Source: Turneriella sp. (GTDB lineage Bacteria > Spirochaetota > Leptospiria > Turneriellales > Turneriellaceae). Taken from it: a stretch of 64,000 nucleotides of DNA. Position numbers and translations under genes: made by a program. The stretch lies in NCBI GenBank assembly GCA_965279515.1, contig CBDIID010000003.1, positions 352,001 through 416,000 on the forward strand, written 5' to 3'. Of the stretch, positions 1 through 64,000 are shown piece by piece. Each line of letters starts with the position of its first letter. The first letter of the stretch is position 1. Below the pieces are notes generated by a model, which made no database searches, was not told where the DNA came from, and was given only the letters and a program-made list of their open reading frames with translations.

Positions 1-2
1 TT

Positions 3-305
3 ATTGCTGCGAACGTCATTCAAGCGGCGCGGCTGATCGGTGACGGCTGCGCTTCATTCCGCGAACACTGCGCTGCGGGAATACAACCGAATCTGGAAGT
101 TATTAAAAAACACCTGGAAAACTCGCTCATGCTTGTCACTGCGCTCAATCCGCATATCGGTTACGATAACGCCGCAAAAATCGCTAAAAAAGCCCATAAG
201 GAGAAGACGACGCTGCGTGAGGCGGCCGTCGCATCGGGAATCTTAACTGGAGAGCAATTCGACGCCTGGGTTAAACCCGAAGAGATGACCGGATTCAGGG
301 GTTAG
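3..305 (+). CDS. fumC: Class II fumarate hydratase, C-terminal part (truncated by window start)
   Basis: Manual translation of frame 3 gives ...[29 protein letters not shown]...[10 protein letters not shown]..., the FumC C-terminal signature; TAG at 303-305. Confidence 0.93.
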
Positions 306-313
306 CTGCGGAA

Positions 314-2389
314 TCAGCGGCCATCGCCGCCACCCAGCTTCTGCCGTAAGAAGGTACCGGTAGACTTACTCTTCTGCACCGAACTTTCCATATTACCGAA
401 CTTCGTCTTGAGCTTGGCTTCGAAAACCTTCACATGCTCTTCCTGGCGTTTGATGTCCTTGTCGATCTGCTTTGCACGTTCGGCGTTGGATTTAATCTGT
501 TCCGAAATCAGGCCGCGCGTGAACCGCGTATACGGTTCGAGAAAGTTTTCGGTGACATGCGCATAACCGTTGTCAATCCTCAGGTCGCCGTTGCTGTCGA
601 TGGCGAAGAGTTCTTTGACAGCCGTCGGGTGTTCGGCCAGTGCCTGCGCGAGTTTGGCCTCATCGACTTCGAGAAAGCCTTTGATGACTTCTTCGCGTTT
701 ACCGCCGATGGCGCCGGTGGAGATACCGATCTGCGCCAGTGTGCGCAGGTGAGGTTCGCGGTTTGTGGGGTAAGCGTTAGATGTATGCACTTTAAGGCCA
801 TTCACCAGCTGGCGGATGGTCGCATTCGTGGCAAGAATACCGGATTCCTTGCGCATCTCCTGGTATTTACCGGCTTCTTTGATCCGTGCCGACTTGGCCA
901 CTTCTTCAGAGAACTGCAGCAGCTCGTTATAGGCCTTGACGAAGCCCAACACCTGCTTCTTCGCCGCGTCGTTGTCATTCAGAATCTCGGTCTGTATGTT
1001 GTCAGGCGATGTCTTGAGCAAGTTCAGCGAAACGCCTTCGATCACATCTGCGAGATTACTGTTGGTTTTGCGGCTGATATCGATACCGTCGATTTTAAGG
1101 TGGGCGTTCTGCGCCGGCCGTAAAAGGTTAGGAAAGATTCTTCTTTGCTCTTCTTCAGCCGGGGTCTTATCTTTTTGTTCCTTTGCATGGTCGATCTTCG
1201 GCTGCGCTTTAACCGCATAGGTGAGTTCCATGGGTTCAAAGAGGATGTCTGCACCTTGCGCGTAGAATTCCACTGCTGCTAAATCTTTTTCCACCGGAAT
1301 CTGCTGCGCACCGGCTTTGTTTTTTAGGGAAATCTTTTCTTCGCGGCCGTTATATTTCAGAACAACGCCATAATCGGTGTCACGCATTGCTTCTTTTTTG
1401 CGTGTGCGCGTAATATTATAAGTTTCGAGTTCAATGCCCTTGATATTGATATTGTCTTTGATGCCGTCTGAGACGCTGTCGGGCGCATCATCATTATCGA
1501 TAGCTTCAGAGGGTGAAAGAGCTGCGACCGAGATTTTTTTCAGGCGCTTGGTATCTCCGGCTGCTGTCTGTCCCGGGAGAAAACGATAACGCCCCACCGA
1601 GTTTTCGGGTACGGTCAGGGTCTTCTTATCTTCAGCGGGCACAGATGCCTTGCCCGAGGCGGTCTCGAGCTGCGCCGCGTTGACAATCCAGCGCTCGCTT
1701 TCTGTCGTCTCCGGTGTTTCAGGAGGCTTCTTATCTTCGCCGTCTTTTTTTTCCGGTGGTTTTGGCTCTTTGCCGAAATCGGGGGTGACTGCCGCGCTGA
1801 TGAGCCCGAGACTGCGCAAGAGGCCATCCGGATCTTCCATTTTAATGAGCGCATCTTCGCCCTGCGCAATGGTATCGACGATCAGAATCGATTCATTTTC
1901 CTTAATCTGGACAATCTTGGGGCTCAAATGTTTGCCGTGGTATTTCTGAATGTGCTCGCGCAGCGATTGCAGCGTGCCGCCGTTAAAGGTCGATTCGATG
2001 CCGGCAATTTTCAGCCTTGCCTGCGGCAGTTTTTTACCCGGAGCAAAAGGCGCTGTGGCAAAGCTCAGGTTCGAAGCGAGCTTCAAAATATTCAGTGTAT
2101 GCTTTGATGGCGGCGCATTTTTGCGCACGGTGCCGTCTACGATACCGGCCGGATTGGCGTTGAGTTTTTTCTGTTCAAACGCCGCTTCGAAAGAAGCCAT
2201 CGCATGCAGGGCATCCTGCAGGGTCTTTGTGCGTTTTCTGAGTTCCGTCAGCGCCTTCGAGGTATCTGATAGATCTTTTTTGTTGCCTTCGAGGCGTACG
2301 ATCGGGGCTTTTTCAACCTCAACGAGCTTGCGGACAAGGTCTTTGGTATCTATTCCCGACGCGAGGCCGGTCATTTGCGGTGCTGGCAT
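314..2389 (-). CDS. fliD: Flagellar filament cap protein (HAP2)
   Basis: N-terminal GLASGIDTKDLVRKLVEVE, plus AQNAHLKIDGIDISRKTN and GVSLNLLK motifs and a C-terminal coiled coil, all typical of FliD. Confidence 0.93.
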   Translation of the reverse strand: MPAPQMTGLASGIDTKDLVRKLVEVEKAPIVRLEGNKKDLSDTSKALTELRKRTKTLQDALHAMASFEAAFEQKKLNANPAGIVDGTVRKNAPPSKHTLNILKLASNLSFATAPFAPGKKLPQARLKIAGIESTFNGGTLQSLREHIQKYHGKHLSPKIVQIKENESILIVDTIAQGEDALIKMEDPDGLLRSLGLISAAVTPDFGKEPKPPEKKDGEDKKPPETPETTESERWIVNAAQLETASGKASVPAEDKKTLTVPENSVGRYRFLPGQTAAGDTKRLKKISVAALSPSEAIDNDDAPDSVSDGIKDNINIKGIELETYNITRTRKKEAMRDTDYGVVLKYNGREEKISLKNKAGAQQIPVEKDLAAVEFYAQGADILFEPMELTYAVKAQPKIDHAKEQKDKTPAEEEQRRIFPNLLRPAQNAHLKIDGIDISRKTNSNLADVIEGVSLNLLKTSPDNIQTEILNDNDAAKKQVLGFVKAYNELLQFSEEVAKSARIKEAGKYQEMRKESGILATNATIRQLVNGLKVHTSNAYPTNREPHLRTLAQIGISTGAIGGKREEVIKGFLEVDEAKLAQALAEHPTAVKELFAIDSNGDLRIDNGYAHVTENFLEPYTRFTRGLISEQIKSNAERAKQIDKDIKRQEEHVKVFEAKLKTKFGNMESSVQKSKSTGTFLRQKLGGGDGR

Positions 2390-2448
2390 GATTTATGTCC
2401 CCTATCCGCTTTTCGGCGGATTTAGGCAAATCCACAAGCCTTTTTCAT

Positions 2449-2476
2449 AAAAAAAGGGGTGGTCACCCACCCCTTT
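2449..2476 (-). terminator. Intrinsic terminator after DUF2147 gene
   Basis: AAAGGGGTGG-TCAC-CCACCCCTTT stem followed by a T run on the minus strand. Confidence 0.7.
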
Positions 2477-2513
2477 GGTCGTTTTTAGAGAGCCGGTAGC
2501 TCTCTGACGGCGA

Positions 2514-2945
2514 TTAAAGCTTTTTCCAGACCTGTGTGCGTCCGAGCAAAGAGAAGCCGATAAAGCCACGCACCTTCAGTGAGTTGCCTTCGCGCTTGAT
2601 CTTGCACTTATAGGTTTTACCGTTTTTAGGGTCGAGGATCGTGCCGCCTTTCCATTCATCCCCGTCTTCTTTAAGATTCCAGAGAATCATAAGGCCCACG
2701 ACTTTTTTGCCGTTGTTTTCGCCTTTGCACTCTGTGCAAACGGGATCCGGATCTTCGCCGGGTTTACGGTTGAGAAGTTTTGTAACTTTTCCGTACGCCG
2801 TGCCGTTGTGAACCCAAATGTTCACATGCGACCGCGCCTGGCCTGTCTCATCATCGATGGTCATCCATGTGCCAGCGATGTCTTCTGCCATGAGTCCTGT
2901 GGACAAAAGGCCGAATGTAATCATACCGAGCAAGATTTTCTTCAT
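2514..2945 (-). CDS. Secreted DUF2147-family protein
   Basis: Signal peptide MKKILLG..., then GTWMTIDD, GGTILDPKNGKTYKC and LKVRGFIGFSLLGRTQVW motifs; start moved to ATG 2945 (GGAG upstream). Confidence 0.85.
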   Translation of the reverse strand: MKKILLGMITFGLLSTGLMAEDIAGTWMTIDDETGQARSHVNIWVHNGTAYGKVTKLLNRKPGEDPDPVCTECKGENNGKKVVGLMILWNLKEDGDEWKGGTILDPKNGKTYKCKIKREGNSLKVRGFIGFSLLGRTQVWKKL

Positions 2946-3017
2946 TGATTTTCCTCCGCTACCGGCCGCAAAAGGTCCGGTGACTTTTTTGCTCAGGTCG
3001 CGCACCCTGAAGCACAG

Positions 3018-3554
3018 TCAAGCATTATTGATCGCTTTAAGGGCCATTTCAAGCGCCGGTAAAATCTGTTCTTTTTTGGCACGCTGGTTTTCCGGCTGAA
3101 AAGATAACAGATAATCGGCGATGCCATTCGAATCATCTGCCGGTCTGCCAACGCCAATACGTATGCGATGGAAATCCCCCGTGCCGATGACAGCCATGAT
3201 GCTGCGCAACCCGTTATGCCCCTTGTGCCCGCCGCCGAATTTATGCCTGACTTCAGTAAACGGTAGTTCAACTTCATCATGTAATACAATCAGGTGGGAT
3301 TTCTCAATGTTATATTTCTTGAGCGCCTTTGCCACGCTTTGGCCCGAGAGGTTCATAAAAGTCTGTGGCTTCAGGAAAATGAACACAACGTCGCCCTCTT
3401 CGCTTTGGCCCGTATAGGCCTCGAGCGCTTTGTTCGCGCTGTATGATACGTCTGGAAAAACCTGGTCCAGCGCCATGGCACCGGCATTATGCCGCGTGAA
3501 GCGGTATTTATCCCCGGGATTCATGAGCCCCGCCAGCAGCACTTTTTTCGACAC
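3018..3554 (-). CDS. pth: Peptidyl-tRNA hydrolase
   Basis: GLMNPG..Y..TRHNAG, KPQTFMNLSG, GHNGLRSI and RIRIGVGRP motifs. Confidence 0.95.
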   Translation of the reverse strand: MSKKVLLAGLMNPGDKYRFTRHNAGAMALDQVFPDVSYSANKALEAYTGQSEEGDVVFIFLKPQTFMNLSGQSVAKALKKYNIEKSHLIVLHDEVELPFTEVRHKFGGGHKGHNGLRSIMAVIGTGDFHRIRIGVGRPADDSNGIADYLLSFQPENQRAKKEQILPALEMALKAINNA

Positions 3555-3631
3555 GCCGGTTGAGTCTGAATTCGCCCTTACCGCGCCAGTTCTTTTTTGG
3601 TTGCAAAAGCCACGACCTGTGATATAGCGGC

Positions 3632-3897
3632 GTGCCGGTTTCTGGGACGTACGGGCTTCTTTTTTAAGTTTTGAACCAATGTTAGAAAACCGGAGGCCAA
3701 GACCCCTTGAGGGTTCTATTTGTTATGTTCGCGCAGAGGGGCCAGCCTTTCTGCGCGGGCCCTGCAGGAACCGTAACCCGGTTCCGCCACGGCATAAAAG
3801 TAGGGGTACACCCCGAAGAGTAATGCATAACGTGAGGCCTCCAAAATTATTTGTAGGTTCAATTCTGCAAATGACAACGGCGCCCTGGTACCGGCAC
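3632..3897 (+). ncRNA. Structured ncRNA candidate, 6S (SsrS)-like rod
   Basis: Nested pairings GTGCCGGT(3632)/ACCGGCAC(3897), TTGAACC(3671)/GGTTCAA(3862) and GGAGGCC(3692)/GGCCTCC(3842) separated by internal bubbles; promoter-like TTGCAA..TGATATAG just upstream; T-rich 3' end. Confidence 0.5.
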
Positions 3898-3907
3898 TTT
3901 TCTTACC

Positions 3908-4507
3908 ATGCAAGACCTCAAAGATGAGGAGCTGATCCGTGAACTCAAACGCGCCGAGCTCTCAGAACACCTGATCGGCGACACCGGGCAAACAGCCGGT
4001 GCACAGAAAATTTTCGCGATTCTCGTCGACCGCCACCACCGGCCCTTTGCCCGCCTCGTCGCTTTACGTTATCCCGTCGACTCCTCGAGCGCCGATGAAA
4101 TCACCCAGGACTTTTGGCTTGAATGTTATTCCGCCCTGCCCCGTTATAATCCCGAGCGGCCCTTTTTGTCATGGGCGACGACGATCCTGTTCCGCACCGC
4201 AGAGCGTTTTCTGAAGAAGCGCCGCAAAGAGGTGCAGCTTTCACCGCAGAACGATTTTTTTGATTTGCAGGCATCTAAAGGCGACGGCATTGAGAACGAA
4301 ACACTCGACCGTAACCAGATTGAGGGTATGCTGACGGCGGTCAGAAAATTACCGGGCGACCTGGCGCTGCTCATTCAACTCAGGTTCTTTGAACAGAAAA
4401 AAATCGAAGATATTATGGAGGCAACGGGGCTTGCGCGCTCGACGGTGTTTGACAAGCTCAACCTTGCCTATAAGAAAATCCGCACCCTCATGGGCACGGA
4501 ACCATAG
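3908..4507 (+). CDS. ECF-type sigma-70 RNA polymerase sigma factor
   Basis: Region 2 (ADEITQDFWLECY..., FLSWATTI) and region 4 HTH (IQLRFFEQKKIEDIMEATGLARSTV). Confidence 0.85.
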   Translation: MQDLKDEELIRELKRAELSEHLIGDTGQTAGAQKIFAILVDRHHRPFARLVALRYPVDSSSADEITQDFWLECYSALPRYNPERPFLSWATTILFRTAERFLKKRRKEVQLSPQNDFFDLQASKGDGIENETLDRNQIEGMLTAVRKLPGDLALLIQLRFFEQKKIEDIMEATGLARSTVFDKLNLAYKKIRTLMGTEP

Positions 4508-4510
4508 GCC

Positions 4511-5650
4511 CTACAAAAGCTCTTTTGCGGCTTTTTCGCGGAGTTCTTTAATTTCCGCCAGCGCTTCGCGCTTCGCGATCAACAGCACACCGTTATCCTC
4601 AACAAGCACGCAATTTTCCAGCCCTAAGAGTGCAATAGTCAGATTCGTTTTGATAATATTTCCCTTTGCGCGGTGGCTAATCACATTTCCCTGAATTACG
4701 TGATTTCCGTTTTCATCGGCCGGATAGATGCGGCTAAGAGCATCAAACGAACCGACGTCGTCCCATGAGAAATCCGCCTGAATCAAGCCTACCTTTTTGG
4801 TTTTCTCCATAATCGCATAGTCGATGGAAATATTCTGCATTTTAGGAAAATTTTTAGCCAAATTTGCGGGGCTTAGGGCTGACAGATCTGCGAGTTTAAG
4901 CATCTCACTTTGATAAATCCGGAAATCCTCCCGAATACGACCCAGTGAAAAAATGAACATCCCTGAATTCCAAAAATGCCGCTCCGTGGTCAGGTAGTGA
5001 TTCGCTGTCTGATAATCTGGCTTTTCACGAAAGCTGGAGATGGCACTCATTCGAGGGGCAACTTCAATTCCGGCTTCAATATACCCATATCCGGTTTCAG
5101 CACGGGTTGGCTTTATCCCAAGACACCATATGCGTTCTGCGGCGCGGGCCAGAGCAAGTTTAACGGTTTCTGCCCATTGCATCGGCTGACCGATATGGTG
5201 ATCCGCTGCAAGCATGACGACTCCAGATTGGTCATCCGCACCGAATTGCTTGAGATAAGATGTAAAATACGCAATGATTGGCGCTGTATTGCGCGCCACT
5301 GGTTCTATCAGATATTGCTTCTTGTCTAGCTTAACAATCTTCTGTATCTTTGCTGCCAAATCTTTATTTGTGCCTATATAGATACGATCCGGTGTCGTTA
5401 AAAGCCGCGCACGATCCACAGCTTCTTCAATCAGGGTTTTTTTAGTACCAACGTGAATTAACTGTTTGGGCCGGCTTATCCGACTCAGTGGCCAAAGCCT
5501 TGTCCCTGAGCCTCCGGCCATGATCATTACGAAGGGTTTGCCATTATGTACAAACTCTTTTGTCGCCTTTACAGGTTTTAGCGTCGATTTTGGAGCCACT
5601 TTACTCTGCCCGCCCGATTTCGCCGCCGTCGGTGTTTTCGCCTTTGCCAT
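4511..5650 (-). CDS. manC: Mannose-1-phosphate guanylyltransferase
   Basis: MAGGSGTRLWPLSR..PKQ, EPVARNTAP, ETGYGYI, SFREKPD, WNSGMF, SIDYAIME and WDDVGS motifs. Confidence 0.92.
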   Translation of the reverse strand: MAKAKTPTAAKSGGQSKVAPKSTLKPVKATKEFVHNGKPFVMIMAGGSGTRLWPLSRISRPKQLIHVGTKKTLIEEAVDRARLLTTPDRIYIGTNKDLAAKIQKIVKLDKKQYLIEPVARNTAPIIAYFTSYLKQFGADDQSGVVMLAADHHIGQPMQWAETVKLALARAAERIWCLGIKPTRAETGYGYIEAGIEVAPRMSAISSFREKPDYQTANHYLTTERHFWNSGMFIFSLGRIREDFRIYQSEMLKLADLSALSPANLAKNFPKMQNISIDYAIMEKTKKVGLIQADFSWDDVGSFDALSRIYPADENGNHVIQGNVISHRAKGNIIKTNLTIALLGLENCVLVEDNGVLLIAKREALAEIKELREKAAKELL

Positions 5651-6563
5651 CTCGTCCCCTTGCTGGTTTTTTGTCAGTTTGAATAGTCATGTTGCGCTTA
5701 GGGCCGCCCGAGGCGTCGAGAATGACGCTACCGGCGCGCGGCGCAATTTTCTCAATTTTGTAATATTCGAGAATTTCAGGATTTTCCGTAATCAGTGCGC
5801 CCATGCGTTCAGCCTTTGCGATATCTTCATGGTTACGCTTACGGTCAAGCGCCAAATCGGCTTCTTTTTCAATCTGCGTTAACAGCGCCTGGCGGTCGGC
5901 GGCGGCGACCTGGTCGAGGTTTTTTGTCTGCGCCGCATAAATCTGGCTATCAGGCACATAGAGGTCGCGCAGTTCAACGGCTTTCAGTTTATACCACGAA
6001 CTTCTCAGCTGTGCATCGAGACGCTTCTGTAGCTCAGCGAGATTGCTGTTATTAAAAAAACCGGTGATGGCCGTTTTAATCTTTTCGAGATTTTTTTCGT
6101 CGCTGTTGATAGCGATGAAATATTCTGAAGCCAGAAACTGCAGCTGTTCTTCGATAAATTTATCCCGCTCTGTCGGCTTCATTTGTAAGGCCTTCAATGC
6201 CGCAAATGTGTCAGCCGGGGGGATCTCCCCCTCGATTCTGAGTTTTAGCTGCACATAAAACAGGTCGCCCAGCCTGAGGTAGGCACTGTATTTCAAGGGC
6301 AGTCTGATCTTGATTTCCTGTACCTTCGGCTGGGTTTCGAGCTGGTACTTTCTAAACCGGTATGGTACAAATAATGTCGGCACAAAGGTCATGCCCGGCT
6401 CGTAGAGGAAAAAGCCGCGGTTCTCAAGCCCGCCGGTGGCGAACTGCGATTGCAGAAAAGTTACATGTCCCGGCGGGACGGACAGAATATTCAGGTAAGC
6501 GACCGTTACAACCGAAGCCAGAGCTAAAATCTGAAAAGCTCTTCTGAAAAAATCTGCGAACAC
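5601..6563 (-). CDS. Membrane-anchored protein, possibly SPFH/Band-7-like
   Basis: N-terminal TM segment followed by VPPGHV; VELRDLYVP and a C-terminal coiled coil; lies in the same strand run as hfq. Confidence 0.55.
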   Translation of the reverse strand: MFADFFRRAFQILALASVVTVAYLNILSVPPGHVTFLQSQFATGGLENRGFFLYEPGMTFVPTLFVPYRFRKYQLETQPKVQEIKIRLPLKYSAYLRLGDLFYVQLKLRIEGEIPPADTFAALKALQMKPTERDKFIEEQLQFLASEYFIAINSDEKNLEKIKTAITGFFNNSNLAELQKRLDAQLRSSWYKLKAVELRDLYVPDSQIYAAQTKNLDQVAAADRQALLTQIEKEADLALDRKRNHEDIAKAERMGALITENPEILEYYKIEKIAPRAGSVILDASGGPKRNMTIQTDKKPARGRDGKGENTDGGEIGRAE

Positions 6564-6569
6564 AGTCTG

Positions 6570-6827
6570 TTATTCGCCGCTATTTTCCTCAGAACCGGGA
6601 GCGTCAGGATTATGCAGGCGTATCGGGCGTTCAGGGGATATCGTCGTCACTGCATGCTTATAGACAAGCGTCTGTTTGTGGTCGTGCTCGAGCACGATGG
6701 TGAAATTATCAAAGCTGACGACCCTGCCCTTGATGGGTACACCGTTGGAAAGGTAGATGGTAATGCCCATCTTTTCCTTGCGGATCTGGTTGAGAATGAA
6801 GTCTTGCAGGTTATTTTTAGTCATCAT
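6570..6827 (-). CDS. hfq: RNA chaperone Hfq
   Basis: [44 protein letters not shown]; classic miaA-hfq synteny; start set to ATG 6827. Confidence 0.95.
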
Positions 6828-6831
6828 GGTA

Positions 6832-7800
6832 TCAGATCGCAAATTCTTTGACAAGCGCGGCAATTCGCTCATTTTCATAAGACGGGTCAACTGTTTTTGT
6901 GTTCGGGGGTTTGGGTGTTGCGTTTTTGTACCATGTCTGCTGGCGTTTCACGAGGCGGATCGTATTCTGCGCGATAGCAGCCTCCACATTCTTCAACTCC
7001 TCCGGCGAAAGTTCCCCGGGTAACCGGCCAGTTGCATCATAAATTTCGAGAAATTCCCGGATGCCGATACCCGTCAGCGCGGGAATCCTTTGCCAGTTTT
7101 TTATGTCACCTTGCTCACGCGCCGCAGAGAGCACCTGCTGCACTTCGGCCACGAGACCTGCGGCGAACATTTTGCTCACACGCTCTGCCGTAAGCCGGCG
7201 CAAACGCTCGCGATCCATGTCGAAGATGAGCATGAGAATCTCAAAATCAGCTGCGATGCCGCCAATCCGGGAAAGGCCGCTGATCGGTGCGCCATGCGCG
7301 AGGCAGAGCATCAGCGCACGCCTGACGCGGATGGTATTGTGCGCGTGGTTCTGCGCCGCTGCCAACGGATCGAGTTTCTGAAGTTCTGCAAACGCTTCCT
7401 GCGGCGCCATAGCGTCGACGCGAGACTGTATATCGATCGGTATATCGATAGCCGGCAACAAACCGTAGAGCAGCGCCTGCAGGTAAAAGTAGGTACCGCC
7501 ACAGATGAGTGGTATCTGCCCTCTCCCCTGGGCCTGCGCAATTTCAGCCTTTGCGGCCCGCATGAATTCCCCCGCGGAAAAGGTTTCGCTGAGCGGTAAA
7601 AAGTTATAGAGCGCATGCGGAAATTTTTTGAGCTCGTTGCCCGTTGGCGCGGCTGAGGCAATCGAAATGCCGCGATAGACCTGGCGGGAATCCGCATTGA
7701 TGATGGTCAGTGGCAAGCCGGAGAGTTGGTTATAGATGAAGGCAGATTTACCGGCGGCCGTCGCCCCGGTGATGATGACTAATTTGGGGCGTGTTGTCAT
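6832..7800 (-). CDS. miaA: tRNA dimethylallyltransferase
   Basis: [30 protein letters not shown] and KRQQTW motifs. Confidence 0.93.
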
Positions 7801-7875
7801 GAAAACTTTTACCGAAGATAGCTAAAATATAAAAACCACGGCGGCACGGCGAGCACGGCGCTGGTTATACTCCAA

Positions 7876-8436
7876 TTAAGTCATATGGGTGCGAACAATT
7901 TGCGCCAGCTCTTCGGCGGCATTCATCAGGTCGTCGTTGACCACAACATAGTCAAAATTGTCTTTTTCCATGATTTCGAGCCGCGCGAGTTCCAGCCGGC
8001 TCTGGATCTCCGCTTCGGTTTCAGAGCCACGCGCACGCAGTCGGCGTTCGAGTTCGAGCATGTCAGGGGGCACGATAAACAGGCTCACCATGCGCAGCTC
8101 TTTGCCGCGCAGCGTCTGCGCCCCCTGCACGTCGATGTCGAGGATAGGATATTTACCGTCTTTAAAGATGCGGTCGAGTTCGCCGACTTCGGTGCCATAA
8201 AAATTTTCGAGCACCTGGGCATATTCGATGAATTGGTTCTCAGCGATGCGTTTTTCAAATTCTTCGCGCGACAGAAAATGGTAGTTGATACCGTCAATTT
8301 CGTTCGCGCGGCGCTGGCGCGTGGTTGACGAAATCGAATGTTTCAGCCGTGGCTCTTTTTGCAGCAGTATGTTAATGAGACTGTTCTTTCCTCCCCCGGA
8401 AGGGGCCGAGATCACGAAGATCGGGCGCTCGAACAT
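7876..8436 (-). CDS. gmk: Guanylate kinase
   Basis: SAPSGGGK P-loop, STTRQRRANEIDGINYHF, NFYGT and ILDIDVQGA motifs. Confidence 0.95.
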   Translation of the reverse strand: MFERPIFVISAPSGGGKNSLINILLQKEPRLKHSISSTTRQRRANEIDGINYHFLSREEFEKRIAENQFIEYAQVLENFYGTEVGELDRIFKDGKYPILDIDVQGAQTLRGKELRMVSLFIVPPDMLELERRLRARGSETEAEIQSRLELARLEIMEKDNFDYVVVNDDLMNAAEELAQIVRTHMT

Positions 8437-8485
8437 TTTTCAAGATCGGCGAATTTGATGGCGCGTAAACAAGTTTCGCGAGCAA

Positions 8486-9415
8486 TCAGGGGCGGTTATA
8501 ACCGACGCCAAATCTTTCCAGTGAAGCAAGCCTTTCGCGGGCCGCATGCTGGTAAGGGCTGCCTGAATATTTGAGGACCTGTTTGTATGCCGCCTGTGCC
8601 TTATGGGTATCCCGGTGGTACCAGGGCCGCTCATAGAGCTGCCCTAGGTTATACCAGGCCCGATCGAGCGGCAGTTCCTTTAAGGTTTGCCCGGTCTTAA
8701 CGTCTGTGCCCTCGGCCATCAGCGTGCGCGTCAGGTGCGGCAGCGCCGCCTCAAAGCGACCTGCATCTAAAAGAAGCAATCCCAGCCGCAGCCGCGCGAG
8801 TTTACCTTCGGTCGAACGTGGTTGCAATTCGCTGATATAGGCATAGATGCGCTCGGCGTCATTCAAACATTCATTCTTTTTCAGGATTTCCTTCGCGCAG
8901 GCATGGTAGCCGTCAGCGATACGCAGGTATGCCTGCACCTTGAGCTTTTCATCGACGCCCTCAGCCTCGCCTTCAAGCCCGGCATCGCCGCGGCGGGCGC
9001 GCAGCCAAAGTGCGGTCAGCCGGGCCTCGCGGCTGTAGTCGTCGTCACCTGCTTCCTGCGATTTTTTCAGGAATTCGAGGCTTTTATCGGTACGGTTCGA
9101 GCGCAGGTACATGTGCGCATTCTCGAGATAAACTTTGGTCAGGGGATGCTTTTGCGCAGCCAGTGCTGCCGCTTCTTCGCGTGCGGCTTCGGCAGTATCA
9201 TTGCCAGCCGCAGGGCTTGCGGGCGCCGGCGCCGCGGTTTCGCCCGGGGGTGGAGTTACCGGAACGGCCGAAGTGGCAGGCGGTGTGGCCTGAACAGCTT
9301 CGCCGGCAGCTGTTTCGGGCAAAATATTGCCGCGTTGGTCAAAACGCCTTTTCGCGGCAACAACGGGAGATGCCACCGCAACGATCAGGATGTACCAGAG
9401 AGCGGAGCGCATCAT
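8486..9415 (-). CDS. Secreted TPR-like protein
   Basis: Signal peptide, Pro/Ala linker and helical repeats (AWYNLGQLYE, ARLRLGLLLL). Confidence 0.7.
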   Translation of the reverse strand: MMRSALWYILIVAVASPVVAAKRRFDQRGNILPETAAGEAVQATPPATSAVPVTPPPGETAAPAPASPAAGNDTAEAAREEAAALAAQKHPLTKVYLENAHMYLRSNRTDKSLEFLKKSQEAGDDDYSREARLTALWLRARRGDAGLEGEAEGVDEKLKVQAYLRIADGYHACAKEILKKNECLNDAERIYAYISELQPRSTEGKLARLRLGLLLLDAGRFEAALPHLTRTLMAEGTDVKTGQTLKELPLDRAWYNLGQLYERPWYHRDTHKAQAAYKQVLKYSGSPYQHAARERLASLERFGVGYNRP

Positions 9416-10176
9416 TCCATAAATTCCATTTTGTTTTTCGAAGATTTCGGCGCCGTTGCGGCTTTTTCGGCTGCAGGAGCTTTTCGTCGGGGGGCATCCC
9501 CCTCGTCGAAGACATCGCGTGCCTTTGTGGCCGCTGGTGACACGGGTTTCATCGCCTGTGGCTTCTCGACCGCAGGGGCACCGGGGGCTTCCTTCTTCGC
9601 TGAGGTTTCCGCCGCAGAGGGCATCCTGCCCGGCGTAAACCCCGCGCTTCCTTGCGCCGCACCGATTTTCTCTTTGGTCAGGTGTGCATCATCGTCTTCA
9701 ATGGCTTTCTTATCGGGGGCAATGCGGGGTATCTGGTAGCTGTCGCCCAAATAACCGGGGGATTTCTCTTTGGGCCGCATCACGTCTTCGTGCTTGAGCA
9801 CCTCTTCTTTTTCACCCATGAGGTGGCCCATGGTGTCGCGGCCCATGGGTACAAAGCTGGTATCATCCTTCGCCTGCTGCCGCGACGGAAAATCCAGGGG
9901 ATCGACTTCGACGTCTTCGACGAGTTTACGTTTCTTGGCATACTCTTCGCGCATTTCCTGTAAATAAAAGATATCGCGGTTGCGTTCGACGAGTTTAAAG
10001 CCCACCGGTTTGGCATCTGCAAGGCCCTTGTTGATACCGGCAATGATAGCCAGCAAAGCACAGAGCGCCGCAAAGGCCAGCGAGGCCTTCTGTATGATAT
10101 CGCGGATATGGGGGGGAATCTTTTCAATCATCCCGTCGATGCCGGGTATGATCCGACCAAAAATGCGGCGCAGCAT
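9412..10176 (-). CDS. Hypothetical membrane-anchored protein
   Basis: One TM helix and an Ala/Lys/Pro-rich tail; 4-nt overlap with the downstream gene. Confidence 0.7.
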   Translation of the reverse strand: MLRRIFGRIIPGIDGMIEKIPPHIRDIIQKASLAFAALCALLAIIAGINKGLADAKPVGFKLVERNRDIFYLQEMREEYAKKRKLVEDVEVDPLDFPSRQQAKDDTSFVPMGRDTMGHLMGEKEEVLKHEDVMRPKEKSPGYLGDSYQIPRIAPDKKAIEDDDAHLTKEKIGAAQGSAGFTPGRMPSAAETSAKKEAPGAPAVEKPQAMKPVSPAATKARDVFDEGDAPRRKAPAAEKAATAPKSSKNKMEFME

Positions 10177-10267
10177 AGGTTGATTATCGTAATTTTTGCC
10201 GCCTTTGCCCGCAAAAATTACGGATCATATAGGCTTTACTACATGTGCAGCGCACAAAAAATGACTT

Positions 10268-10783
10268 ATGCAGCGACTTAAGCAAAAGTTAAAGCGGCCA
10301 AAATACAAGTTCTGGCTAGGCCTTCTTGCTTCAGGAGTTTTCCTCGTCCTCGAAGTTATTCCCAGAACGGCGGCTTTCGCTGTCAAAACGACAGCTGCTG
10401 CGAAACTTCCCCGCGAGGCAGACATCCGCGATGCGGTCGTGCGCGGTGCACAGAGCTACCTCAACCTTCCTTATATCTTCGGCGGCGCATCACCCAGCGG
10501 TTTTGACTGCAGCGGCCTTGTGCTCTATCTCTACAACCAGCAGGGTTTCACCATGCCGCATGGCGTGATCCATATGCGCCCGACCCTGAAACTTACGAAG
10601 AACCCACAAAAAGGTGATGTCATCTTTTTCCTGAACGACAACGGCATTGCCGGCCACGTGGGGATCTACATCGACGAAGAGCGTTTTATCCATGCGCCGA
10701 AAGAAGGCGCAGTGATTCGTTATGAAAAGTTAAAGCACCCGTACTGGAAAAAACGTTTTGTCGAGGTCCGCTCGGTGCTTTAG
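10268..10783 (+). CDS. NlpC/P60 cell-wall peptidase
   Basis: PYIFGGASPSGFDCSGLV, GDVIFF, HVGIY and FIHA catalytic motifs. Confidence 0.93.
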   Translation: MQRLKQKLKRPKYKFWLGLLASGVFLVLEVIPRTAAFAVKTTAAAKLPREADIRDAVVRGAQSYLNLPYIFGGASPSGFDCSGLVLYLYNQQGFTMPHGVIHMRPTLKLTKNPQKGDVIFFLNDNGIAGHVGIYIDEERFIHAPKEGAVIRYEKLKHPYWKKRFVEVRSVL

Positions 10784-10825
10784 ATAGACACGACGCGCCA
10801 CGGGCAGTCCCTCTGGCTGCACTAA

Positions 10826-10882
10826 TGATAACCCGTTCTCACTTTAATGACAGCCATGTCATTTTTTGGCACGGTGTACGTC
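10826..10882 (+). promoter_or_regulatory. Conserved operator/promoter block upstream of PLC-like paralog 1
   Basis: TGATAAC-CC-GTTCTCA, 6 nt, TGACA-GCCA-TGTCA, then TTTTTTGGCAC-N7-GT; the same arrangement recurs at 12179. Confidence 0.6.
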
Positions 10883-10953
10883 TGTTTCGCCATTATTATG
10901 TCAGATGAGGCTTAGCGCCTCTCAAATTAGAAATACGTGAAAGGAAGTAAATA

Positions 10954-11994
10954 ATGAAAAAGCTCACAGCTATTGCTTTGATGCTCCTGACCGCCTCTTC
11001 GGCATTTGCCTGGAAAGGTGCGACACACAGCCGTCTTTCGCAAGATGCGATCGACCTATTGAACAGCATGACGAGCAACCCGCAAGCGCAGGCGGCGGTG
11101 CAAAAACTGATCGTCAAATACGGTTCGCTGGCAGCGGCTAAGACCGCATACGGCAACCAGGCAAAAGATGAGGATATCCCCCAGCCAAACACACCGCTCG
11201 GAAACGACCAATGGTACGATGCATGGTGGTCCTATTCGCGCAACGGTTCACCGTCGCTCTTCGGCCTCGTCGACGTCTCTTACTTTGTGGCGCTGACCCA
11301 CTTTGTGAACGCTTTTAATACATCGCCCAATGCTGATGTTCACGGGCAGAAGCCGATGGGCTACCAGTATTATCGCAGCCGCCCGATGTATAACCTCGTC
11401 GGCGACAGCACGACAGGCGACTACGACTGGGTGACAGAGGCTTATAACTATAACCTGAATCCTGAGAGCAGCACTATCACGCGGATGAAAAACCTCTGCG
11501 GCGGATCGTGCGTATTCAACAGCGGTGCCTACAATGACGATTACCAGGATGTCAACCAGCCATCAGGCGCAAGCGCCTGCGCTGCACTCATCAACGGTCC
11601 GTCGGGTTATATCGCCAGCGGTAACATGACGCTGATTGCGCGTTGTTACCACTACATCGAAGACGGTTCGCAGCCGCACCACGCGGGTGCCTACTACGGT
11701 AAGGATCACACTGACTTCGAGGGTTTTGTAGACGATAACTACTACAATTCAGCGTACCAGATTAGCCAGACTCCGGCGAAACTCGCAGAAGCACAGGCTC
11801 TCTTTCCGCTTTTTGCCGGTATGTCAGCGGAAAATATCGTGAAGAATATGGCGCAATTCTCGACAACGAATTGTTATGCGGTTTATACGAACGACTACAC
11901 AAGCAATGAAATCGCTTGCGCAGAACTTCTGATGCCCCGCATCCGCGCTGCAGTAGCGGCAATGACGGCAAACTCAATCCAGAGCCGTCCCTGA
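10954..11994 (+). CDS. Secreted Zn-dependent phospholipase C / S1-P1 nuclease superfamily protein (paralog 1)
   Basis: Signal peptide cleaved at AFA|W gives a mature N-terminal W..H (WKGATH); HYIEDGSQPHHA and HTDFE match the Zn-ligand pattern of this superfamily. Confidence 0.75.
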   Translation: MKKLTAIALMLLTASSAFAWKGATHSRLSQDAIDLLNSMTSNPQAQAAVQKLIVKYGSLAAAKTAYGNQAKDEDIPQPNTPLGNDQWYDAWWSYSRNGSPSLFGLVDVSYFVALTHFVNAFNTSPNADVHGQKPMGYQYYRSRPMYNLVGDSTTGDYDWVTEAYNYNLNPESSTITRMKNLCGGSCVFNSGAYNDDYQDVNQPSGASACAALINGPSGYIASGNMTLIARCYHYIEDGSQPHHAGAYYGKDHTDFEGFVDDNYYNSAYQISQTPAKLAEAQALFPLFAGMSAENIVKNMAQFSTTNCYAVYTNDYTSNEIACAELLMPRIRAAVAAMTANSIQSRP

Positions 11995-12039
11995 AGATAT
12001 TTATTAACTGTGGGGTTATCCCATAGTTAATAAACCAAG

Positions 12040-12069
12040 ACCGCCGGAGTAAACCCCGGCGGTTTTTTT
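12040..12069 (+). terminator. Intrinsic terminator
   Basis: ACCGCCGG-agtaaacc-CCGGCGGT followed by a T run; preceded by a second AT-rich hairpin at ~12000-12034. Confidence 0.8.
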
Positions 12070-12178
12070 ATGCCCAGAGTTCCCCTTTAACGACGGGGCT
12101 TTTCACTTTTTCGGAAGTTTCCGCAGCCTGCCCAGGAAGTTCTGAAAAAGCCAGAATCAGAACTTACCCTCCCCTTAT

Positions 12179-12235
12179 TGATAACGCATTCTCAGATTAA
12201 TGACATCGCTGTCACTTTTTTGGCACTCATTCTGT
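12179..12235 (+). promoter_or_regulatory. Conserved operator/promoter block upstream of PLC-like paralog 2
   Basis: TGATAAC-GC-ATTCTCA, 6 nt, TGACA-TCGC-TGTCA, then cTTTTTTGGCAC-N7-GT. Confidence 0.6.
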
Positions 12236-12324
12236 CACGGCTCGTATATTATGTCATATACGGGATATCCGTATGCATGCAGGTAACCCCTGCAAATTCT
12301 AAATACGTGAAAGGAAGTATATTT

Positions 12325-13365
12325 ATGAAAAAGCTCACAGCAATCGCTTTGATGCTCTTAACCGCTTCTTCGGCATTCGCCTGGAAGGGTGCAACCCACA
12401 GCCGTCTATCGCAGGATGCGATCGACCTGCTCGCCAGCATGACGACGAACCCGCAGGCGCAGGCCGCGGTACAAAAACTGATCGGCAAATACGGTTCGGT
12501 TTCAGCTGCGAAAACCGCGTTCGGTACTCAGGCAAAAAACGAAGACATTCCGCAACCGAACACCCCGCTGGGCAACGACCAATGGTATGACGCCTGGTGG
12601 TCGTGGTCACGTAACGGTTCGCCCTCGCTTTTCGGGCTCGTAGACGTGAACTATTTCGTGGCGCTGACGCACTTCGTGAACGCCTTCAATACTTCGCCTA
12701 ACACCGATGTACACGGTCAAAAACCGATGGGCTATAACTACTACCGTAGCCGAGCCCTCTATAATCTCGTGGGCGACAATTTCACCGGCGATTATGACTG
12801 GGTGACAGAGGCGTATAACTATAACCTGAACCCTGAAAGCAGCACGACAACGCGTATGAAGAACCTCTGCGGTGGTTCATGCCGTTTCAATGCGGGTGCA
12901 TACGACACCGATTACCAGGACGTTAACCAGCCCTCTGGCGCCAGCGCCTGCGCCGCCCTCATCAACGGGCCGCAGGGTTATCTCGCTTCGGGCAACGTCA
13001 CGCTGATCGCCCGTTGCTACCACTACATCGAAGACGGCGCACAACCGCACCACGCGGGTGCTTATTACGGTAAAGACCACACCGACTTCGAAGGTTTCGT
13101 GGAAGACAACTACTACAACCCCGCATACCAAATCAGCCAGACTCCGGCGAAACTTGCTGAAGCTAAAGCGCTCTATCCGCTTTTTGTAGGCATGTCAGCA
13201 GAGAACATCGTGAAGAGCATGGCGCAGTGGTCTACGACTAACTGCTATGCGGTTTACACAAACGACTACACCAGCAACGAGCTCGCCTGCGCAGAAAAAC
13301 TTCTGCCGCGCATTCGTGCGGCTGTCGCTGCGATGACGGCGAATTCGATTCAGACTCGTCCGTAA
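12325..13365 (+). CDS. Secreted Zn-dependent phospholipase C / S1-P1 nuclease superfamily protein (paralog 2)
   Basis: 346 aa, same length as paralog 1, about 36 substitutions by manual count; same AAATACGTGAAAGGAAGTA RBS region; start corrected to 12325. Confidence 0.75.
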   Translation: MKKLTAIALMLLTASSAFAWKGATHSRLSQDAIDLLASMTTNPQAQAAVQKLIGKYGSVSAAKTAFGTQAKNEDIPQPNTPLGNDQWYDAWWSWSRNGSPSLFGLVDVNYFVALTHFVNAFNTSPNTDVHGQKPMGYNYYRSRALYNLVGDNFTGDYDWVTEAYNYNLNPESSTTTRMKNLCGGSCRFNAGAYDTDYQDVNQPSGASACAALINGPQGYLASGNVTLIARCYHYIEDGAQPHHAGAYYGKDHTDFEGFVEDNYYNPAYQISQTPAKLAEAKALYPLFVGMSAENIVKSMAQWSTTNCYAVYTNDYTSNELACAEKLLPRIRAAVAAMTANSIQTRP

Positions 13366-13430
13366 ATCGTAGACAGACCAGACGATTTGGGGCCATGGGA
13401 TATCCTATGGCCCGCTTATTTTATAACCCT

Positions 13431-14732
13431 ATGAAAACATTACTCAGAACCAAAATCTTAATCTTCACTGCGCTGGCACTGTGCTGCAGCGGCAAGGTCA
13501 CGCACGACCTCACGGAACCGGGGATTATCGCGCAGAGCGGCGAATTCCGCGTACCGACAAAGGTATTCCAGGACTTCTTTCTCGCGATGAAAAGATCGGG
13601 ATTACCCGAGCGCAAAGACCCCCGCTCGGCGCTTTTTCTCATGATCGCCGATCATTATCTTGGCGCGGAATACAAAGCAAGTAAGGGAGATAAAATGGAT
13701 CCCGCGATTACGGCGGAGATCGAGAAAGTCTATAACGAAACCCTGGTTTTTTACATCCGCGACAAAAATCCCGAGGCGCTATACAAGGCTTACGTCGGAA
13801 ACTTTACGCTTCCAGACGTGAAGACGCAGAAAAGCCTTTTCAATGAAAAAGCCGAGGCTGCGTATACAAATGTGCCACTGATACGCGAGGCGGCGGAAAA
13901 GATTGTGGTCGCTGCCTACGGCCCCAAGGGCGAAAAAAAGCTCAGCTATGCAGCGCTTTTCGACGGCGCGCCCCAAGCGGGCAAGCTGCATCTTTTCACA
14001 GCGCCAAACGCTGAATCCCTCAAGGAAATGATCCATACGCACTTGCGTAAAGAGTTTGTGCGTGATTTCATCGCCGCAGCGTCGGAAGCCGAAAAGGCAG
14101 AGTATGCGGCGCTCAAGACGATCGTCAGCAACAGTATCTTATCGCGTAACTTTCGCTACGAGATGGGCATGGAGAACGCTAATCCGCACGTCGAGAACAG
14201 CGCCATCAAAGAAAAGGCTAAAGGCATCTCTTTGAGTCGCATCAAGGACTATTACGAAGTAAACAAAGACAAATATAAAGAAGTTCAGACCGTCGATTGC
14301 CGCCATATTCGCCTGAAAAACTACGAACAGGCAGTCAATATGCGGGATAAGATCGAGCACGGCGCCAACATGATCGACTATGTGAAGAAGTATTCGCTCG
14401 CCGAGGACAAAAACGCCGCCGAGCCGGGCCTCATTAAAGATATCAAAAACGACGTAAACCTGCACAAACGGCCGCGTCTCGAAACCCTGTGTATGATGCC
14501 GAAACAGGGTCAGGTCGAACTCGTGCGCGATGGCGAGGTCTATGAGATTGTAAAAGCCGAAAAGCGCATCGACGGTTATCCCCCACTCGACGACACTACC
14601 CACCTCCGGGAAGATCTGTCCCGTGAGATTGCGGCTATGGATTTGAAAAAAGAATTCGACGCCAAAAAGAAATCGATCCTTAAAAGGGTTGATATCAGGA
14701 TAAATAATACCGAATTGGGCAAAATAAAATGA
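13431..14732 (+). CDS. Lipoprotein with parvulin/PpiC-type PPIase domain
   Basis: Lipobox-like ALALCC; IKDYYEVNKDKY..VDCRHIRL and VKKYSLAE rotamase-like motifs. Confidence 0.7.
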   Translation: MKTLLRTKILIFTALALCCSGKVTHDLTEPGIIAQSGEFRVPTKVFQDFFLAMKRSGLPERKDPRSALFLMIADHYLGAEYKASKGDKMDPAITAEIEKVYNETLVFYIRDKNPEALYKAYVGNFTLPDVKTQKSLFNEKAEAAYTNVPLIREAAEKIVVAAYGPKGEKKLSYAALFDGAPQAGKLHLFTAPNAESLKEMIHTHLRKEFVRDFIAAASEAEKAEYAALKTIVSNSILSRNFRYEMGMENANPHVENSAIKEKAKGISLSRIKDYYEVNKDKYKEVQTVDCRHIRLKNYEQAVNMRDKIEHGANMIDYVKKYSLAEDKNAAEPGLIKDIKNDVNLHKRPRLETLCMMPKQGQVELVRDGEVYEIVKAEKRIDGYPPLDDTTHLREDLSREIAAMDLKKEFDAKKKSILKRVDIRINNTELGKIK

Positions 14733-15322
14733 GACCAAAACACCTGATCCTGGCGGTTTCCGCGTTTCTCGCCGCGCTTTATTTCCTGACACGCGAATCT
14801 GAAAAGAAAGCGGGTATAGTCCAACGGCAAGAACGCATAACCGTCATTTCGGCGACATATAATGCTGCAGATTATCAGCCCGACCTGGACAATTACCGGC
14901 TCGAGCGCGACGAGCTGATGGCAAAGCCCAACCACAGCGAAGCGCGGCTAAAACCGGAATTCAAAGGGGCTCCCGAATATAAATATTCGAATCTGCGTGC
15001 AAAAGTACCCGGTGGTCCCGTAGATGATTTCGGGGCGCCATTTTTTGTGCCTACGGAAACCGCGATGACCGATCCGAAGATTTTCGAACAAGAGTTGGCG
15101 AAACACAAGGAACGCTCAGAGGCTTATTCTGCGGCGCGTATGGACGAACTCAAGATGAACACGACCGCAGAGAAAACACAGATGCGCGGCGTCATCGACC
15201 AGGCGAAAGCCAGTGGATCAAAAACACCCGAAGAGATTAAACGCGCCGAAGACGCTTACGCACGCATCGAAAATCTTGAAAAAGTACTTAAAGGTGAAAA
15301 GGTCGAAAAAATCCTCGACTAG
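14729..15322 (+). CDS. Hypothetical membrane-anchored protein
   Basis: N-terminal hydrophobic helix; 4-nt overlap with the upstream gene. Confidence 0.7.
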   Translation: MRPKHLILAVSAFLAALYFLTRESEKKAGIVQRQERITVISATYNAADYQPDLDNYRLERDELMAKPNHSEARLKPEFKGAPEYKYSNLRAKVPGGPVDDFGAPFFVPTETAMTDPKIFEQELAKHKERSEAYSAARMDELKMNTTAEKTQMRGVIDQAKASGSKTPEEIKRAEDAYARIENLEKVLKGEKVEKILD

Positions 15323-15876
15323 GGTTTTTTAGCCGCTTGACCCGGCGCAATAAAAAAATCATTATCGCCATTGGGGCGCACGACCTGCACCAACGGAAAC
15401 TGCAGTTCGCGCCCGGCATCGGTTAGACGCGCAAGTTCTGTCCAGATTTTACGCAGTGCGATCGCCGTCTGTGCATAAATAGTAAATTTATAAGCCGGGC
15501 TGATTTTAAGTTCATAAGGCTTTTTGCCCTGCGCCGCGAGGGCTTTTACGACATGCGCGGGCAGTTTTTTTTCCGTGATACAGCCGCCCGCAGATTTCAG
15601 GTAGGGTTTTCCCACGGTGATGGCATTCTCAAAATAGATCAGAACCGGCTCGCAGGGCAACGCATACGATTGTAACAGGCGGCGTGTCTGAACGATCTGT
15701 TCGCCGGTCTTGTTATAGTCACCGCGATGTTCACCCGCATAAATCGTCGCGGCAAAAACTTGTCCCTCGGACCGCTCTGCGCCGCTGAAGACGCCGAGAT
15801 AGACATACGAAAATATAAAGAAACCTGGCACTGTGATTGTGAATGCCGCAATGATGAGGATGAATTTCTTATTCAA
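15319..15876 (-). CDS. Membrane-anchored protein, possibly GyrI-like ligand-binding domain
   Basis: N-terminal TM helix; EHRGDYNKTG and LIYFENA..LKSAGGCI resemble GyrI-like domains. Confidence 0.55.
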   Translation of the reverse strand: MNKKFILIIAAFTITVPGFFIFSYVYLGVFSGAERSEGQVFAATIYAGEHRGDYNKTGEQIVQTRRLLQSYALPCEPVLIYFENAITVGKPYLKSAGGCITEKKLPAHVVKALAAQGKKPYELKISPAYKFTIYAQTAIALRKIWTELARLTDAGRELQFPLVQVVRPNGDNDFFIAPGQAAKKP

Positions 15877-16355
15877 GATTTTTTTCCCGTGGCGATGAGT
15901 TTCTCGATAATCTTAACCTCGGCGTCGGTGAGCGGAATCACGGAAAGCCGGAAGCTGGTAAAGAGCAGTGATTTTCCCAGGCCCGCAGCTTTCAGGACTT
16001 CGCGGTCGAGTTCGAACGGGTATTTTTTGACGAATTTGAAACGCGGCGAAAACCACTGCGGTTTTTCACGTTTGCTTTTGGCGTCAAAATAAGGCGACTT
16101 TTTATCGAATGCGCTTTCATCGGGTTCCGCTTTGGCGATAACCTTCATCTCGCCGACGATCGCCGGCACCGGGCAGCTCGAATGGTAAAAGTAGCCCCGG
16201 TCACCGATTTCCATCGCGACCAGATTGTTGCGCGCAGTAAAATTGCGCACGCCGTCCCAGAGCGTTGTCTTATCTTTCAGCGCCATGAGATGGTCGATGC
16301 CGAACGTATCCGGCTCTGATTTCAGAATCCACGAACGTGGCGGGCGCGCTGCCAT
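15873..16355 (-). CDS. EVE domain protein
   Basis: WILKSEPDTFGIDHL, WDGVRNFTARN, FYHSSC and YFDAKS motifs. Confidence 0.92.
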   Translation of the reverse strand: MAARPPRSWILKSEPDTFGIDHLMALKDKTTLWDGVRNFTARNNLVAMEIGDRGYFYHSSCPVPAIVGEMKVIAKAEPDESAFDKKSPYFDAKSKREKPQWFSPRFKFVKKYPFELDREVLKAAGLGKSLLFTSFRLSVIPLTDAEVKIIEKLIATGKKS

Positions 16356-16651
16356 CAGGACGGACTTCCTAAATCCCAGACATACTCAAACTCTTCTTTA
16401 GCGGCTTCATCGAGACGTTCGGGCTGGAAAAGGGTTTTGACTTTCGGATTGGGATAGAGCTTTACTTCATTGGCTTCGGGAATATGCGTAATCATGCGCA
16501 CGATGGTGTTTTCGCCTTCAATCTCGTAGAGCATAAAGGCGGTGCCTTTGCCCGGCACAGGCATCGCGGATTTCAGATAGCGCATGACGCCGATTGCGGG
16601 GCTTTCGACAAAGCGAAAATCACTAAACCGCGGGGCGGGCCGGCTAATCAC
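16355..16651 (-). CDS. Hypothetical protein
   Basis: Fills the gap between flanking genes with overlaps at both ends; true start may be the internal MRYLKS. Confidence 0.6.
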   Translation of the reverse strand: MISRPAPRFSDFRFVESPAIGVMRYLKSAMPVPGKGTAFMLYEIEGENTIVRMITHIPEANEVKLYPNPKVKTLFQPERLDEAAKEEFEYVWDLGSPS

Positions 16652-17921
16652 CGGCCACGGTTAAACGCTCAAAAAACACGCCTTTAGGCCCAAAATACGA
16701 GGCCCGCTGCACCGTTTCCTGCGATTTGAATGCGGTGGCGAAGGCTGTCTGCGTCGATCCTGAAACCGAGCCGCCCTTGATCGGAATCTTTTTACCATTC
16801 TTGTGCAGGTAACCCAGGCGGATTTCCCCCGAGAAGGCACCCGAAATCGTATTCGGCTGGAACGTTGAAAACTTGCTGAGTTCGAGCACTCCTTCACCCA
16901 GGAAATCCGCATAGCGAGTGGCACCGCAGGCAACTTCAATATTCATGAGCGCGCTCGTGCGCGGAGTTTTTAAGAGATCGGCGTAACGCCCGTCGATCAG
17001 AAAGTTCGTGACCGTTGAATTTTCGATGAGTTTCACTGTCTCTGCGGCAAAACCGAGATCGTCGAAAACAAACGAGCGCATGCCACCGGGAATTTCCGCG
17101 TTAGAGGAAATAGCCAGGGGTTCTTTCGCGTCGCGGACAACCATGTCGCCCCTTTGGAAAATCGAATAGCGGTTAAAGAGAGCATGCCCGTCGAGCTGCG
17201 CGACAAAAAAATCAAACAGGCTATCCAGCGCGTCGCCGGCAAGCACGACCGGAAACTCGCCGGTCGGCGGCAACACCGCAGCCTCAAGATCACTGAGTAT
17301 CGCTGCGTCTTCTTCGAGTTGCTCTTCGAGTGTCAGGTCGGCAAGCAGGCGGCGTTTTTTGATACCCATGATCTCGTGCCGGTTATCGGGGCTGGTGAGT
17401 ACGTAGTCGCAGACGACCCGGGTTGACGCCGCTTCGACTTCGAGGCCACGATGATTGCGGATCAGGTAATCGTATTCTTCAAAAAAAAGCTCCATGCTGT
17501 TTAAAGGAAACCGCGCCAGGTTTTTGAGCCGGAAATTTCTTATCCGGTCGGCGTAGGCGATGAGCGCATCGAGGTCAGCGTCACCAATCGCCGGGTCAAG
17601 AATCGCAGCCGTCCTTTTCGGCGTGTATGCAGCTGAAAAATTAAATGCGGGATTGCGCACCAGCCGTGCGCGTGCAGCGGTCTGGCTGACGAGATCCGTA
17701 AGCGATGCCGGTTTGCCCTGAAAACGCGTGGTGCTCTCACCCATCAACGCATCGTCGACCGGCGTCTGTATGCGCAGCGCGTAATTTTGCACCGAGTTAC
17801 AGCGGACAGTCTCGATTTCGTCCTTAACGAGGTAGACTTCGGTCGATCTTTTTTGCAGGTTGCTGACCTGCCAACCGCGCAGGCCGATTGCTTTTTTAAG
17901 AACAGAGATAAGACTTTTCAA
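16644..17921 (-). CDS. TldD/PmbA family protein (PmbA/TldE-like, no HExxxH)
   Basis: PTGEFPVVL, FVFDDLGF, LIENSTVTNFL, NTISGAFSG and PIKGGSVSG motifs; non-ATG start. Confidence 0.8.
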   Translation of the reverse strand: MKSLISVLKKAIGLRGWQVSNLQKRSTEVYLVKDEIETVRCNSVQNYALRIQTPVDDALMGESTTRFQGKPASLTDLVSQTAARARLVRNPAFNFSAAYTPKRTAAILDPAIGDADLDALIAYADRIRNFRLKNLARFPLNSMELFFEEYDYLIRNHRGLEVEAASTRVVCDYVLTSPDNRHEIMGIKKRRLLADLTLEEQLEEDAAILSDLEAAVLPPTGEFPVVLAGDALDSLFDFFVAQLDGHALFNRYSIFQRGDMVVRDAKEPLAISSNAEIPGGMRSFVFDDLGFAAETVKLIENSTVTNFLIDGRYADLLKTPRTSALMNIEVACGATRYADFLGEGVLELSKFSTFQPNTISGAFSGEIRLGYLHKNGKKIPIKGGSVSGSTQTAFATAFKSQETVQRASYFGPKGVFFERLTVAGD

Positions 17922-17927
17922 TTTTTT

Positions 17928-18272
17928 TCAGGGACAAAAGGCGGTATCGGATACTTTGTACTTTGAATTATTCGAGCATGTCAGCGTATAGCCACTGGAC
18001 TCGCATTTTTTATCTTCATAAGCAATGATAGTATCGTCGTAAATTGTCAGCGAAGTGGATGTGCAGTCTACACTCAGGTTCTTGCAGGCGTCTTTACTGC
18101 TTTCATCCGTGCAGTAAGTGGCTATGCGTTGGCTCGCGTTGCCGCCACCGCAGGTCGGCGTTTTAACGGTAATGGTCGTCGAATGGATGCAGACCGTCGG
18201 CTTGCTATCGTCTTTTTTCATATTATTGCAGCCGGCAATGAGGAGTAAGGCCAGGCAGAAGGCGATGCGCAT
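17928..18272 (-). CDS. Small Cys-rich lipoprotein
   Basis: Lipobox LIAGC; 8 further Cys in the mature part. Confidence 0.7.
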   Translation of the reverse strand: MRIAFCLALLLIAGCNNMKKDDSKPTVCIHSTTITVKTPTCGGGNASQRIATYCTDESSKDACKNLSVDCTSTSLTIYDDTIIAYEDKKCESSGYTLTCSNNSKYKVSDTAFCP

Positions 18273-18630
18273 ACCGGCACAGGTCGGCTTTTCGGAGCGG
18301 CGTCAACCCTTCCCCGCTGGGAAATAAGAAATTTCTGTTTTTTTCTTCGATACCATAAAGAGACAGCTTAGGCTACGTCCAAGGCTTCCAGGGCGCTCTC
18401 AGTTCAAATAACTTAAGATAACGAGGGTTCAGAGCAACCGTACATATGCCGTATGAAACGATTAAGGTAGGTTATGCCTTTGGGGCGAACTTACCGTTTG
18501 AAAGAGTAACTCCCCCTCCGGGGATTAATCCCGAAGTCGCCGCCTGGATACACGTCGTGTGTAGCGGCGACTGTGAGCCTCGTGCTCATTATCAGCGGCC
18601 CCGGTGCCGCCGTAATCGGGGGCTGCTGAT

Positions 18631-18648
18631 GCAACCAGGGATGGTTGT
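18631..18648 (+). promoter_or_regulatory. CsrA-type binding hairpin in flaB leader
   Basis: GCAACCA-GGGA-TGGTTGT presents GGA in the loop; a second GGA overlaps the SD (CAAGGAGG). Confidence 0.6.
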
Positions 18649-18721
18649 GGCACAGCTCAACTGGGTCCAGGGCCTTTTGCCTTTGGCAAAAGGCATTGGA
18701 AATTTTCCAAGGAGGGAGAAG

Positions 18722-19585
18722 ATGCAGATCAATCACAATCTGCCCGCGATGCAGGTGAACCGTCAATTGCACAAGGCTTTCAGCCGCTACGAGAAATCGA
18801 TAGAGAAGCTGAGCACTGGCGAACGGATCAACAAAGCGGGCGACGACGCGACCAATTTGGCCGTGTCAGAGAAGATGCGCACACAGATTCGGGGCTTGAA
18901 ACAGGCCGAGCACAATGCGATGAACGGAATGTCGTTCATCCAGACTGCCGAAGGCAACATGGGTCAGGTCAACGACATTCTGCAGCGTATCAGGGAACTT
19001 TCGGTGCAGTCAGCCAACGGGATTTATTCCGACGGTGACAGGCAGCAGATTCAGGTGGAGGTATCGCAGCTGATCGACGAAGTCGACCGCATCGGTACAT
19101 CCGCAGAATTTAACCGGATGAAACTTCTGACCGGCAGGTATGCACGCGGGTCAAAGCTGGGGTCGATTTTCTTTCACGTGGGGCCCAATAAAGACCAGCG
19201 CATCCAGGCGTTCATTAAAACAATGAATGGACGGGCGTTTGGTTTTTACCAGGGCAACGGCGCGAAAGCGGCCAAAAAACCGTTAGCGACGGTTTACCAG
19301 GCGAATGAGATGATCGGGACCGTGGATAACGCTCTCGATAAGCTCGTGCGTCAGCGGGCGGATCTCGGCGCGTATCACAACCGTATTGAAACCACGGTTG
19401 AAGCGCTCCGAACCGGCTATGAGAACATGGTGGCGGCAGAATCACGGATTCGCGACACTGACATGGCCGAGGAACTGCTGGAGTTCACGAAAAATCAGGT
19501 TCAGTTACAGAGTGGTACGGCGATGTTGGCTCACACCAACTTTTCCTCTCAGCTTGTAGTGTCTCTTATCGAGCACAGCAAGTAG
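18722..19585 (+). CDS. flaB: Flagellin, endoflagellar core protein
   Basis: MQINHNLPAM, IEKLSTGERINKAGDDA, SEKMRTQIRGL and AESRIRDTDMAEE motifs; SD GGAGGGAG; start corrected to 18722. Confidence 0.95.
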   Translation: MQINHNLPAMQVNRQLHKAFSRYEKSIEKLSTGERINKAGDDATNLAVSEKMRTQIRGLKQAEHNAMNGMSFIQTAEGNMGQVNDILQRIRELSVQSANGIYSDGDRQQIQVEVSQLIDEVDRIGTSAEFNRMKLLTGRYARGSKLGSIFFHVGPNKDQRIQAFIKTMNGRAFGFYQGNGAKAAKKPLATVYQANEMIGTVDNALDKLVRQRADLGAYHNRIETTVEALRTGYENMVAAESRIRDTDMAEELLEFTKNQVQLQSGTAMLAHTNFSSQLVVSLIEHSK

Positions 19586-19608
19586 TTACAGACCGGATTT
19601 TCACTTCG

Positions 19609-19642
19609 AGGGGATGTTCCAAGAGGGAGCATCCCCTTTTTT
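19609..19642 (+). terminator. Intrinsic terminator after flaB
   Basis: AGGGGATGTTCC-loop-GGAGCATCCCCT followed by a T run. Confidence 0.8.
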
Positions 19643-20426
19643 ATTTGCCTGTATAGTGCGGCGGACGCTTTTCGAAAAATGACCTGAGTGCCTCTTTAAA
19701 ATCCGCGGTCTGATTAAGCAAAAACTGTTGTTCCAATTCAAAGCGCTGTGATGCCTGCAAAAGGTGAGCGTAGGAGTAATCTACGATCTGCTTGTTGAGA
19801 GCAACAGCCTGCGGTGGCAAAGCGAGAAGTTTCCGGATCCATCGCTCCCTGGTGGCAGACAACTTTTCCTGCGGGACAACCTCGCTCAGAAAACCGAGGG
19901 TCTGCATCTCGTGCGCCGTAAAGTTTTCACCGAGCATGGCCATCTGCTTCGTCGCTGCAATACCGATGAGGCGTGTGACACGGCAGAGCCCCATAATGAC
20001 ACCGATACTGCGCTTCACCTCGGGCAGGGAATAAATGGCCCGGTCACTGCTGATGCGGAAATCGGCGCAAGCTGCGAGAATGACTCCCGCTCCGATGCAA
20101 AAACCCTGAATTTCGGCGATGATGGGCTTAGAAATAGCTTCAAAGCTGTCGATACAGCCCTGCCCTGCGCTTAAATGTTTGGCATAACTTTCAAAATCCT
20201 GATCAGCCATTTGCGCAATCACCGAGACATCCATGCCTGTGGAAAAATGTTTACCTGCGCTGCGCAATAAAACGACGGCCACCCCACTGTCAGCCGCGAT
20301 ATCCGCACTGATCAACCGCAACTCTTCGAGGCATTCGAGGTTGATGTTATTGCCGGTTTCCGCCCGCTGAAGAGTGAGCGTCGCCACTTTTTGCGCTATT
20401 TCACAGGTCCAATGCTGCAGTTTCAT
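19641..20426 (-). CDS. Enoyl-CoA hydratase/isomerase family protein
   Basis: HFSTGMD, KPIIAEIQGFCIGAG, ACADFRI, LPEV and DFKEALRSFFEKRPP motifs. Confidence 0.9.
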   Translation of the reverse strand: MKLQHWTCEIAQKVATLTLQRAETGNNINLECLEELRLISADIAADSGVAVVLLRSAGKHFSTGMDVSVIAQMADQDFESYAKHLSAGQGCIDSFEAISKPIIAEIQGFCIGAGVILAACADFRISSDRAIYSLPEVKRSIGVIMGLCRVTRLIGIAATKQMAMLGENFTAHEMQTLGFLSEVVPQEKLSATRERWIRKLLALPPQAVALNKQIVDYSYAHLLQASQRFELEQQFLLNQTADFKEALRSFFEKRPPHYTGK

Positions 20427-22411
20427 TAGGATACACCATGAAACTGCGGATGGTTGCGCACACGATGGGATTGCCTCGCGTCCTTGACGTTGCTGACATC
20501 GTAGCGTTTGAGCCAGGCATCACCGAGCAGTGTATACTTCGTATCCTGCGGATGAAAATTCGTCGCTACTGTCGTCGAGTTTTTCGGCCCCATCGCGACC
20601 CCGCTCGAAACAAAAAACCCGGCAGCCAAAAGGTTTGCGCGGATGCGTGTGGATGAAGAATAGGTATACAGGGATGTCTGCTTCAGTCTGAAAAACATCA
20701 GCAGCTCGGTAAAAGTCTCCTCGATCCAGAACCGCGATTCGGTCTGGAAAGAGAACATGTCGTAAAAAACCTCATCGGGCGGCGGGGCATCCGCAAAGGT
20801 CTTCATAAAATCGCCTTGTATCAACTTCCATTCAAAAGAGCGTTCAGGGTTCGTGTATTCACCCTTGGCGAGAATCGCGCCGGGTGCGCGGTGCCGCAGT
20901 TCAGGAAAAAGACTGCGGTACTGGTAAGCAAGTTTCAGCGGATCGAGATCGGTCTCAAAGCTGATGAGTTTCACCGGGCGCAGCGTGCGTTTTTCGAGCA
21001 GCAGTTTCTCGTAAAGGGAAAGTACACCCATGGCATTGGTGGCCGCGCCCAGACCGACATCCCAAATGACTAAAGGTTCAGATGTCGCGGCCTGCAGTTT
21101 CTGTTCAATCTGCGATTGGTCGATGTAAAGTTTTTTGGCTTCCACCGCGGGCTCGGTCACCGAATGCATAATCTCTCCGGAAACACGATCCTTAATCGAA
21201 GCAAACGAGCCGTCCTTGCTGCGGTGGATTTCAAAATTGCCCAGCGATTCCGATTTCCGGTGCCTTTTGATTACCGGCTGATAGGTAATCTCTGGTCCGT
21301 CGCTGCGAATCAGGTCGGTTTGTTTCTGCCGGTAAAAATCTAAAAAGCGGTCTTCACGAATCGCGCCGCGGATCTCATTCATCAGCTTGTGGTAGAACTG
21401 CAGGTTGTGGCGGCCGATCAGGTGCCAGCCCAGGATCTCCTGGGTTTTGACAAGATGATGCAGATAGCCGCGCGAATACGAGCGGCAGGTATCGCACGCG
21501 CAGGCGCTATCCAGCGGTTCATCGGCAAGCCGGTAGCGTGTGCGCCGCAGCGCCACCTTGCCCTCGCCGGTAAAAGCCGTGCCCCTTTCAGCATATTGCA
21601 GCGGCAAAATGCAATCGAACATATCGATGCCGCGGTGCACACCCTCGAGCAAATCAATGGGAGTGCCCACACCCATAAGATAGCGCGGCTTTTCCTGCGG
21701 CAGAAATTCCGTGGTAAAAGCGGTGATGTCTTCGCGCTCGGCTTTGCTTTCACCGACGGCGAGGCCGCCCACTGCGAAACCGTCAAAATCAATTTGCGTG
21801 AGTTCCGCCGCGCTGCGTTTTCTGAGATCGGTAAAACACGCGCCCTGGACGATGCCAAAGAGCGCCTGCACGGAATCGCCCCTGGCGGCAAAGGAACGGT
21901 GAGCCCAACGCGTCGTGCGTTCGAGGGCATCGATCACTTCGGCGCGTTCAGCGGTTGAAGGGATGCACTGGTCGAGAGCCATCATGATATCGCTGCCGAT
22001 GGTTTTCTGCGCCTGGATGCTGAGTTCGGGTGAAAACAGCGTCTTTTTGCCGTCGACCTGGCTGATAAATTCCGCGCCTTGTTCGGTCATTTTTCGTGCA
22101 TGCGGCAGCGAGAAGATCTGGTAGCCCCCCGAATCGGTCAGTACGCTTTTGGGCCAGTTCATGAAGGTGTGGATGTCTTTGAATTTCTCAAAGACCTGGA
22201 GCCCCGGCCGCGAGAAAAGATGGTAGGTGTTTGCCAGCAGAATCTGGCTGCCCGTATCGAGCAGGGTTTCGCGCGTCTGGCTTTTTACCGTGGCGAGCGT
22301 GCCGACGGGCATAAAGATCGGCGTCTCAATAACAGAATGAAGCGTCTTCAGGCGGCCGACGCGCGCCTGTGAATGGCTGGCTTTGTGGGTTACGGAGAAT
22401 TCAAGGCGCAT
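20426..22411 (-). CDS. tgt: tRNA-guanine(34) transglycosylase fused to a C-terminal MnmD (MnmC methyltransferase)-like domain
   Basis: TPIFMPVGT, LANTYHL, TDSGGYQ, GGLAVGE, PRYLMGVG and the Zn site CACDTC; C-terminal WDVGLGAATN, FYDMFS and TYSSSTRIRANLLAAGF; start set to 22411. Confidence 0.9.
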   Translation of the reverse strand: MRLEFSVTHKASHSQARVGRLKTLHSVIETPIFMPVGTLATVKSQTRETLLDTGSQILLANTYHLFSRPGLQVFEKFKDIHTFMNWPKSVLTDSGGYQIFSLPHARKMTEQGAEFISQVDGKKTLFSPELSIQAQKTIGSDIMMALDQCIPSTAERAEVIDALERTTRWAHRSFAARGDSVQALFGIVQGACFTDLRKRSAAELTQIDFDGFAVGGLAVGESKAEREDITAFTTEFLPQEKPRYLMGVGTPIDLLEGVHRGIDMFDCILPLQYAERGTAFTGEGKVALRRTRYRLADEPLDSACACDTCRSYSRGYLHHLVKTQEILGWHLIGRHNLQFYHKLMNEIRGAIREDRFLDFYRQKQTDLIRSDGPEITYQPVIKRHRKSESLGNFEIHRSKDGSFASIKDRVSGEIMHSVTEPAVEAKKLYIDQSQIEQKLQAATSEPLVIWDVGLGAATNAMGVLSLYEKLLLEKRTLRPVKLISFETDLDPLKLAYQYRSLFPELRHRAPGAILAKGEYTNPERSFEWKLIQGDFMKTFADAPPPDEVFYDMFSFQTESRFWIEETFTELLMFFRLKQTSLYTYSSSTRIRANLLAAGFFVSSGVAMGPKNSTTVATNFHPQDTKYTLLGDAWLKRYDVSNVKDARQSHRVRNHPQFHGVS

Positions 22412-22545
22412 CGCCGAACGAAAAGGCATTTGAATGACTCTGTAAACTGCGATTTGGATTGGCGGAACGCTTTGTGCGCCGAACAATAAACAGGGTGACG
22501 GCATGTCTCGATCACCGGAATCTCCGTTTAAGAGATAACATCCAT

Positions 22546-23982
22546 TTGAGTACCACGACAGCAAAAAAGACATTCGCCGAACTCGGCGTCTCACACACTA
22601 CACTTCAGGCAATCACCGACATGGGCTTCCGCGAAGCCTCACCCGTACAGGAAAAGGCCATACCGATTCTGCTCGAAGGCCATGACCTGATTGGTCAGGC
22701 GCAGACCGGCACCGGTAAGACTGCGGCGTTCGCGATTCCTGTCATCGAGCGGATTTCCACCGAGAAGCGCCTGCAGGCGATGATTCTTTGCCCCACGCGC
22801 GAGCTGGCGATGCAGGTGGCCGACGAGATCCGTAAGATTCTGAAATATAAGAAGGAGATTCTTGTCGCAACCGTCTACGGCGGGCAGAAGATCGGCATGC
22901 AGTTCCGCGATCTGAAACTCAAACCGCAGATCATCGTCGGTACACCCGGCCGCATCATGGACCACATGGCGCGCAAAACCATCAAGATGAACACGGTGCA
23001 ATTCTTCGTACTCGACGAGGCCGACGAAATGCTCGCGCAGGGGTTTCGCGAAGACATCGAACATATTCTGACAGACGCCCCCAAAGAGCGGCAGACGATT
23101 TTATTCTCTGCGACAATGAGCAAGGAAGTGCTGGCGATTACTTCACGCTTCCTGACGAATCCACAAAAGGTGGATGTCCTCGCCGGCGAGAGCAATAAAC
23201 CCAAAATCGATCAATTCTTCGCCATCGTGCCCGAGAAGAACCGTGTCGAAGCGGTGATTCGCCTGATGGATTTTTACGAAATCAAGACCGCACTGGTGTT
23301 CAGTAACATGCGCTCCCAGGTTGACGGTTTAACCGCCCAGTTCAACGACCGCGGCTTCAGCGCCGAGGGCATCCACGGCGATTTGAACCAGGCGCAGCGC
23401 GACAAGGTCATGGCGCGTTTGCGTACAGGCAATGTGCGGCTACTCATCGCCACCGACGTGGCCGGGCGCGGCATCGACATCAGCCACATCGACGCAGTCT
23501 TCAACTTCGACCTGCCGCGCGATGTCGAGTCCTACATCCACCGCGTCGGCCGCACCGGGCGCGCCGGCAAGAGCGGCAGGGCCTTTGCCTTTGTGCGCAA
23601 CTCGGAGCTCAGTAAACTCAAGCGCATCGAAAGAACGCATGGCATCCGCGTCACTCCGCATGACATACCCGCGCTCGAGGCGCTCGTCGGTAAAAGAACG
23701 GCGGTCGTGCTCGAAGACCTGAAGGCCGTGGCGAAAAAAGCGAATCTGGAAAAACTGTATCCCCAGGTGCAGGAATTGGTCGAGCAGGGTTTTTCAGTCA
23801 CAGATATTGCCGCCGCCGCGATCAAAGTACTGCTCGGCCAAAATGGCGGTGGTTATGACACCAAGGCGCATTTTACTTCATTTAAGGAAGAGCTGAAATC
23901 TTTTCAAAGCGAAAAGCCGAAAGGCGGCGGTTACAAGGGCGGCAAAAGCCGAAGACGGTTCGGGCCTCCGAAACGCAAATAA
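22546..23982 (+). CDS. DEAD-box RNA helicase
   Basis: Q motif, AQTGTGKT, PTRELA, TPGR, DEAD, SAT, GRGID and HRVGRTGRAG; probable TTG start at 22546. Confidence 0.95.
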   Translation: MSTTTAKKTFAELGVSHTTLQAITDMGFREASPVQEKAIPILLEGHDLIGQAQTGTGKTAAFAIPVIERISTEKRLQAMILCPTRELAMQVADEIRKILKYKKEILVATVYGGQKIGMQFRDLKLKPQIIVGTPGRIMDHMARKTIKMNTVQFFVLDEADEMLAQGFREDIEHILTDAPKERQTILFSATMSKEVLAITSRFLTNPQKVDVLAGESNKPKIDQFFAIVPEKNRVEAVIRLMDFYEIKTALVFSNMRSQVDGLTAQFNDRGFSAEGIHGDLNQAQRDKVMARLRTGNVRLLIATDVAGRGIDISHIDAVFNFDLPRDVESYIHRVGRTGRAGKSGRAFAFVRNSELSKLKRIERTHGIRVTPHDIPALEALVGKRTAVVLEDLKAVAKKANLEKLYPQVQELVEQGFSVTDIAAAAIKVLLGQNGGGYDTKAHFTSFKEELKSFQSEKPKGGGYKGGKSRRRFGPPKRK

Positions 23983-24027
23983 TCCCATTGTTGTTTGACA
24001 ATTTCTCTCTGCGGACAGCCGTTACGC

Positions 24028-25461
24028 ATGAAGGGAAGAAACATTGTCCTGTCGTTCATTTTCGCAATACCAACAATTTACGGCATTTCAAAACATCTGG
24101 CGCCTTACGGGGCGAAGAACTTCCCTGATCACTACAGCGAAGCGGTCGATGCGTATTTTACCGCTGAGAAGCTCGTGCGCGCCGGGCAGTACGGCAGGGC
24201 CTCGGAAATTTTAACCGCATTCTGGGCGAAATATCCCCAGGGAAATGCAGCGTGGCAACAGCTACCACAGCAAGCCGGCGGTATTTTCACCGGGCATCCG
24301 CCCGCCTATGCTTCACTGCAAATGCTCACGAAAATTGCCGAGACCTTTGCCCAGGGCCTGCCCCGCCCGCGTGAGACGCTTGCGTTCACAGTTGTGTTGC
24401 CGCAGAACTCGACGGGGTTTGATCCCGCCAATGAGCAGGAATTGCGCGACAACCGGGGAACGCCGGTGACACACCACCTCGACCCGCGCATTTCGGCTGG
24501 CAAGTACCGCGCCGTGGACGAGTCGCTCTGGCTGTTCCAGGAATATCTCGGCGCCTTAACGGGGGGTGAAGCCCGCTTCACAGTCAGATATGTGCCCCTG
24601 AAAATTTCAATCCCCATTGTCACCGGCACTTCGTCCAAGGGCACCATTACCAGCAGGCCTGCAGATGAGGGCTACCGCCAGATCTGGGCAAGCATCGGGG
24701 CGCAGGTACGGCAACGCACCGATTTCTGGATGATCGTCTACCCCTCACATAAACCGGAGAATGCGGCTTTGCGAGAATCCCTTTATATTACCGGTGGCGG
24801 CATGGGGCGTGGCCCCGATGGCAGTCCGTGCATCATCGTCGATGACATGTTCCTTTTGCGCGCGCAGCCGCATTTCAAAGTCGCCGAGAAGGATTTTGAT
24901 GCGCTCGAACGCCGCCTCTATCTGCCGCAATTCATGCAACATGAGTTCTTTCATTACCTGTTCGCGATGTATCCGGAGTTTGGCTTGGAAGCAGAGAGCC
25001 ACCAATGGCACCAGCGCTCTGCCTGGCCGTCTGATTTTCAGGGAATCGTTGAGTCAGATTATTACCAGGAAAGTTTTGAGAAACGCATCCGCGCGGCGGC
25101 TGTTCCGACCATTGCCAAATTGCGTTTTCAGGGGCCTCAGGATAATCTCTTGCGGGCCATCGAGCCCGCACAAATAGCGGGGCGTTACAGCCGCGAGCCG
25201 GTACAAAATGGCTGGCATAACGGCACGATCACCGTTGGGGAAAATTCCCTGCTATGGAAAAACACAGCCGGCGCGCTCTGGAACCTGCAATGGAACCAAA
25301 AAGGTGAGCTGATCACGGGCGATGATAATCCGTATTTTAAATCAAATCCGGCGAGCGGGCGCTCATTCAGAATTCGCCTGAAACGCGATGCTGCGGGTAA
25401 GTACACCACAGCCATCGACGGCTTTATGTTTCAGGATGAATTTTACCGGAAAGTCGAATAG
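24028..25461 (+). CDS. Secreted protein, putative zinc metallopeptidase
   Basis: Signal-like N-terminus and an HExxH motif (MQHEFFHYLF). Confidence 0.6.
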   Translation: MKGRNIVLSFIFAIPTIYGISKHLAPYGAKNFPDHYSEAVDAYFTAEKLVRAGQYGRASEILTAFWAKYPQGNAAWQQLPQQAGGIFTGHPPAYASLQMLTKIAETFAQGLPRPRETLAFTVVLPQNSTGFDPANEQELRDNRGTPVTHHLDPRISAGKYRAVDESLWLFQEYLGALTGGEARFTVRYVPLKISIPIVTGTSSKGTITSRPADEGYRQIWASIGAQVRQRTDFWMIVYPSHKPENAALRESLYITGGGMGRGPDGSPCIIVDDMFLLRAQPHFKVAEKDFDALERRLYLPQFMQHEFFHYLFAMYPEFGLEAESHQWHQRSAWPSDFQGIVESDYYQESFEKRIRAAAVPTIAKLRFQGPQDNLLRAIEPAQIAGRYSREPVQNGWHNGTITVGENSLLWKNTAGALWNLQWNQKGELITGDDNPYFKSNPASGRSFRIRLKRDAAGKYTTAIDGFMFQDEFYRKVE

Positions 25462-25471
25462 CAGCGCAGGC

Positions 25472-26014
25472 TTAGAAAAACGTATAACCGACACCCATAG
25501 CCGCCCAGAAGTGGTGTTTCGGACCCGGGATAAAGGCGTGCAGGCACTGCAAACTGATCGTTACACCGGAGCTCTGGAATAGAGGCAGGTCATAGTCGAG
25601 TCCATAACTGATGCCAACCCCGGCGGTTGCCTTAATACCCATGGTCTGATCATGTATGCCGCCGAGCCCTGCCGCACCCTTCGCGACAAGGCGGTTATTC
25701 CAGATAGGTTTTTTGAGCATCAGCATCCAGCCGCCCACCAAATGCTCTCCGCCTGAAGGCATGGCAAAACCCTTCGACTGGATAAACGTATGGTCGAGCG
25801 CAACGGTGATCTGGCTTTTTCGGAAGGTGCCGCCAATCTCCATATTATGGAACAGGCCACCTGAAGTCGGGCCATAACCCCAGCCGATCTGCGCCTGAAA
25901 GTGAAAACCGCCACGCACCGGAAGAGGTGAAACAATATCTTGGCTTGTCGCCTCAGCAAAAATAAAATTTTGCATCATCAGGACGATTACGCCGAAAATC
26001 TTTAAAGAACGCAC
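25472..26014 (-). CDS. Small outer-membrane beta-barrel protein
   Basis: Signal peptide, alternating beta strands and a C-terminal GVGYTFF. Confidence 0.7.
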   Translation of the reverse strand: MRSLKIFGVIVLMMQNFIFAEATSQDIVSPLPVRGGFHFQAQIGWGYGPTSGGLFHNMEIGGTFRKSQITVALDHTFIQSKGFAMPSGGEHLVGGWMLMLKKPIWNNRLVAKGAAGLGGIHDQTMGIKATAGVGISYGLDYDLPLFQSSGVTISLQCLHAFIPGPKHHFWAAMGVGYTFF

Positions 26015-26035
26015 GGCTGACCCCCTACCCGCTAT

Positions 26036-27724
26036 ATGATTCGTAAATATGTATTTATTTTTTTCTCTCTATTGCTCGTACCCGCCTTCGCCCAAAAGGG
26101 GACTCCGGGGCTCGGCATCGAAGATGAACTGAACCTGAATAGAGAGAAACAAAAAAAGAAGAAAAAGAAAGCAGAAACAAAAGAAGGCGATGATATCGCC
26201 GATAAGAATACAACGGTTGAGGGCGAAGACGAGCAATATGCCCCCCCGCGCAAAAGCGATATCGAGCTGCCCAAAGTTTCTGAAGGACAGCTCAGCCGCT
26301 GGGAAGACGAGGTGCGCGACCTCAACCAAAGCGAGCGCCGCGGCACGAAGATGCTCGAACGCAAGGCGCAGATCAAGGCCGAGTATGGCACGCAGAACAC
26401 GCTGGGTGCGCAGATTTTCGTCACGAAAAAAGACGAGTTTGGCGCCTACCTCATCGAGTACAAACGCAACAAATATGACTATGAGGCCTTTGGCACCGAT
26501 GTCGTGACAAACTCGGCGCTGTCGCATGATGCTTTAAAACTTTTGGGGCAGCTCAACTTTTCACAGAGCTACAAGATGCTGCTGCGCACAGAATATAAGG
26601 AGACCGACCGCGGGCTGCAGACCAATGCCATTTACGGCAATGAAAATAAGAAACTCGGCGTCTTCCAGTGGGATAACCAGATTCGGCCGGGGGATAACCA
26701 ACGCATCACGGCCGGCATCACAGGTACCCTGGCGAAAGGCTCGGTCACACAGACCGGTACTAATATTAACCAAAATGCGGATTTCAAAAGTATCAAGGCC
26801 GCACTCGAATGGCAATACATCTTCGGCGAGCGTAATGCACTGACGCTCTCGAGCGATCTCTGGTATGGCGAAAATACCGACTACCTGACCGGTGTGCCGC
26901 AGTATTACCGCGCAGGCAATGCCGAAGCCCGCAATGTTTTTCCGCTCGCGCGATTTTTAGTGGGTAGCGATAACCAGTCGCTGCAGATCGATGCTACCGT
27001 CGGCGCCAAAGTATTTTTCGCGCAGGGATTTTCCCCCGTCATCGGCCCGCGCATCGCTCTCGATTTTTTTTACCCCGGCTACCAGGGCACCTTTGAAGTC
27101 GAGCGCACCGGCCAGATACCCGATACGGAAAAATACTTCTTCGCCCCACTTTATCAATCCCCCTACCGGTTTTACCAGGCCGAAGATGGATGGAAGATGG
27201 CGGCAAAAAACAATTTCCACCTGACTAAAGAGACCCACCTGAAGGTTTCGGCGACGCTGTTGAATCTGCCGGTTTATTTCGACCGCCGGCTCGATGCGGC
27301 AACCGGCCTCTTGACGCTGACGCCGATGAACTACCGCGCCGTGCAGGGTACGGTTTCATTCGCGCAGAATTTCGGGACGGATTTTTACCACGATACCGGG
27401 TTGGAAACCGAATGGTTTATTGACAGTGCCTCGCTGCGCGAACCGCTGTCGCTCTTCACACGGCTGCATTTCACGCCGCGCAACTGGGATTTCAGCCTCG
27501 ACCTGAAGTACATACACCAGCGGCGCGAAGTCGACCTGGCAACGCTGGCGAGCACAACACTTTCAGGTTACGTGCTTCTGGGCGCCGGGGTGGAACGCAC
27601 GCTCTTGCCCTCGGTTAAAATCTTCATCCGGGGTGAGAATTTATTCCATCAAAAGTACCAATTCGTCTCGCTTTATCAGGCTTCGGGCGCCCGGGCGTGG
27701 TTTGGGCTTAACATGGTTTATTGA
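26036..27724 (+). CDS. Outer-membrane beta-barrel, TonB-dependent-receptor-like C-terminus
   Basis: Signal peptide; C-terminal IRGENLFHQKY..GARAWFGLNMVY. Confidence 0.7.
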   Translation: MIRKYVFIFFSLLLVPAFAQKGTPGLGIEDELNLNREKQKKKKKKAETKEGDDIADKNTTVEGEDEQYAPPRKSDIELPKVSEGQLSRWEDEVRDLNQSERRGTKMLERKAQIKAEYGTQNTLGAQIFVTKKDEFGAYLIEYKRNKYDYEAFGTDVVTNSALSHDALKLLGQLNFSQSYKMLLRTEYKETDRGLQTNAIYGNENKKLGVFQWDNQIRPGDNQRITAGITGTLAKGSVTQTGTNINQNADFKSIKAALEWQYIFGERNALTLSSDLWYGENTDYLTGVPQYYRAGNAEARNVFPLARFLVGSDNQSLQIDATVGAKVFFAQGFSPVIGPRIALDFFYPGYQGTFEVERTGQIPDTEKYFFAPLYQSPYRFYQAEDGWKMAAKNNFHLTKETHLKVSATLLNLPVYFDRRLDAATGLLTLTPMNYRAVQGTVSFAQNFGTDFYHDTGLETEWFIDSASLREPLSLFTRLHFTPRNWDFSLDLKYIHQRREVDLATLASTTLSGYVLLGAGVERTLLPSVKIFIRGENLFHQKYQFVSLYQASGARAWFGLNMVY

Positions 27725-27752
27725 CGGTGCGTGTTTTTCTCTGGATTCACCC

Positions 27753-28685
27753 ATGATGGCTTGTTTTACGCAGAAATTCATATTTTTCGTGGGTATTTTG
27801 GGCATCGGAAACGCCCTTTTCGCCCATTCGGTCGAGATTCCCGGCGGGGCGAAGAGTCTTAAACCCGGACGCTATACCGCCATCGTCAAACTGGACCGTC
27901 CGCGTGCAGCGAAAGAAGGCGTCGAAGCCGATATCATCGTACCGGCCGGGTTGTCATCCCCCGCACCGGTGATTGTTTTTATCCACGGCAATGCCCGCAA
28001 TAAGGATTTCTATAAGAGCGCAGCGAATTTTTTGCTGGCGCCTGCGGCGGTGCGCAAGGCCGTCGTCATTACGATACAGAACTGGTGGCCGCTCTCGGGT
28101 GATAAACTCGAGGCCACCGAAGATACGCGCCGGGCACTCAACCTGCTGATCCATAAGCTTGTCGATGCGGGCGCAATCCAGGGCAAACATGTCTACTTGA
28201 GCGGCTTTTCGGCCGGCGGCCTCGCGGCCTTGGCAACCTTCTTACAGAGCACGGATCACTTCCGCAACGAAGCCTACAAAAATAAATTCATCACTTCCTG
28301 GGCTGCGCTGATTAAGGCTTCCAAAAAAGATCCGGAGGATTATTTTTATAATTTCCGTAACCCCGGCAAGGAAGCGGGATTTTATCCTTATGCTGGCGTT
28401 GTCTTCATAAAAGGGAATTTCTACAACAAGTTTTTCTCGTTTGTCAACGATCCGATCTTAAACGCCGACGAAACCCGAAAGCACTACGCGGCCTTAACCT
28501 GGGATAAAAAGATCATCCTCACCGTGGGTGGCGATAAAGAAGCCAAGGATGTGGTGAAAGAAGTACCCGCCTGCCGCGCGTTCTTAAAGAACCTCGGCAT
28601 GCGCCTCGACTACCATGAATTCGGCGACGAAGGCCACAATATCGATAAGTCGAGTGTCGAATTGCTCTGGCAGATGATGCCTTAG
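27753..28685 (+). CDS. Secreted alpha/beta hydrolase (esterase-like)
   Basis: VIVFIHG, nucleophile elbow GFSAGG, VGGDKE and EGH. Confidence 0.8.
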   Translation: MMACFTQKFIFFVGILGIGNALFAHSVEIPGGAKSLKPGRYTAIVKLDRPRAAKEGVEADIIVPAGLSSPAPVIVFIHGNARNKDFYKSAANFLLAPAAVRKAVVITIQNWWPLSGDKLEATEDTRRALNLLIHKLVDAGAIQGKHVYLSGFSAGGLAALATFLQSTDHFRNEAYKNKFITSWAALIKASKKDPEDYFYNFRNPGKEAGFYPYAGVVFIKGNFYNKFFSFVNDPILNADETRKHYAALTWDKKIILTVGGDKEAKDVVKEVPACRAFLKNLGMRLDYHEFGDEGHNIDKSSVELLWQMMP

Positions 28686-28693
28686 GCGCTCAC

Positions 28694-28722
28694 TTCGACT
28701 CCGCTTAGTGAGCGAAGTCGAA
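28694..28722. repeat. REP-like palindrome between convergent genes
   Basis: TTCGACTCCGCT-tagtg-AGCGAAGTCGAA. Confidence 0.6.
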
Positions 28723-28730
28723 CCGTCCGC

Positions 28731-30035
28731 TTAAAGAACGTCCATAAATGCTGAAACGCTGAAAACAGCCTTGCCCACGCCCGCTTCGCCATAACCCGGG
28801 GGTATAGGCAAGGCATACTTGCGGTGGATCGCGCGGTAATTACGTAACAGTTTGAGATAATACGGCAAGGGTGGTGGCGCCGAAATTTCTCCGAGCGGCG
28901 TAAAGGGTTCGGGACACCATGTAGTGAAGCGCGGCACGATGCCTTTGCTCATAAAAAAATCCAACCCTTCTGAGGTGGATGCGACGGCTGCATCGACGTC
29001 GCTAAAACCAACGCCGTCGGCCATCTCGACGCCGCCGACAAAATTCGGTATAACATGTTGCGCACCAAAGACATCGGCCGAGGCCACAACACGGCGGATC
29101 CAGTTGTCGCGGCCGATAAAACGTTCTTTGCCGGGGCAGATTTTCTTGAAGAGTTCGGCATCCCACACTTCATAATTGGGATGGTAAATTTTCACCCCGG
29201 CATCGACGGCTTTTTTGCAGTCGTCGGTTTCCCATGCCTGAATCACCATCTTAGAGATAAAACGTTCTTTGAGGGCATCGCTCATCGCACGCGGGTATTG
29301 CAGGTAGAATTCGATTTCATCTTTCCCCTGCAGTTTGCCCGTGACCGAGCCGCCCGTGATCGTAAACGCGCGCGCGACAGAATCAGTCGCCGCAATACGC
29401 TCCAGCGCTTCGACGAGGTGCGCCGGGTCTTTGACGCCGGTGTAGGGCCGGCCCTCGCGCTTTTGCTGGCGCCAGTTATGATTGATGTCGCAGAACTGGC
29501 ACTCCTCGTCTTTGCCAAAATACTGGCAGTTGCGGAAGACGGTGAGATAGATGAGATAGCCCCATTCTATGGCCGGGGCAACTTCGCCGATCGGTTTATC
29601 AAAACTGAATTTTTCGTTGTAATAGGCCGGCACCGGCGGATAGAGCGCGTTGCCAATCGCTTCACTCCCGAGAAAAAGCCGCACGGCACCTGTTTCGTCG
29701 GCGTCGAGTTTATACGGCGAATCGGGGTTCAGACGCACGGAGATCACCGTCGGCTGCAACGCCGAGATTCCCGGCGTGAGGCTATCGGTAAAGATGCGTA
29801 TCTCTTCGGGCACGCGCGTATGCTCGGGAATATCCTTGAGCGGCGCGCGGTCGAAGGTGAAGATGAAGTAATCTTTTTTCTTGAAATCTGAGGCCGCAAG
29901 CGCCGCGGCGGTGAAAGTCAGTCCCTGACGCAGGACATCCTGCTTGACGACCGCTTCGAAAGGCAGGTCGGAAAATTCAATTTGCCAGAGTTTTAACAGC
30001 GTCTCTGCGGTGTACGCGTCGCGTACGGCGATCAT
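28731..30035 (-). CDS. Radical SAM protein with Cx8Cx2C motif
   Basis: CQYFGKDEECQFC, TITGG and HPNYEVWD motifs; start set to ATG 30035 to avoid overlap with ctaA. Confidence 0.85.
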   Translation of the reverse strand: MIAVRDAYTAETLLKLWQIEFSDLPFEAVVKQDVLRQGLTFTAAALAASDFKKKDYFIFTFDRAPLKDIPEHTRVPEEIRIFTDSLTPGISALQPTVISVRLNPDSPYKLDADETGAVRLFLGSEAIGNALYPPVPAYYNEKFSFDKPIGEVAPAIEWGYLIYLTVFRNCQYFGKDEECQFCDINHNWRQQKREGRPYTGVKDPAHLVEALERIAATDSVARAFTITGGSVTGKLQGKDEIEFYLQYPRAMSDALKERFISKMVIQAWETDDCKKAVDAGVKIYHPNYEVWDAELFKKICPGKERFIGRDNWIRRVVASADVFGAQHVIPNFVGGVEMADGVGFSDVDAAVASTSEGLDFFMSKGIVPRFTTWCPEPFTPLGEISAPPPLPYYLKLLRNYRAIHRKYALPIPPGYGEAGVGKAVFSVSAFMDVL

Positions 30036-30089
30036 GCGCCAAAGTATAGCTTGTTCTTGTCCGGTCGTCTCAAAAGTATTTCTGACCCC

Positions 30090-30968
30090 ATGAAGAAATT
30101 CGCCGTCTTCGTGCTGGTTTATACCCTGGCCGTAATCTTGTTCGGCGCCTATGTGCGTATTTCGGGCTCGGGCGCCGGTTGCGGCGAGCACTGGCCTAGC
30201 TGCGAGGGCGAGGTCATGCCGGGTGACCTGTTCAAAAACCATGCAAAAACCATTGAGTTCACGCACCGTACCACCAGCGGGCTTTCGGGCGTCTTTGTCA
30301 TCATCCTTGCCATTGGTGCTTATGCAGCCAAGGCCAGCCCCTCGGCGAAGCGCTGGGCCATGATTTCATTGGTGCTCATCATTACCGAAGGGCTTTTGGG
30401 CGCTTCCCTCGTGTTATTCAAATGGGTTGGGCTCGATGCGTCGCGCGGCCGTGGCATCATGATGCCGCTGCACCTGGGGAATACCTATCTCTTACTCACG
30501 GCGCTCACGCAGACCGTGCGCGCTTTTTATAATCCGCAGGCGATTTACAGATTTGTCGCAAACCGTGCCGTCAAGATCGGCGCCCTGTTGCTGTTTGTGA
30601 CCGGCATGTTCGGCGCACTGGCAGCGCTGGGTGATACACTTTTCCCCGGCACCCGCGGCCTCGTCACCGAAGGGCATACGTACCTGAAGCTCAGAAACAT
30701 CCATCCCTTTCTCGCGGTGCTGACTATTGGCCACATTCTGGCGGTGGCGGTGCGCCAGAGGGATCTATACCGTACCCAGGTTTTCGGCCGTTATGCGATC
30801 TGCGACGTGATTCTGTTTCTGACGGCGCTGCAAGGCATCATCGGTGTAGTCAATATTATTCTCAGCGCGCCTCCCTTCATGCAGATTGCCCACCTCTTGG
30901 GTTCCGATACCCTGTGGATTTTTTACGGGATCTGGCTTTTTGAAGAACATGAAAATACCTTACGATAA
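30090..30968 (+). CDS. ctaA: Heme A synthase (COX15/CtaA)
   Basis: GAYVRISGSGAGCGEHWPSC and IEFTHR motifs, multiple TM helices and conserved His residues. Confidence 0.88.
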   Translation: MKKFAVFVLVYTLAVILFGAYVRISGSGAGCGEHWPSCEGEVMPGDLFKNHAKTIEFTHRTTSGLSGVFVIILAIGAYAAKASPSAKRWAMISLVLIITEGLLGASLVLFKWVGLDASRGRGIMMPLHLGNTYLLLTALTQTVRAFYNPQAIYRFVANRAVKIGALLLFVTGMFGALAALGDTLFPGTRGLVTEGHTYLKLRNIHPFLAVLTIGHILAVAVRQRDLYRTQVFGRYAICDVILFLTALQGIIGVVNIILSAPPFMQIAHLLGSDTLWIFYGIWLFEEHENTLR

Positions 30969-31725
30969 ACCGTTCGGCGCTTTTCTACGCTACATTAGAG
31001 AGGCGTACCCGGCCGCCGAATACGGCGAAGCTTTTATTCCGATGATCGCGCATAAGGCGACCGCGGGGTATGTGCTCGAAAAATATTTCCCGGAACTAAT
31101 GCCTGAATTTGTCAAACGCAACGGCGAATTCGTTTACGCAATCTCTGAACCCGGGTGGGCGAATTCACCGCTGAACATCAAGAGTACGCTTACGAAACAC
31201 GACGACGGCTCATTTGAACTCTATGCGCATAAAGCGTTTATCCTCGACGGCGACCTCGGTATCTTCGTTACAAAATTCGAAAAGGAATACGCCCTGGTTA
31301 TGGTCGATACCGACTATTACCGCAGTTTTCGCGTGCCGCTCGAAATGCCCGAGGCGACATTCCGCGTCTCTGCCGATCGTTTTATCACGCATTATAAAGC
31401 CGAATTCACCGCAAATCTCGGTTCTGCGCTTTACCGTACTATTTCAAAACGCGAAGTCCTGTTATTATCGCGCACGATTGTTTTTCGCGAACAGGTCGCC
31501 TATTCGATACTCGCTGCCGCTGAAGCCGCCAAAAGCGCCGACATGAGTGCCATCGATTCCCGGGTAGAACTTTTGTGCGAGCGCGCCAAAGAAGAACCGG
31601 GTCAGGACGACATCGCCGTGGCACGTGAGATTTTATCCGCGGCAATCGTGCGCATTCTCGCGCAGCCGAATACCCATGGCTTCTGGAAGTGGTTAGGCAG
31701 GTTTGTTAAGCCGACTTCGTCTTAA
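30949..31725 (+). CDS. Hypothetical protein, remote acyl-CoA dehydrogenase-like
   Basis: YAISEPG and FELYAHKAFI resemble the ACAD ALTEP / LNGxKxFI motifs. Confidence 0.5.
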   Translation: MKIPYDKPFGAFLRYIREAYPAAEYGEAFIPMIAHKATAGYVLEKYFPELMPEFVKRNGEFVYAISEPGWANSPLNIKSTLTKHDDGSFELYAHKAFILDGDLGIFVTKFEKEYALVMVDTDYYRSFRVPLEMPEATFRVSADRFITHYKAEFTANLGSALYRTISKREVLLLSRTIVFREQVAYSILAAAEAAKSADMSAIDSRVELLCERAKEEPGQDDIAVAREILSAAIVRILAQPNTHGFWKWLGRFVKPTSS

Positions 31726-32224
31726 CACTGAAAGAATCGAAAAATTCCATATCGCTCTCGGAAAGCCTGTCTTTGCTGAGGCCCATCTGGGCGAAATAAC
31801 CGCCGAGAATGCCGAGGTGAATCCTTTCATCGTCTTCACCGCTTCTTAAGCCCTGGTCTTTGGCGATACTTTCTGAATATTGCTGCATGACGCTGTCGAT
31901 GAATGCCTGTGTTTTTTCCGTAAAAATGAGACAGGCGGCGATAAAATCGAAGATCACGGTTTCGCAAATCTTTTCAAAATCAACTTCGTTTTTTTCCCAA
32001 TGGTCAGATGCAATCTCAGCGGCAAAAAAATCGCCCCAAGTTGTGACATCCGGTGTGACACCGAAACGGCCGACAATGCCGTCCAGTTCGGCTTTTTCCA
32101 GGTAAGGCCGTGTTGCCAGGCGTTCGGCCGTGGTGGCGACGCTGACCAGGTTGCGCAATTTACGGGGCGTCAGCTTTTTCTGAAGAATGAAGCTCTCAAG
32201 AGCGCGCCGAACGGTTGGCTGCAT
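31706..32224 (-). CDS. Hypothetical protein
   Basis: 172-aa ORF with natural composition. Confidence 0.7.
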   Translation of the reverse strand: MQPTVRRALESFILQKKLTPRKLRNLVSVATTAERLATRPYLEKAELDGIVGRFGVTPDVTTWGDFFAAEIASDHWEKNEVDFEKICETVIFDFIAACLIFTEKTQAFIDSVMQQYSESIAKDQGLRSGEDDERIHLGILGGYFAQMGLSKDRLSESDMEFFDSFSVKTKSA

Positions 32225-32271
32225 GACTGATTATCGGATTTTTCTGGAATTTGCATAATGAAATTTGCGCC

Positions 32272-32937
32272 TTAAATACCCTTCTCGACTTTAAAGTCAT
32301 CAAAGGTCTGAATATTCGGCGATGACGAACCGGCACGAATTCCGGGTTTTCCTGCAGAATACGTGGTATCTGTCGTGTTAATGGATTTTATCAAGGAGCC
32401 GCTGCCATCTTTGAGGTTGAGCGTCAATGCACTGCCATTCAGCAGAAATTCGATCCCATAGGGAGTCGACAGGTTAAGCCCGCCGGCAGAGTTCACCATC
32501 ATGGCAGAACTGCCTGATGCAAAACGGTAGATGATCAGATTGCTCTCATCTGCGCCGGCTCCATAACCATTATTGGCCGTACCGTCGGTGCGCGCAAACA
32601 GAAATAGTTCGCGACGGGTACCTGCGGCGGGAATCGTCGTTTTCGCTGAAAGCCGGATACAACTATCGCTCATGGGCTGGTTGTAATATGCATTGGCGTT
32701 GTTCGAGCCGCGTATCGCGGCACCGGCATTCGATGAAACATTCATGGTCGCTCCGGACGTGCCATAATCCATCGTCCAGTTTCCACCCAGTCCGGTGCTA
32801 TTGCCCCTGTTAAAATCATCGGAGATGACTGTTGAAAAGGCCGAACAAGCAGAACTCGATGCAGAATCGCTGCTATTATTACAAAACGATGTTAAGCCGG
32901 CTAAAAAAAGAATAGAGACTCGCACTATTTTTTTCAT
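32272..32937 (-). CDS. Lipoprotein with beta-sandwich (ConA/lectin-like) domain
   Basis: Lipobox LTSFC and Ser linker; DDFNRGNS..LGGNW and TDTTYSAGKPGI..FDDFKV motifs. Confidence 0.75.
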   Translation of the reverse strand: MKKIVRVSILFLAGLTSFCNNSSDSASSSACSAFSTVISDDFNRGNSTGLGGNWTMDYGTSGATMNVSSNAGAAIRGSNNANAYYNQPMSDSCIRLSAKTTIPAAGTRRELFLFARTDGTANNGYGAGADESNLIIYRFASGSSAMMVNSAGGLNLSTPYGIEFLLNGSALTLNLKDGSGSLIKSINTTDTTYSAGKPGIRAGSSSPNIQTFDDFKVEKGI

Positions 32938-33038
32938 ACGCCCTCCGGAAGTTTTGTCTGGAAGGCAGCAACCTGGCCCGGACCTCTAGGGTCGGCAAGT
33001 AAATTCAGGAAATCGGCAAGGGGAAAAACCGCAGGGTG

Positions 33039-33368
33039 TTATTTTTTATCGCCCTCCCAAAGACCGCCATTATCACCGGATATTCCGCTGCCCCAGGTTC
33101 CGGATATCTTCTTGCGGTCATTCAGGAGCCTGAAATGGCCCTTGCCCCATACGCCATTCGTTTGCCACCATTTATAGACAAGCGTGTCGCCATCGATAAC
33201 GCCTTCGATTTCACCCGGCGCCGGTACAGAATATGCCCCGGTCACCCTTTTGCCATCCTGGCGTAGCTCAAGAATACCCCAATTGGTTGTATACCGCCCG
33301 GTAAAATCCACCGCATAGTTGGCGCTGATTGCCCCCAGCAGGAATAAGGTAAGTATTTTTATTCGCAT
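33039..33368 (-). CDS. Small secreted beta-rich protein
   Basis: Signal peptide; FTGRYTTNWG..LRQDGKRVTGAY..ISGTWG. Confidence 0.75.
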   Translation of the reverse strand: MRIKILTLFLLGAISANYAVDFTGRYTTNWGILELRQDGKRVTGAYSVPAPGEIEGVIDGDTLVYKWWQTNGVWGKGHFRLLNDRKKISGTWGSGISGDNGGLWEGDKK

Positions 33369-33424
33369 GCTGCTTAGACGTTAGAGCTGCGAAATTGTTT
33401 ATTTTTTGCCCTTACCTGCCGCTA

Positions 33425-33811
33425 CTATCGGGCAGCAGTTTTTCGCCGGCTGATTGTATGCGCGACGGTAATAATCAGCGGAAATACCAGTTCGGGAATT
33501 AAATAACCCAGCCAAACGGCGCGCGGTTCGGGTAGGCCGACGATGCTGATCGAGACAAGCCGACCGACAGCCGCCATGAAAACGCCGAAGGCAATGAGAT
33601 AAATCAGGGTTCCTTGTTGCCGTATCGTCCATGCCGTCCACAGGCAAATCGGTCCCATGGAAAAATATACCCCTGCGAGAAAGCGGTGCACGTTATCCAG
33701 CCGCGGTGTTGTCTGCGGTTCGCCCAGATACATCTGCACGCTGCCGCCGAAGAACGAGATGGCAGCGACGAGAAAAAGGCAAACCTGTACGGTGCGTGTG
33801 CTGATGGGCAT
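33425..33811 (-). CDS. DUF4345-like membrane protein
   Basis: LDNVHRFLAGVY and GRLVSISIVGLP motifs; four TM helices. Confidence 0.8.
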   Translation of the reverse strand: MPISTRTVQVCLFLVAAISFFGGSVQMYLGEPQTTPRLDNVHRFLAGVYFSMGPICLWTAWTIRQQGTLIYLIAFGVFMAAVGRLVSISIVGLPEPRAVWLGYLIPELVFPLIITVAHTISRRKTAAR

Positions 33812-33855
33812 GCATCGCGGTGCAGCTCCTTATTACTTTGTCAATGGTTAATCGT

Positions 33856-35895
33856 TTAGGTAATTTCGATGCGCATGAGTGAAAGATCGTCCGTGCGCTC
33901 GCCGTAGCGTTCCAGAATTTCCAGGATATTTTCAAGACCGCCGCCCGCTTCTTCTACAACCGTACGGAAACGGTCTTCGTCACTGTCAATCTGCGAGGCA
34001 ATCTGCAGATCGTCGCGTCCGTCGGAACCCAGTATTAAAATATCACCCTTGTGCAGCATGATACGGCGGATGCTTAGCTTTTTTGACAACTGGGGCATGC
34101 CCAGCTTATGGGTCGATAACTCACTTTCAATAAAACCGGCCTTGCCGCTGCGCAAGAGCACCGTCCAGGGATGTTCGCAATTAAAATAATACATGGTTCC
34201 CGATTCACCGTGGATGAGCCCGCAGGCAGCAGACATCAGCATGGAATAATCGAACAGGGAAAAGATATGGTTCAGCTCGTGGTAGATTTTCGCGAGGTAC
34301 TGTTCGGGCCTGGCTGCGATCTTCACGCGCTGCGAATGGCGATCCAGAATCGAATGCAGCGTAACTCCGCAGATCAGGGCTCCCGAAGCCCCCTGCGTGG
34401 ATTTCCCCATCGCATCACCATTAAAGAAGAACAGCCATTCGCCTTCGGAATCTTCGAAAGACAGCGGCGCCATCAGGCAGTAGTCGCCACCGATATCCCC
34501 GGTGCGGCCGCGGAAGTGGTATTTCTTTTTCTGTTCCACGATAAATTCTGCACGGATATGCGGAATGTCGTGCGCGCGCCCCGAGAGTGGTCGCAAGAGC
34601 AGATCGGTCAGGAAATAATCGCCCTCCTGGCTTTCTTTGAGCGCGGTAATGCTGGAAAGCGCGTCATTGAGATCCCTTGTCCGTTCGATGACTTTGATCT
34701 CCAGTGTATCGCGCGCTTCCTGGATCTCGCTGATCTTTTTCTGCAGTTCGGCCGCGAGGGTATTGAAACCCAGCGCCACTTCGCCCAATTCGTCGCGCGA
34801 ATGTTTCGAGATACGCTGGTCGAGATCGCCCTGCGCATACCCTCTCATCGCACCTGAAATCGAAGAGGCGTAATAGGCAATATTGTGGCCGATTTTGAGG
34901 GCAAAAATAATTCCGAAAAAAACCACCGCTAAACTGAAGAGGAAAGATCCCCAAATGATGGTATAAAGCAGCGCGCGCGAAAACGGCGGTGTGACTGCGA
35001 TCACGATTCCGGCCTTATTAATCTCTCCTGACAGGCGCTCTGTCAAAATGGGCAGGTAGCGCATATCGACGGTTTGTTTCGTTGCCGATTTGCCGGCACC
35101 GAGGTTCAGCCGCCGCGTTTCAGACCAACTTAAATTTTCCTCACCATAAGCGCTGTCGTTTCCGGCACTCAAAAAGCCCGCGAATGAAGACGAAATGATC
35201 TTACCGTTCAGTACGAAAAAAACACCTGCCTGCGTCAGATTCGCCAGCGCAGCGGCGAAGCCGTCGTTGAGGATGTACCCCGCGGTGATGGCTCCTACCG
35301 TTTCCCCTTCCTGGTAAACGGGCACAGTATTTTGCAGAATGAGTTGTTTGTCATCAAAGGTCAGAATCGCGGTGTTCTCGCCCTTTTTCAGGGCACGCTC
35401 TACAGGCAGCGACTTGCTTTCGTCGTCGCCAAATTCCGAAGTCTTATGACTGCGCACGACTACAATGCCCTTGCGGTCGTGCACGGTAATGCGGTTGAGA
35501 TCAACGCTCGACTGCACCTGGTTGCATACCCGCAAAATCGGCCCGACATTGATCGCTTCAACCAGGAGTTCCTTCTTAATATACGGGTTCTCAGCGAGCA
35601 TTTTCGCGTAGACCAGGGTTGTTCGTTCATAAAAATTATAGGCGTTCTTTGTCGCGACCATCTTCTCAATCAGCGTCAGGTCGAGCTGTCCCTTCAGCTG
35701 GATATAGAGAAACAGAAACAGCAGGCCGAGGAGTGAAATCATCGGTAACGTCGCTGCGAGAATAATAAAATTGATTTTTCCGCTCAGCGAATAATTTTTG
35801 ATGCGCACATAGAGACTTTTGGGAACCAGTCTTTTGGTTTCCAGGTACCGGATCGCACGCTCCAGCTTTGCCGCGATGGAATTCTTAAGGCTCAT
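33856..35895 (-). CDS. Membrane sensor: Cache - HAMP - SpoIIE/PP2C phosphatase
   Basis: Two TM helices flank a Cache-like domain; HAMP motif DELGEVALGFN; GGDYC, GDAMGKS and GSDGRDD..TDDLS phosphatase motifs. Confidence 0.88.
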   Translation of the reverse strand: MSLKNSIAAKLERAIRYLETKRLVPKSLYVRIKNYSLSGKINFIILAATLPMISLLGLLFLFLYIQLKGQLDLTLIEKMVATKNAYNFYERTTLVYAKMLAENPYIKKELLVEAINVGPILRVCNQVQSSVDLNRITVHDRKGIVVVRSHKTSEFGDDESKSLPVERALKKGENTAILTFDDKQLILQNTVPVYQEGETVGAITAGYILNDGFAAALANLTQAGVFFVLNGKIISSSFAGFLSAGNDSAYGEENLSWSETRRLNLGAGKSATKQTVDMRYLPILTERLSGEINKAGIVIAVTPPFSRALLYTIIWGSFLFSLAVVFFGIIFALKIGHNIAYYASSISGAMRGYAQGDLDQRISKHSRDELGEVALGFNTLAAELQKKISEIQEARDTLEIKVIERTRDLNDALSSITALKESQEGDYFLTDLLLRPLSGRAHDIPHIRAEFIVEQKKKYHFRGRTGDIGGDYCLMAPLSFEDSEGEWLFFFNGDAMGKSTQGASGALICGVTLHSILDRHSQRVKIAARPEQYLAKIYHELNHIFSLFDYSMLMSAACGLIHGESGTMYYFNCEHPWTVLLRSGKAGFIESELSTHKLGMPQLSKKLSIRRIMLHKGDILILGSDGRDDLQIASQIDSDEDRFRTVVEEAGGGLENILEILERYGERTDDLSLMRIEIT

Positions 35896-36904
35896 TCTTT
35901 TTTTCCGGCGGCGGCTTGTACGCTTTCACGAGACGGCTCGTTTGCCTGACGACCTCGTAAATCTTAGGCGGATGAACTACGTATCCTGAATAAGGTGATC
36001 CGAGGGCTTTGTTCAGGACTTTTTCTCCGGCGGCATTCGTCGTCTCGCGATTGATGGCGAGCAGATGTTTCTGCAGTTTTTCTGCAAATGCCGTGCCTTT
36101 CTTGCGGTAGACAACGATGGCGTCGTAGGGAATCGGATCGGTTTTCATCAATACGGAAATTTTCTTCTCTTTAAAAGCCGAACTTTTTTCCGAAAAACCG
36201 CTGTGTGTTGCCCCTGCATCCGCCTTGCCATTGACCACAGCCTCGACAACATGGGCATGCGAGCCGAGGTAATAAATCTTCGAGAAAAATTTGTACGGAT
36301 CGATGCCTTTCTGCAACAGCAGCGCGAGCGGAAATTTATAGCCCGACGAACTTCCTTTCTCCACGAAGGCGAAGGATTTTCCCCTGAGGTCGTTCAGGCT
36401 TTTAATTCCGGGGCGGGTGATGATCTGCCCGCGGTAATAACTATTGCCGTCGTTCTGTGTCGAAGCGATGTAGATCGCATCTTTGCCGATGCCTTCCTCG
36501 AGGGCATCGCTGTACGCCCCGGAAGAAAATGCGGCGATGTGGATAATGCCGCGCTTGAGATCGGATACGAGGTCGTGGTATTCCTGCGCCACCATGAAAC
36601 GGATGCGCACATGCATTTTTTCACTGAGATAGGCAAGAAAAGGCTCGTGCATGCGCCGGAGTTTTTCCGGGTCTTCCCATGGAGTGATGCCGAAATTGAT
36701 TGCCTCTGAGGGTAAGTTGTCAGCCAGCGAACCTTTGGCGCTGATATCCTTTTCGCCATAGACTTCACTCTTCCTGCCGGCCGCGAGCGAAGCGACGTCG
36801 ACACTACTGCCCCCGCCGCAGCCCGTGAGGAGCGCCAGCAGGGAAATTTGGATCAGCCATTTGGGTCGGTAAACCTGCCGCCTGAGGCATGCAGCCATGG
36901 CCAC
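35885..36904 (-). CDS. PhnD/PtxB-like phosphate/phosphite/phosphonate-binding lipoprotein
   Basis: Lipobox LLTGC; YYRGQII, LRGKSFAFVEKGSSSGYKFP and GSHAHVVEAVVNGKADAGA motifs; start uncertain. Confidence 0.85.
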   Translation of the reverse strand: MAMAACLRRQVYRPKWLIQISLLALLTGCGGGSSVDVASLAAGRKSEVYGEKDISAKGSLADNLPSEAINFGITPWEDPEKLRRMHEPFLAYLSEKMHVRIRFMVAQEYHDLVSDLKRGIIHIAAFSSGAYSDALEEGIGKDAIYIASTQNDGNSYYRGQIITRPGIKSLNDLRGKSFAFVEKGSSSGYKFPLALLLQKGIDPYKFFSKIYYLGSHAHVVEAVVNGKADAGATHSGFSEKSSAFKEKKISVLMKTDPIPYDAIVVYRKKGTAFAEKLQKHLLAINRETTNAAGEKVLNKALGSPYSGYVVHPPKIYEVVRQTSRLVKAYKPPPEKKNEP

Positions 36905-36957
36905 GGCTGTACAGCGAGTTCAAAGAGTAAAGCACGAAGTCCGTGCAAGGTATTAAC

Positions 36958-38997
36958 TCAGGTAAACTTTGTGGCACCGGCAGAAAGCAAGACATCCCGC
37001 AACTCTGCCAGTTCAAAGGGCTTTACCAGCATCCCATCCATGCCTGACGCTATCACCTGCTCCCTGATATCAGCCTGCGCGTTGGCGGTCAGCGCGACAA
37101 TGCGTGGTTGGCGGATTGCCCTGTCGGCCCTGATCGCCTTTGCGGCATCATAGCCGTCCAATTCCGGCATAAAAATATCCATGAAAATAAGATCATAACT
37201 TTTCTCCCGCGCCCTTGCCACCGCTTCAATCCCGTTCGGGGCAAAGTCTGTGGCATAACCGAAGGCGGCAAGGCTCGCTTCGGTCACAATCTGGTTGATT
37301 TCATTGTCTTCCGCGACCAGGATGTGGAGCGGATTTCTTCCAGCAAGGGTTGCATCCGGCCCGGACGGGGTTTGCGCCCCGGAGACCACTGCATGGGGAA
37401 CGACAAACTCGCTCTCAGCGACAACGGGAAAAGTCAGCGAGAAGAAAAAAACCGAACCCTTATCCGGCGTACTCTCGACCTTCAGCGCACCGCCCATCAG
37501 TAACAAAAGCTCTGAAGCGATTGGCAGCCCCAACCCGGTGCCGCCGTATTTGCGCGAAGTCGACTCATCCGCCTGCACATAGGCGCCGAAGATGCGCAAC
37601 AAGACATCCTGCGTCATACCGATGCCGGTGTCGTGGACGGCAAAATATACCGTGACGGTATTCTCCGTGCGCTGGGTTTCCCTGACCTCGAGATGGATTT
37701 CTCCCGCATGTGTAAACTTTGCCGCATTACTCAAAAGATTCGTCAGAATCTGGCGCAGGCGCAGGTTGTCGCCGACGAGCAGTTTCGGAATTCTCTCATC
37801 GAGACTTAGTCTCATTTCGAGATCCCGGGTATTCGAACTCGTAATGAGCTGGTAGGTTTCAACCACCAGCGCCTCCAGCGAAAAAGGCGCGTTTTCGATC
37901 TTCAGGTGCGCCGCCTCGATTTTTGAAAAATCGAGCACGTCGTTCAGGAGCTTCAGCAACACCTGCCCCGAATCCAGGATAATCCTTACCTGATGCGCCT
38001 GTTCCTTTTCGAGCCTGCTCCACTGGAACAGGCGGGCGATGCCGAGAATACCGTTCATCGGCGTGCGGATCTCATGCGTCATACGGGCGAGAAAACGTGA
38101 TTTAGCCTCGCCCGCTTCACCGAGCAATTTGCCGGAATGTTCACTGCGCACCAATTGCCGGTTTTGTAATGCCATGCCGAGAATCGTCAGCGCACTCGAA
38201 AAAACAAAAACCATGAGGCTGATGTTGGTGTCCGCAGGCTTTAGCGCGGCAAAGGGCCCCAGCCCCCGGGCCGTAGCGGCAATCACCGCAATCATGGATA
38301 AGGCACTCAAGGCCATAACCAGAAAGAGCTGTGCGTTAAAGGACAATAACAAAAGCAATGGCAAGACGGCATAAATCGCGCTGGGCAGGCGCGTCACACT
38401 GAGTACGAGAATGGCAATGAGCATCAGGCCGCAGATCACCAGCCAGCGCCAACTTCGGGCATCCATGGAGCGGTATTCGCGCCACCCCTGGTATAACGGA
38501 TAAACCAGGAGAATGCCGAGGCTGTCGGCCAGCGTCAGCTGTAGAAAAAAAGCCGGCAATTCATCCGGTACCAGGTAGTCCCCTGCCCAAAGCGAAGAGG
38601 TCAGCGCAATACTCGTCAGCGTCGTTGTTACCAGGCAAATCCAAAAACCAAAGGGCAACAGGTCGTGAACCGTAAGCAAGCCCTGCGGCAGGTAACGTTT
38701 CAGGAGTTTTGCCGCGACCAGGCCAGCACTGCCATCGACGAGGGCAACGCCCATGACGGGCCAGATTTTGATCACTGGCCCGCTATTCAATCCGGGAAAA
38801 TTCGCCGCAAAACTCGCGGCCACCACAAGCGGAAACACGCGGATGCCCCACGCGAGGTTCATGAGCAACGCCACGCCGGATGGTAGCCATAACAGGGTGA
38901 TGTTGCCGGGCTTCAGCGCAAAAACAGCCATGCCGAAGCGGGCCAGCAAATAATAGATGAATGCGGCAAACAGCGCCTTAGCTACGCTGCGCAGCAT
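36958..38997 (-). CDS. MASE1 hybrid histidine kinase/response regulator
   Basis: MASE1-like TM region (LWLPSG), H-box THEIRTPMNG, N/G boxes and a receiver domain (LIFMDIFMPELDG). Confidence 0.92.
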   Translation of the reverse strand: MLRSVAKALFAAFIYYLLARFGMAVFALKPGNITLLWLPSGVALLMNLAWGIRVFPLVVAASFAANFPGLNSGPVIKIWPVMGVALVDGSAGLVAAKLLKRYLPQGLLTVHDLLPFGFWICLVTTTLTSIALTSSLWAGDYLVPDELPAFFLQLTLADSLGILLVYPLYQGWREYRSMDARSWRWLVICGLMLIAILVLSVTRLPSAIYAVLPLLLLLSFNAQLFLVMALSALSMIAVIAATARGLGPFAALKPADTNISLMVFVFSSALTILGMALQNRQLVRSEHSGKLLGEAGEAKSRFLARMTHEIRTPMNGILGIARLFQWSRLEKEQAHQVRIILDSGQVLLKLLNDVLDFSKIEAAHLKIENAPFSLEALVVETYQLITSSNTRDLEMRLSLDERIPKLLVGDNLRLRQILTNLLSNAAKFTHAGEIHLEVRETQRTENTVTVYFAVHDTGIGMTQDVLLRIFGAYVQADESTSRKYGGTGLGLPIASELLLLMGGALKVESTPDKGSVFFFSLTFPVVAESEFVVPHAVVSGAQTPSGPDATLAGRNPLHILVAEDNEINQIVTEASLAAFGYATDFAPNGIEAVARAREKSYDLIFMDIFMPELDGYDAAKAIRADRAIRQPRIVALTANAQADIREQVIASGMDGMLVKPFELAELRDVLLSAGATKFT

Positions 38998-39043
38998 ATT
39001 CGCATTTCCTTTGCAAAAAAATCAGATCGCCGGCGAAAGGCGA

Positions 39044-42048
<3,005 letters not shown>

Positions 42049-42180
42049 CCAGTTCTATACTGGGTTGCCTGTAGGCATTCAGCATCGCCCGGAAAAACCC
42101 AAAAAAGCGACAAATGGCAATTTTTGAATAAATAGTGTAAAAAAGATTGTCATCCTGCCTGAAGGAAAAATCCTGGGCGC

Positions 42181-43113
42181 ATGAAAAAAAATAAGTTGCT
42201 GATCATATCATTTGTAATGCTTAGTTTTATTCTTACAAATTGTGCGAAATCAGAAGATTCGAGTACGAGTGCAAGTCTGAGTTGGACCGCACGAACCATG
42301 CCGGCAAGCGGCCAATGGAATAGAGTAGCATATGGCAATGGCACTTTCGTGGCAGTGGTCGCCAATAGCACGATAGCTGCAACCTCGCCAGACGGGATCA
42401 CATGGACGCAGCGCACATTGCCTGTGAGTTTCGGTAATGCGGGGTTAACATTTGGAAACGGGATTTTTGTATCGGTAGCTTTCGGGACGACGGCGTTGAC
42501 CTCACCGGATGGTATTACCTGGACGCAGCGTACTATGCCAGCCTCCATTTTTTGGCAAAGCGTAACTTATGGAAACGGCGTTTTCGTCGCGGTTTCAAAT
42601 TCAGGCGTTAACGCCGCAGCGACATCTCCCGACGGTATCACTTGGACACTTCGCAGCTTGTTCCAGAACACTTGGCAATCTGTTGCTTACGGTAATGGGG
42701 TGTTCGTCGCGGTCGCGAGCAACAGTGTCCTTAGCGCAACATCGCCAGACGGTATTACCTGGGCAAACAGGTCAATGGGTGTTACCGCAAGTTGGTATTC
42801 TGTCGCATTTGGTAACGGAACTTTTGTCGCCATTGATTCCAGTGATGGAACGAGGGCAGCTTCGAGTACCGACGGTATTACTTGGACGGCAAGAACCTTA
42901 CCAACAAAGACATACTGGGGTTCTGTTGCTTTTGGCAACGGAAAATTTGCGGTGATAGGCTCCAGTTCTGCTAGCTCTGCTTCCTCAACCGACGGAAGTA
43001 CGTGGACAGCAGCAAGTCTGCCCAGTTCTGCGCAGTGGACAGCCCTCGGGTTTGGAAACGGGACTTTTGTTACAATCGCATCATCGAGCGCAAGCGCCGC
43101 GACTTCGCCCTGA
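42181..43113 (+). CDS. Lipoprotein of tandem ~40-aa Asp-box-like repeats (beta-propeller)
   Basis: Lipobox LTNC; seven W..VAYGNGxFVAV..TSPDGITWT units. Confidence 0.85.
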   Translation: MKKNKLLIISFVMLSFILTNCAKSEDSSTSASLSWTARTMPASGQWNRVAYGNGTFVAVVANSTIAATSPDGITWTQRTLPVSFGNAGLTFGNGIFVSVAFGTTALTSPDGITWTQRTMPASIFWQSVTYGNGVFVAVSNSGVNAAATSPDGITWTLRSLFQNTWQSVAYGNGVFVAVASNSVLSATSPDGITWANRSMGVTASWYSVAFGNGTFVAIDSSDGTRAASSTDGITWTARTLPTKTYWGSVAFGNGKFAVIGSSSASSASSTDGSTWTAASLPSSAQWTALGFGNGTFVTIASSSASAATSP

Positions 43114-43128
43114 TCGGTTGGTGTGGGA

Positions 43129-44118
43129 TTAAGCCACCCCGCGTCCCTTTTGCGAGGCAAAATACGCGGCTTTGCGCGCGCGCATAACATTGCCGAGCGG
43201 CTGGTGCTCTTCAATCGCATTCCATGGATCGAATTTCATAAGTTCCACAGATGCGGCAAAATTGTCATAACCAGCGCCAGACAGCTCTTGCGGCGGGATC
43301 ACCAGCTTACCTACGGTAATAAAGGGCGTCTCATCCTGGGGCCAAACGGACGAAGCGTCTTCGATCGGCGTCGTGGCTGCGTCGGTATAAAACTGCAGCT
43401 GGACATCGTAGGTAATCGGTTTCGATTTCAGAATTGCGCGCAGGTCGGCTGTCAGGTCGTCCTTGGGCGCCGGAGGCAAAACCCCGTTTTGCGGCAGCAG
43501 ACGCAGTTTAGCCGCGTAATCCCCGTTTTTGATCGGCAGCGCCGTGGAGAACTCTTCCGTCGCAAAGCTGGTGAATTTTTTACCGATCACTTTGATGAGG
43601 CGGCCCATCGCCTTGAGCATGCCGAAAAAGCCATGCACTTTGATGAGGTGTTTAATCGCCGCCATGGGACCACCCGAAAGCTCCAGTAAGAGATCCAGGA
43701 AATCGTCTGCGCGCGCCGACGAAAACTCCAAGTGGTTGATCATGACAAAATCCTGTTCCGTCGTCGCCTGGCCCGTCAGAATCGACTTGCCTTTGACACC
43801 GGTTACCTTGAGCGCAAAGCCGCGGATATCGGGTTTCTTGTCACTTTGAATATCCAGGCTGCCATTGGAGAGGCGAATGACGGCATCGTATTTTGTCGCC
43901 TTCGCAAAAATACCCTGCGCCGCATGCACCGGCAAACCCGGGTTCACATGGAATTCGGCTTTAAGCGCCAACAGCCCTTTGCGGTGGAGCAGCCTGCCCT
44001 TGCCATATTTTTGCGATTTCGCCCGCTGGATGAGTTTCAGCTTCTGTGCATAGCCGTTGAACTTCTCTTCTTCACCCGCGGGAATAACTTCTTTAAATGT
44101 GGTTGATGGTTCTTTCAT
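43129..44118 (-). CDS. Catalase-related heme protein (small catalase-like family)
   Basis: Distal RLLHRKG, RLSNG, DIRGFALK and DFVMIN; proximal RARKAAY. Confidence 0.85.
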   Translation of the reverse strand: MKEPSTTFKEVIPAGEEEKFNGYAQKLKLIQRAKSQKYGKGRLLHRKGLLALKAEFHVNPGLPVHAAQGIFAKATKYDAVIRLSNGSLDIQSDKKPDIRGFALKVTGVKGKSILTGQATTEQDFVMINHLEFSSARADDFLDLLLELSGGPMAAIKHLIKVHGFFGMLKAMGRLIKVIGKKFTSFATEEFSTALPIKNGDYAAKLRLLPQNGVLPPAPKDDLTADLRAILKSKPITYDVQLQFYTDAATTPIEDASSVWPQDETPFITVGKLVIPPQELSGAGYDNFAASVELMKFDPWNAIEEHQPLGNVMRARKAAYFASQKGRGVA

Positions 44119-44119
44119 A

Positions 44120-44473
44120 TTATCCTTGTTTTTTTAATTGCTGAGCCCACTGGCCCGAAAATACAAAACGCCAGAAGGTAAAAAAATTCTCGGTGAAAAA
44201 CCGTGCGAAAAAATCGAACGGCGACTGGAAGGGGTCGGGCTTCACAGCCTCGCGGCCATGGCCGATGCCCTGTATTATCACGACGCCGACCATAGCACCG
44301 AAGGAGATCCCCGCAATAGTCCATTGCATGAGAATCAGATGCGCAATCACCGACAGCGTGGCGGCGATAAAGATGGGTGCGGTCAAAATGTGCAGAATCA
44401 GATTCAGTTTATGCGCGTGGTTTTTAGGATAGCCCGCGTATTGCCAGCTCACCAGATTCGGAGTTAACAGCAT
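44120..44473 (-). CDS. Mpo1/DUF962-like small membrane protein
   Basis: Y..NH.H..NLILH, QGIGHGRE and RFFTENF motifs. Confidence 0.7.
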   Translation of the reverse strand: MLLTPNLVSWQYAGYPKNHAHKLNLILHILTAPIFIAATLSVIAHLILMQWTIAGISFGAMVGVVIIQGIGHGREAVKPDPFQSPFDFFARFFTENFFTFWRFVFSGQWAQQLKKQG

Positions 44474-44582
44474 ACCGTATGGGTTGTTTCATTAGGGAGC
44501 GCGTCAAGCGCTGCATCGACTCAAAGTTGACACCTCTGTCCAATCGCCGTTGTCCGCATGTTGACCCCGCGAAAAATTACCC

Positions 44583-45650
44583 ATGATCAAGAATCCGTTT
44601 AAACAAATCTTAGGCTTTGAAGAATCCCGTAAGGAAACCCTGCCTTTAAACGAGCTCGAAAAAATCCGTCTCGCGGCGCCCAGGGTGCGCGATGCCTTCG
44701 TTGCAACAGGCATGCCCATCGCGGTGCGACAGTTCAGCTGCTCGGTGAGCCCTTACCCGACGGTCTATGGTTTTCATACCGCCTATGACGGAATCTATCC
44801 CTTTCTGTGGTTCAACAACCGCGCGACACTCGTGCAATTTGAAGAGGCCGGAAAACTCAAGAACCTGCTCTTTAATCCGATCTTTCCCGATCTTTCGGCG
44901 CAGGCGCCCTTCTATACCAACCTGCGGCAAAAGGTACCGCAATTTATGGAAGGTTTGCTGGCAAAAATTCATGCCCCTGTCGTCGAGCAGCTGAGAGACT
45001 TTGGTCTCAAGGCCAGCGACATCGACTACCTGAGTTACGATCACCTGCATGTGCAGGATTTACGGCCGCTCATGGGTGTGCGTGACAATAAAGGCGGCTG
45101 GCTCATTGAGCCGATGTTCCCGAACGCGAAATTTATTTTCCCGAACGCCGAATGGGAATGCACGGTTGCGCTGCACCCCTCCGTCTCAGAATGGTATGTG
45201 CCGAATGGGCTCGCGAAAGTTTCTACCGAGAATCTGATTTTGTATGAAGGGGATATCCAGCTCGGGCCGGGTGTCGCCTTCATAGCAACGCCGGGGCACA
45301 CGGCCGGCAACCACAGCCTCTACCTCAATACCAGCCAGGGCACGATGACGTTGAGTGAGAATGGCGTCGGCGCCGATGCCTATTCACCCGAAAACAGCAA
45401 GATCAACTCGGTGCGGCAAAAGGCGCGTGACCGCGGCTGGGAGGTCGTGCTAAACGCGAACACGCTCGATTATCGCCTATCGCAATATAATTCCATGGTA
45501 AAAGAGAAGCTTTTATCGGGGCCTGCGGCCGACCCCGATTATATCAACCACCACCCGACATCGGAATTCACGACATGGTTTGCCGCGCCGGGGCTTAAAC
45601 CGTCGCTCGAGCACGGCGATATAAAGCACGGTAATTTACAGGATAAGTAA
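44583..45650 (+). CDS. Metallo-beta-lactamase-fold protein with variant motif
   Basis: IDYLSYDHLHVQDL and TPGHTAGNHSL. Confidence 0.75.
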   Translation: MIKNPFKQILGFEESRKETLPLNELEKIRLAAPRVRDAFVATGMPIAVRQFSCSVSPYPTVYGFHTAYDGIYPFLWFNNRATLVQFEEAGKLKNLLFNPIFPDLSAQAPFYTNLRQKVPQFMEGLLAKIHAPVVEQLRDFGLKASDIDYLSYDHLHVQDLRPLMGVRDNKGGWLIEPMFPNAKFIFPNAEWECTVALHPSVSEWYVPNGLAKVSTENLILYEGDIQLGPGVAFIATPGHTAGNHSLYLNTSQGTMTLSENGVGADAYSPENSKINSVRQKARDRGWEVVLNANTLDYRLSQYNSMVKEKLLSGPAADPDYINHHPTSEFTTWFAAPGLKPSLEHGDIKHGNLQDK

Positions 45651-45655
45651 ACGGG

Positions 45656-46894
45656 TTATCCGAGACCGCCGCGCAGGCGTGTGGCGAGGGCAACACGTTC
45701 GACGGCGATGAGGAATGCCGCGGTGCGCAGGTCGGTTTTTCGCCCCTGCGCCAGTGCGACGACAGCGCGGCAGGCAGCGTTCATTTTCTGCTCCAGCGCG
45801 GTATTGACCTGCTCTTCGCTCCAGCCATAACGCTGCGCATTCTGCACCCATTCAAAATAAGAAACCGTGACGCCGCCGGCATTACAGAGTATGTCGGGAA
45901 TGATCGTGACGCCGCGCTGGCGCAGCAGCTGGTCTGCTTCAGGTGTCAAAGGATGGTTCGCAGCTTCGGCAATAAACCGGGCTTTGACGGCAGCGGCATT
46001 GCCGGCATGGATAACTCCGCCCAGCGCCGCCGGCACCAGCACATCGCATTCGAGGGCGAGAAGTTCGTCATTGCTGACCGGTTCGCCCGCGAATGCGGAT
46101 AACCCCCGTGCGCCGGTGGCATAAGCCTGCATGCCAGCAGCGATCTTCAAGCCATCTTTATGAAAGACGCCGCCTGTGGAATTGCTGACTGCAATGACAT
46201 GCCCGCCGAGCTCTGAAAGAATTTTCGCCATCCAGGCCGCGACATTGCCGAGGCCCTGTATGGCAAATGTTTTTCCATGGATGCCGCCGGCATTCAGGGA
46301 CGCCAGTATTTCGCGGATGGTAAAGACGGCACCCCGCCCGGTGGCGGCGTCGCGCCCGGGCGAGCCGCCGAGTTCCAGGGGTTTTCCCGTCACCACACCC
46401 GGAGCATAACCATGGAGCTTCTCATACTCATCGAGAAACCACGCCATCTCTGCGGCACCCGTGCCGACATCGGGAGCCGGTATATCGCGGTCAGGCCCGA
46501 CAATTTCATGGATGGAACGGACGAAGGCACGCATGAGCCGTTGTTTTTCCCGCGCGGACAGTGCCGCCGGGTTACAGGCGACTGCTCCCTTCGCACCGCC
46601 CAGGGGGATATCCACGACGGCGCATTTCCAGGTCATGAGCGAGGCGAGGCTGCGCACTTCGTCGAGATTGACATCGGGATGAAAACGAATACCGCCCTTG
46701 AAAGGGCCGCGCGAATTGTCGTGCTGAACACGGTATGCGGTAAAAACAGCGGGATCACCTTTGTCATTGGCAATCGCCAGTTTGACCTGTGTCTCGCGCA
46801 CCGGGATGCGCAGCCTCTGTTCGAGAATGGCGTCAAGGCCCGCCAGCGCAAAGGCGTTATCTAAAAAGAAATTGGTCTGCTCAAAGGGCGTCAA
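45656..46894 (-). CDS. gdhA: Glu/Leu/Phe/Val dehydrogenase (glutamate dehydrogenase)
   Basis: RGPFKGGIRFHP, MTWKCA, GGAKG, DIPAPDVGT, TGKP, EAANHP and NAGGVTVSYFEW motifs. Confidence 0.92.
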   Translation of the reverse strand: MTPFEQTNFFLDNAFALAGLDAILEQRLRIPVRETQVKLAIANDKGDPAVFTAYRVQHDNSRGPFKGGIRFHPDVNLDEVRSLASLMTWKCAVVDIPLGGAKGAVACNPAALSAREKQRLMRAFVRSIHEIVGPDRDIPAPDVGTGAAEMAWFLDEYEKLHGYAPGVVTGKPLELGGSPGRDAATGRGAVFTIREILASLNAGGIHGKTFAIQGLGNVAAWMAKILSELGGHVIAVSNSTGGVFHKDGLKIAAGMQAYATGARGLSAFAGEPVSNDELLALECDVLVPAALGGVIHAGNAAAVKARFIAEAANHPLTPEADQLLRQRGVTIIPDILCNAGGVTVSYFEWVQNAQRYGWSEEQVNTALEQKMNAACRAVVALAQGRKTDLRTAAFLIAVERVALATRLRGGLG

Positions 46895-46900
46895 TGGAGG

Positions 46901-47911
46901 TCAAATTACAAAATCCCCGTCAAACGTCTGCACATTGCGTATGCGGTAAAAAACCGCGAGCCCCAGGTTTAATCCCAGTGCCTTACCGGTTTCGTAGGGA
47001 ATCTCGGCTTCGACTACCTGCTGCGTCTTGTCGTCGATGAGCGTCACGCGTGTATAAGGCCCGAGCGGCTGCACGCCTTCGACCTTGGCGCTGAAGTCGG
47101 TCGGAAATTTTTGCACGATATCGACCTCGATTTCATGCGGCCGCACATAACCCTTTCCCTGGATACCTTCGATGCGGCCGTGGAACAGGTTGACATTGCC
47201 CATGAACTGGTAAACAAACGGCGTCTTCGGATTGCGGTAAACATCGTCGGGTGTACCGATCTGCTCGACCTGCCCGCGGTTCAGAATCACCACGCGGTCG
47301 GCGACTTCGAGCGCCTCTTCTTGATCATGCGTCACGAAGATACTCGTGATATGAATTTCATCGTGCAGCTTGCGCAGCCAGCGGCGCAGCTCTTTGCGCA
47401 CCTGTGCATCTAACGCACCAAAGGGTTCGTCGAGTAGCAGTACTTTAGGTTCTACGGCGAGCGCCCTCGCCAGCGCCACGCGCTGCCTTTGGCCGCCCGA
47501 CAGTTGGTGCGGATAGCGGTCTTCGAGATTCGCGAGCTGCACGAGGCCCAAAAGTTTCATCACGCGTTCGCGGATTTCTTCTTTGGAGGGGCGGAATTTT
47601 TTCTTGCGCACTTTGAGACCGAAGGCGACGTTATCAAAAATCGTCATGTGTTTGAAGAGCGCATAGTGCTGGAACACAAAGCCGACATTGCGTTCTTTCG
47701 CCGTCAGCGTCTGCACGTCGGTGCCGTCGAAGCGAATAATGCCGGATTCGGGAAATTCAAGACCTGCAATGATGCGCAAAAGCGTTGTCTTGCCGCAACC
47801 CGATGGCCCCAAGAGCGCCAAAAGCTCGCCGTGTCCCGCTTCGATCGAGACATTGTTCAGGGCTTTGAAATTCTTAAAGGTTTTACTGAGATTTTCTACT
47901 TGTATTTGCAT
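46901..47911 (-). CDS. cysA: Sulfate/thiosulfate ABC transporter ATPase
   Basis: [32 protein letters not shown] and [13 protein letters not shown] motifs. Confidence 0.95.
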
Positions 47912-47932
47912 GCGAAGTTTCCGTTTCTTTTT

Positions 47933-48019
47933 TAAACCGCAAAGTACGCTGAGGTACGCTGAGTATTTGCGGCAAACGCTGTGCCTTTCTTTGCGTCACT
48001 CTGCGCCCTCTGCGGTTAA
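47933..48019. repeat. REP-like inverted element overlapping cysW 3' end
   Basis: TAAACCGCAAAGTACGCTGAG ... CTTTGCGTCACTCTGCGCCCTCTGCGGTTAA imperfect inverted repeat. Confidence 0.6.
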
Positions 48020-48850
48020 TTTTTGTGACAGCTTTGCCTTGAGTTCAACCAGTGTTTTGACCATCAGCGTCGCGAGAGCCAGAAACGCCAAAAGCGACGC
48101 GACAGCAAACGCCGCCGTAAAATTATATTCATTGTAGAGGATTTCCACGTGCAGGGGCATGGTATTCGTTTCGCCGCGGATATGCCCCGAGACCACGGAG
48201 ACCGCGCCGAACTCACCCATCGCGCGCGCATTGCATAAAATTACGCCGTAAATGAGCCCCCATTTGATGTTAGGCAGGGTCACCATGAAAAACATCCGCA
48301 GCGGCGATGCGCCCAGCATCAGCGCCGCTTCTTCTTCACTCTTGCCCTGCTCTTCCATGAGCGGTATGAGTTCACGCGCCACAAAGGGAAATGTCACAAA
48401 GACGGTTGCGAGTACGATGCCCGGTATCGCAAAGATAATCTTGATACCGGCGCCAGAAAGTGCCCCGCCGAGCCAGCCCTGCAAACCGAAAATAAGCACA
48501 TAGATAAGCCCTGAAATCACCGGTGAAATCGCAAAGGGCAAATCGATGAGCGAGACGAGAAAACTCTTGCCCCAGAAATCAAATTTTGCCACGGCGTACG
48601 CGGCCACGACTCCAAACACGAGGTTCAGCGGCACCGAAATGCCCGCGGCAATCAATGTCAGTTTAATTGCCTCCCATGTTACCGGATCCGCGAGAGATTC
48701 GACATAATACCCCCAACCTTTGTTAAAAGCCTGTGTGAAAATTTCGTAAAGCGGCAAAACTAAAAGCAGCGTTAGAAATCCTACGGCGAAGCCGATGAAA
48801 GTAATTTTGAGCCAGAGTGGATCCTGAATTTGTGCGCTTGTCTTCTTCAT
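47996..48850 (-). CDS. cysW: Sulfate ABC transporter permease CysW
   Basis: DLPFAISPVISG, PFVARELIPLM and ARAMGEFGAVSVVSGHIRGET motifs. Confidence 0.95.
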   Translation of the reverse strand: MKKTSAQIQDPLWLKITFIGFAVGFLTLLLVLPLYEIFTQAFNKGWGYYVESLADPVTWEAIKLTLIAAGISVPLNLVFGVVAAYAVAKFDFWGKSFLVSLIDLPFAISPVISGLIYVLIFGLQGWLGGALSGAGIKIIFAIPGIVLATVFVTFPFVARELIPLMEEQGKSEEEAALMLGASPLRMFFMVTLPNIKWGLIYGVILCNARAMGEFGAVSVVSGHIRGETNTMPLHVEILYNEYNFTAAFAVASLLAFLALATLMVKTLVELKAKLSQKLTAEGAE

Positions 48851-49671
48851 GTAACCTTTCTCTTCTGGCGTATCTGCAAATAGTTCAGGATGAGGAGCAG
48901 CGCAAAGGAAATCATCAGCATCACAGCCGCCACCGCCGTCGCGCCCTGCACATTGTGCTGCTCGAGTTTGGTGATGATGATGAGCGGCGTGATTTCACTT
49001 TTGAACGGAATATTGCCAGCAATAAAGATCACGCTGCCGTACTCACCCAGCGCGCGGGAGAACGCCATGATCGTACCTGAAAACAGCGCGGGTAATAGCG
49101 ATGGTAAGATGACGCGGGTGATCGTCTGCCAGCGCGTTGCTCCCAAACTCGCCGCAGCCTCTTCGACTTCTTTTTCAAAGTCTTCTAGCACGGGCTGTAC
49201 CGAACGCACGACGAAAGGCAGACCGATAAAAGTCAGTGCAATTGTGATGCCGATGGGGTTATAGGCGGCCTTGATGCCAGCCTTCATGAGTGGCGCGCCT
49301 AAAATACCGTTCTCTGCATAGACGGTGGAAAGCGCGATACCGGCAACGGCTGTCGGCAATGCGAACGGGAGATCGACTAATGTGTCGAGCAGGCGTTTGC
49401 CCCAAAAAGTATACCGCGTCAGCACCCAGGCTATCACGAAACCGGCAAAGAGGTTGATCATCGCCGCGATAAATGCCGTCAAAAAACTCAAACGTAAGGA
49501 GATGAGGGTACGTTCTGAAAAGGCATGCTCGGCAAAATCAGCCCAGCCCAAAGAAAAACTCTTCGCAAACATCGCACCGAGTGGAATTAATACAATAACG
49601 GCGAGATAAATTACCGTGTAGGTAGAGGTTATCTTAAAACCAGGTAGGATGGATTTTTCGCGGAAAGTCAA
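48847..49671 (-). CDS. cysT: Sulfate ABC transporter permease CysT
   Basis: DLPFALPTAVAG, PFVVRSVQPVL and GEYGSVIFIAGNIP motifs; probable TTG start at 49671. Confidence 0.93.
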   Translation of the reverse strand: MTFREKSILPGFKITSTYTVIYLAVIVLIPLGAMFAKSFSLGWADFAEHAFSERTLISLRLSFLTAFIAAMINLFAGFVIAWVLTRYTFWGKRLLDTLVDLPFALPTAVAGIALSTVYAENGILGAPLMKAGIKAAYNPIGITIALTFIGLPFVVRSVQPVLEDFEKEVEEAAASLGATRWQTITRVILPSLLPALFSGTIMAFSRALGEYGSVIFIAGNIPFKSEITPLIIITKLEQHNVQGATAVAAVMLMISFALLLILNYLQIRQKRKVT

Positions 49672-49778
49672 ACCCCACCCCCTAACCCCCTCCCCATTAC
49701 ATGGAGAGGGGGAAAAAGAAGTTCCCCAAACCCCTCTCCACATCGTGGGGAGGGGTGGCCGTAGGCCGGGGTGGGGTT
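49671..49778. repeat. G/C-tract REP-like element between sbp and cysT
   Basis: Terminal IR AACCCCACCCC/GGGGTGGGGTT with two internal CCCCTC(C/T)CC..GGxGAGGGG hairpins. Confidence 0.7.
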
Positions 49779-50811
49779 AGCGACGATAGACCTGATCAAA
49801 CAGCCCTCCGTCGGCAAAATGTTCTTTGTTCGCTTTATCCCAGCCGCCGAAGGTCGCATCGACCGTGACGAGCCGTACCGGCTTCACGTGCGCATAGTGT
49901 TTGGCGATATCGGTCTTGCGGGGACGGAAAAAATTCTTGCCGGCCAGATTTTGCCCTGCGTCGGAATACAGGTATTGCAGGTAGGCGGCGGCGATTTCCT
50001 GATTGCCTTTTTTAATAGCGTTGCCTTCCATGAGGGCGACGCTCGGTTCGGCGAGAATGCTGAGCGATGGAATAACAATTTCAAACTGCCCGCCCAACTC
50101 CTTTACCGCGAGGTAGGCTTCGTTTTCCCAGGCAATCAGCACATCGCCGAGTTTGCGCTGCGTGAAGGTTGTCGTCGCACCGCGGGCACCGGCATCCAGC
50201 ACGGCCACGTTCTTATATAAAGCACGCAGAAATTCTTTTCCACGCGCAGCCGCGCTGCCGCCATCTTCCGGGTGCCCCGGAACTCCGCGCGGCCCAGTGC
50301 CTCGTGCACCGTGGGCATACGCCGCGAGATGGTTCCAACGCGCACCGCCCGAGGTTTTCGGGTTGGGTGTAATCACTGAAACGCCGGCTTTTATGAGGTC
50401 ATCCCAATCCTTAATATTTTTAGGATTTCCCTTACGAACCAAAAATACGATCGTTGAGGTATAGGGCGCACTGTTATCGGGCAGCCTCTTCTGCCAGTCG
50501 CTGGGTGCAATCTTCGCTTCGCGCGCAATGGCGTCGATATCTGAAGAGAGCGCCAGCGTGACAACGTCGGCAGCCAGACCGTCGATCACGGAACGCGCCT
50601 GTTTGCCGCTGCCGCCATGCGACATATGGAAACGTACTTCGTCTTGCGGGTGAGTTGTTTTCCAGTGTTTGAGGAATGCTTCATTATACTCGCGGTAGAA
50701 TTCGCGCGTGGGATCATAAGAGACGTTCATGAGCTCGCGCGTCGCCTTTTTACCGCCGCAGGCAGTCAGGGCAGCGATGAACAGAATAAACTTTAACGGA
50801 CTTTTTTTCAT
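49777..50811 (-). CDS. sbp: Sulfate-binding protein, lipoprotein form
   Basis: Lipobox [31 protein letters not shown] and NPKTSGGA motifs. Confidence 0.92.
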   Translation of the reverse strand: MKKSPLKFILFIAALTACGGKKATRELMNVSYDPTREFYREYNEAFLKHWKTTHPQDEVRFHMSHGGSGKQARSVIDGLAADVVTLALSSDIDAIAREAKIAPSDWQKRLPDNSAPYTSTIVFLVRKGNPKNIKDWDDLIKAGVSVITPNPKTSGGARWNHLAAYAHGARGTGPRGVPGHPEDGGSAAARGKEFLRALYKNVAVLDAGARGATTTFTQRKLGDVLIAWENEAYLAVKELGGQFEIVIPSLSILAEPSVALMEGNAIKKGNQEIAAAYLQYLYSDAGQNLAGKNFFRPRKTDIAKHYAHVKPVRLVTVDATFGGWDKANKEHFADGGLFDQVYRR

Positions 50812-50856
50812 TATAACGACCGACGAATTCGAGAATTCAGACACTCCGTCAATGAC

Positions 50857-51031
50857 GGTAACTTTGAGGGCATGCCGTCCCCGGTCTTAGCAAAACCGGG
50901 AGCAGCGAAGCGCTTTAGTCGCTGACCAAGAGGTCCACGACCTATTGGCAGTCGTTTGTCTTCAAACAACGCGAACCGTCTTCGGGTCTCCGCTTCGGAG
51001 GCTCCCGGTTTTGCCATGCCCTCAAATTACC
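50857..51031. repeat. ~175-bp long inverted-repeat element between the two sbp genes
   Basis: GGTAA.TTTGAGGGCATG..GCAAAACCGGGAGC pairs with GCTCCCGGTTTTGC-CATGCCCTCAAA-TTACC. Confidence 0.7.
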
Positions 51032-51037
51032 AGAGCA

Positions 51038-52036
51038 CTATTTCCGGTAGATCTGGTCGAAGGTGCCCCCGTCGGCAAAGTGTGTTTTTGCCGCGTTTTT
51101 CCATCCACCGAAAACACCGTCTACCGTAATCAGTTTGAGGTTCTTGAAGTGGTTGAAACGCGCCGCCGCCTTGGGGTTACGCGGGCGGTAATAGTGTTTC
51201 GCCGCGATATTCTGCCCCTCGGGTGATTCGAGATAGTCGAGGTAAGCTTTCGCGATTTCGGCATTCCCCTTGCGGTTCGCATTGACATCCACTACAGATA
51301 CCGACGGTTCTGCGAGGATACTGAAGGACGGAATCACCACATCGTACTGATCAGGGCCGAGCTCCTTAATCGCGAGAAAGGCCTCGTTTTCCCAGGCGAT
51401 ATAGACGTCGCCAATCTTGCGCTGCGTGAAGGTCGTCGTCGCGCCGCGCGCACCGGTATCGAGCACGGCGACGTTTTTATAGATCGCCGTCACGAATTCC
51501 TTCGGATCCTTTTTTTTATCCAGCGCGTAACCCCATGCCGCCAGGTAATTCCACTGCGCGCCGCCCGAGGTTTTTGGGTTCGGGGTAATGACCGACACGC
51601 CGGGCTTGCCCAGGTCGTCCCAGTCCTTAATCCCCTTAGGATTTCCCTTACGCACTAGAAACACAATCGTCGACGTATAGGGTGCGCTGTTGTTTGGCCG
51701 GCGCTTCTGCCAGTCTTCAGGCAAAAGTTTTGCTTTCTCGGCGATCACGCTGACGTCGTTCGCCAGGGCGAGTGTCACCACATCGGCGTCGAGGCCGTCG
51801 ACAACCGAACGGGCTTGTTTGCCGCTACCGCCATGCGATTGCCGGAACTTAACGTTATCCTGCGGATGCGTCGCTTTCCAGTGGCGGGCAAACGCCGCAT
51901 TAAATTCTCGGTAAAGTTCGCGTGTCGGGTCATACGAGACATTGAGCAGCTCGTAGTCTTTCGCCGCAACCTCGCCGCCGACAAGGGCGGTCAGGATGGT
52001 GGCGAGGTAAATAATTTTCAGATTTTTCACTTTCAT
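51038..52036 (-). CDS. sbp: Sulfate-binding protein, periplasmic form
   Basis: Type-I signal peptide; [23 protein letters not shown] and AWENEA motifs; SD GAAGGAG before ATG 52036. Confidence 0.93.
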
Positions 52037-52056
52037 CTCCTTCAGTATATTGGCAA

Positions 52057-53649
52057 TCAATCAAAAAGCAGGGCGGAAAGCTCGAGATACGCGAAATGCG
52101 AATCACCCGGGCGTTTGAATTTTTCGGTGTAGGCCCCTGCCTTGAAATAGGCGTAACCGATATTCACCTTCAGGTGTGGGAACGGATAGCGAATACGAAT
52201 GTTGTACTCTTCACCGAATTTGCTGTCGGTGTTGGCGTTGCCCGCAGCTGTGGCATTGCTCAGGATGCCGGCATTGTTCCAGCGATCTTTCGGGCTCGCT
52301 GCCCAATACCAGACATAAGCAGTATCGATCTTGAGTTTTTCGATCGGTTCAAACTCGAGAATAACCTTCGGTGTTTCGAGGTTTTCTAACTGGAAATAGT
52401 CGTTCGCGGACCAGGGCCTCGCGAACCCATAAAGCCTTTCGAAGCGGTTCTGTGTATTGTCGGTACGGTCAAGGTCGCCTGAAATGAAGGCATAGAAACC
52501 AGCAAGGCGGGGTTTCCACGAATGCTTGAAGGTGTAACCGACTTCTGCCGTGGTATAAAATGCATCCTGTTTGCGTTCGACGGCGTTAGCACCCAGCTGG
52601 TCTACACCAAATTGTTTGGTATAAGAGAAGTCATAGTCAAAGCCGGATTTACCAAGCACGGCGTATACACGACCACCCACGGTATGAATGTCTCTGAACG
52701 AACGCGCACCAGCGTCGCTTGTGGGATACCAATCCAGCCTGGCCGGCTGATTATCCTGGTTAAGACCGAAATAGTAAGGCTGAATCGTCACCCATTGCGA
52801 CCATTCACGCACATTAAGCACCGCGCCATAAAACCACTGCTGGCCGATGGGTTGATCAATTTTCTCAATCTCGCGGATTAATGGTTGAGCGCCAATCAGG
52901 TTCAGATCCCAGTTGTTTTCTTTTTTTCCGATGGAGATCCAACCACCCTGAAAGGTGTTCGTCGTGTTGCGCCATTCGTTGAGACCCACGAGACGGCGAT
53001 CGGTCAGCTCGAGCGCATAACGCCCGCCGCGCACCGTGAGTGGGCGATTGTAGCCAAAAAAGTTTTTAAAGTGTAACTCGGCGTAGGCCTGAATGGGCTC
53101 TAAATAATTGAAATCCCGTGTATCCGCCGCAGTTGCGATCGGTGTGCGGCGCGAATCCTGTACTTCACCAACCAACCGAAACCAATCAAATTCGAGTTTT
53201 AGGAATGCCCGCGTCTTGAACAGTACAGGGGTTTCCTGTATTGCGGGGTTACCGGTTGGCCCTTGAGGATTTACAGGGCTATTCGCCCGACGAAAGTCGT
53301 TTTGACGAATTTCACCGCGGGTGCGCTGTTCGATACCAAAGATGATCCAGTCGATGTTCTTAAAGACACCGATACCGGTTTCACTGAGTCGCTTCGCGTA
53401 AGCGGGTTGCGTGCTATCGATGGGTTCTGTACCATAACTCGGTGAACGGACATAATAGCTGTCCTTTACTTCTGTGGTTGCTGCCTTTTTATCGGCTTCG
53501 CTGACTTCCGGTGGAATGGACTCGTCGTCTTTTACGGCTTTCTCTGCCGCTTCTGCTGGTTTTGCCTTCTTCGGCGCCGCAAATAACGGGCTTGCAAAGA
53601 CCGCTCCTGCGACAGCGAAGAAGAAAACTTTCTTAATAATCGTTTTCAT
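52057..53649 (-). CDS. Outer-membrane beta-barrel, alginate-export (AlgE-like) family
   Basis: Signal peptide; [25 protein letters not shown] and SGDLD motifs; SD GGGAG; 4-nt spacing-level coupling with sbp. Confidence 0.8.
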
Positions 53650-53774
53650 TTTTTATCTCCCTTTGCACACGAGGTGCATGGAATGCGGCGCACATGGATG
53701 TGCATTGCCGCATTCTTAGTTTTAATCCCCGCTATCTAAACAAAACTTTGTTTCGCTTCAGATGCGCAGGGATA

Positions 53775-53939
53775 TCACCTTCTTATGTGCAGAAGGGGAT
53801 AGCCGCGGGCACCCTGGCAACAGGATGTTGCGGGGGCTGCGGCGCACCAGCGGCGTTTGGAACAAACGCCTGTGGTGCAAGCCGCGGCCTCGCGCGCGCG
53901 ACAACAGCAACAACAGGAGTTTTTCACGAAATTTTTCAT
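53775..53939 (-). CDS. Cys-rich putative leader peptide (54 aa, 10 Cys including CCCCC)
   Basis: MKNFVKNSCCCCCRAREAAACTTGVCSKRRWCAAAPATSCCQGARGYPLLHIRR*, in the intergenic leader of the sulfate-uptake operon. Confidence 0.65.
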   Translation of the reverse strand: MKNFVKNSCCCCCRAREAAACTTGVCSKRRWCAAAPATSCCQGARGYPLLHIRR

Positions 53940-53973
53940 AGTCAATGATTCGCTGTCAGAATCTCCGCCATGA

Positions 53974-54882
53974 TTAAAAGAGACCTTCGATCGAGAGATA
54001 ACGTTCACCCGTATCGTAGTTGAACGTGAGAATGCGCGCGCCTTTTTTGAGTTCGGGAAGTTTTTTCGCCACCGCGGCGAGCGACGCACCGCTGGAGATA
54101 CCACCGAAAAGCGCCTCTTCGCGCGCAGCGCGTTTGGCATATTCAAACGCTTCTTCTTTCGTGACCTGGATCACGCCGGTGAGAAGTTCTTTTTTCAGGT
54201 TCTTCGGGATAAAACCCGCGCCGATACCCTGGATTGGGTGCGGAGCCGGATTGCCGCCGGAAATTACCGGAGACGCTGCAGGTTCAACCGCATAGACTTC
54301 GAGATTAGGCCATTTTTCGCGTAGCGTTTGCGCGAGTGCCGTGATATGCCCGCCGGTACCGACGCCGGTGATGACGACATCTATACCTTCGGGGAAATCG
54401 CGGAGTACTTCTTGCGCGGTAAATTTAGTGTGCGCGGCGATATTGGCTTCGTTCTCGAACTGCTGTGGGATCCACGAGTTTGGGGTTTGCGCCGAAAGTT
54501 CGTTCGCGCGTTCGATCGCACCCTTCATGCCTTTTTCACGCGGCGTAAGATCGAATGTTGCCCCATATGCAGCCATAACTGCGCGGCGCTCGACCGACAT
54601 GCTCTCGGGCATAACAAGAATGAGTTTATATTTTTTCGCAGCGGCGACGAGGGCAAGGCCAATACCGGTGTTACCCGATGTCGGTTCGATGATGACACTG
54701 CCCGGCTTCAGTATACCGCGGCGTTCTGCGTCTTCGACCATCGATAACGCGATACGGTCTTTAATACTGCCGCCCGGATTCTGGCGTTCCAGTTTTACCC
54801 AAACTTCGGCGTCGCCGAACAGGTGCTTGATACGTAAATGCGGCGTATTGCCGATTGCTTCGAGAATGCTATGTATCTTCAT
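53974..54882 (-). CDS. cysK: Cysteine synthase A
   Basis: [43 protein letters not shown] and DTGERYLS motifs; start 54882 (SD AAGGAG). Confidence 0.96.
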
Positions 54883-54962
54883 AAATAACTCCTTAATTTG
54901 AATTAACCGGGTGTTTTTTCGAAGCCCCGGTGCTTCCGGGGCAATCCGGGAGTGCTCCCGAA

Positions 54963-55076
54963 TTATCCCTGAAGCGCCGAACAGCCAAGGAAACACGATG
55001 TGTCCGGGCCTGCGCAGCACGCAGAGATGCGACAGCAGCGTGACATTGAACTAAAATCTGCTATACCGAACGTCAT
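54963..55076 (-). CDS. Cys-rich putative leader peptide (37 aa, 6 Cys) upstream of cysK
   Basis: Manual translation [37 protein letters not shown]; alternative start ATG 55046; below the ORF-track length cutoff. Confidence 0.65.
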
Positions 55077-55085
55077 TCTGCGCGG

Positions 55086-55115
55086 AAGATACTCAGGCGA
55101 CCGACACTACGTCAA
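55086..55115 (-). promoter_or_regulatory. Sigma-70-like promoter for the leader-cysK transcript
   Basis: TTGACG-N18-TATCTT on the minus strand, ending 9 nt upstream of the leader ATG. Confidence 0.55.
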
Positions 55116-55134
55116 CAAAAACAGACAAACATCC

Positions 55135-55752
55135 ATGAAAACGAACAAGAAAAAAAAGCCCGAACCTCCCGCTCCGGCGACCAGCGGAGAAAACCTCACA
55201 GGGGTAGTCGCAGAAAACGTTAAACGACTGCGCAGTGACATGGATTTATCGCTCGATAAACTCGCAGGACTCTCCGGTGTTTCAAAAGCAATGCTGAGCC
55301 AGATCGAACAGGCTCGCAGCGCCCCCTCGATCAATGTGCTCTGGAAGATTGCCCGTGCGCTCGATGTGCCTTTTGCGGCACTAATCTCAAAGCGCACGGA
55401 TTCCCAGCTGCAGGTTGTGCGCAAAAGTGAAATGAAAGTGCTTTCATCACAGAAGGGAAATTTCCAGTCGAAGGCCCTGTTTCCGCTCGACATAGCCCGG
55501 CGCGTTGAATTCTACGAACTGCTGCTCAAGGCTGGCTGCGTCGAGCGCGCTGTGCCCCACCCCGCCGGTACGGCAGAGAATATCGTTGTGTCTGAGGGCG
55601 AGCTGGAGATTGAAATCGGCGGACAGAGAACTTTATTAAAAGAGGGCGACTCCATTTACTTCGTGGCCGACGTGCCGCATATTTACCGCAGCATCGGATC
55701 CAAAGACACACGCGCCTATCTCGTGATGACATACGCAGAAAAGCGCGTGTAA
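55135..55752 (+). CDS. XRE-family HTH + cupin transcriptional regulator (SutR/YdcN-like)
   Basis: LSLDKLAGLSGVSKAMLSQIE..PSINVLWKIA HTH; cupin HPAGTAE and GDSIYFVADVPHIY; start 55135. Confidence 0.88.
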   Translation: MKTNKKKKPEPPAPATSGENLTGVVAENVKRLRSDMDLSLDKLAGLSGVSKAMLSQIEQARSAPSINVLWKIARALDVPFAALISKRTDSQLQVVRKSEMKVLSSQKGNFQSKALFPLDIARRVEFYELLLKAGCVERAVPHPAGTAENIVVSEGELEIEIGGQRTLLKEGDSIYFVADVPHIYRSIGSKDTRAYLVMTYAEKRV

Positions 55753-55801
55753 GCAATTTTCTGTTCAGCCGGTCTCTTTGCCCGTATTCACCGCTCACTA
55801 A

Positions 55802-57130
<1,329 letters not shown>

Positions 57131-57183
57131 TTGAATCGCCCGCGGGGAGATATCCCCGTGGGCCGATCTAAGCTGCCGGCAAA

Positions 57184-57594
57184 TCAGCTGGCGCGCTTCT
57201 CTTCTAACCACGCATAGACGTAAGTTCCCAGGAAGATACCCAGCACAATAAACGCGCCTGAGTGGAGTCCATAACCCAGAATTGCGAGCGCGGGGCCGGG
57301 GCATGCGCCTGTTAAGGCCCAGCCTGCTCCCGAAATCAGTCCACCAACCACGTGATTTTTGGACAGTTTCTCCACATTCCACTCGGTTTCGCCGCCCAAA
57401 AGCGGCTGGCGCCTGAGTTTTTTCCAGAGCTGTACGCCGATAAACGAAACCGGCACGGCAACGCCCAGAACTCCGTACATATGCCATGACTTGAGAAGAA
57501 ACATGTCGCGGATCACATCATAACTCGACACGCCTGCGCGGATGAGTATGTAGCCGAACGCAGTACCCAGCACCAGGAAAACAATGCGCAACAT
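57184..57594 (-). CDS. YeeE/YedE-family sulfur-compound transporter half (DUF6691-like)
   Basis: GGLISGAGWALTGACPGPAL motif; TM helices. Confidence 0.85.
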   Translation of the reverse strand: MLRIVFLVLGTAFGYILIRAGVSSYDVIRDMFLLKSWHMYGVLGVAVPVSFIGVQLWKKLRRQPLLGGETEWNVEKLSKNHVVGGLISGAGWALTGACPGPALAILGYGLHSGAFIVLGIFLGTYVYAWLEEKRAS

Positions 57595-58092
57595 CTATTT
57601 TACTCCCGAGATGAATGAAATGAGAATGGTGACAATCACACCCGCCACGAGAAAACCTCCCGTCGCTACAAAACTTGCCAGCGAGCCCTTCGAAAGACCT
57701 GCAATGGAATTACCTGATGTACAACCCTTTGCAAGCCTTGCGCCATAACCCCAGAGAAATCCCCCTGTGATCAGCACAGCTGCCTTCACACCAAGACTTG
57801 TCCCCCAAATATCATTGAACCGGCCAAGGTCCCATGTCGGATGCCATCCCGTTGTGGTTAAAGCGGCGATAGCGCCACCAGCCACTAACCCGACTGTAAA
57901 GAATGTACGAAAACCGAAGGCGCCGCCGAGATCGGGCCTGGAAAAATATTTGAGGCGCGAAAAAATTCCGCAGACCGTGGCATAACCGCGGGTCACCGAG
58001 AGAAATTTTCCTGTGGATATAACTAATAAAATCGAAACTGTGGCAATGGCAAGTCCACCCAACCAAAACGGCCAAATATATGCAGAGGTCAT
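57595..58092 (-). CDS. YeeE/YedE-family sulfur-compound transporter half
   Basis: GGFLWGYGARLAKGCTSGNSIAG motif; start 58092 with SD GGAGG. Confidence 0.87.
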   Translation of the reverse strand: MTSAYIWPFWLGGLAIATVSILLVISTGKFLSVTRGYATVCGIFSRLKYFSRPDLGGAFGFRTFFTVGLVAGGAIAALTTTGWHPTWDLGRFNDIWGTSLGVKAAVLITGGFLWGYGARLAKGCTSGNSIAGLSKGSLASFVATGGFLVAGVIVTILISFISGVK

Positions 58093-58155
58093 GGGGGCAA
58101 CCTCCCGGAGGTTGCTCACGAGCGTAAAGTCAAACAGCTGTCGCACGCCCGGGGG

Positions 58156-59385
58156 TTAGTGCCCGGCCGGTGTCGCACCGGGCTGCGGTTCGGGCATGAC
58201 TGTGATACGCGTGCGTCCCGCAAATAAAACTGTGCCCGCAAGCACCGCGGTGAGTGCGATTAATGCCGCCATCGCGGTCACACCTTTTGCAGCGAAAAGC
58301 CCGATGCCCGCCGAAGCAATTCCGGCGACGCCGATCTGGATAAACCCGAGGAGCGCCGAAGCGCTACCCATATGGCGTGTGAGCGGTGCCAATGCCAGCG
58401 CCGTGGCATTCGGGTTATTAAAGCCAATCGCAGCAAGACAGGTAAAGAGCAGTGCGAATGTCACATAAAAATTCAGCCCCCCCATCAGCGCAGCGCCGAA
58501 AAAGACCAATGCCGCTGCGATTTGTACGCACAGTGCAATACGAAAGATCACCGCGCTCTTCACCCGGCGGCCGAGCAGCACATTGAGCTGGCTGCTCGCA
58601 ATAAAGCCGATAGAAAGCAAGGCAAACACGAGGCTGTAGCTTTTCGGCGAAAGGCCGTAAAACTCCATGAAGACTGTCGGCGAAGCGGCAACATAGATGA
58701 ACAGCGTCGCAAACGAAAAAGCGCTCGCAAAGGCGTAAGTATAGAACGCCGGTTCTTTCAGAATCCCGAAAAAGGTACTGAAAATCGGCCGCAAGTGCAG
58801 CGAAACCGAGGCATCCGCCTTTTGGCCTTCGGGTAAAAAGAAACGCAGCAGAAACACGATGAAGATCGCAACCGCGATCAGCGCAAAAAACACCGAGCGC
58901 CACCCCCACGCTGCCGCAATAAAACCACCGACCGTTGGCCCCAGTAGAGGCGAGACACCGAGAATCAGAACGAGCAGCGAAAAGATGCGCGCGCTTTCGT
59001 TCACGGGAAAAAAATCGCGCACCATGGCGACCGCTGCAACCCAGGCGACCGAACCACCCAGCGCCTGAAAAAAACGAAAGGTGCTGAGCACCTCGAGGTT
59101 CGGCGCGAAGACGCAGCCGAGCGAAGACAAGATAAAGAGGCACAAACCCGCATAGAGTGGCGGCTTACGCCCGAAACGATCGAGAAACGGGCCATACAGA
59201 ATCTGGCCGAGCGCCATGCCGATGAAATAGGCGGTGACCGAGAGTGCGAGCTGCGCCTGTGTCGTCTTGAAGTCGCGCGCCAGTTCGGGAAAAGCCGGCA
59301 GGTAGAGATCGATCGCGAGAGGGCTCACCGTCGCGAGCGCACCCAGAATCCAGACGATGAGCGTGCTCCGCGGATGCGCTTCCAT
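58156..59385 (-). CDS. Bcr/CflA-family MFS transporter
   Basis: PLAIDLYLPAFP, GQILYGPFLDRFGRKP and RFFQALGG..MVRD motifs; multiple TM helices. Confidence 0.92.
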   Translation of the reverse strand: MEAHPRSTLIVWILGALATVSPLAIDLYLPAFPELARDFKTTQAQLALSVTAYFIGMALGQILYGPFLDRFGRKPPLYAGLCLFILSSLGCVFAPNLEVLSTFRFFQALGGSVAWVAAVAMVRDFFPVNESARIFSLLVLILGVSPLLGPTVGGFIAAAWGWRSVFFALIAVAIFIVFLLRFFLPEGQKADASVSLHLRPIFSTFFGILKEPAFYTYAFASAFSFATLFIYVAASPTVFMEFYGLSPKSYSLVFALLSIGFIASSQLNVLLGRRVKSAVIFRIALCVQIAAALVFFGAALMGGLNFYVTFALLFTCLAAIGFNNPNATALALAPLTRHMGSASALLGFIQIGVAGIASAGIGLFAAKGVTAMAALIALTAVLAGTVLFAGRTRITVMPEPQPGATPAGH

Positions 59386-59498
59386 ACGCCAGAAACAGAC
59401 CTTGAGACATGCTGAACATCAGAGCAAAAAACAGGGAGGACTGAAGATACGCGCTGGTTTTCTCCTTTCCGTCCTGTCTCAGCGGCATATTTTTGTGC

Positions 59499-60566
59499 AT
59501 GGCAGAAAACGTTTCGGCACAACTCATTGGTGGCGACCCCGTGACACCCGGATGGAAAAACTGGGGCTTTGTGAAGAAATTCGCCTCGATTTTCATCAAA
59601 GACGTGCGCGACATTGACCTCTTTACCTGCATGATAAAGCTCAGCATCCTCTTGCCCGGCTCGGCATTCGCCATCTGGTATTTTCCGCAATACCGCCTCT
59701 ACATCGGCCTCGGCCACATCGCGCTTTTTCTCATCTATCTCGGCCCCTACATTCTCATGCTGCACAATGTCTCGCACCGGCCGCTCTTCCACTATTCGTT
59801 GCGCTTTTTAAATTTCTGGCCACAGGCGGTTTTAGGTGTCTTTTTCGGATTAACCCCGTATACGTACTTCTCTCACCATTTGGGGATGCACCACCCGGAG
59901 AACAATCTCATGACCGATCTCAGCACGACGCTCAAATACCGCCGCGACAGCTTTCTCGGCTTCATGCATTATTACCTCAGCTTCGCGATCTTCGGCATCT
60001 TTACGCTCGGGTATTATTTCGTGAAACGCAACCGCTGGGCGCTCTTCCGTAAGGCGATCCTGGGCGAGCTCTCTTGGTACCTGATCGTTGGCAGCCTGCT
60101 GTATTTTAACCCCGCGGAATTTCCGCGCCAGGTAACGCTCTTCGTCTTTGTGATTCCCCTGCTGCTCTGCCGTTTTCTGCTCATGGCCGGCAACTGGACC
60201 CAGCACGCCTTTGTCGACACCTCTGACCCCGCTAACCCTTATCTCAACAGCATCACCTTCATCGACTCGCCCTATAACAAGCGCTGTTTCAACGACGGTT
60301 ACCATATCGGCCACCACGTGAACATGAACCGCCACTGGCTCGACATGCCTGGCGACTTCCTCGACAACCTGCAGACTTATAAAGAAACCAAATCGATTGT
60401 TTTCCGAAAACTCGATTATTTTATCATCTGGATTTTCCTCATGGCAAAACAGTATGGCATCCTCAGCAGGTTCTTCGTCGATCTCTCGGATAAAAAAATG
60501 TCCAGAGACGAAATTATTGCGCTGATGAAAAGCCGCATGCTACCGTTAAAATCCAGTGCGCGTTAA
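59499..60566 (+). CDS. Membrane fatty-acid desaturase-family protein
   Basis: His boxes HNVSH, HHLGMHH and YHIGHH, plus GNWTQH. Confidence 0.87.
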   Translation: MAENVSAQLIGGDPVTPGWKNWGFVKKFASIFIKDVRDIDLFTCMIKLSILLPGSAFAIWYFPQYRLYIGLGHIALFLIYLGPYILMLHNVSHRPLFHYSLRFLNFWPQAVLGVFFGLTPYTYFSHHLGMHHPENNLMTDLSTTLKYRRDSFLGFMHYYLSFAIFGIFTLGYYFVKRNRWALFRKAILGELSWYLIVGSLLYFNPAEFPRQVTLFVFVIPLLLCRFLLMAGNWTQHAFVDTSDPANPYLNSITFIDSPYNKRCFNDGYHIGHHVNMNRHWLDMPGDFLDNLQTYKETKSIVFRKLDYFIIWIFLMAKQYGILSRFFVDLSDKKMSRDEIIALMKSRMLPLKSSAR

Positions 60567-60586
60567 GGGCAGTTCAGGATTTGTAA

Positions 60587-61342
60587 TTGCTCTTATCGCT
60601 CATTATCCCTATATGCAATGAAGCGTTGCACCTGGCTGAATTCCTGAAGCGCATTGATGCATTAAAATTGCCGACGAAAAAAGAACTGATCTTTATCGAT
60701 GACAAATCGAGTGACGGCAGCCTGGAAATTCTCCGCAGGCATAAATTCAAATCGACCCACCAAATTCTCGAACACAGAATAAATATGGGCAAAGGCGCAT
60801 CCATTCGGGATGGCATTGCCGCCGCGCATGGCGATATCATAGGCATCCAGGACGCGGACTTCGAATACGACATGAATGACATCGAAACACTGATCGAACC
60901 CCTGCGCACAAACAAGGCGGATATTGTTTACGGCTCTCGTTTTAGCGGAACTAATGGACAGGTACACAGAACATTTCACTATTTGGTAAATCGTTTTCTC
61001 ACATTGCTAAGCAATGTTTTTTCGGGATTGTATCTGTCGGATATGGAAACCTGTTATAAATTCTTTCGGGCTGACATCATTAAGAATATAGTCCTTCACT
61101 CTAACCGGTTTGGCTTCGAACCCGAAATTACGGCAAAAATCGCCTTGTTGAAGACGCGCATAAAAGAACTGCCAATTCATTATTACCCGCGCAACTACGT
61201 CGAAGGCAAGAAGATTACCTGGCGCGACGGCTTTGCGGCCCTGTGGCACCTGCTGCATTATAACTATTTTGCCTCAAAAAAACGTTTCTTTACACCGGGA
61301 CTTCCCGGGCGTTATATCCCCTCAGGCAGGAACTTTATATGA
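60587..61342 (+). CDS. GT2 glycosyltransferase (polyprenol-phosphate glycosyltransferase-like)
   Basis: IIPICNE, DDKSSDGS, NMGKG, QDADFEY, YGSRF, DMETCYK and FGFEPEIT motifs. Confidence 0.92.
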   Translation: MLLSLIIPICNEALHLAEFLKRIDALKLPTKKELIFIDDKSSDGSLEILRRHKFKSTHQILEHRINMGKGASIRDGIAAAHGDIIGIQDADFEYDMNDIETLIEPLRTNKADIVYGSRFSGTNGQVHRTFHYLVNRFLTLLSNVFSGLYLSDMETCYKFFRADIIKNIVLHSNRFGFEPEITAKIALLKTRIKELPIHYYPRNYVEGKKITWRDGFAALWHLLHYNYFASKKRFFTPGLPGRYIPSGRNFI

Positions 61343-62379
61343 AAAGCGGGATTATCTCAGTGTTTCTGCAGATCGACGCGGAAAGCCTGCGTCTGCCGGC
61401 TTTTGACGCTGCTTCCCTGAAATATCTTGTCTATTTTCTGCTATTCATTATCATCGGCCTGGTGTTTTTCCAATGGCGTTTGCGCAGAAGCCACGAAAAG
61501 AACGCCCTCTCCAACCGGTTCATGCAGATTTTGATGCGCCGGGCATTGACGCGTACACAACAGGCTGCAATGCAGGATTTCTTCGACCGGTTGCACGAAG
61601 TCGAACAAAATGAAATCATGATTTCACAGAAATCGCTGGAGCATCACCTGCACCAGTACCTCGAACGCCATCCGGAAATTTCCGCGGCAGACCGCGTCGA
61701 GATCTTTGATAAACTACTCGCAGGTAAAGCCCCGCAAATTGAAATCAAAACGGTTTCCGACCTGCGCATCGGCGAACTCTGCGCTCTCGATGCCGGCAAA
61801 ACGTCATGGCTCACGACGATCATGAAATCCAAAGATGACCAGATTCTGCTCACGTCTTACGAGAAGACACCGATTCCCGTCGGTGGCGGGCATGTCTATG
61901 CTTACCGGGCAGGGCTCGGCGGATTTCTGCTCTCCGGCCAAATCATCAAAGTGAAGGAAAACTCCCTCATATTTAAACACAACGGCCATGTGGATTTCCG
62001 TGGAGATCAGCACCTGATGTCGACAGTGTCTGTTGCCGTGAAAATCGAGCGCTGGCCGCATCCCGAACTCGGTATCGATGAAGAGAAGCCGCTGGAATCC
62101 GCAGGGGTTGAAGTCTTTACCGGGCTCAGTGATAAGATTTCAGACCGCGCATTGGCTGTACGTTTTACGCCCGGGCCGCCCGATTGGATACTTTCGCGCC
62201 AGGATTTTTGGGAAATGACCCTCGACCTGCCCGAAAAGCCCCTGATATGCCGGGTCAAAGCCACACGTTACCAGAAAACCGATATGCACTTTTTACGCCC
62301 CATCGACATGGATGGCGCCGAACGCAACCGCTTATACACCTTCATTGCCGCCCACAACCCTGTGCGCGAGCACTTCTAG
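61339..62379 (+). CDS. Membrane-anchored hypothetical protein, possible degenerate PilZ/YcgR-like C-terminus
   Basis: One TM helix, a beta-rich middle, DKISDRALAVRF and a terminal helix ERNRLYTFI. Confidence 0.55.
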   Translation: MKSGIISVFLQIDAESLRLPAFDAASLKYLVYFLLFIIIGLVFFQWRLRRSHEKNALSNRFMQILMRRALTRTQQAAMQDFFDRLHEVEQNEIMISQKSLEHHLHQYLERHPEISAADRVEIFDKLLAGKAPQIEIKTVSDLRIGELCALDAGKTSWLTTIMKSKDDQILLTSYEKTPIPVGGGHVYAYRAGLGGFLLSGQIIKVKENSLIFKHNGHVDFRGDQHLMSTVSVAVKIERWPHPELGIDEEKPLESAGVEVFTGLSDKISDRALAVRFTPGPPDWILSRQDFWEMTLDLPEKPLICRVKATRYQKTDMHFLRPIDMDGAERNRLYTFIAAHNPVREHF

Positions 62380-62381
62380 CG

Positions 62382-63761
62382 TTAAGCGCTTTTTACGTGC
62401 CAGGCCTTGGGGCGTGTGAACGTTTCAATGCCGTAAGTCGAAAGAGTCAAACCGACACCGCTGTGGCCCCGGCCCGACCACGGCAACCGGGGACTCACGC
62501 GGTCGCAGCAATTGATATAGGCACTGCCGGCGTTCACACCGCTCAGTATTTTGCGGGCACGATTTTCATCGCGCGCATAGACTGCGGCAGTCAGGCCATA
62601 TGCGGTATCATTCATAAGGTTTTGCGCTTCGGCGTCATCCCTGACCTTCATGATGCCGATCACAGGACCGAAACTTTCTTCACGCATCAGGGCCATATCA
62701 TGGCTCGCATCGGCAACAACCGTGGGCTCAAGAAATACGCCCGCGGGGGTGGCAGCTTTTTTACCACCCGTGAGTATCTTGCCGCCTTTTTTCACGGCAT
62801 CCGTGAGCTGGGCTTCGAGAAAATCCAGTTGGATCTGCCCCCGCGTCAAAGCCCCTACGTATGTGGCATTATCTTCCACATTGCCTGATTTGAAACCTTT
62901 CACCGTATCGGCAAACTGCCGCACAAAATCGTCGTAGATTTTTTCATGTACATAGACGCGTTCGACACTGCAGCAGCTCTGCCCGGTATTGTACATGGCA
63001 CCGTCTGCAGTGCTCTCTGCCGCCGCCTTGACGTCGACATCATCCGTGATGTACGCGGGATCTTTGCCGCCCAGTTCCAGCTGCACCTTAATCATCTTTT
63101 TTGCCGCAGCTTCTGCAATCTTCATGCCCGTCGCAACCGAGCCTGTGAAAAAGACGCCATCAATTTTTTGCGCAAGCAGTGCCGCGCCAGCATCACCCTT
63201 ACCACGGATGACGGTGAAGACATCTTGCGGCACCCCGCCATCATGGAGGTATTTCGCCATGAGCTCGCCACTCATCAGTGCAAACTCAGAGGGCTTATAG
63301 AGCACTGCATTGCCGGTGATGAGCGCCGGCACATAGACATTCGAGCCCACAAACCAGGGGTAATTCCAGGCGGAGATATTGGCGATAACGCCCAGGGGCT
63401 CGTGTTCAATCTCTTCGCTGAGGACATTGCCGTCCTTAAGTACACTTTCACGGGCTACGACTTTCGCCGAATTTGCGAGAAAGAAGTCAAAACGCGCCAG
63501 GAGCCCCTTCAGTTCATTGCGCGACTGGCTAATAGGCTTGCCTACCTCGCGCGTCATAGTCAGGGCGGCTTCGTCGATATTCGTCTCTACACAATCGCGG
63601 AACTTTTTTAAGATGGCAAGGCGCTTTTCGATGCCGAGTGCCTGCCAGCCTGGCTGCGCCGCGCGCGCCTGGGCATACTTCTTAGCAATCGTCTCGGCTG
63701 AGTCAGCCGTAAAAGATGTTATTTTCTCCCCGGTAGCGGGATTGATGACTTCAAGTTCCAT
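62382..63761 (-). CDS. NAD(P)-dependent aldehyde dehydrogenase
   Basis: AWNYP, FTGSVATG, LELGGKDP, GQSCCS and EESFGPV motifs; start 63761 (SD GGAGAG). Confidence 0.94.
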   Translation of the reverse strand: MELEVINPATGEKITSFTADSAETIAKKYAQARAAQPGWQALGIEKRLAILKKFRDCVETNIDEAALTMTREVGKPISQSRNELKGLLARFDFFLANSAKVVARESVLKDGNVLSEEIEHEPLGVIANISAWNYPWFVGSNVYVPALITGNAVLYKPSEFALMSGELMAKYLHDGGVPQDVFTVIRGKGDAGAALLAQKIDGVFFTGSVATGMKIAEAAAKKMIKVQLELGGKDPAYITDDVDVKAAAESTADGAMYNTGQSCCSVERVYVHEKIYDDFVRQFADTVKGFKSGNVEDNATYVGALTRGQIQLDFLEAQLTDAVKKGGKILTGGKKAATPAGVFLEPTVVADASHDMALMREESFGPVIGIMKVRDDAEAQNLMNDTAYGLTAAVYARDENRARKILSGVNAGSAYINCCDRVSPRLPWSGRGHSGVGLTLSTYGIETFTRPKAWHVKSA

Positions 63762-63772
63762 AGTCTCTCCGG

Positions 63773-64000
63773 TTAAGCGGTCTTGGTTGCGCCCATGCGC
63801 GAACTTAATTTTCTCACTTCGCACTCAGACATAAAATCCCTGAGCAGGGGATCGCCCGATAGCAGGGCATTGTCTTCATCGTCATGGAACTCCGGGTGCC
63901 ACTGGATACCACAAACATAGTTCGGCCCCTGGTATTTTACACCCTCGACGATGCCATCTTCGGTCGAGACTGCCTCGACGACAAGACCGTCGCCGATTTT
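63773..64000 (-). CDS. Peptidase C26 / gamma-glutamyl-GABA hydrolase (PuuD-like), C-terminal part (truncated by window end)
   Basis: Manual translation: GDGLVVEAVSTEDGIVEG...GIQWHPEF. Confidence 0.85.
   Translation of the reverse strand, partial: KIGDGLVVEAVSTEDGIVEGVKYQGPNYVCGIQWHPEFHDDEDNALLSGDPLLRDFMSECEVRKLSSRMGATKTA

Follow-up and report, generated by a model that had tools for sequence, protein, structure and literature searches.

A conserved cysteine-codon leader, probably a cysteine-sensing attenuator, before the sulfate-uptake genes of a Turneriella genome

A cysteine-rich upstream reading frame (uORF) precedes an outer-membrane barrel gene and the sulfate importer genes in a 64,000-nt stretch of a Turneriella sp. 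genome (assembly GCA_965279515.1, contig CBDIID010000003.1, positions 352,001 to 416,000 of the forward strand), here called the window. This Cys leader is real and is conserved within one spirochete family. It is very likely a cysteine-sensing attenuator of some kind. According to RNA folding the leader, designated leader 2, would act by occluding the ribosome-binding site (RBS) of the barrel gene through a relay of four RNA segments, a reading to which we assign a probability of roughly 0.6. A further Cys leader, leader 1, is located in front of cysK and had been missed in the initial annotation of this DNA. All coordinates are positions in the window, and features are on the minus strand unless stated otherwise.

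The uORF of leader 2 was reread from the letters of the sequence. It starts with ATG, comprises 54 codons including 10 Cys codons and occupies positions 53939-53775, as had been annotated. The run of five Cys codons at codons 9-13 (TGT TGT TGC TGT TGT, 53915-53901), the predicted stall site, was also confirmed. An additional Cys pair is found at codons 40-41, and a pyrimidine stretch (53915-53921) lies immediately 5' of the run. The cysK stop (53974) is separated from the barrel ATG (53649) by 324 nt, a distance previously given as about 320 nt. A ranking of the intergenic sense short ORFs in the genome of the window (G000), 4415 in all and based on a crude gene caller, placed the uORF first both by Cys count (10, followed by 7) and by length of the Cys run (5, followed by 3). 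The uORF contains the only run of at least five TGY codons outside called genes, the genome holding 39 runs of at least four. With a Cys background of 3.2% the binomial probability of at least 10 Cys in 54 codons amounts to 8e-6, a value not corrected for the number of ORFs (4415). A slippage repeat as the source of the Cys run was considered and rejected. The other three intergenic runs of four Cys codons in G000 were dismissed as leaders, one having no in-frame start and two being located inside uncalled short genes. The startless one is located in the control region of a Mu-like prophage (G000:C3:505000-515000; repressor, transposase and AAA ATPase assigned by eye). No similar DNA was detected in a phage collection, and no Cys leader was found before the cysH operon of G000.

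The start signals of this uORF are weak in G000. There is no well-spaced Shine-Dalgarno (SD) sequence, and a GGAG found 23 nt before the start is separated from it by a small hairpin. The distance from the cysK stop to the start of leader 2 is 34 nt, and the promoter match there is weak (9/12). A mini-ORF of nine codons (53942-53971) spans the distance from the cysK stop to the uORF start with gaps of 2 nt; it is also present in G001 and G006 and may serve as a re-initiation relay. Ribosomes arriving from cysK would probably translate the uORF. A GTG overlapping the cysK stop is present in G003.

The gene identities proposed in the initial annotation hold. Cysteine synthase A (cysK, 53974-54882) was recognized by TIGR01139 above its cut-off, and both sbp genes, cysT and cysW also scored above the NCBIfam cut-offs. 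The product of cysA passed the sulfate ABC ATPase subfamily model. Together the sbp, sbp, cysT, cysW and cysA genes of the importer occupy 52060-46901. The barrel gene (53649-52057), predicted to be the first gated gene, encodes a protein of the Pfam family Alginate_exp. Its closest named relative is from a Turneriella sp. with 85% identity, and the best relatives beyond the genus are found in Nitrosospira and Methylomonas (39-42% identity). Genomes of family f8 carry a different barrel at the equivalent place. Together these observations hint at a transfer. A short insert rich in Gly and Pro occurs around residue 184-198 of the second sbp (50844-49777), and the first sbp (52060-51038) is without insert; a similar short insert is located at another position of the first sbp of G006 (L037). 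Elsewhere in G000 a gene region is duplicated on contig C1 (G000:C1:5155 and C1:28630), perhaps as the overlap of a circular plasmid assembly.

The region of leader 2 folds with a z score of -8.2. Eight homologous leaders, termed type A, were compared (G000, G001, G003, G005, G006, G007, G012 and L085). The four hairpins of the initial annotation all exist, but conservation is lacking for the two which had been regarded as its working parts (53836-53888 and 53681-53715). The first, a lineage-specific hairpin within the uORF, had been quoted from the plus strand; it begins 12 nt past the Cys run, is single-copy and is absent in relatives. The second, together with the hairpin beside the SD, belongs to a REP-like palindromic insert with two hairpins (53664-53715), which occurs in only two of the eight leaders (G000 and G001). 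Its sub-motifs are present in 51 and 17 copies in G000. The insert lies ahead of the barrel SD. Related pieces were seen at other places of G000 and in G005, G008 and G011, and the uORFs of G001 and G006 also contain some.

The conserved RNA, which had been overlooked, consists of 53813-53761 and 53732-53726, and its core is a hairpin of 56 nt (53813-53761) formed by arms 2a-2b, a loop and arms 3a-3b. Segment 1 (53892-53902) overlaps the last Cys codon and pairs with 2a in the minimum free energy (MFE) fold of the ribosome-free RNA; it is similarly placed by the Cys run in L085, G003, G005, G007 and G012. Segment 2a (53803-53813) has segment 1 or 3b as its partner. Segment 2b with the loop (53786-53801) is an anti-SD, whose partner is either 3a or, in a duplex of -21.0 kcal/mol, the barrel RBS. 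Segment 3a (53773-53783) is an SD-like decoy that holds 2b and includes the uORF stop. For segment 3b (53761-53772) the alternative partners are 2a (2:3) and segment 4 (53726-53732, 3:4), and the latter arm, followed by an A-rich tail in G000, is present in all eight leaders, in each of which this alternative pairing is possible. In the 2:3 hairpin 93% of the cells are paired, and 4 of 20 pairs show two-sided changes among the eight sequences. All pairing measures except the count of pair types exceeded those of shuffled and slid controls, and the relatedness of the eight sequences inflates these measures.

In the unconstrained MFE structure of G000, 2b and the loop (53801-53786), about 100 nt 3' of the Cys run, pair over 16 nt with the RBS strand of the barrel gene (53654-53669, including the SD at 53663-53657) around the 3:4 hairpin. 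In the MFE structures of G001, G005, G006, G007 and L085 the RBS is paired with codons located immediately 5' of a Cys codon or Cys run. The pyrimidine stretch pairs with the barrel SD in G001, G006 and L085, and not in the MFE structure of G000. Leader 2 is compact, about 130 nt, in L085 and G012.

From these elements the following mechanism is proposed, with cysteine as the probable signal. At ample Cys-tRNA the ribosome would run through the uORF and leave, segment 1 would pair with 2a and 3b with segment 4, and the freed anti-SD would pair with the barrel RBS (OFF). At scarce Cys-tRNA the ribosome would stall on the Cys run and cover segment 1. Then 2a-2b would pair with 3a-3b as these are transcribed, the decoy 3a would hold the anti-SD, and the RBS would stay open (ON), provided that 2:3 persists kinetically. 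The main output would be translation initiation at the barrel gene, and the sulfate importer would follow via polarity.

In order to follow the choice between the hairpins, the probability of 2:3 was computed on transcripts cut after segment 3, either naked or with a ribosome footprint. Naked transcripts gave low values for G000 (0.01), L085 (0.01), G005 (0.02) and G007 (0.00), intermediate ones for G003 (0.26) and G012 (0.62) and high ones for G006 (0.93) and G001 (1.00), so that 2:3 forms without a ribosome in G001 and G006. For G000 the probability was 0.01 with the A-site at C9-C10, 0.17 at C11 and 0.65-0.73 at C12-C13. Footprints on Cys codons raised it to 0.97-1.0 in L085, 0.84-0.92 in G005, 0.69-0.99 in G007 and 1.0 in G012. 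It fell to about 0 when the ribosome arrived at segment 2. This footprint effect was obtained with three footprint sizes, a change of size amounting to a shift by one codon. Mutually exclusive 1:2, 2:3 and 3:4 pairings set by ribosome position were clear in five of the eight leaders, as far as the folding model goes. Cys codons favoured 2:3 over other codons with a pooled p of 0.002 (circular shift, seven leaders, codons with a footprint over 2a dropped), a value which is overstated since the leaders are kin. G003 was left out of this test because of its frame ambiguity. In single genomes the effect was not significant for G000 (rank 13/41), G001 and G006.

The consequences for the barrel RBS were evaluated as opening cost. 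Locking 2:3 by the stall lowered this cost in seven of eight leaders, for instance from 12.1 to 6.9 kcal/mol in G000, from 15.0 to 4.7 in G012 and from 18.4 to 11.4 in G005; there was no gain in G007 (6.5 to 6.8). The native RBS was harder to open than with a shuffled uORF in six of eight leaders (1/60 shuffles in G000), among which the G006 leader is cut at the contig end, and excess occlusion was absent in G001 (27/60 shuffles) and L085 (13/100 shuffles). The 2b:RBS duplexes formed with the leader's own RBS were better than swapped ones (p 0.008, again overstated by kinship) and the best of their column in G000, G003 and G012. The 5' part of the uORF paired no better with its own RBS than with swapped ones (p 0.15). 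Within the limits of such modelling, the RBS shuffles, the 2:3 lock and the own-RBS matching lend support to SD occlusion, which had been a guess in the initial annotation.

Folding with a footprint on the Cys codons, which had been suggested as a check, agreed only in part. At equilibrium a stall at C9-C13 in G000 gave an RBS cost of 7.9-12.4 kcal/mol in comparison to 12.1 without it, that is, little change. Once segment 4 is present, 3:4 dominates at equilibrium in G000 for every stall position before codon 53. For the relay to work in this genome, kinetic trapping of the ON state would consequently be required. In general, equilibrium folding with only a footprint showed no clear RBS switch and mostly retained 3:4.

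The absence of a U-tailed terminator was confirmed. None was called after the uORF, and 3:4 carries an A-rich or mixed tail with no U-tract in all eight leaders. Thus, intrinsic termination is excluded and the output is probably translational. We consider it rather unlikely that the output is nevertheless transcriptional, with the stall and the choice between 2:3 and 3:4 setting Rho loading or a pause of RNA polymerase, so that transcripts end before the barrel gene at ample cysteine. The four-segment logic resembles that of transcription attenuators, and a Rho N-terminal domain (Rho_N) is encoded; a leader of the tnaC type would in addition need an unstructured, C-rich rut site under ribosome control. 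Homologs of leader 1, in whose folding no RBS switch was found, have pyrimidine-rich tails, and in the accessible text of PMC1262725 Rho-dependent control is proposed for actinobacterial cys leaders without terminator. Against Rho, the stretch after the uORF stop measures just 48-125 nt and is mostly structured, and both the RBS occlusion above that of shuffles and the own-RBS matching favour translation.

Pure translational coupling is improbable. Here, ribosomes ending the uORF would melt the anti-SD, and Cys stalls would lower barrel expression or be irrelevant. In line with this, the RBS cost was minimal with a ribosome at the last codons in G000 (6.9-7.9 kcal/mol at equilibrium), G003 and G012, an effect which has the wrong sign for the stall-and-release relay if ribosomes linger there; however, it was not seen in G005. 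Coupling moreover predicts less sulfate import during cysteine starvation and leaves the preference for 2:3 at Cys codons unexplained.

RBS occlusion by the relay is the preferred reading. A barrel ortholog with at least 53% identity was found in 10 of 61 genomes searched, and a sense uORF with two or more consecutive Cys codons lies just upstream of it in nine of the ten. In addition to these, G006 has the leader at a contig end. The remaining genome, G014, is from another genus and 54% complete; it showed no such uORF upstream of the barrel. As background, of the 769 G000 genes preceded by a gap of 150 nt or more, 82 have an upstream uORF with at least two consecutive Cys and 7 have one with at least three. 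Among six metagenome loci the two close ones have the leader, three distant barrels (39-42%) have none, and one locus has no upstream DNA. The Cys enrichment predicted for uORFs of related genomes was recovered within the family: in the eight type A leaders 52 of 364 codons (14.3%) encode Cys, 4.5 times the background of 3.2%. Met was the next most enriched residue (4.0 times, start codons included). The type A peptides of 26-59 residues have little similarity and variable Cys spacing, and the RNA core is read in three frames. In G003 three consecutive Cys and a Cys pair are located in different frames.

Four loci without cysK at this place (G002, G009, G011 and L081) have a different ORF of 30 codons with a GTG start and two or three consecutive Cys; its frame is less sure because a low-Cys alternative frame is open in three of the four. 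No leader was found in G004, G008 and G013, in which the barrel is missing and sbp directly follows cysK, a regulator or sulfite reductase. Leaders were found only within the family of this genome and are not a general feature of Leptospiraceae. In the large sister family f8, presumably the Leptospiraceae, no Cys leader precedes the 14 barrel or the 8 cysK orthologs, and beyond the family of G000 none precedes any of 27 cysK-like copies (18 other genomes). A covariance model of the core, run against 34 genomes of the order, returned the loci of the seven training genomes, their reverse strands and one weak match (G010, E 0.0125). It revealed no second copy of the core.

We assign a low probability to the view that the element is an untranslated RNA, either a protein-binding site or a new riboswitch, in which the UGY repeats are maintained because they pair and the ORF is incidental. 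The core is conserved better than the peptide, G-U pairing also tolerates exchanges between UGU and UGC, and the start signals in G000 are the weak ones described above. On the other hand, the Cys runs are preceded by an in-frame start codon not only in the eight type A leaders, without exception, but also in ten leaders of other builds which do not share the core. Furthermore, a search of 44000-60000 gave no Rfam match at E up to 5, riboswitches and T-boxes included, and a SAM-box-like reading of the leader was considered and rejected. A small metallothionein-like or thiol-buffer peptide acting in trans is very improbable and was dismissed, since despite 10 Cys in 54 residues and Cys scattered beyond the run in G000, G001 and G006 there is no Pfam or NCBIfam match and no conserved Cys spacing, and leaders with a preserved RNA core differ in peptide length (26-59 residues) and in 3' frame.

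Leader 1 before cysK contains a uORF of 37 codons with 6 Cys, including two Cys pairs (54963-55076), and is followed by two competing GC hairpins without U-tail at about 54960-54915. Its ATG is located 9 nt past a -10-like hexamer. Inspection by eye revealed the same arrangement, without SD, in five of six cysK-type leaders, which suggests a near-leaderless initiation. In 18 genomes belonging to the family there are 24 cysK copies, five of which (in G000, G001, G006, G016 and G017) have a uORF with a Cys pair upstream; none of the nine copies of the paralog group has one. The cysK leaders of the sister genera have six (G016) or three (G017) Cys in a row, both C-terminal before the stop. G016 has a further uORF, ending in three Cys, before a shortened barrel gene. 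Poly-Cys loci of the sister genera are L150 and L075 (G016) and L151 (G017). In L085 (1150-1440) cysK is gone and two tandem Cys leaders lie directly before the barrel; the SD ahead of the second one resembles that of cysK. Leader 1 would gate cysK. A combined scheme is tentative and somewhat doubtful as a whole: two serial checkpoints on one transcript, a near-leaderless leader gating cysK and the nine-codon relay passing ribosomes from cysK to leader 2, whose trp-like switch would exchange decoy SD and anti-SD in place of forming a terminator. Such a cysteine attenuation system would have evolved independently in spirochetes, with three builds in the family.

In the literature searched, cysteine leader-peptide attenuation is demonstrated for mycobacteria alone, and for other Actinobacteria and Rhodobacterales it is a prediction, as far as the accessible texts go. 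The mycobacterial examples are polycysteine short ORFs, Ms5788A and Rv2334A before cysK1-cysE (Canestrari et al., 10.1101/834739); the available part of PMC13096801 concerns M. tuberculosis only. According to the accessible text, they have in common with leader 2 a short ORF that carries successive Cys codons and lies ahead of sulfur genes, the absence of a terminator, a proposed SD release by the stalled ribosome and several leaders per genome. However, the mycobacterial ORF is described there as leaderless and first in its transcript, with a C-terminal Cys tract that itself forms a single long duplex with the SD. Leader 2 is intercistronic, its run is located at codons 9-13 of 54, and its anti-SD lies about 100 nt downstream under a 1:2/2:3/3:4 relay. 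We did not assign it to the mycobacterial class because it is not a leaderless first ORF and its tract is not the SD partner. Leader 1 and the leaders of the sister genera are closer to the mycobacterial build.

With the trpL and hisL attenuators, as outlined in the introduction of 10.1101/834739, leader 2 shares tandem cognate codons and, as predicted by folding, the selection of exclusive hairpins by ribosome position. A similar hairpin relay is part of uORFC-8-2 before cysS in Rhodobacterales, a prediction given in the accessible text of PMC8632094. In contrast to these types, 3:4 has no U-tract in any of the eight copies and the predicted output is RBS exposure. The cys leaders predicted in Actinobacteria (PMC1262725) also have Cys runs, no terminator and an unproven mechanism; their runs are C-terminal, as in G016 and G017. 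Conserved hairpins were not found for them according to the text available, whereas a covarying core is present here, in a different phylum and with sulfate import as target.

For Leptospira under superoxide an induction of sbp, cysAWT and cysK is reported, with no leader mechanism mentioned in the accessible text (PMC12345160). The leader-gene counts for Spirochaetales in PMC4833913 do not mention cys in the part available. Among open-access main texts, none was found that reports Cys leaders for Turneriella, Leptospira or other spirochetes. The principle is known from mycobacteria, and the spirochete build looks different. Its occurrence in a free-living spirochete, with an RNA of another build, would point to convergence and would extend cysteine attenuation to sulfate import and to a position within an operon. 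As modelled, leader 2 combines a trp-type hairpin relay with an SD-occlusion output in one element, and the compact switch of L085 and G012 suits cell-free testing.

A sigma-70-like operon promoter (TTGACG, 18 nt, TATCTT; 55086-55115) was identified by eye upstream of leader 1, with like spacing in relatives. A palindromic operator-like site (55056-55071) lies over the start of leader 1. The divergent XRE-cupin regulator (plus strand, 55135-55752; HTH_3 and cupin domains), which may resemble E. coli SutR, is a candidate for binding to this site. A matrix scan for this operator gave few intergenic matches (55071-55056, the region before cysI and few others) and many within genes. Most relatives have a palindrome of the form GTTCGNTATARCRRAC upstream of cysK or of the barrel gene, and a like motif is located over the start of the second sbp (50819-50808) and before cysI (G000:C3:541995).

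Follow-up and report, generated by a model that had tools for sequence, protein, structure and literature searches.

In a spirochete of the genus Turneriella, the cysteine synthase gene cysK lies behind a short, Cys-rich upstream open reading frame (uORF) that, on the evidence of comparison among relatives and RNA folding, probably acts as a functional Cys sensor coupled to an RNA switch. The full mechanism, in which sensor and switch would work through a Rho-type output ahead of cysK, we give an even chance. Leader-peptide attenuation by Cys codons is a known kind of regulation; what is likely new here is its occurrence in a spirochete, a classical switch logic, and an off-hairpin that carries no terminator tail.

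A Cys-rich uORF in a sulfur gene cluster

The window, by which we mean the whole 64,000-nucleotide stretch of DNA analysed, belongs to a genome that we call G000; related genomes carry similar handles, and coordinates are those of the window unless a contig is named. Its relevant features are as follows.

55135..55752, plus strand: divergent regulator with XRE (HTH_3, PF01381) and cupin (PF07883) domains
55110..55115, minus strand: -35 hexamer TTGACG of the predicted promoter of cysK-porin-sbp-cysTWA; TTGAC is kept in 6/6 aligned leaders
55086..55091, minus strand: -10-like hexamer TATCTT, after an 18-nt spacer from TTGACG and 9 nt from the uORF ATG at 55076
55055..55072, no strand assigned: operator-like 16-18-bp palindrome over uORF codons 2-8, with 1 mismatch to consensus; putative XRE-cupin binding site
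54963..55076, minus strand: uORF of 37 codons, Cys at codons 14, 15, 20, 21, 28 and 32, no Shine-Dalgarno (SD) sequence; homologous uORFs in G001, G006, G002, G009 and G011
55010..55028, minus strand: segment 1, predicted 5' arm of protector hairpin 1:2, codons 17-23 including Cys20-21, pairing with about 54984-54965
54926..54981, minus strand: long hairpin 2:3, antiterminator-like, extending across the final codons of the uORF and its stop codon; 25 pairs, with 89.6% of cells paired
54924..54942, minus strand: hairpin 3:4, GCCCCGG-5 nt-CCGGGGC, terminator- or pause-like, no U tract; 7-bp stem invariant in 5/5
54906..54931, minus strand: hairpin 4:5, ACCGGG/CCCGGU, predicted only together with 2:3
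54889..54894, minus strand: cysK SD, AAGGAG
53974..54882, minus strand: cysK, cysteine synthase A (TIGR01139, 386 bits against a cut-off of 351)
53775..53939, minus strand: second uORF rich in Cys (54 aa, with CCCCC and CC), located after cysK and before the porin gene; counterparts in G001, G003, G005, G006, G007 and G012
46901..53649, minus strand: downstream sulfate-uptake genes, encoding an alginate-export-family porin, two sulfate-binding proteins, and cysT, cysW and cysA

The regulator is followed by an O-acetylhomoserine sulfhydrylase gene (TIGR01326), beyond which lies a split pair of YeeE/YedE-type sulfur-transport genes (57184-58146, minus strand) that stands beside the regulator in several relatives. 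The nearest named cysK in a GTDB scan is 87% identical and belongs to a Turneriella sp.; G000 also has a second, unlinked cysK (C3:4171930-4172838), 84% identical, with neither uORF nor operator.

A preliminary description of this DNA had reported a 37-aa ORF at 55076-54963 with six Cys residues, two CC pairs and no SD, and the element TTGACG-N18-TATCTT ending 9 nt before its ATG. Both are present on the minus strand as described. The stop codon occupies 54965-54963 (minus strand), and the Cys codons read, in order, TGC TGT TGC TGC TGT TGT, so that both Cys codons are used. The ORF is missing from the program-made ORF track, probably since GTG 55000 extends the opposite-strand regulator ORF across it; the regulator's open frame is 213-221 aa in G003, G008, G006 and G001 versus 259 aa here. 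A second candidate start, ATG 55046, is not conserved (it is CTG in G006), which leaves 55076 as the likely start.

At least six Cys occurred in 0.34% of 20,000 dinucleotide shuffles of the uORF, and the other two frames of the region encode one Cys each. Among 73 promoter-led intergenic short ORFs of G000, the uORF has the highest Cys fraction, with 5/37 in second place. A loose filter for Cys richness was passed by 24 of 4,990 small ORFs in this genome. Cys-rich small ORFs are thus not rare as such, and the case for this one rests on its context and conservation. A genome-wide search for more Cys uORFs, which took the first ATG only and so passed over the uORF before the porin gene, returned no convincing extra locus. 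Two short Cys-rich intergenic ORFs, at C3:2585234-2585296 (plus strand, 20 aa) and C3:3191542-3191489 (minus strand, 17 aa), precede genes with no obvious sulfur role and are probably due to chance.

Promoter spacing predicts a nearly leaderless uORF

The position of TATCTT is inferred from spacing because the -10 consensus of this genome is weak. In G000, TTGAC stands most often 33-35 nt before the ATG of a long gene, a sharp peak (81, 89 and 38 genes at offsets 33, 34 and 35, against a background of about 7, with control motifs flat) that has a shoulder at 36-41 nt. Of the 208 promoters in the peak, only 11 are followed by an SD-like motif, and judging from these sequences leaderless genes appear to be common in G000. 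Genome-wide, the roughly 200 genes with TTGAC 33-35 nt before the ATG have a very weak -10 consensus and almost no SD. About 440 leaderless-type genes, with UTRs under 10 nt, are given for Leptospira interrogans in the available text of one study (PMC5243855).

The uORF ATG at 55076 lies 39 nt after TTGACG. Set against the genome peak of 33-35 nt, this offset predicts a leader of 4-6 nt, that is, a transcription start at about 55080-55082. The homologous uORFs of G002, G009 and G011 start with GTG exactly at offset 34. Near-leaderless initiation, as proposed earlier for this ORF, therefore fits the promoter spacing of the genome.

Distribution of the uORF in the genus and beyond

The XRE-cupin regulator is encoded in all 14 genomes of the genus, and a Cys-rich uORF is found at the divergent promoter in six. 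Three of these uORFs stand before cysK (G000, G006 and G001; offsets 39, 39 and 38; lengths 37, 27 and 24 aa). The other three, each of 30 aa, stand before the porin gene at loci that have no cysK (G002, G009 and G011, with CCC, CCC and CC). Runs of CC, CCC or CCCC are kept among the homologs, and the rest of the peptide (24-37 aa) is divergent. G001, whose cysK is 97% identical, has the uORF and no RNA module of the type described below. The remaining eight genomes of the genus have no such uORF: six at cysK (G003, G004, G005, G007, G010 and G012), one at sbp (G008), and G013, in which cysK is unlinked from the regulator. In genomes lacking the uORF, the promoter, palindrome and SD lie directly ahead of cysK. 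The tree of the XRE regulator has 7 of its 13 inner branches open, so gain versus loss of the uORF is not decided by it.

The preliminary description had suggested comparing cysK upstream regions across Leptospiraceae; none of the seven same-class genomes of family f8 (probably Leptospiraceae) has such a uORF before cysK. Within the family of Turneriella, two genomes of other genera (G016 and G017) have a uORF that ends in a Cys run before cysK, at offset 38 and without operator or module; three others (G018, G015 and G019) have no such uORF. The uORFs of G016 (L014) and G017 (L015) end directly in CCCCCC or CSCCC and are followed by pyrimidine-rich spacers. Metagenome and GTDB scans of cysK, covering 160 loci, gave no further homolog of the uORF leader. 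Cys-rich ORFs in cysK upstream regions numbered 15 sense versus 7 antisense (182/190 regions).

With six Cys in 37 residues and two CC pairs, the peptide might itself be functional, for example as a metallothionein-like buffer of thiols or metals. We consider this very improbable. Pfam has no family for it or for the uORF between cysK and the porin gene, and its length, Cys number (2-6) and Cys spacing are not conserved among homologs, whereas the RNA pairing is.

A conserved module of mutually exclusive hairpins

Two GC hairpins had been placed after the uORF stop in the preliminary description, CGGGAG-ca-CTCCCG and GCCCCGG-aagca-CCGGGGC. Both sequences are present, and the second corresponds to hairpin 3:4, but the first is not a separate hairpin: CGGGAG-ca-CTCCCG cannot close a 2-nt loop. 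Instead, CGGGA/UCCCG (loop GCAC) is the apex of a much longer hairpin (54981-54926), which starts within the uORF and cannot coexist with the GCCCCGG hairpin. By folding and alignment, mutually exclusive 2:3 and 3:4 hairpins are common to all five homologs of the module.

Searched as a pattern, the 3' module has a single match per genome in 5 of 151 genomes of the class (G000, G002, G006, G009 and G011), always behind the uORF; a reversed control pattern has no match in the genomes listed. In three of the five (G002, G009 and G011), the module precedes the porin gene rather than cysK. Across the five sequences, 7 of the 25 pairs of hairpin 2:3 are changed on both sides. The covariation of 2:3 is 0.312, against 0.194 +/- 0.032 for shuffled alignments and at most 0.124 for slid controls, and is reached in 0 of 500 shuffles, counts that overstate the case since the five homologs amount to about three lineages. 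RNAalifold predicts the same 2:3 helix from the five-sequence alignment. Two of the doubly changed pairs involve the loop of 3:4, which differs between lineages; the 3:4 stem itself never varies and so gains no support from covariation.

An origin of the hairpins as repeats or REP elements was rejected: the leader is single-copy, and the nearest thing to a second copy, a partial match of 39 nt at 85%, falls within an unrelated gene. Over positions 52000-57500, Rfam gave two weak matches (E 2.0 and 2.4), neither in the leader, and no leader or riboswitch family.

Ribosome position is predicted to set the switch

We folded the nascent RNA to the end of the 3:4 arm while masking RNA to 9 or 12 nt beyond each A-site codon. 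A ribosome modelled in this way gives a trp-like 1:2/2:3/3:4 logic in all five homologs. The probability of 3:4 in nascent RNA is about 1 just before and just after the Cys block and near 0 within an interval spanning codons 14-30 in G000, 16-19 in G002 and G009, 15-19 in G011 and 16-20 in G006. The interval of G000 is longer and matches an insertion bearing extra Cys codons. It contains five of the six Cys codons in G000 and all of those in G002 (3/3), G009 (3/3) and G011 (2/2); in G006, the count is 2/5, or 3/5 with the longer footprint. The overlap between Cys codons and interval is not significant for G000 alone (P=0.078), has P=0.03-0.22 in G006, and P=0.009-0.023 in G002, G009 and G011, which are related to one another. 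In G002 and G009, 3:4 is also lost with the ribosome at some early codons that do not encode Cys (2-5 and 7 or 8). In these predictions for the five homologs, a ribosome stalled at the Cys codons would sit on segment 1, and segment 2 would remain available for pairing.

Without a ribosome, the probability of 3:4 is 1.00 in G000, 1.00 in G006, 0.53 in G002, 0.89 in G009 and 0.95 in G011. When the RNA before segment 2 was shuffled, 3:4 was kept in only 4, 8, 3, 1 and 6 of 60 sequences from G000, G006, G002, G009 and G011, respectively. The default state thus appears to be 3:4 because segment 2 is hidden by protector hairpin 1:2, with the Cys codons in or next to its 5' arm. With 2:3 enforced, 4:5 has a probability of 0.97-1.00 in all five homologs, as the freed 3:4 arm pairs with a downstream C-run. 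When the full-length RNA is folded, 3:4 dominates in G002 and G009 whatever the ribosome does, and in G006 it prevails at the first Cys codons, so the switch model needs a decision made during transcription.

From these predictions we propose the following sequence of events. Transcription would start 4-6 nt before the uORF ATG, and a ribosome would load without an SD, as the spacing implies. When Cys-tRNA is scarce, the ribosome would wait on Cys14/15, Cys20/21 or Cys28 and cover segment 1; segment 2 would then pair with segments 3-4 (long 2:3 plus 4:5), 3:4 would be blocked, and polymerase would read on into cysK, the porin gene and sbp-cysTWA. When Cys is plentiful, the ribosome would reach the stop and cover segment 2, and folding in five genomes predicts that 3:4 then forms. 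If no ribosome is present, folding in the same five predicts that 1:2 hides segment 2 and 3:4 again forms. In the least supported step of the scheme, hairpin 3:4 would serve premature termination by Rho, either by causing a pause or by forming the 3' end. Feedback on cysK by Cys-tRNA through the uORF had been suggested in the preliminary description. Comparison supports that suggestion, through the retained Cys runs, the covarying switch and the predicted interval without 3:4, which covers the Cys codons.

Output of the switch

No U tract follows 3:4 in any of the five homologs, a terminator scan has no match at the leader, and an intrinsic terminator is ruled out by the missing tract. Hairpin 3:4 is most likely a pause or 3'-end hairpin for Rho. 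The genome has rho (TIGR00767, above cut-off), and U-tailed terminators are scarce in it: in a crude count that includes repeats, 1,187 gene ends yielded 256 GC hairpins, only 24 of them with at least five T in 8 nt. Rho-generated 3' ends carry stem-loops without U tracts, according to the available portion of one study (PMC13613805), and folds set by uORFs control Rho at Salmonella mgtA/mgtL, corA/corL and mgtC/mgtM and at E. coli tnaC, according to the available portion of another (PMC12360218). Taken together, the presence of rho, the scarcity of U-tailed hairpins, the U-less Rho ends and the mgtA/corA precedent favour Rho-assisted premature termination. The leader is short for Rho loading, and after 3:4 it has no rut-like bias of C over G (C/G 6/6 in G000), only the short C-run released from 4:5. 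Given the sensor and the switch, a Rho-assisted or pause-type output seems to us somewhat better than an even bet.

The same sensor and switch could instead control translation. Segment 5, the C-run, once freed from 4:5, would pair with the SD of the first gene, and loss of mRNA would be a matter of polarity. Hairpin 4:5 forms in the on state in 5/5 homologs. Segment 5 is an anti-SD in G002, G009 and G011, where it pairs with the SD region. In these three, the 3:4 state raises the cost of opening the 30S footprint, taken with 15 nt of coding sequence, by 3.0 kcal/mol in G002, 6.1 in G009 and 1.4 in G011. In G009, the SD itself is 3.4-3.7 kcal/mol harder to open in that state, which in this model points to translation control in that genome; in G002, a switch shows up for the wider 30S footprint and not otherwise. 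In G016 and G017, a ribosome stalled on the terminal Cys run makes the SD easier to open by about 2-3 kcal/mol, and SD occlusion is the tested output in mycobacteria, as far as the available text of that preprint goes (bioRxiv 10.1101/834739). Against a translational output, the energies of SD opening in the two states lie within 1 kcal/mol of each other in G000 and in G006, and the sign of the change in G011 depends on window length. In G000, opening the cysK SD costs 2.9-4.1 kcal/mol in both states, so no switch is predicted, and neither ribosome masks nor enforced helices gave SD occlusion there. G006 keeps the module though a large insertion, an inserted hairpin, shifts its cysK SD about 55 nt away. 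We regard control of translation as the less likely output overall, though a serious rival. The palindromic insertion of G006 (L003), between the module and the cysK ATG, has captured the original SD and is followed by another SD.

The switch might also set mRNA decay or processing, with 3:4 versus 2:3 exposing or hiding a nuclease site or a protecting end. That G000 has no U tract, rut bias or SD switch would be in keeping with such a role. No positive evidence speaks for it, however, and the switch is clearest at the length of the nascent transcript, which suits a transcription decision. We judge decay or processing improbable and retain Rho-assisted or pause-type termination as the preferred output.

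An operator-like palindrome within the uORF

The preliminary description had missed a probable repressor operator inside the uORF. Its consensus form, drawn from the loci compared here, is GTYYRNTAWANYRRAC. Near the cysK promoter, 10/10 loci of the genus that are linked or once were have the palindrome with 0-1 mismatches; G018 and all seven family-f8 genomes have it with 2. At three second cysK copies, and in G016 and G017, it is absent (at least 4 mismatches). In G000 it is probably the site of the divergent XRE-cupin repressor, which would bring a further control of initiation. Inside the uORF, a plus-strand site of sigma-70-like form (55029-55057) overlaps the same palindrome; it could serve the regulator gene, facing the cysK promoter.

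In all five family-f8 genomes tested, relatives of the regulator are 46-48% identical; no NCBIfam equivalog matches the regulator above cut-off. E. coli SutR/YdcN and PuuR are XRE-cupin proteins of the same HTH_3 plus cupin architecture, divergent from sulfur genes, and SutR has a role in sulfur use. A matrix trained without G000, G001 and G006 ranks the operator site 15th on the 4.84-Mb main contig, with sbp2 and a sulfite-reductase gene at ranks 4 and 10; most of the top 40 matches are not at recognisable sulfur genes. Further copies of the palindrome lie at 50805-50822, at the start of sbp2, and at C3:541994 of G000, before the sulfite-reductase gene. By eye, it also precedes the porin genes of family f8 in L234, L236, L238 and L239. 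A class-wide sulfur regulon is possible on these sequences.

These observations raise the alternative that the uORF is not a sensor at all and that the XRE-cupin repressor alone regulates the locus, the ORF and hairpins serving mRNA stability or being remnants. Since the palindrome covers codons 2-8, the N-terminal similarity of the G000, G006 and G001 uORFs may reflect the operator and not the peptide. That genomes without the uORF place promoter, palindrome and SD directly before cysK, and that Cys-rich small ORFs arise by chance at the frequency given above, would also fit regulation by the repressor alone. But G002, G009 and G011 have the palindrome in the promoter and not within the uORF, and uORF, Cys run and module are still present. 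Moreover, a repressor acting alone leaves the covariation of 2:3 and the Cys-centred switch interval unexplained. We therefore hold it to be improbable and favour a Cys-sensing uORF to which the repressor would add a second layer of control.

Relation to known attenuators

The closest tested parallel is in mycobacteria. In the available text of the preprint that describes them (bioRxiv 10.1101/834739), leaderless polycysteine sORFs include Ms5788A and Rv2334A, the latter before cysK1-cysE, and form a 'Cys ribulon'; the poly-Cys tract of Ms5788A pairs with the SD, a stall frees the SD, and two consecutive Cys are reported to be sufficient. To the extent that this text describes that type, it and the Turneriella locus share a uORF that is leaderless or, in Turneriella, predicted to be nearly so, consecutive Cys codons, a place before cysteine or sulfur genes, and more than one copy per genome. 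In Turneriella, by contrast, the Cys codons lie in the middle of the ORF and are predicted to pair with the 3' end of the uORF itself rather than with the SD. The pairing partners lie upstream of the SD in a four-segment switch, no SD switch is predicted in G000, the host is a spirochete, and the uORF overlaps an operator-like site. The mycobacterial analogy drawn in the preliminary description thus stands for the sensor; it fails for the output, as folding gives no SD pairing here. The mycobacterial type seems better matched by the leaders of G016 and G017, in which the Cys run ends the uORF.

With attenuators of the trpL/hisL type, to which M. tuberculosis ilvB1 belongs according to the available text of a recent paper (PMC13236596), the leader shares cognate codons in a uORF, predicted 1:2, 2:3 and 3:4 pairings, and 3:4 as the default and at-stop state. 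It differs in a 3:4 without U tract in 5/5 homologs, a uORF without SD, and an extra 4:5 hairpin in the on state. As far as the available text describes them, Rho-dependent uORF attenuators likewise have no intrinsic terminator, and in both cases ribosome position would choose the leader fold; unlike the mgtA/corA type, the signal here would be Cys-tRNA, there is no rut-like C bias, and Rho dependence is only proposed. Available portions of two other papers mention predicted cys leaders in actinobacteria, with Rho proposed (PMC1262725), and a predicted Cys example, uORFC-8-2, before cysS in Rhodobacterales (PMC8632094).

No Cys attenuator in Turneriella, Leptospira or other spirochetes was found in the literature searched, which lay mostly outside subscription journals. 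A comparative survey of attenuators across phyla reportedly dates from 2010. Within the same literature, Cys attenuation by uORFs has been tested only in mycobacteria, with SD occlusion as the output. We tentatively suggest, as a possibility that falls short of an even chance, that the Turneriella leaders are the first family of ribosome-mediated amino-acid attenuators in spirochetes, combining a leaderless Cys sensor, a trp-like switch, a U-less Rho or pause off-hairpin, an operator within codons, a second Cys attenuator, and portability between cysK and the porin gene.

The natural variants of the module (uORF present or absent, operator inside or outside the uORF, cysK or porin gene downstream) make a compact test of how a U-less hairpin switches an operon off, and they bear on what the abundant leaderless transcripts of Leptospirae do. 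The locus also predicts a class-wide sulfur operator together with a candidate regulator. Sulfate assimilation matters for superoxide tolerance in Leptospira, according to the available part of one report (PMC12345160).

A second Cys uORF in tandem

A Cys uORF lies in the gap between cysK and the porin gene at all seven loci with a readable gap, including that of G006, whose contig ends before the porin gene, and G000, G001 and G006 therefore have two Cys uORFs in tandem. The second uORF is, from its sequence, a candidate tandem attenuator, with RNA motifs unlike those of the first. The uORFs of this gap (in the window and in L036, L038, L039, L043, L048 and L003) are 27-58 aa long and have their own conserved motifs around the stop; in G003, an apparent frameshift separates the Cys run from the conserved end.

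Farther afield, Cys-run uORFs followed by canonical U-tailed terminators precede cysK at seven loci, four of them Bacteroidota records (L171, L176, L185 and L192) and three metagenome loci (L054, L055 and L094). By sequence, the leaders of these distant bacteria look like classical Cys transcription attenuators.
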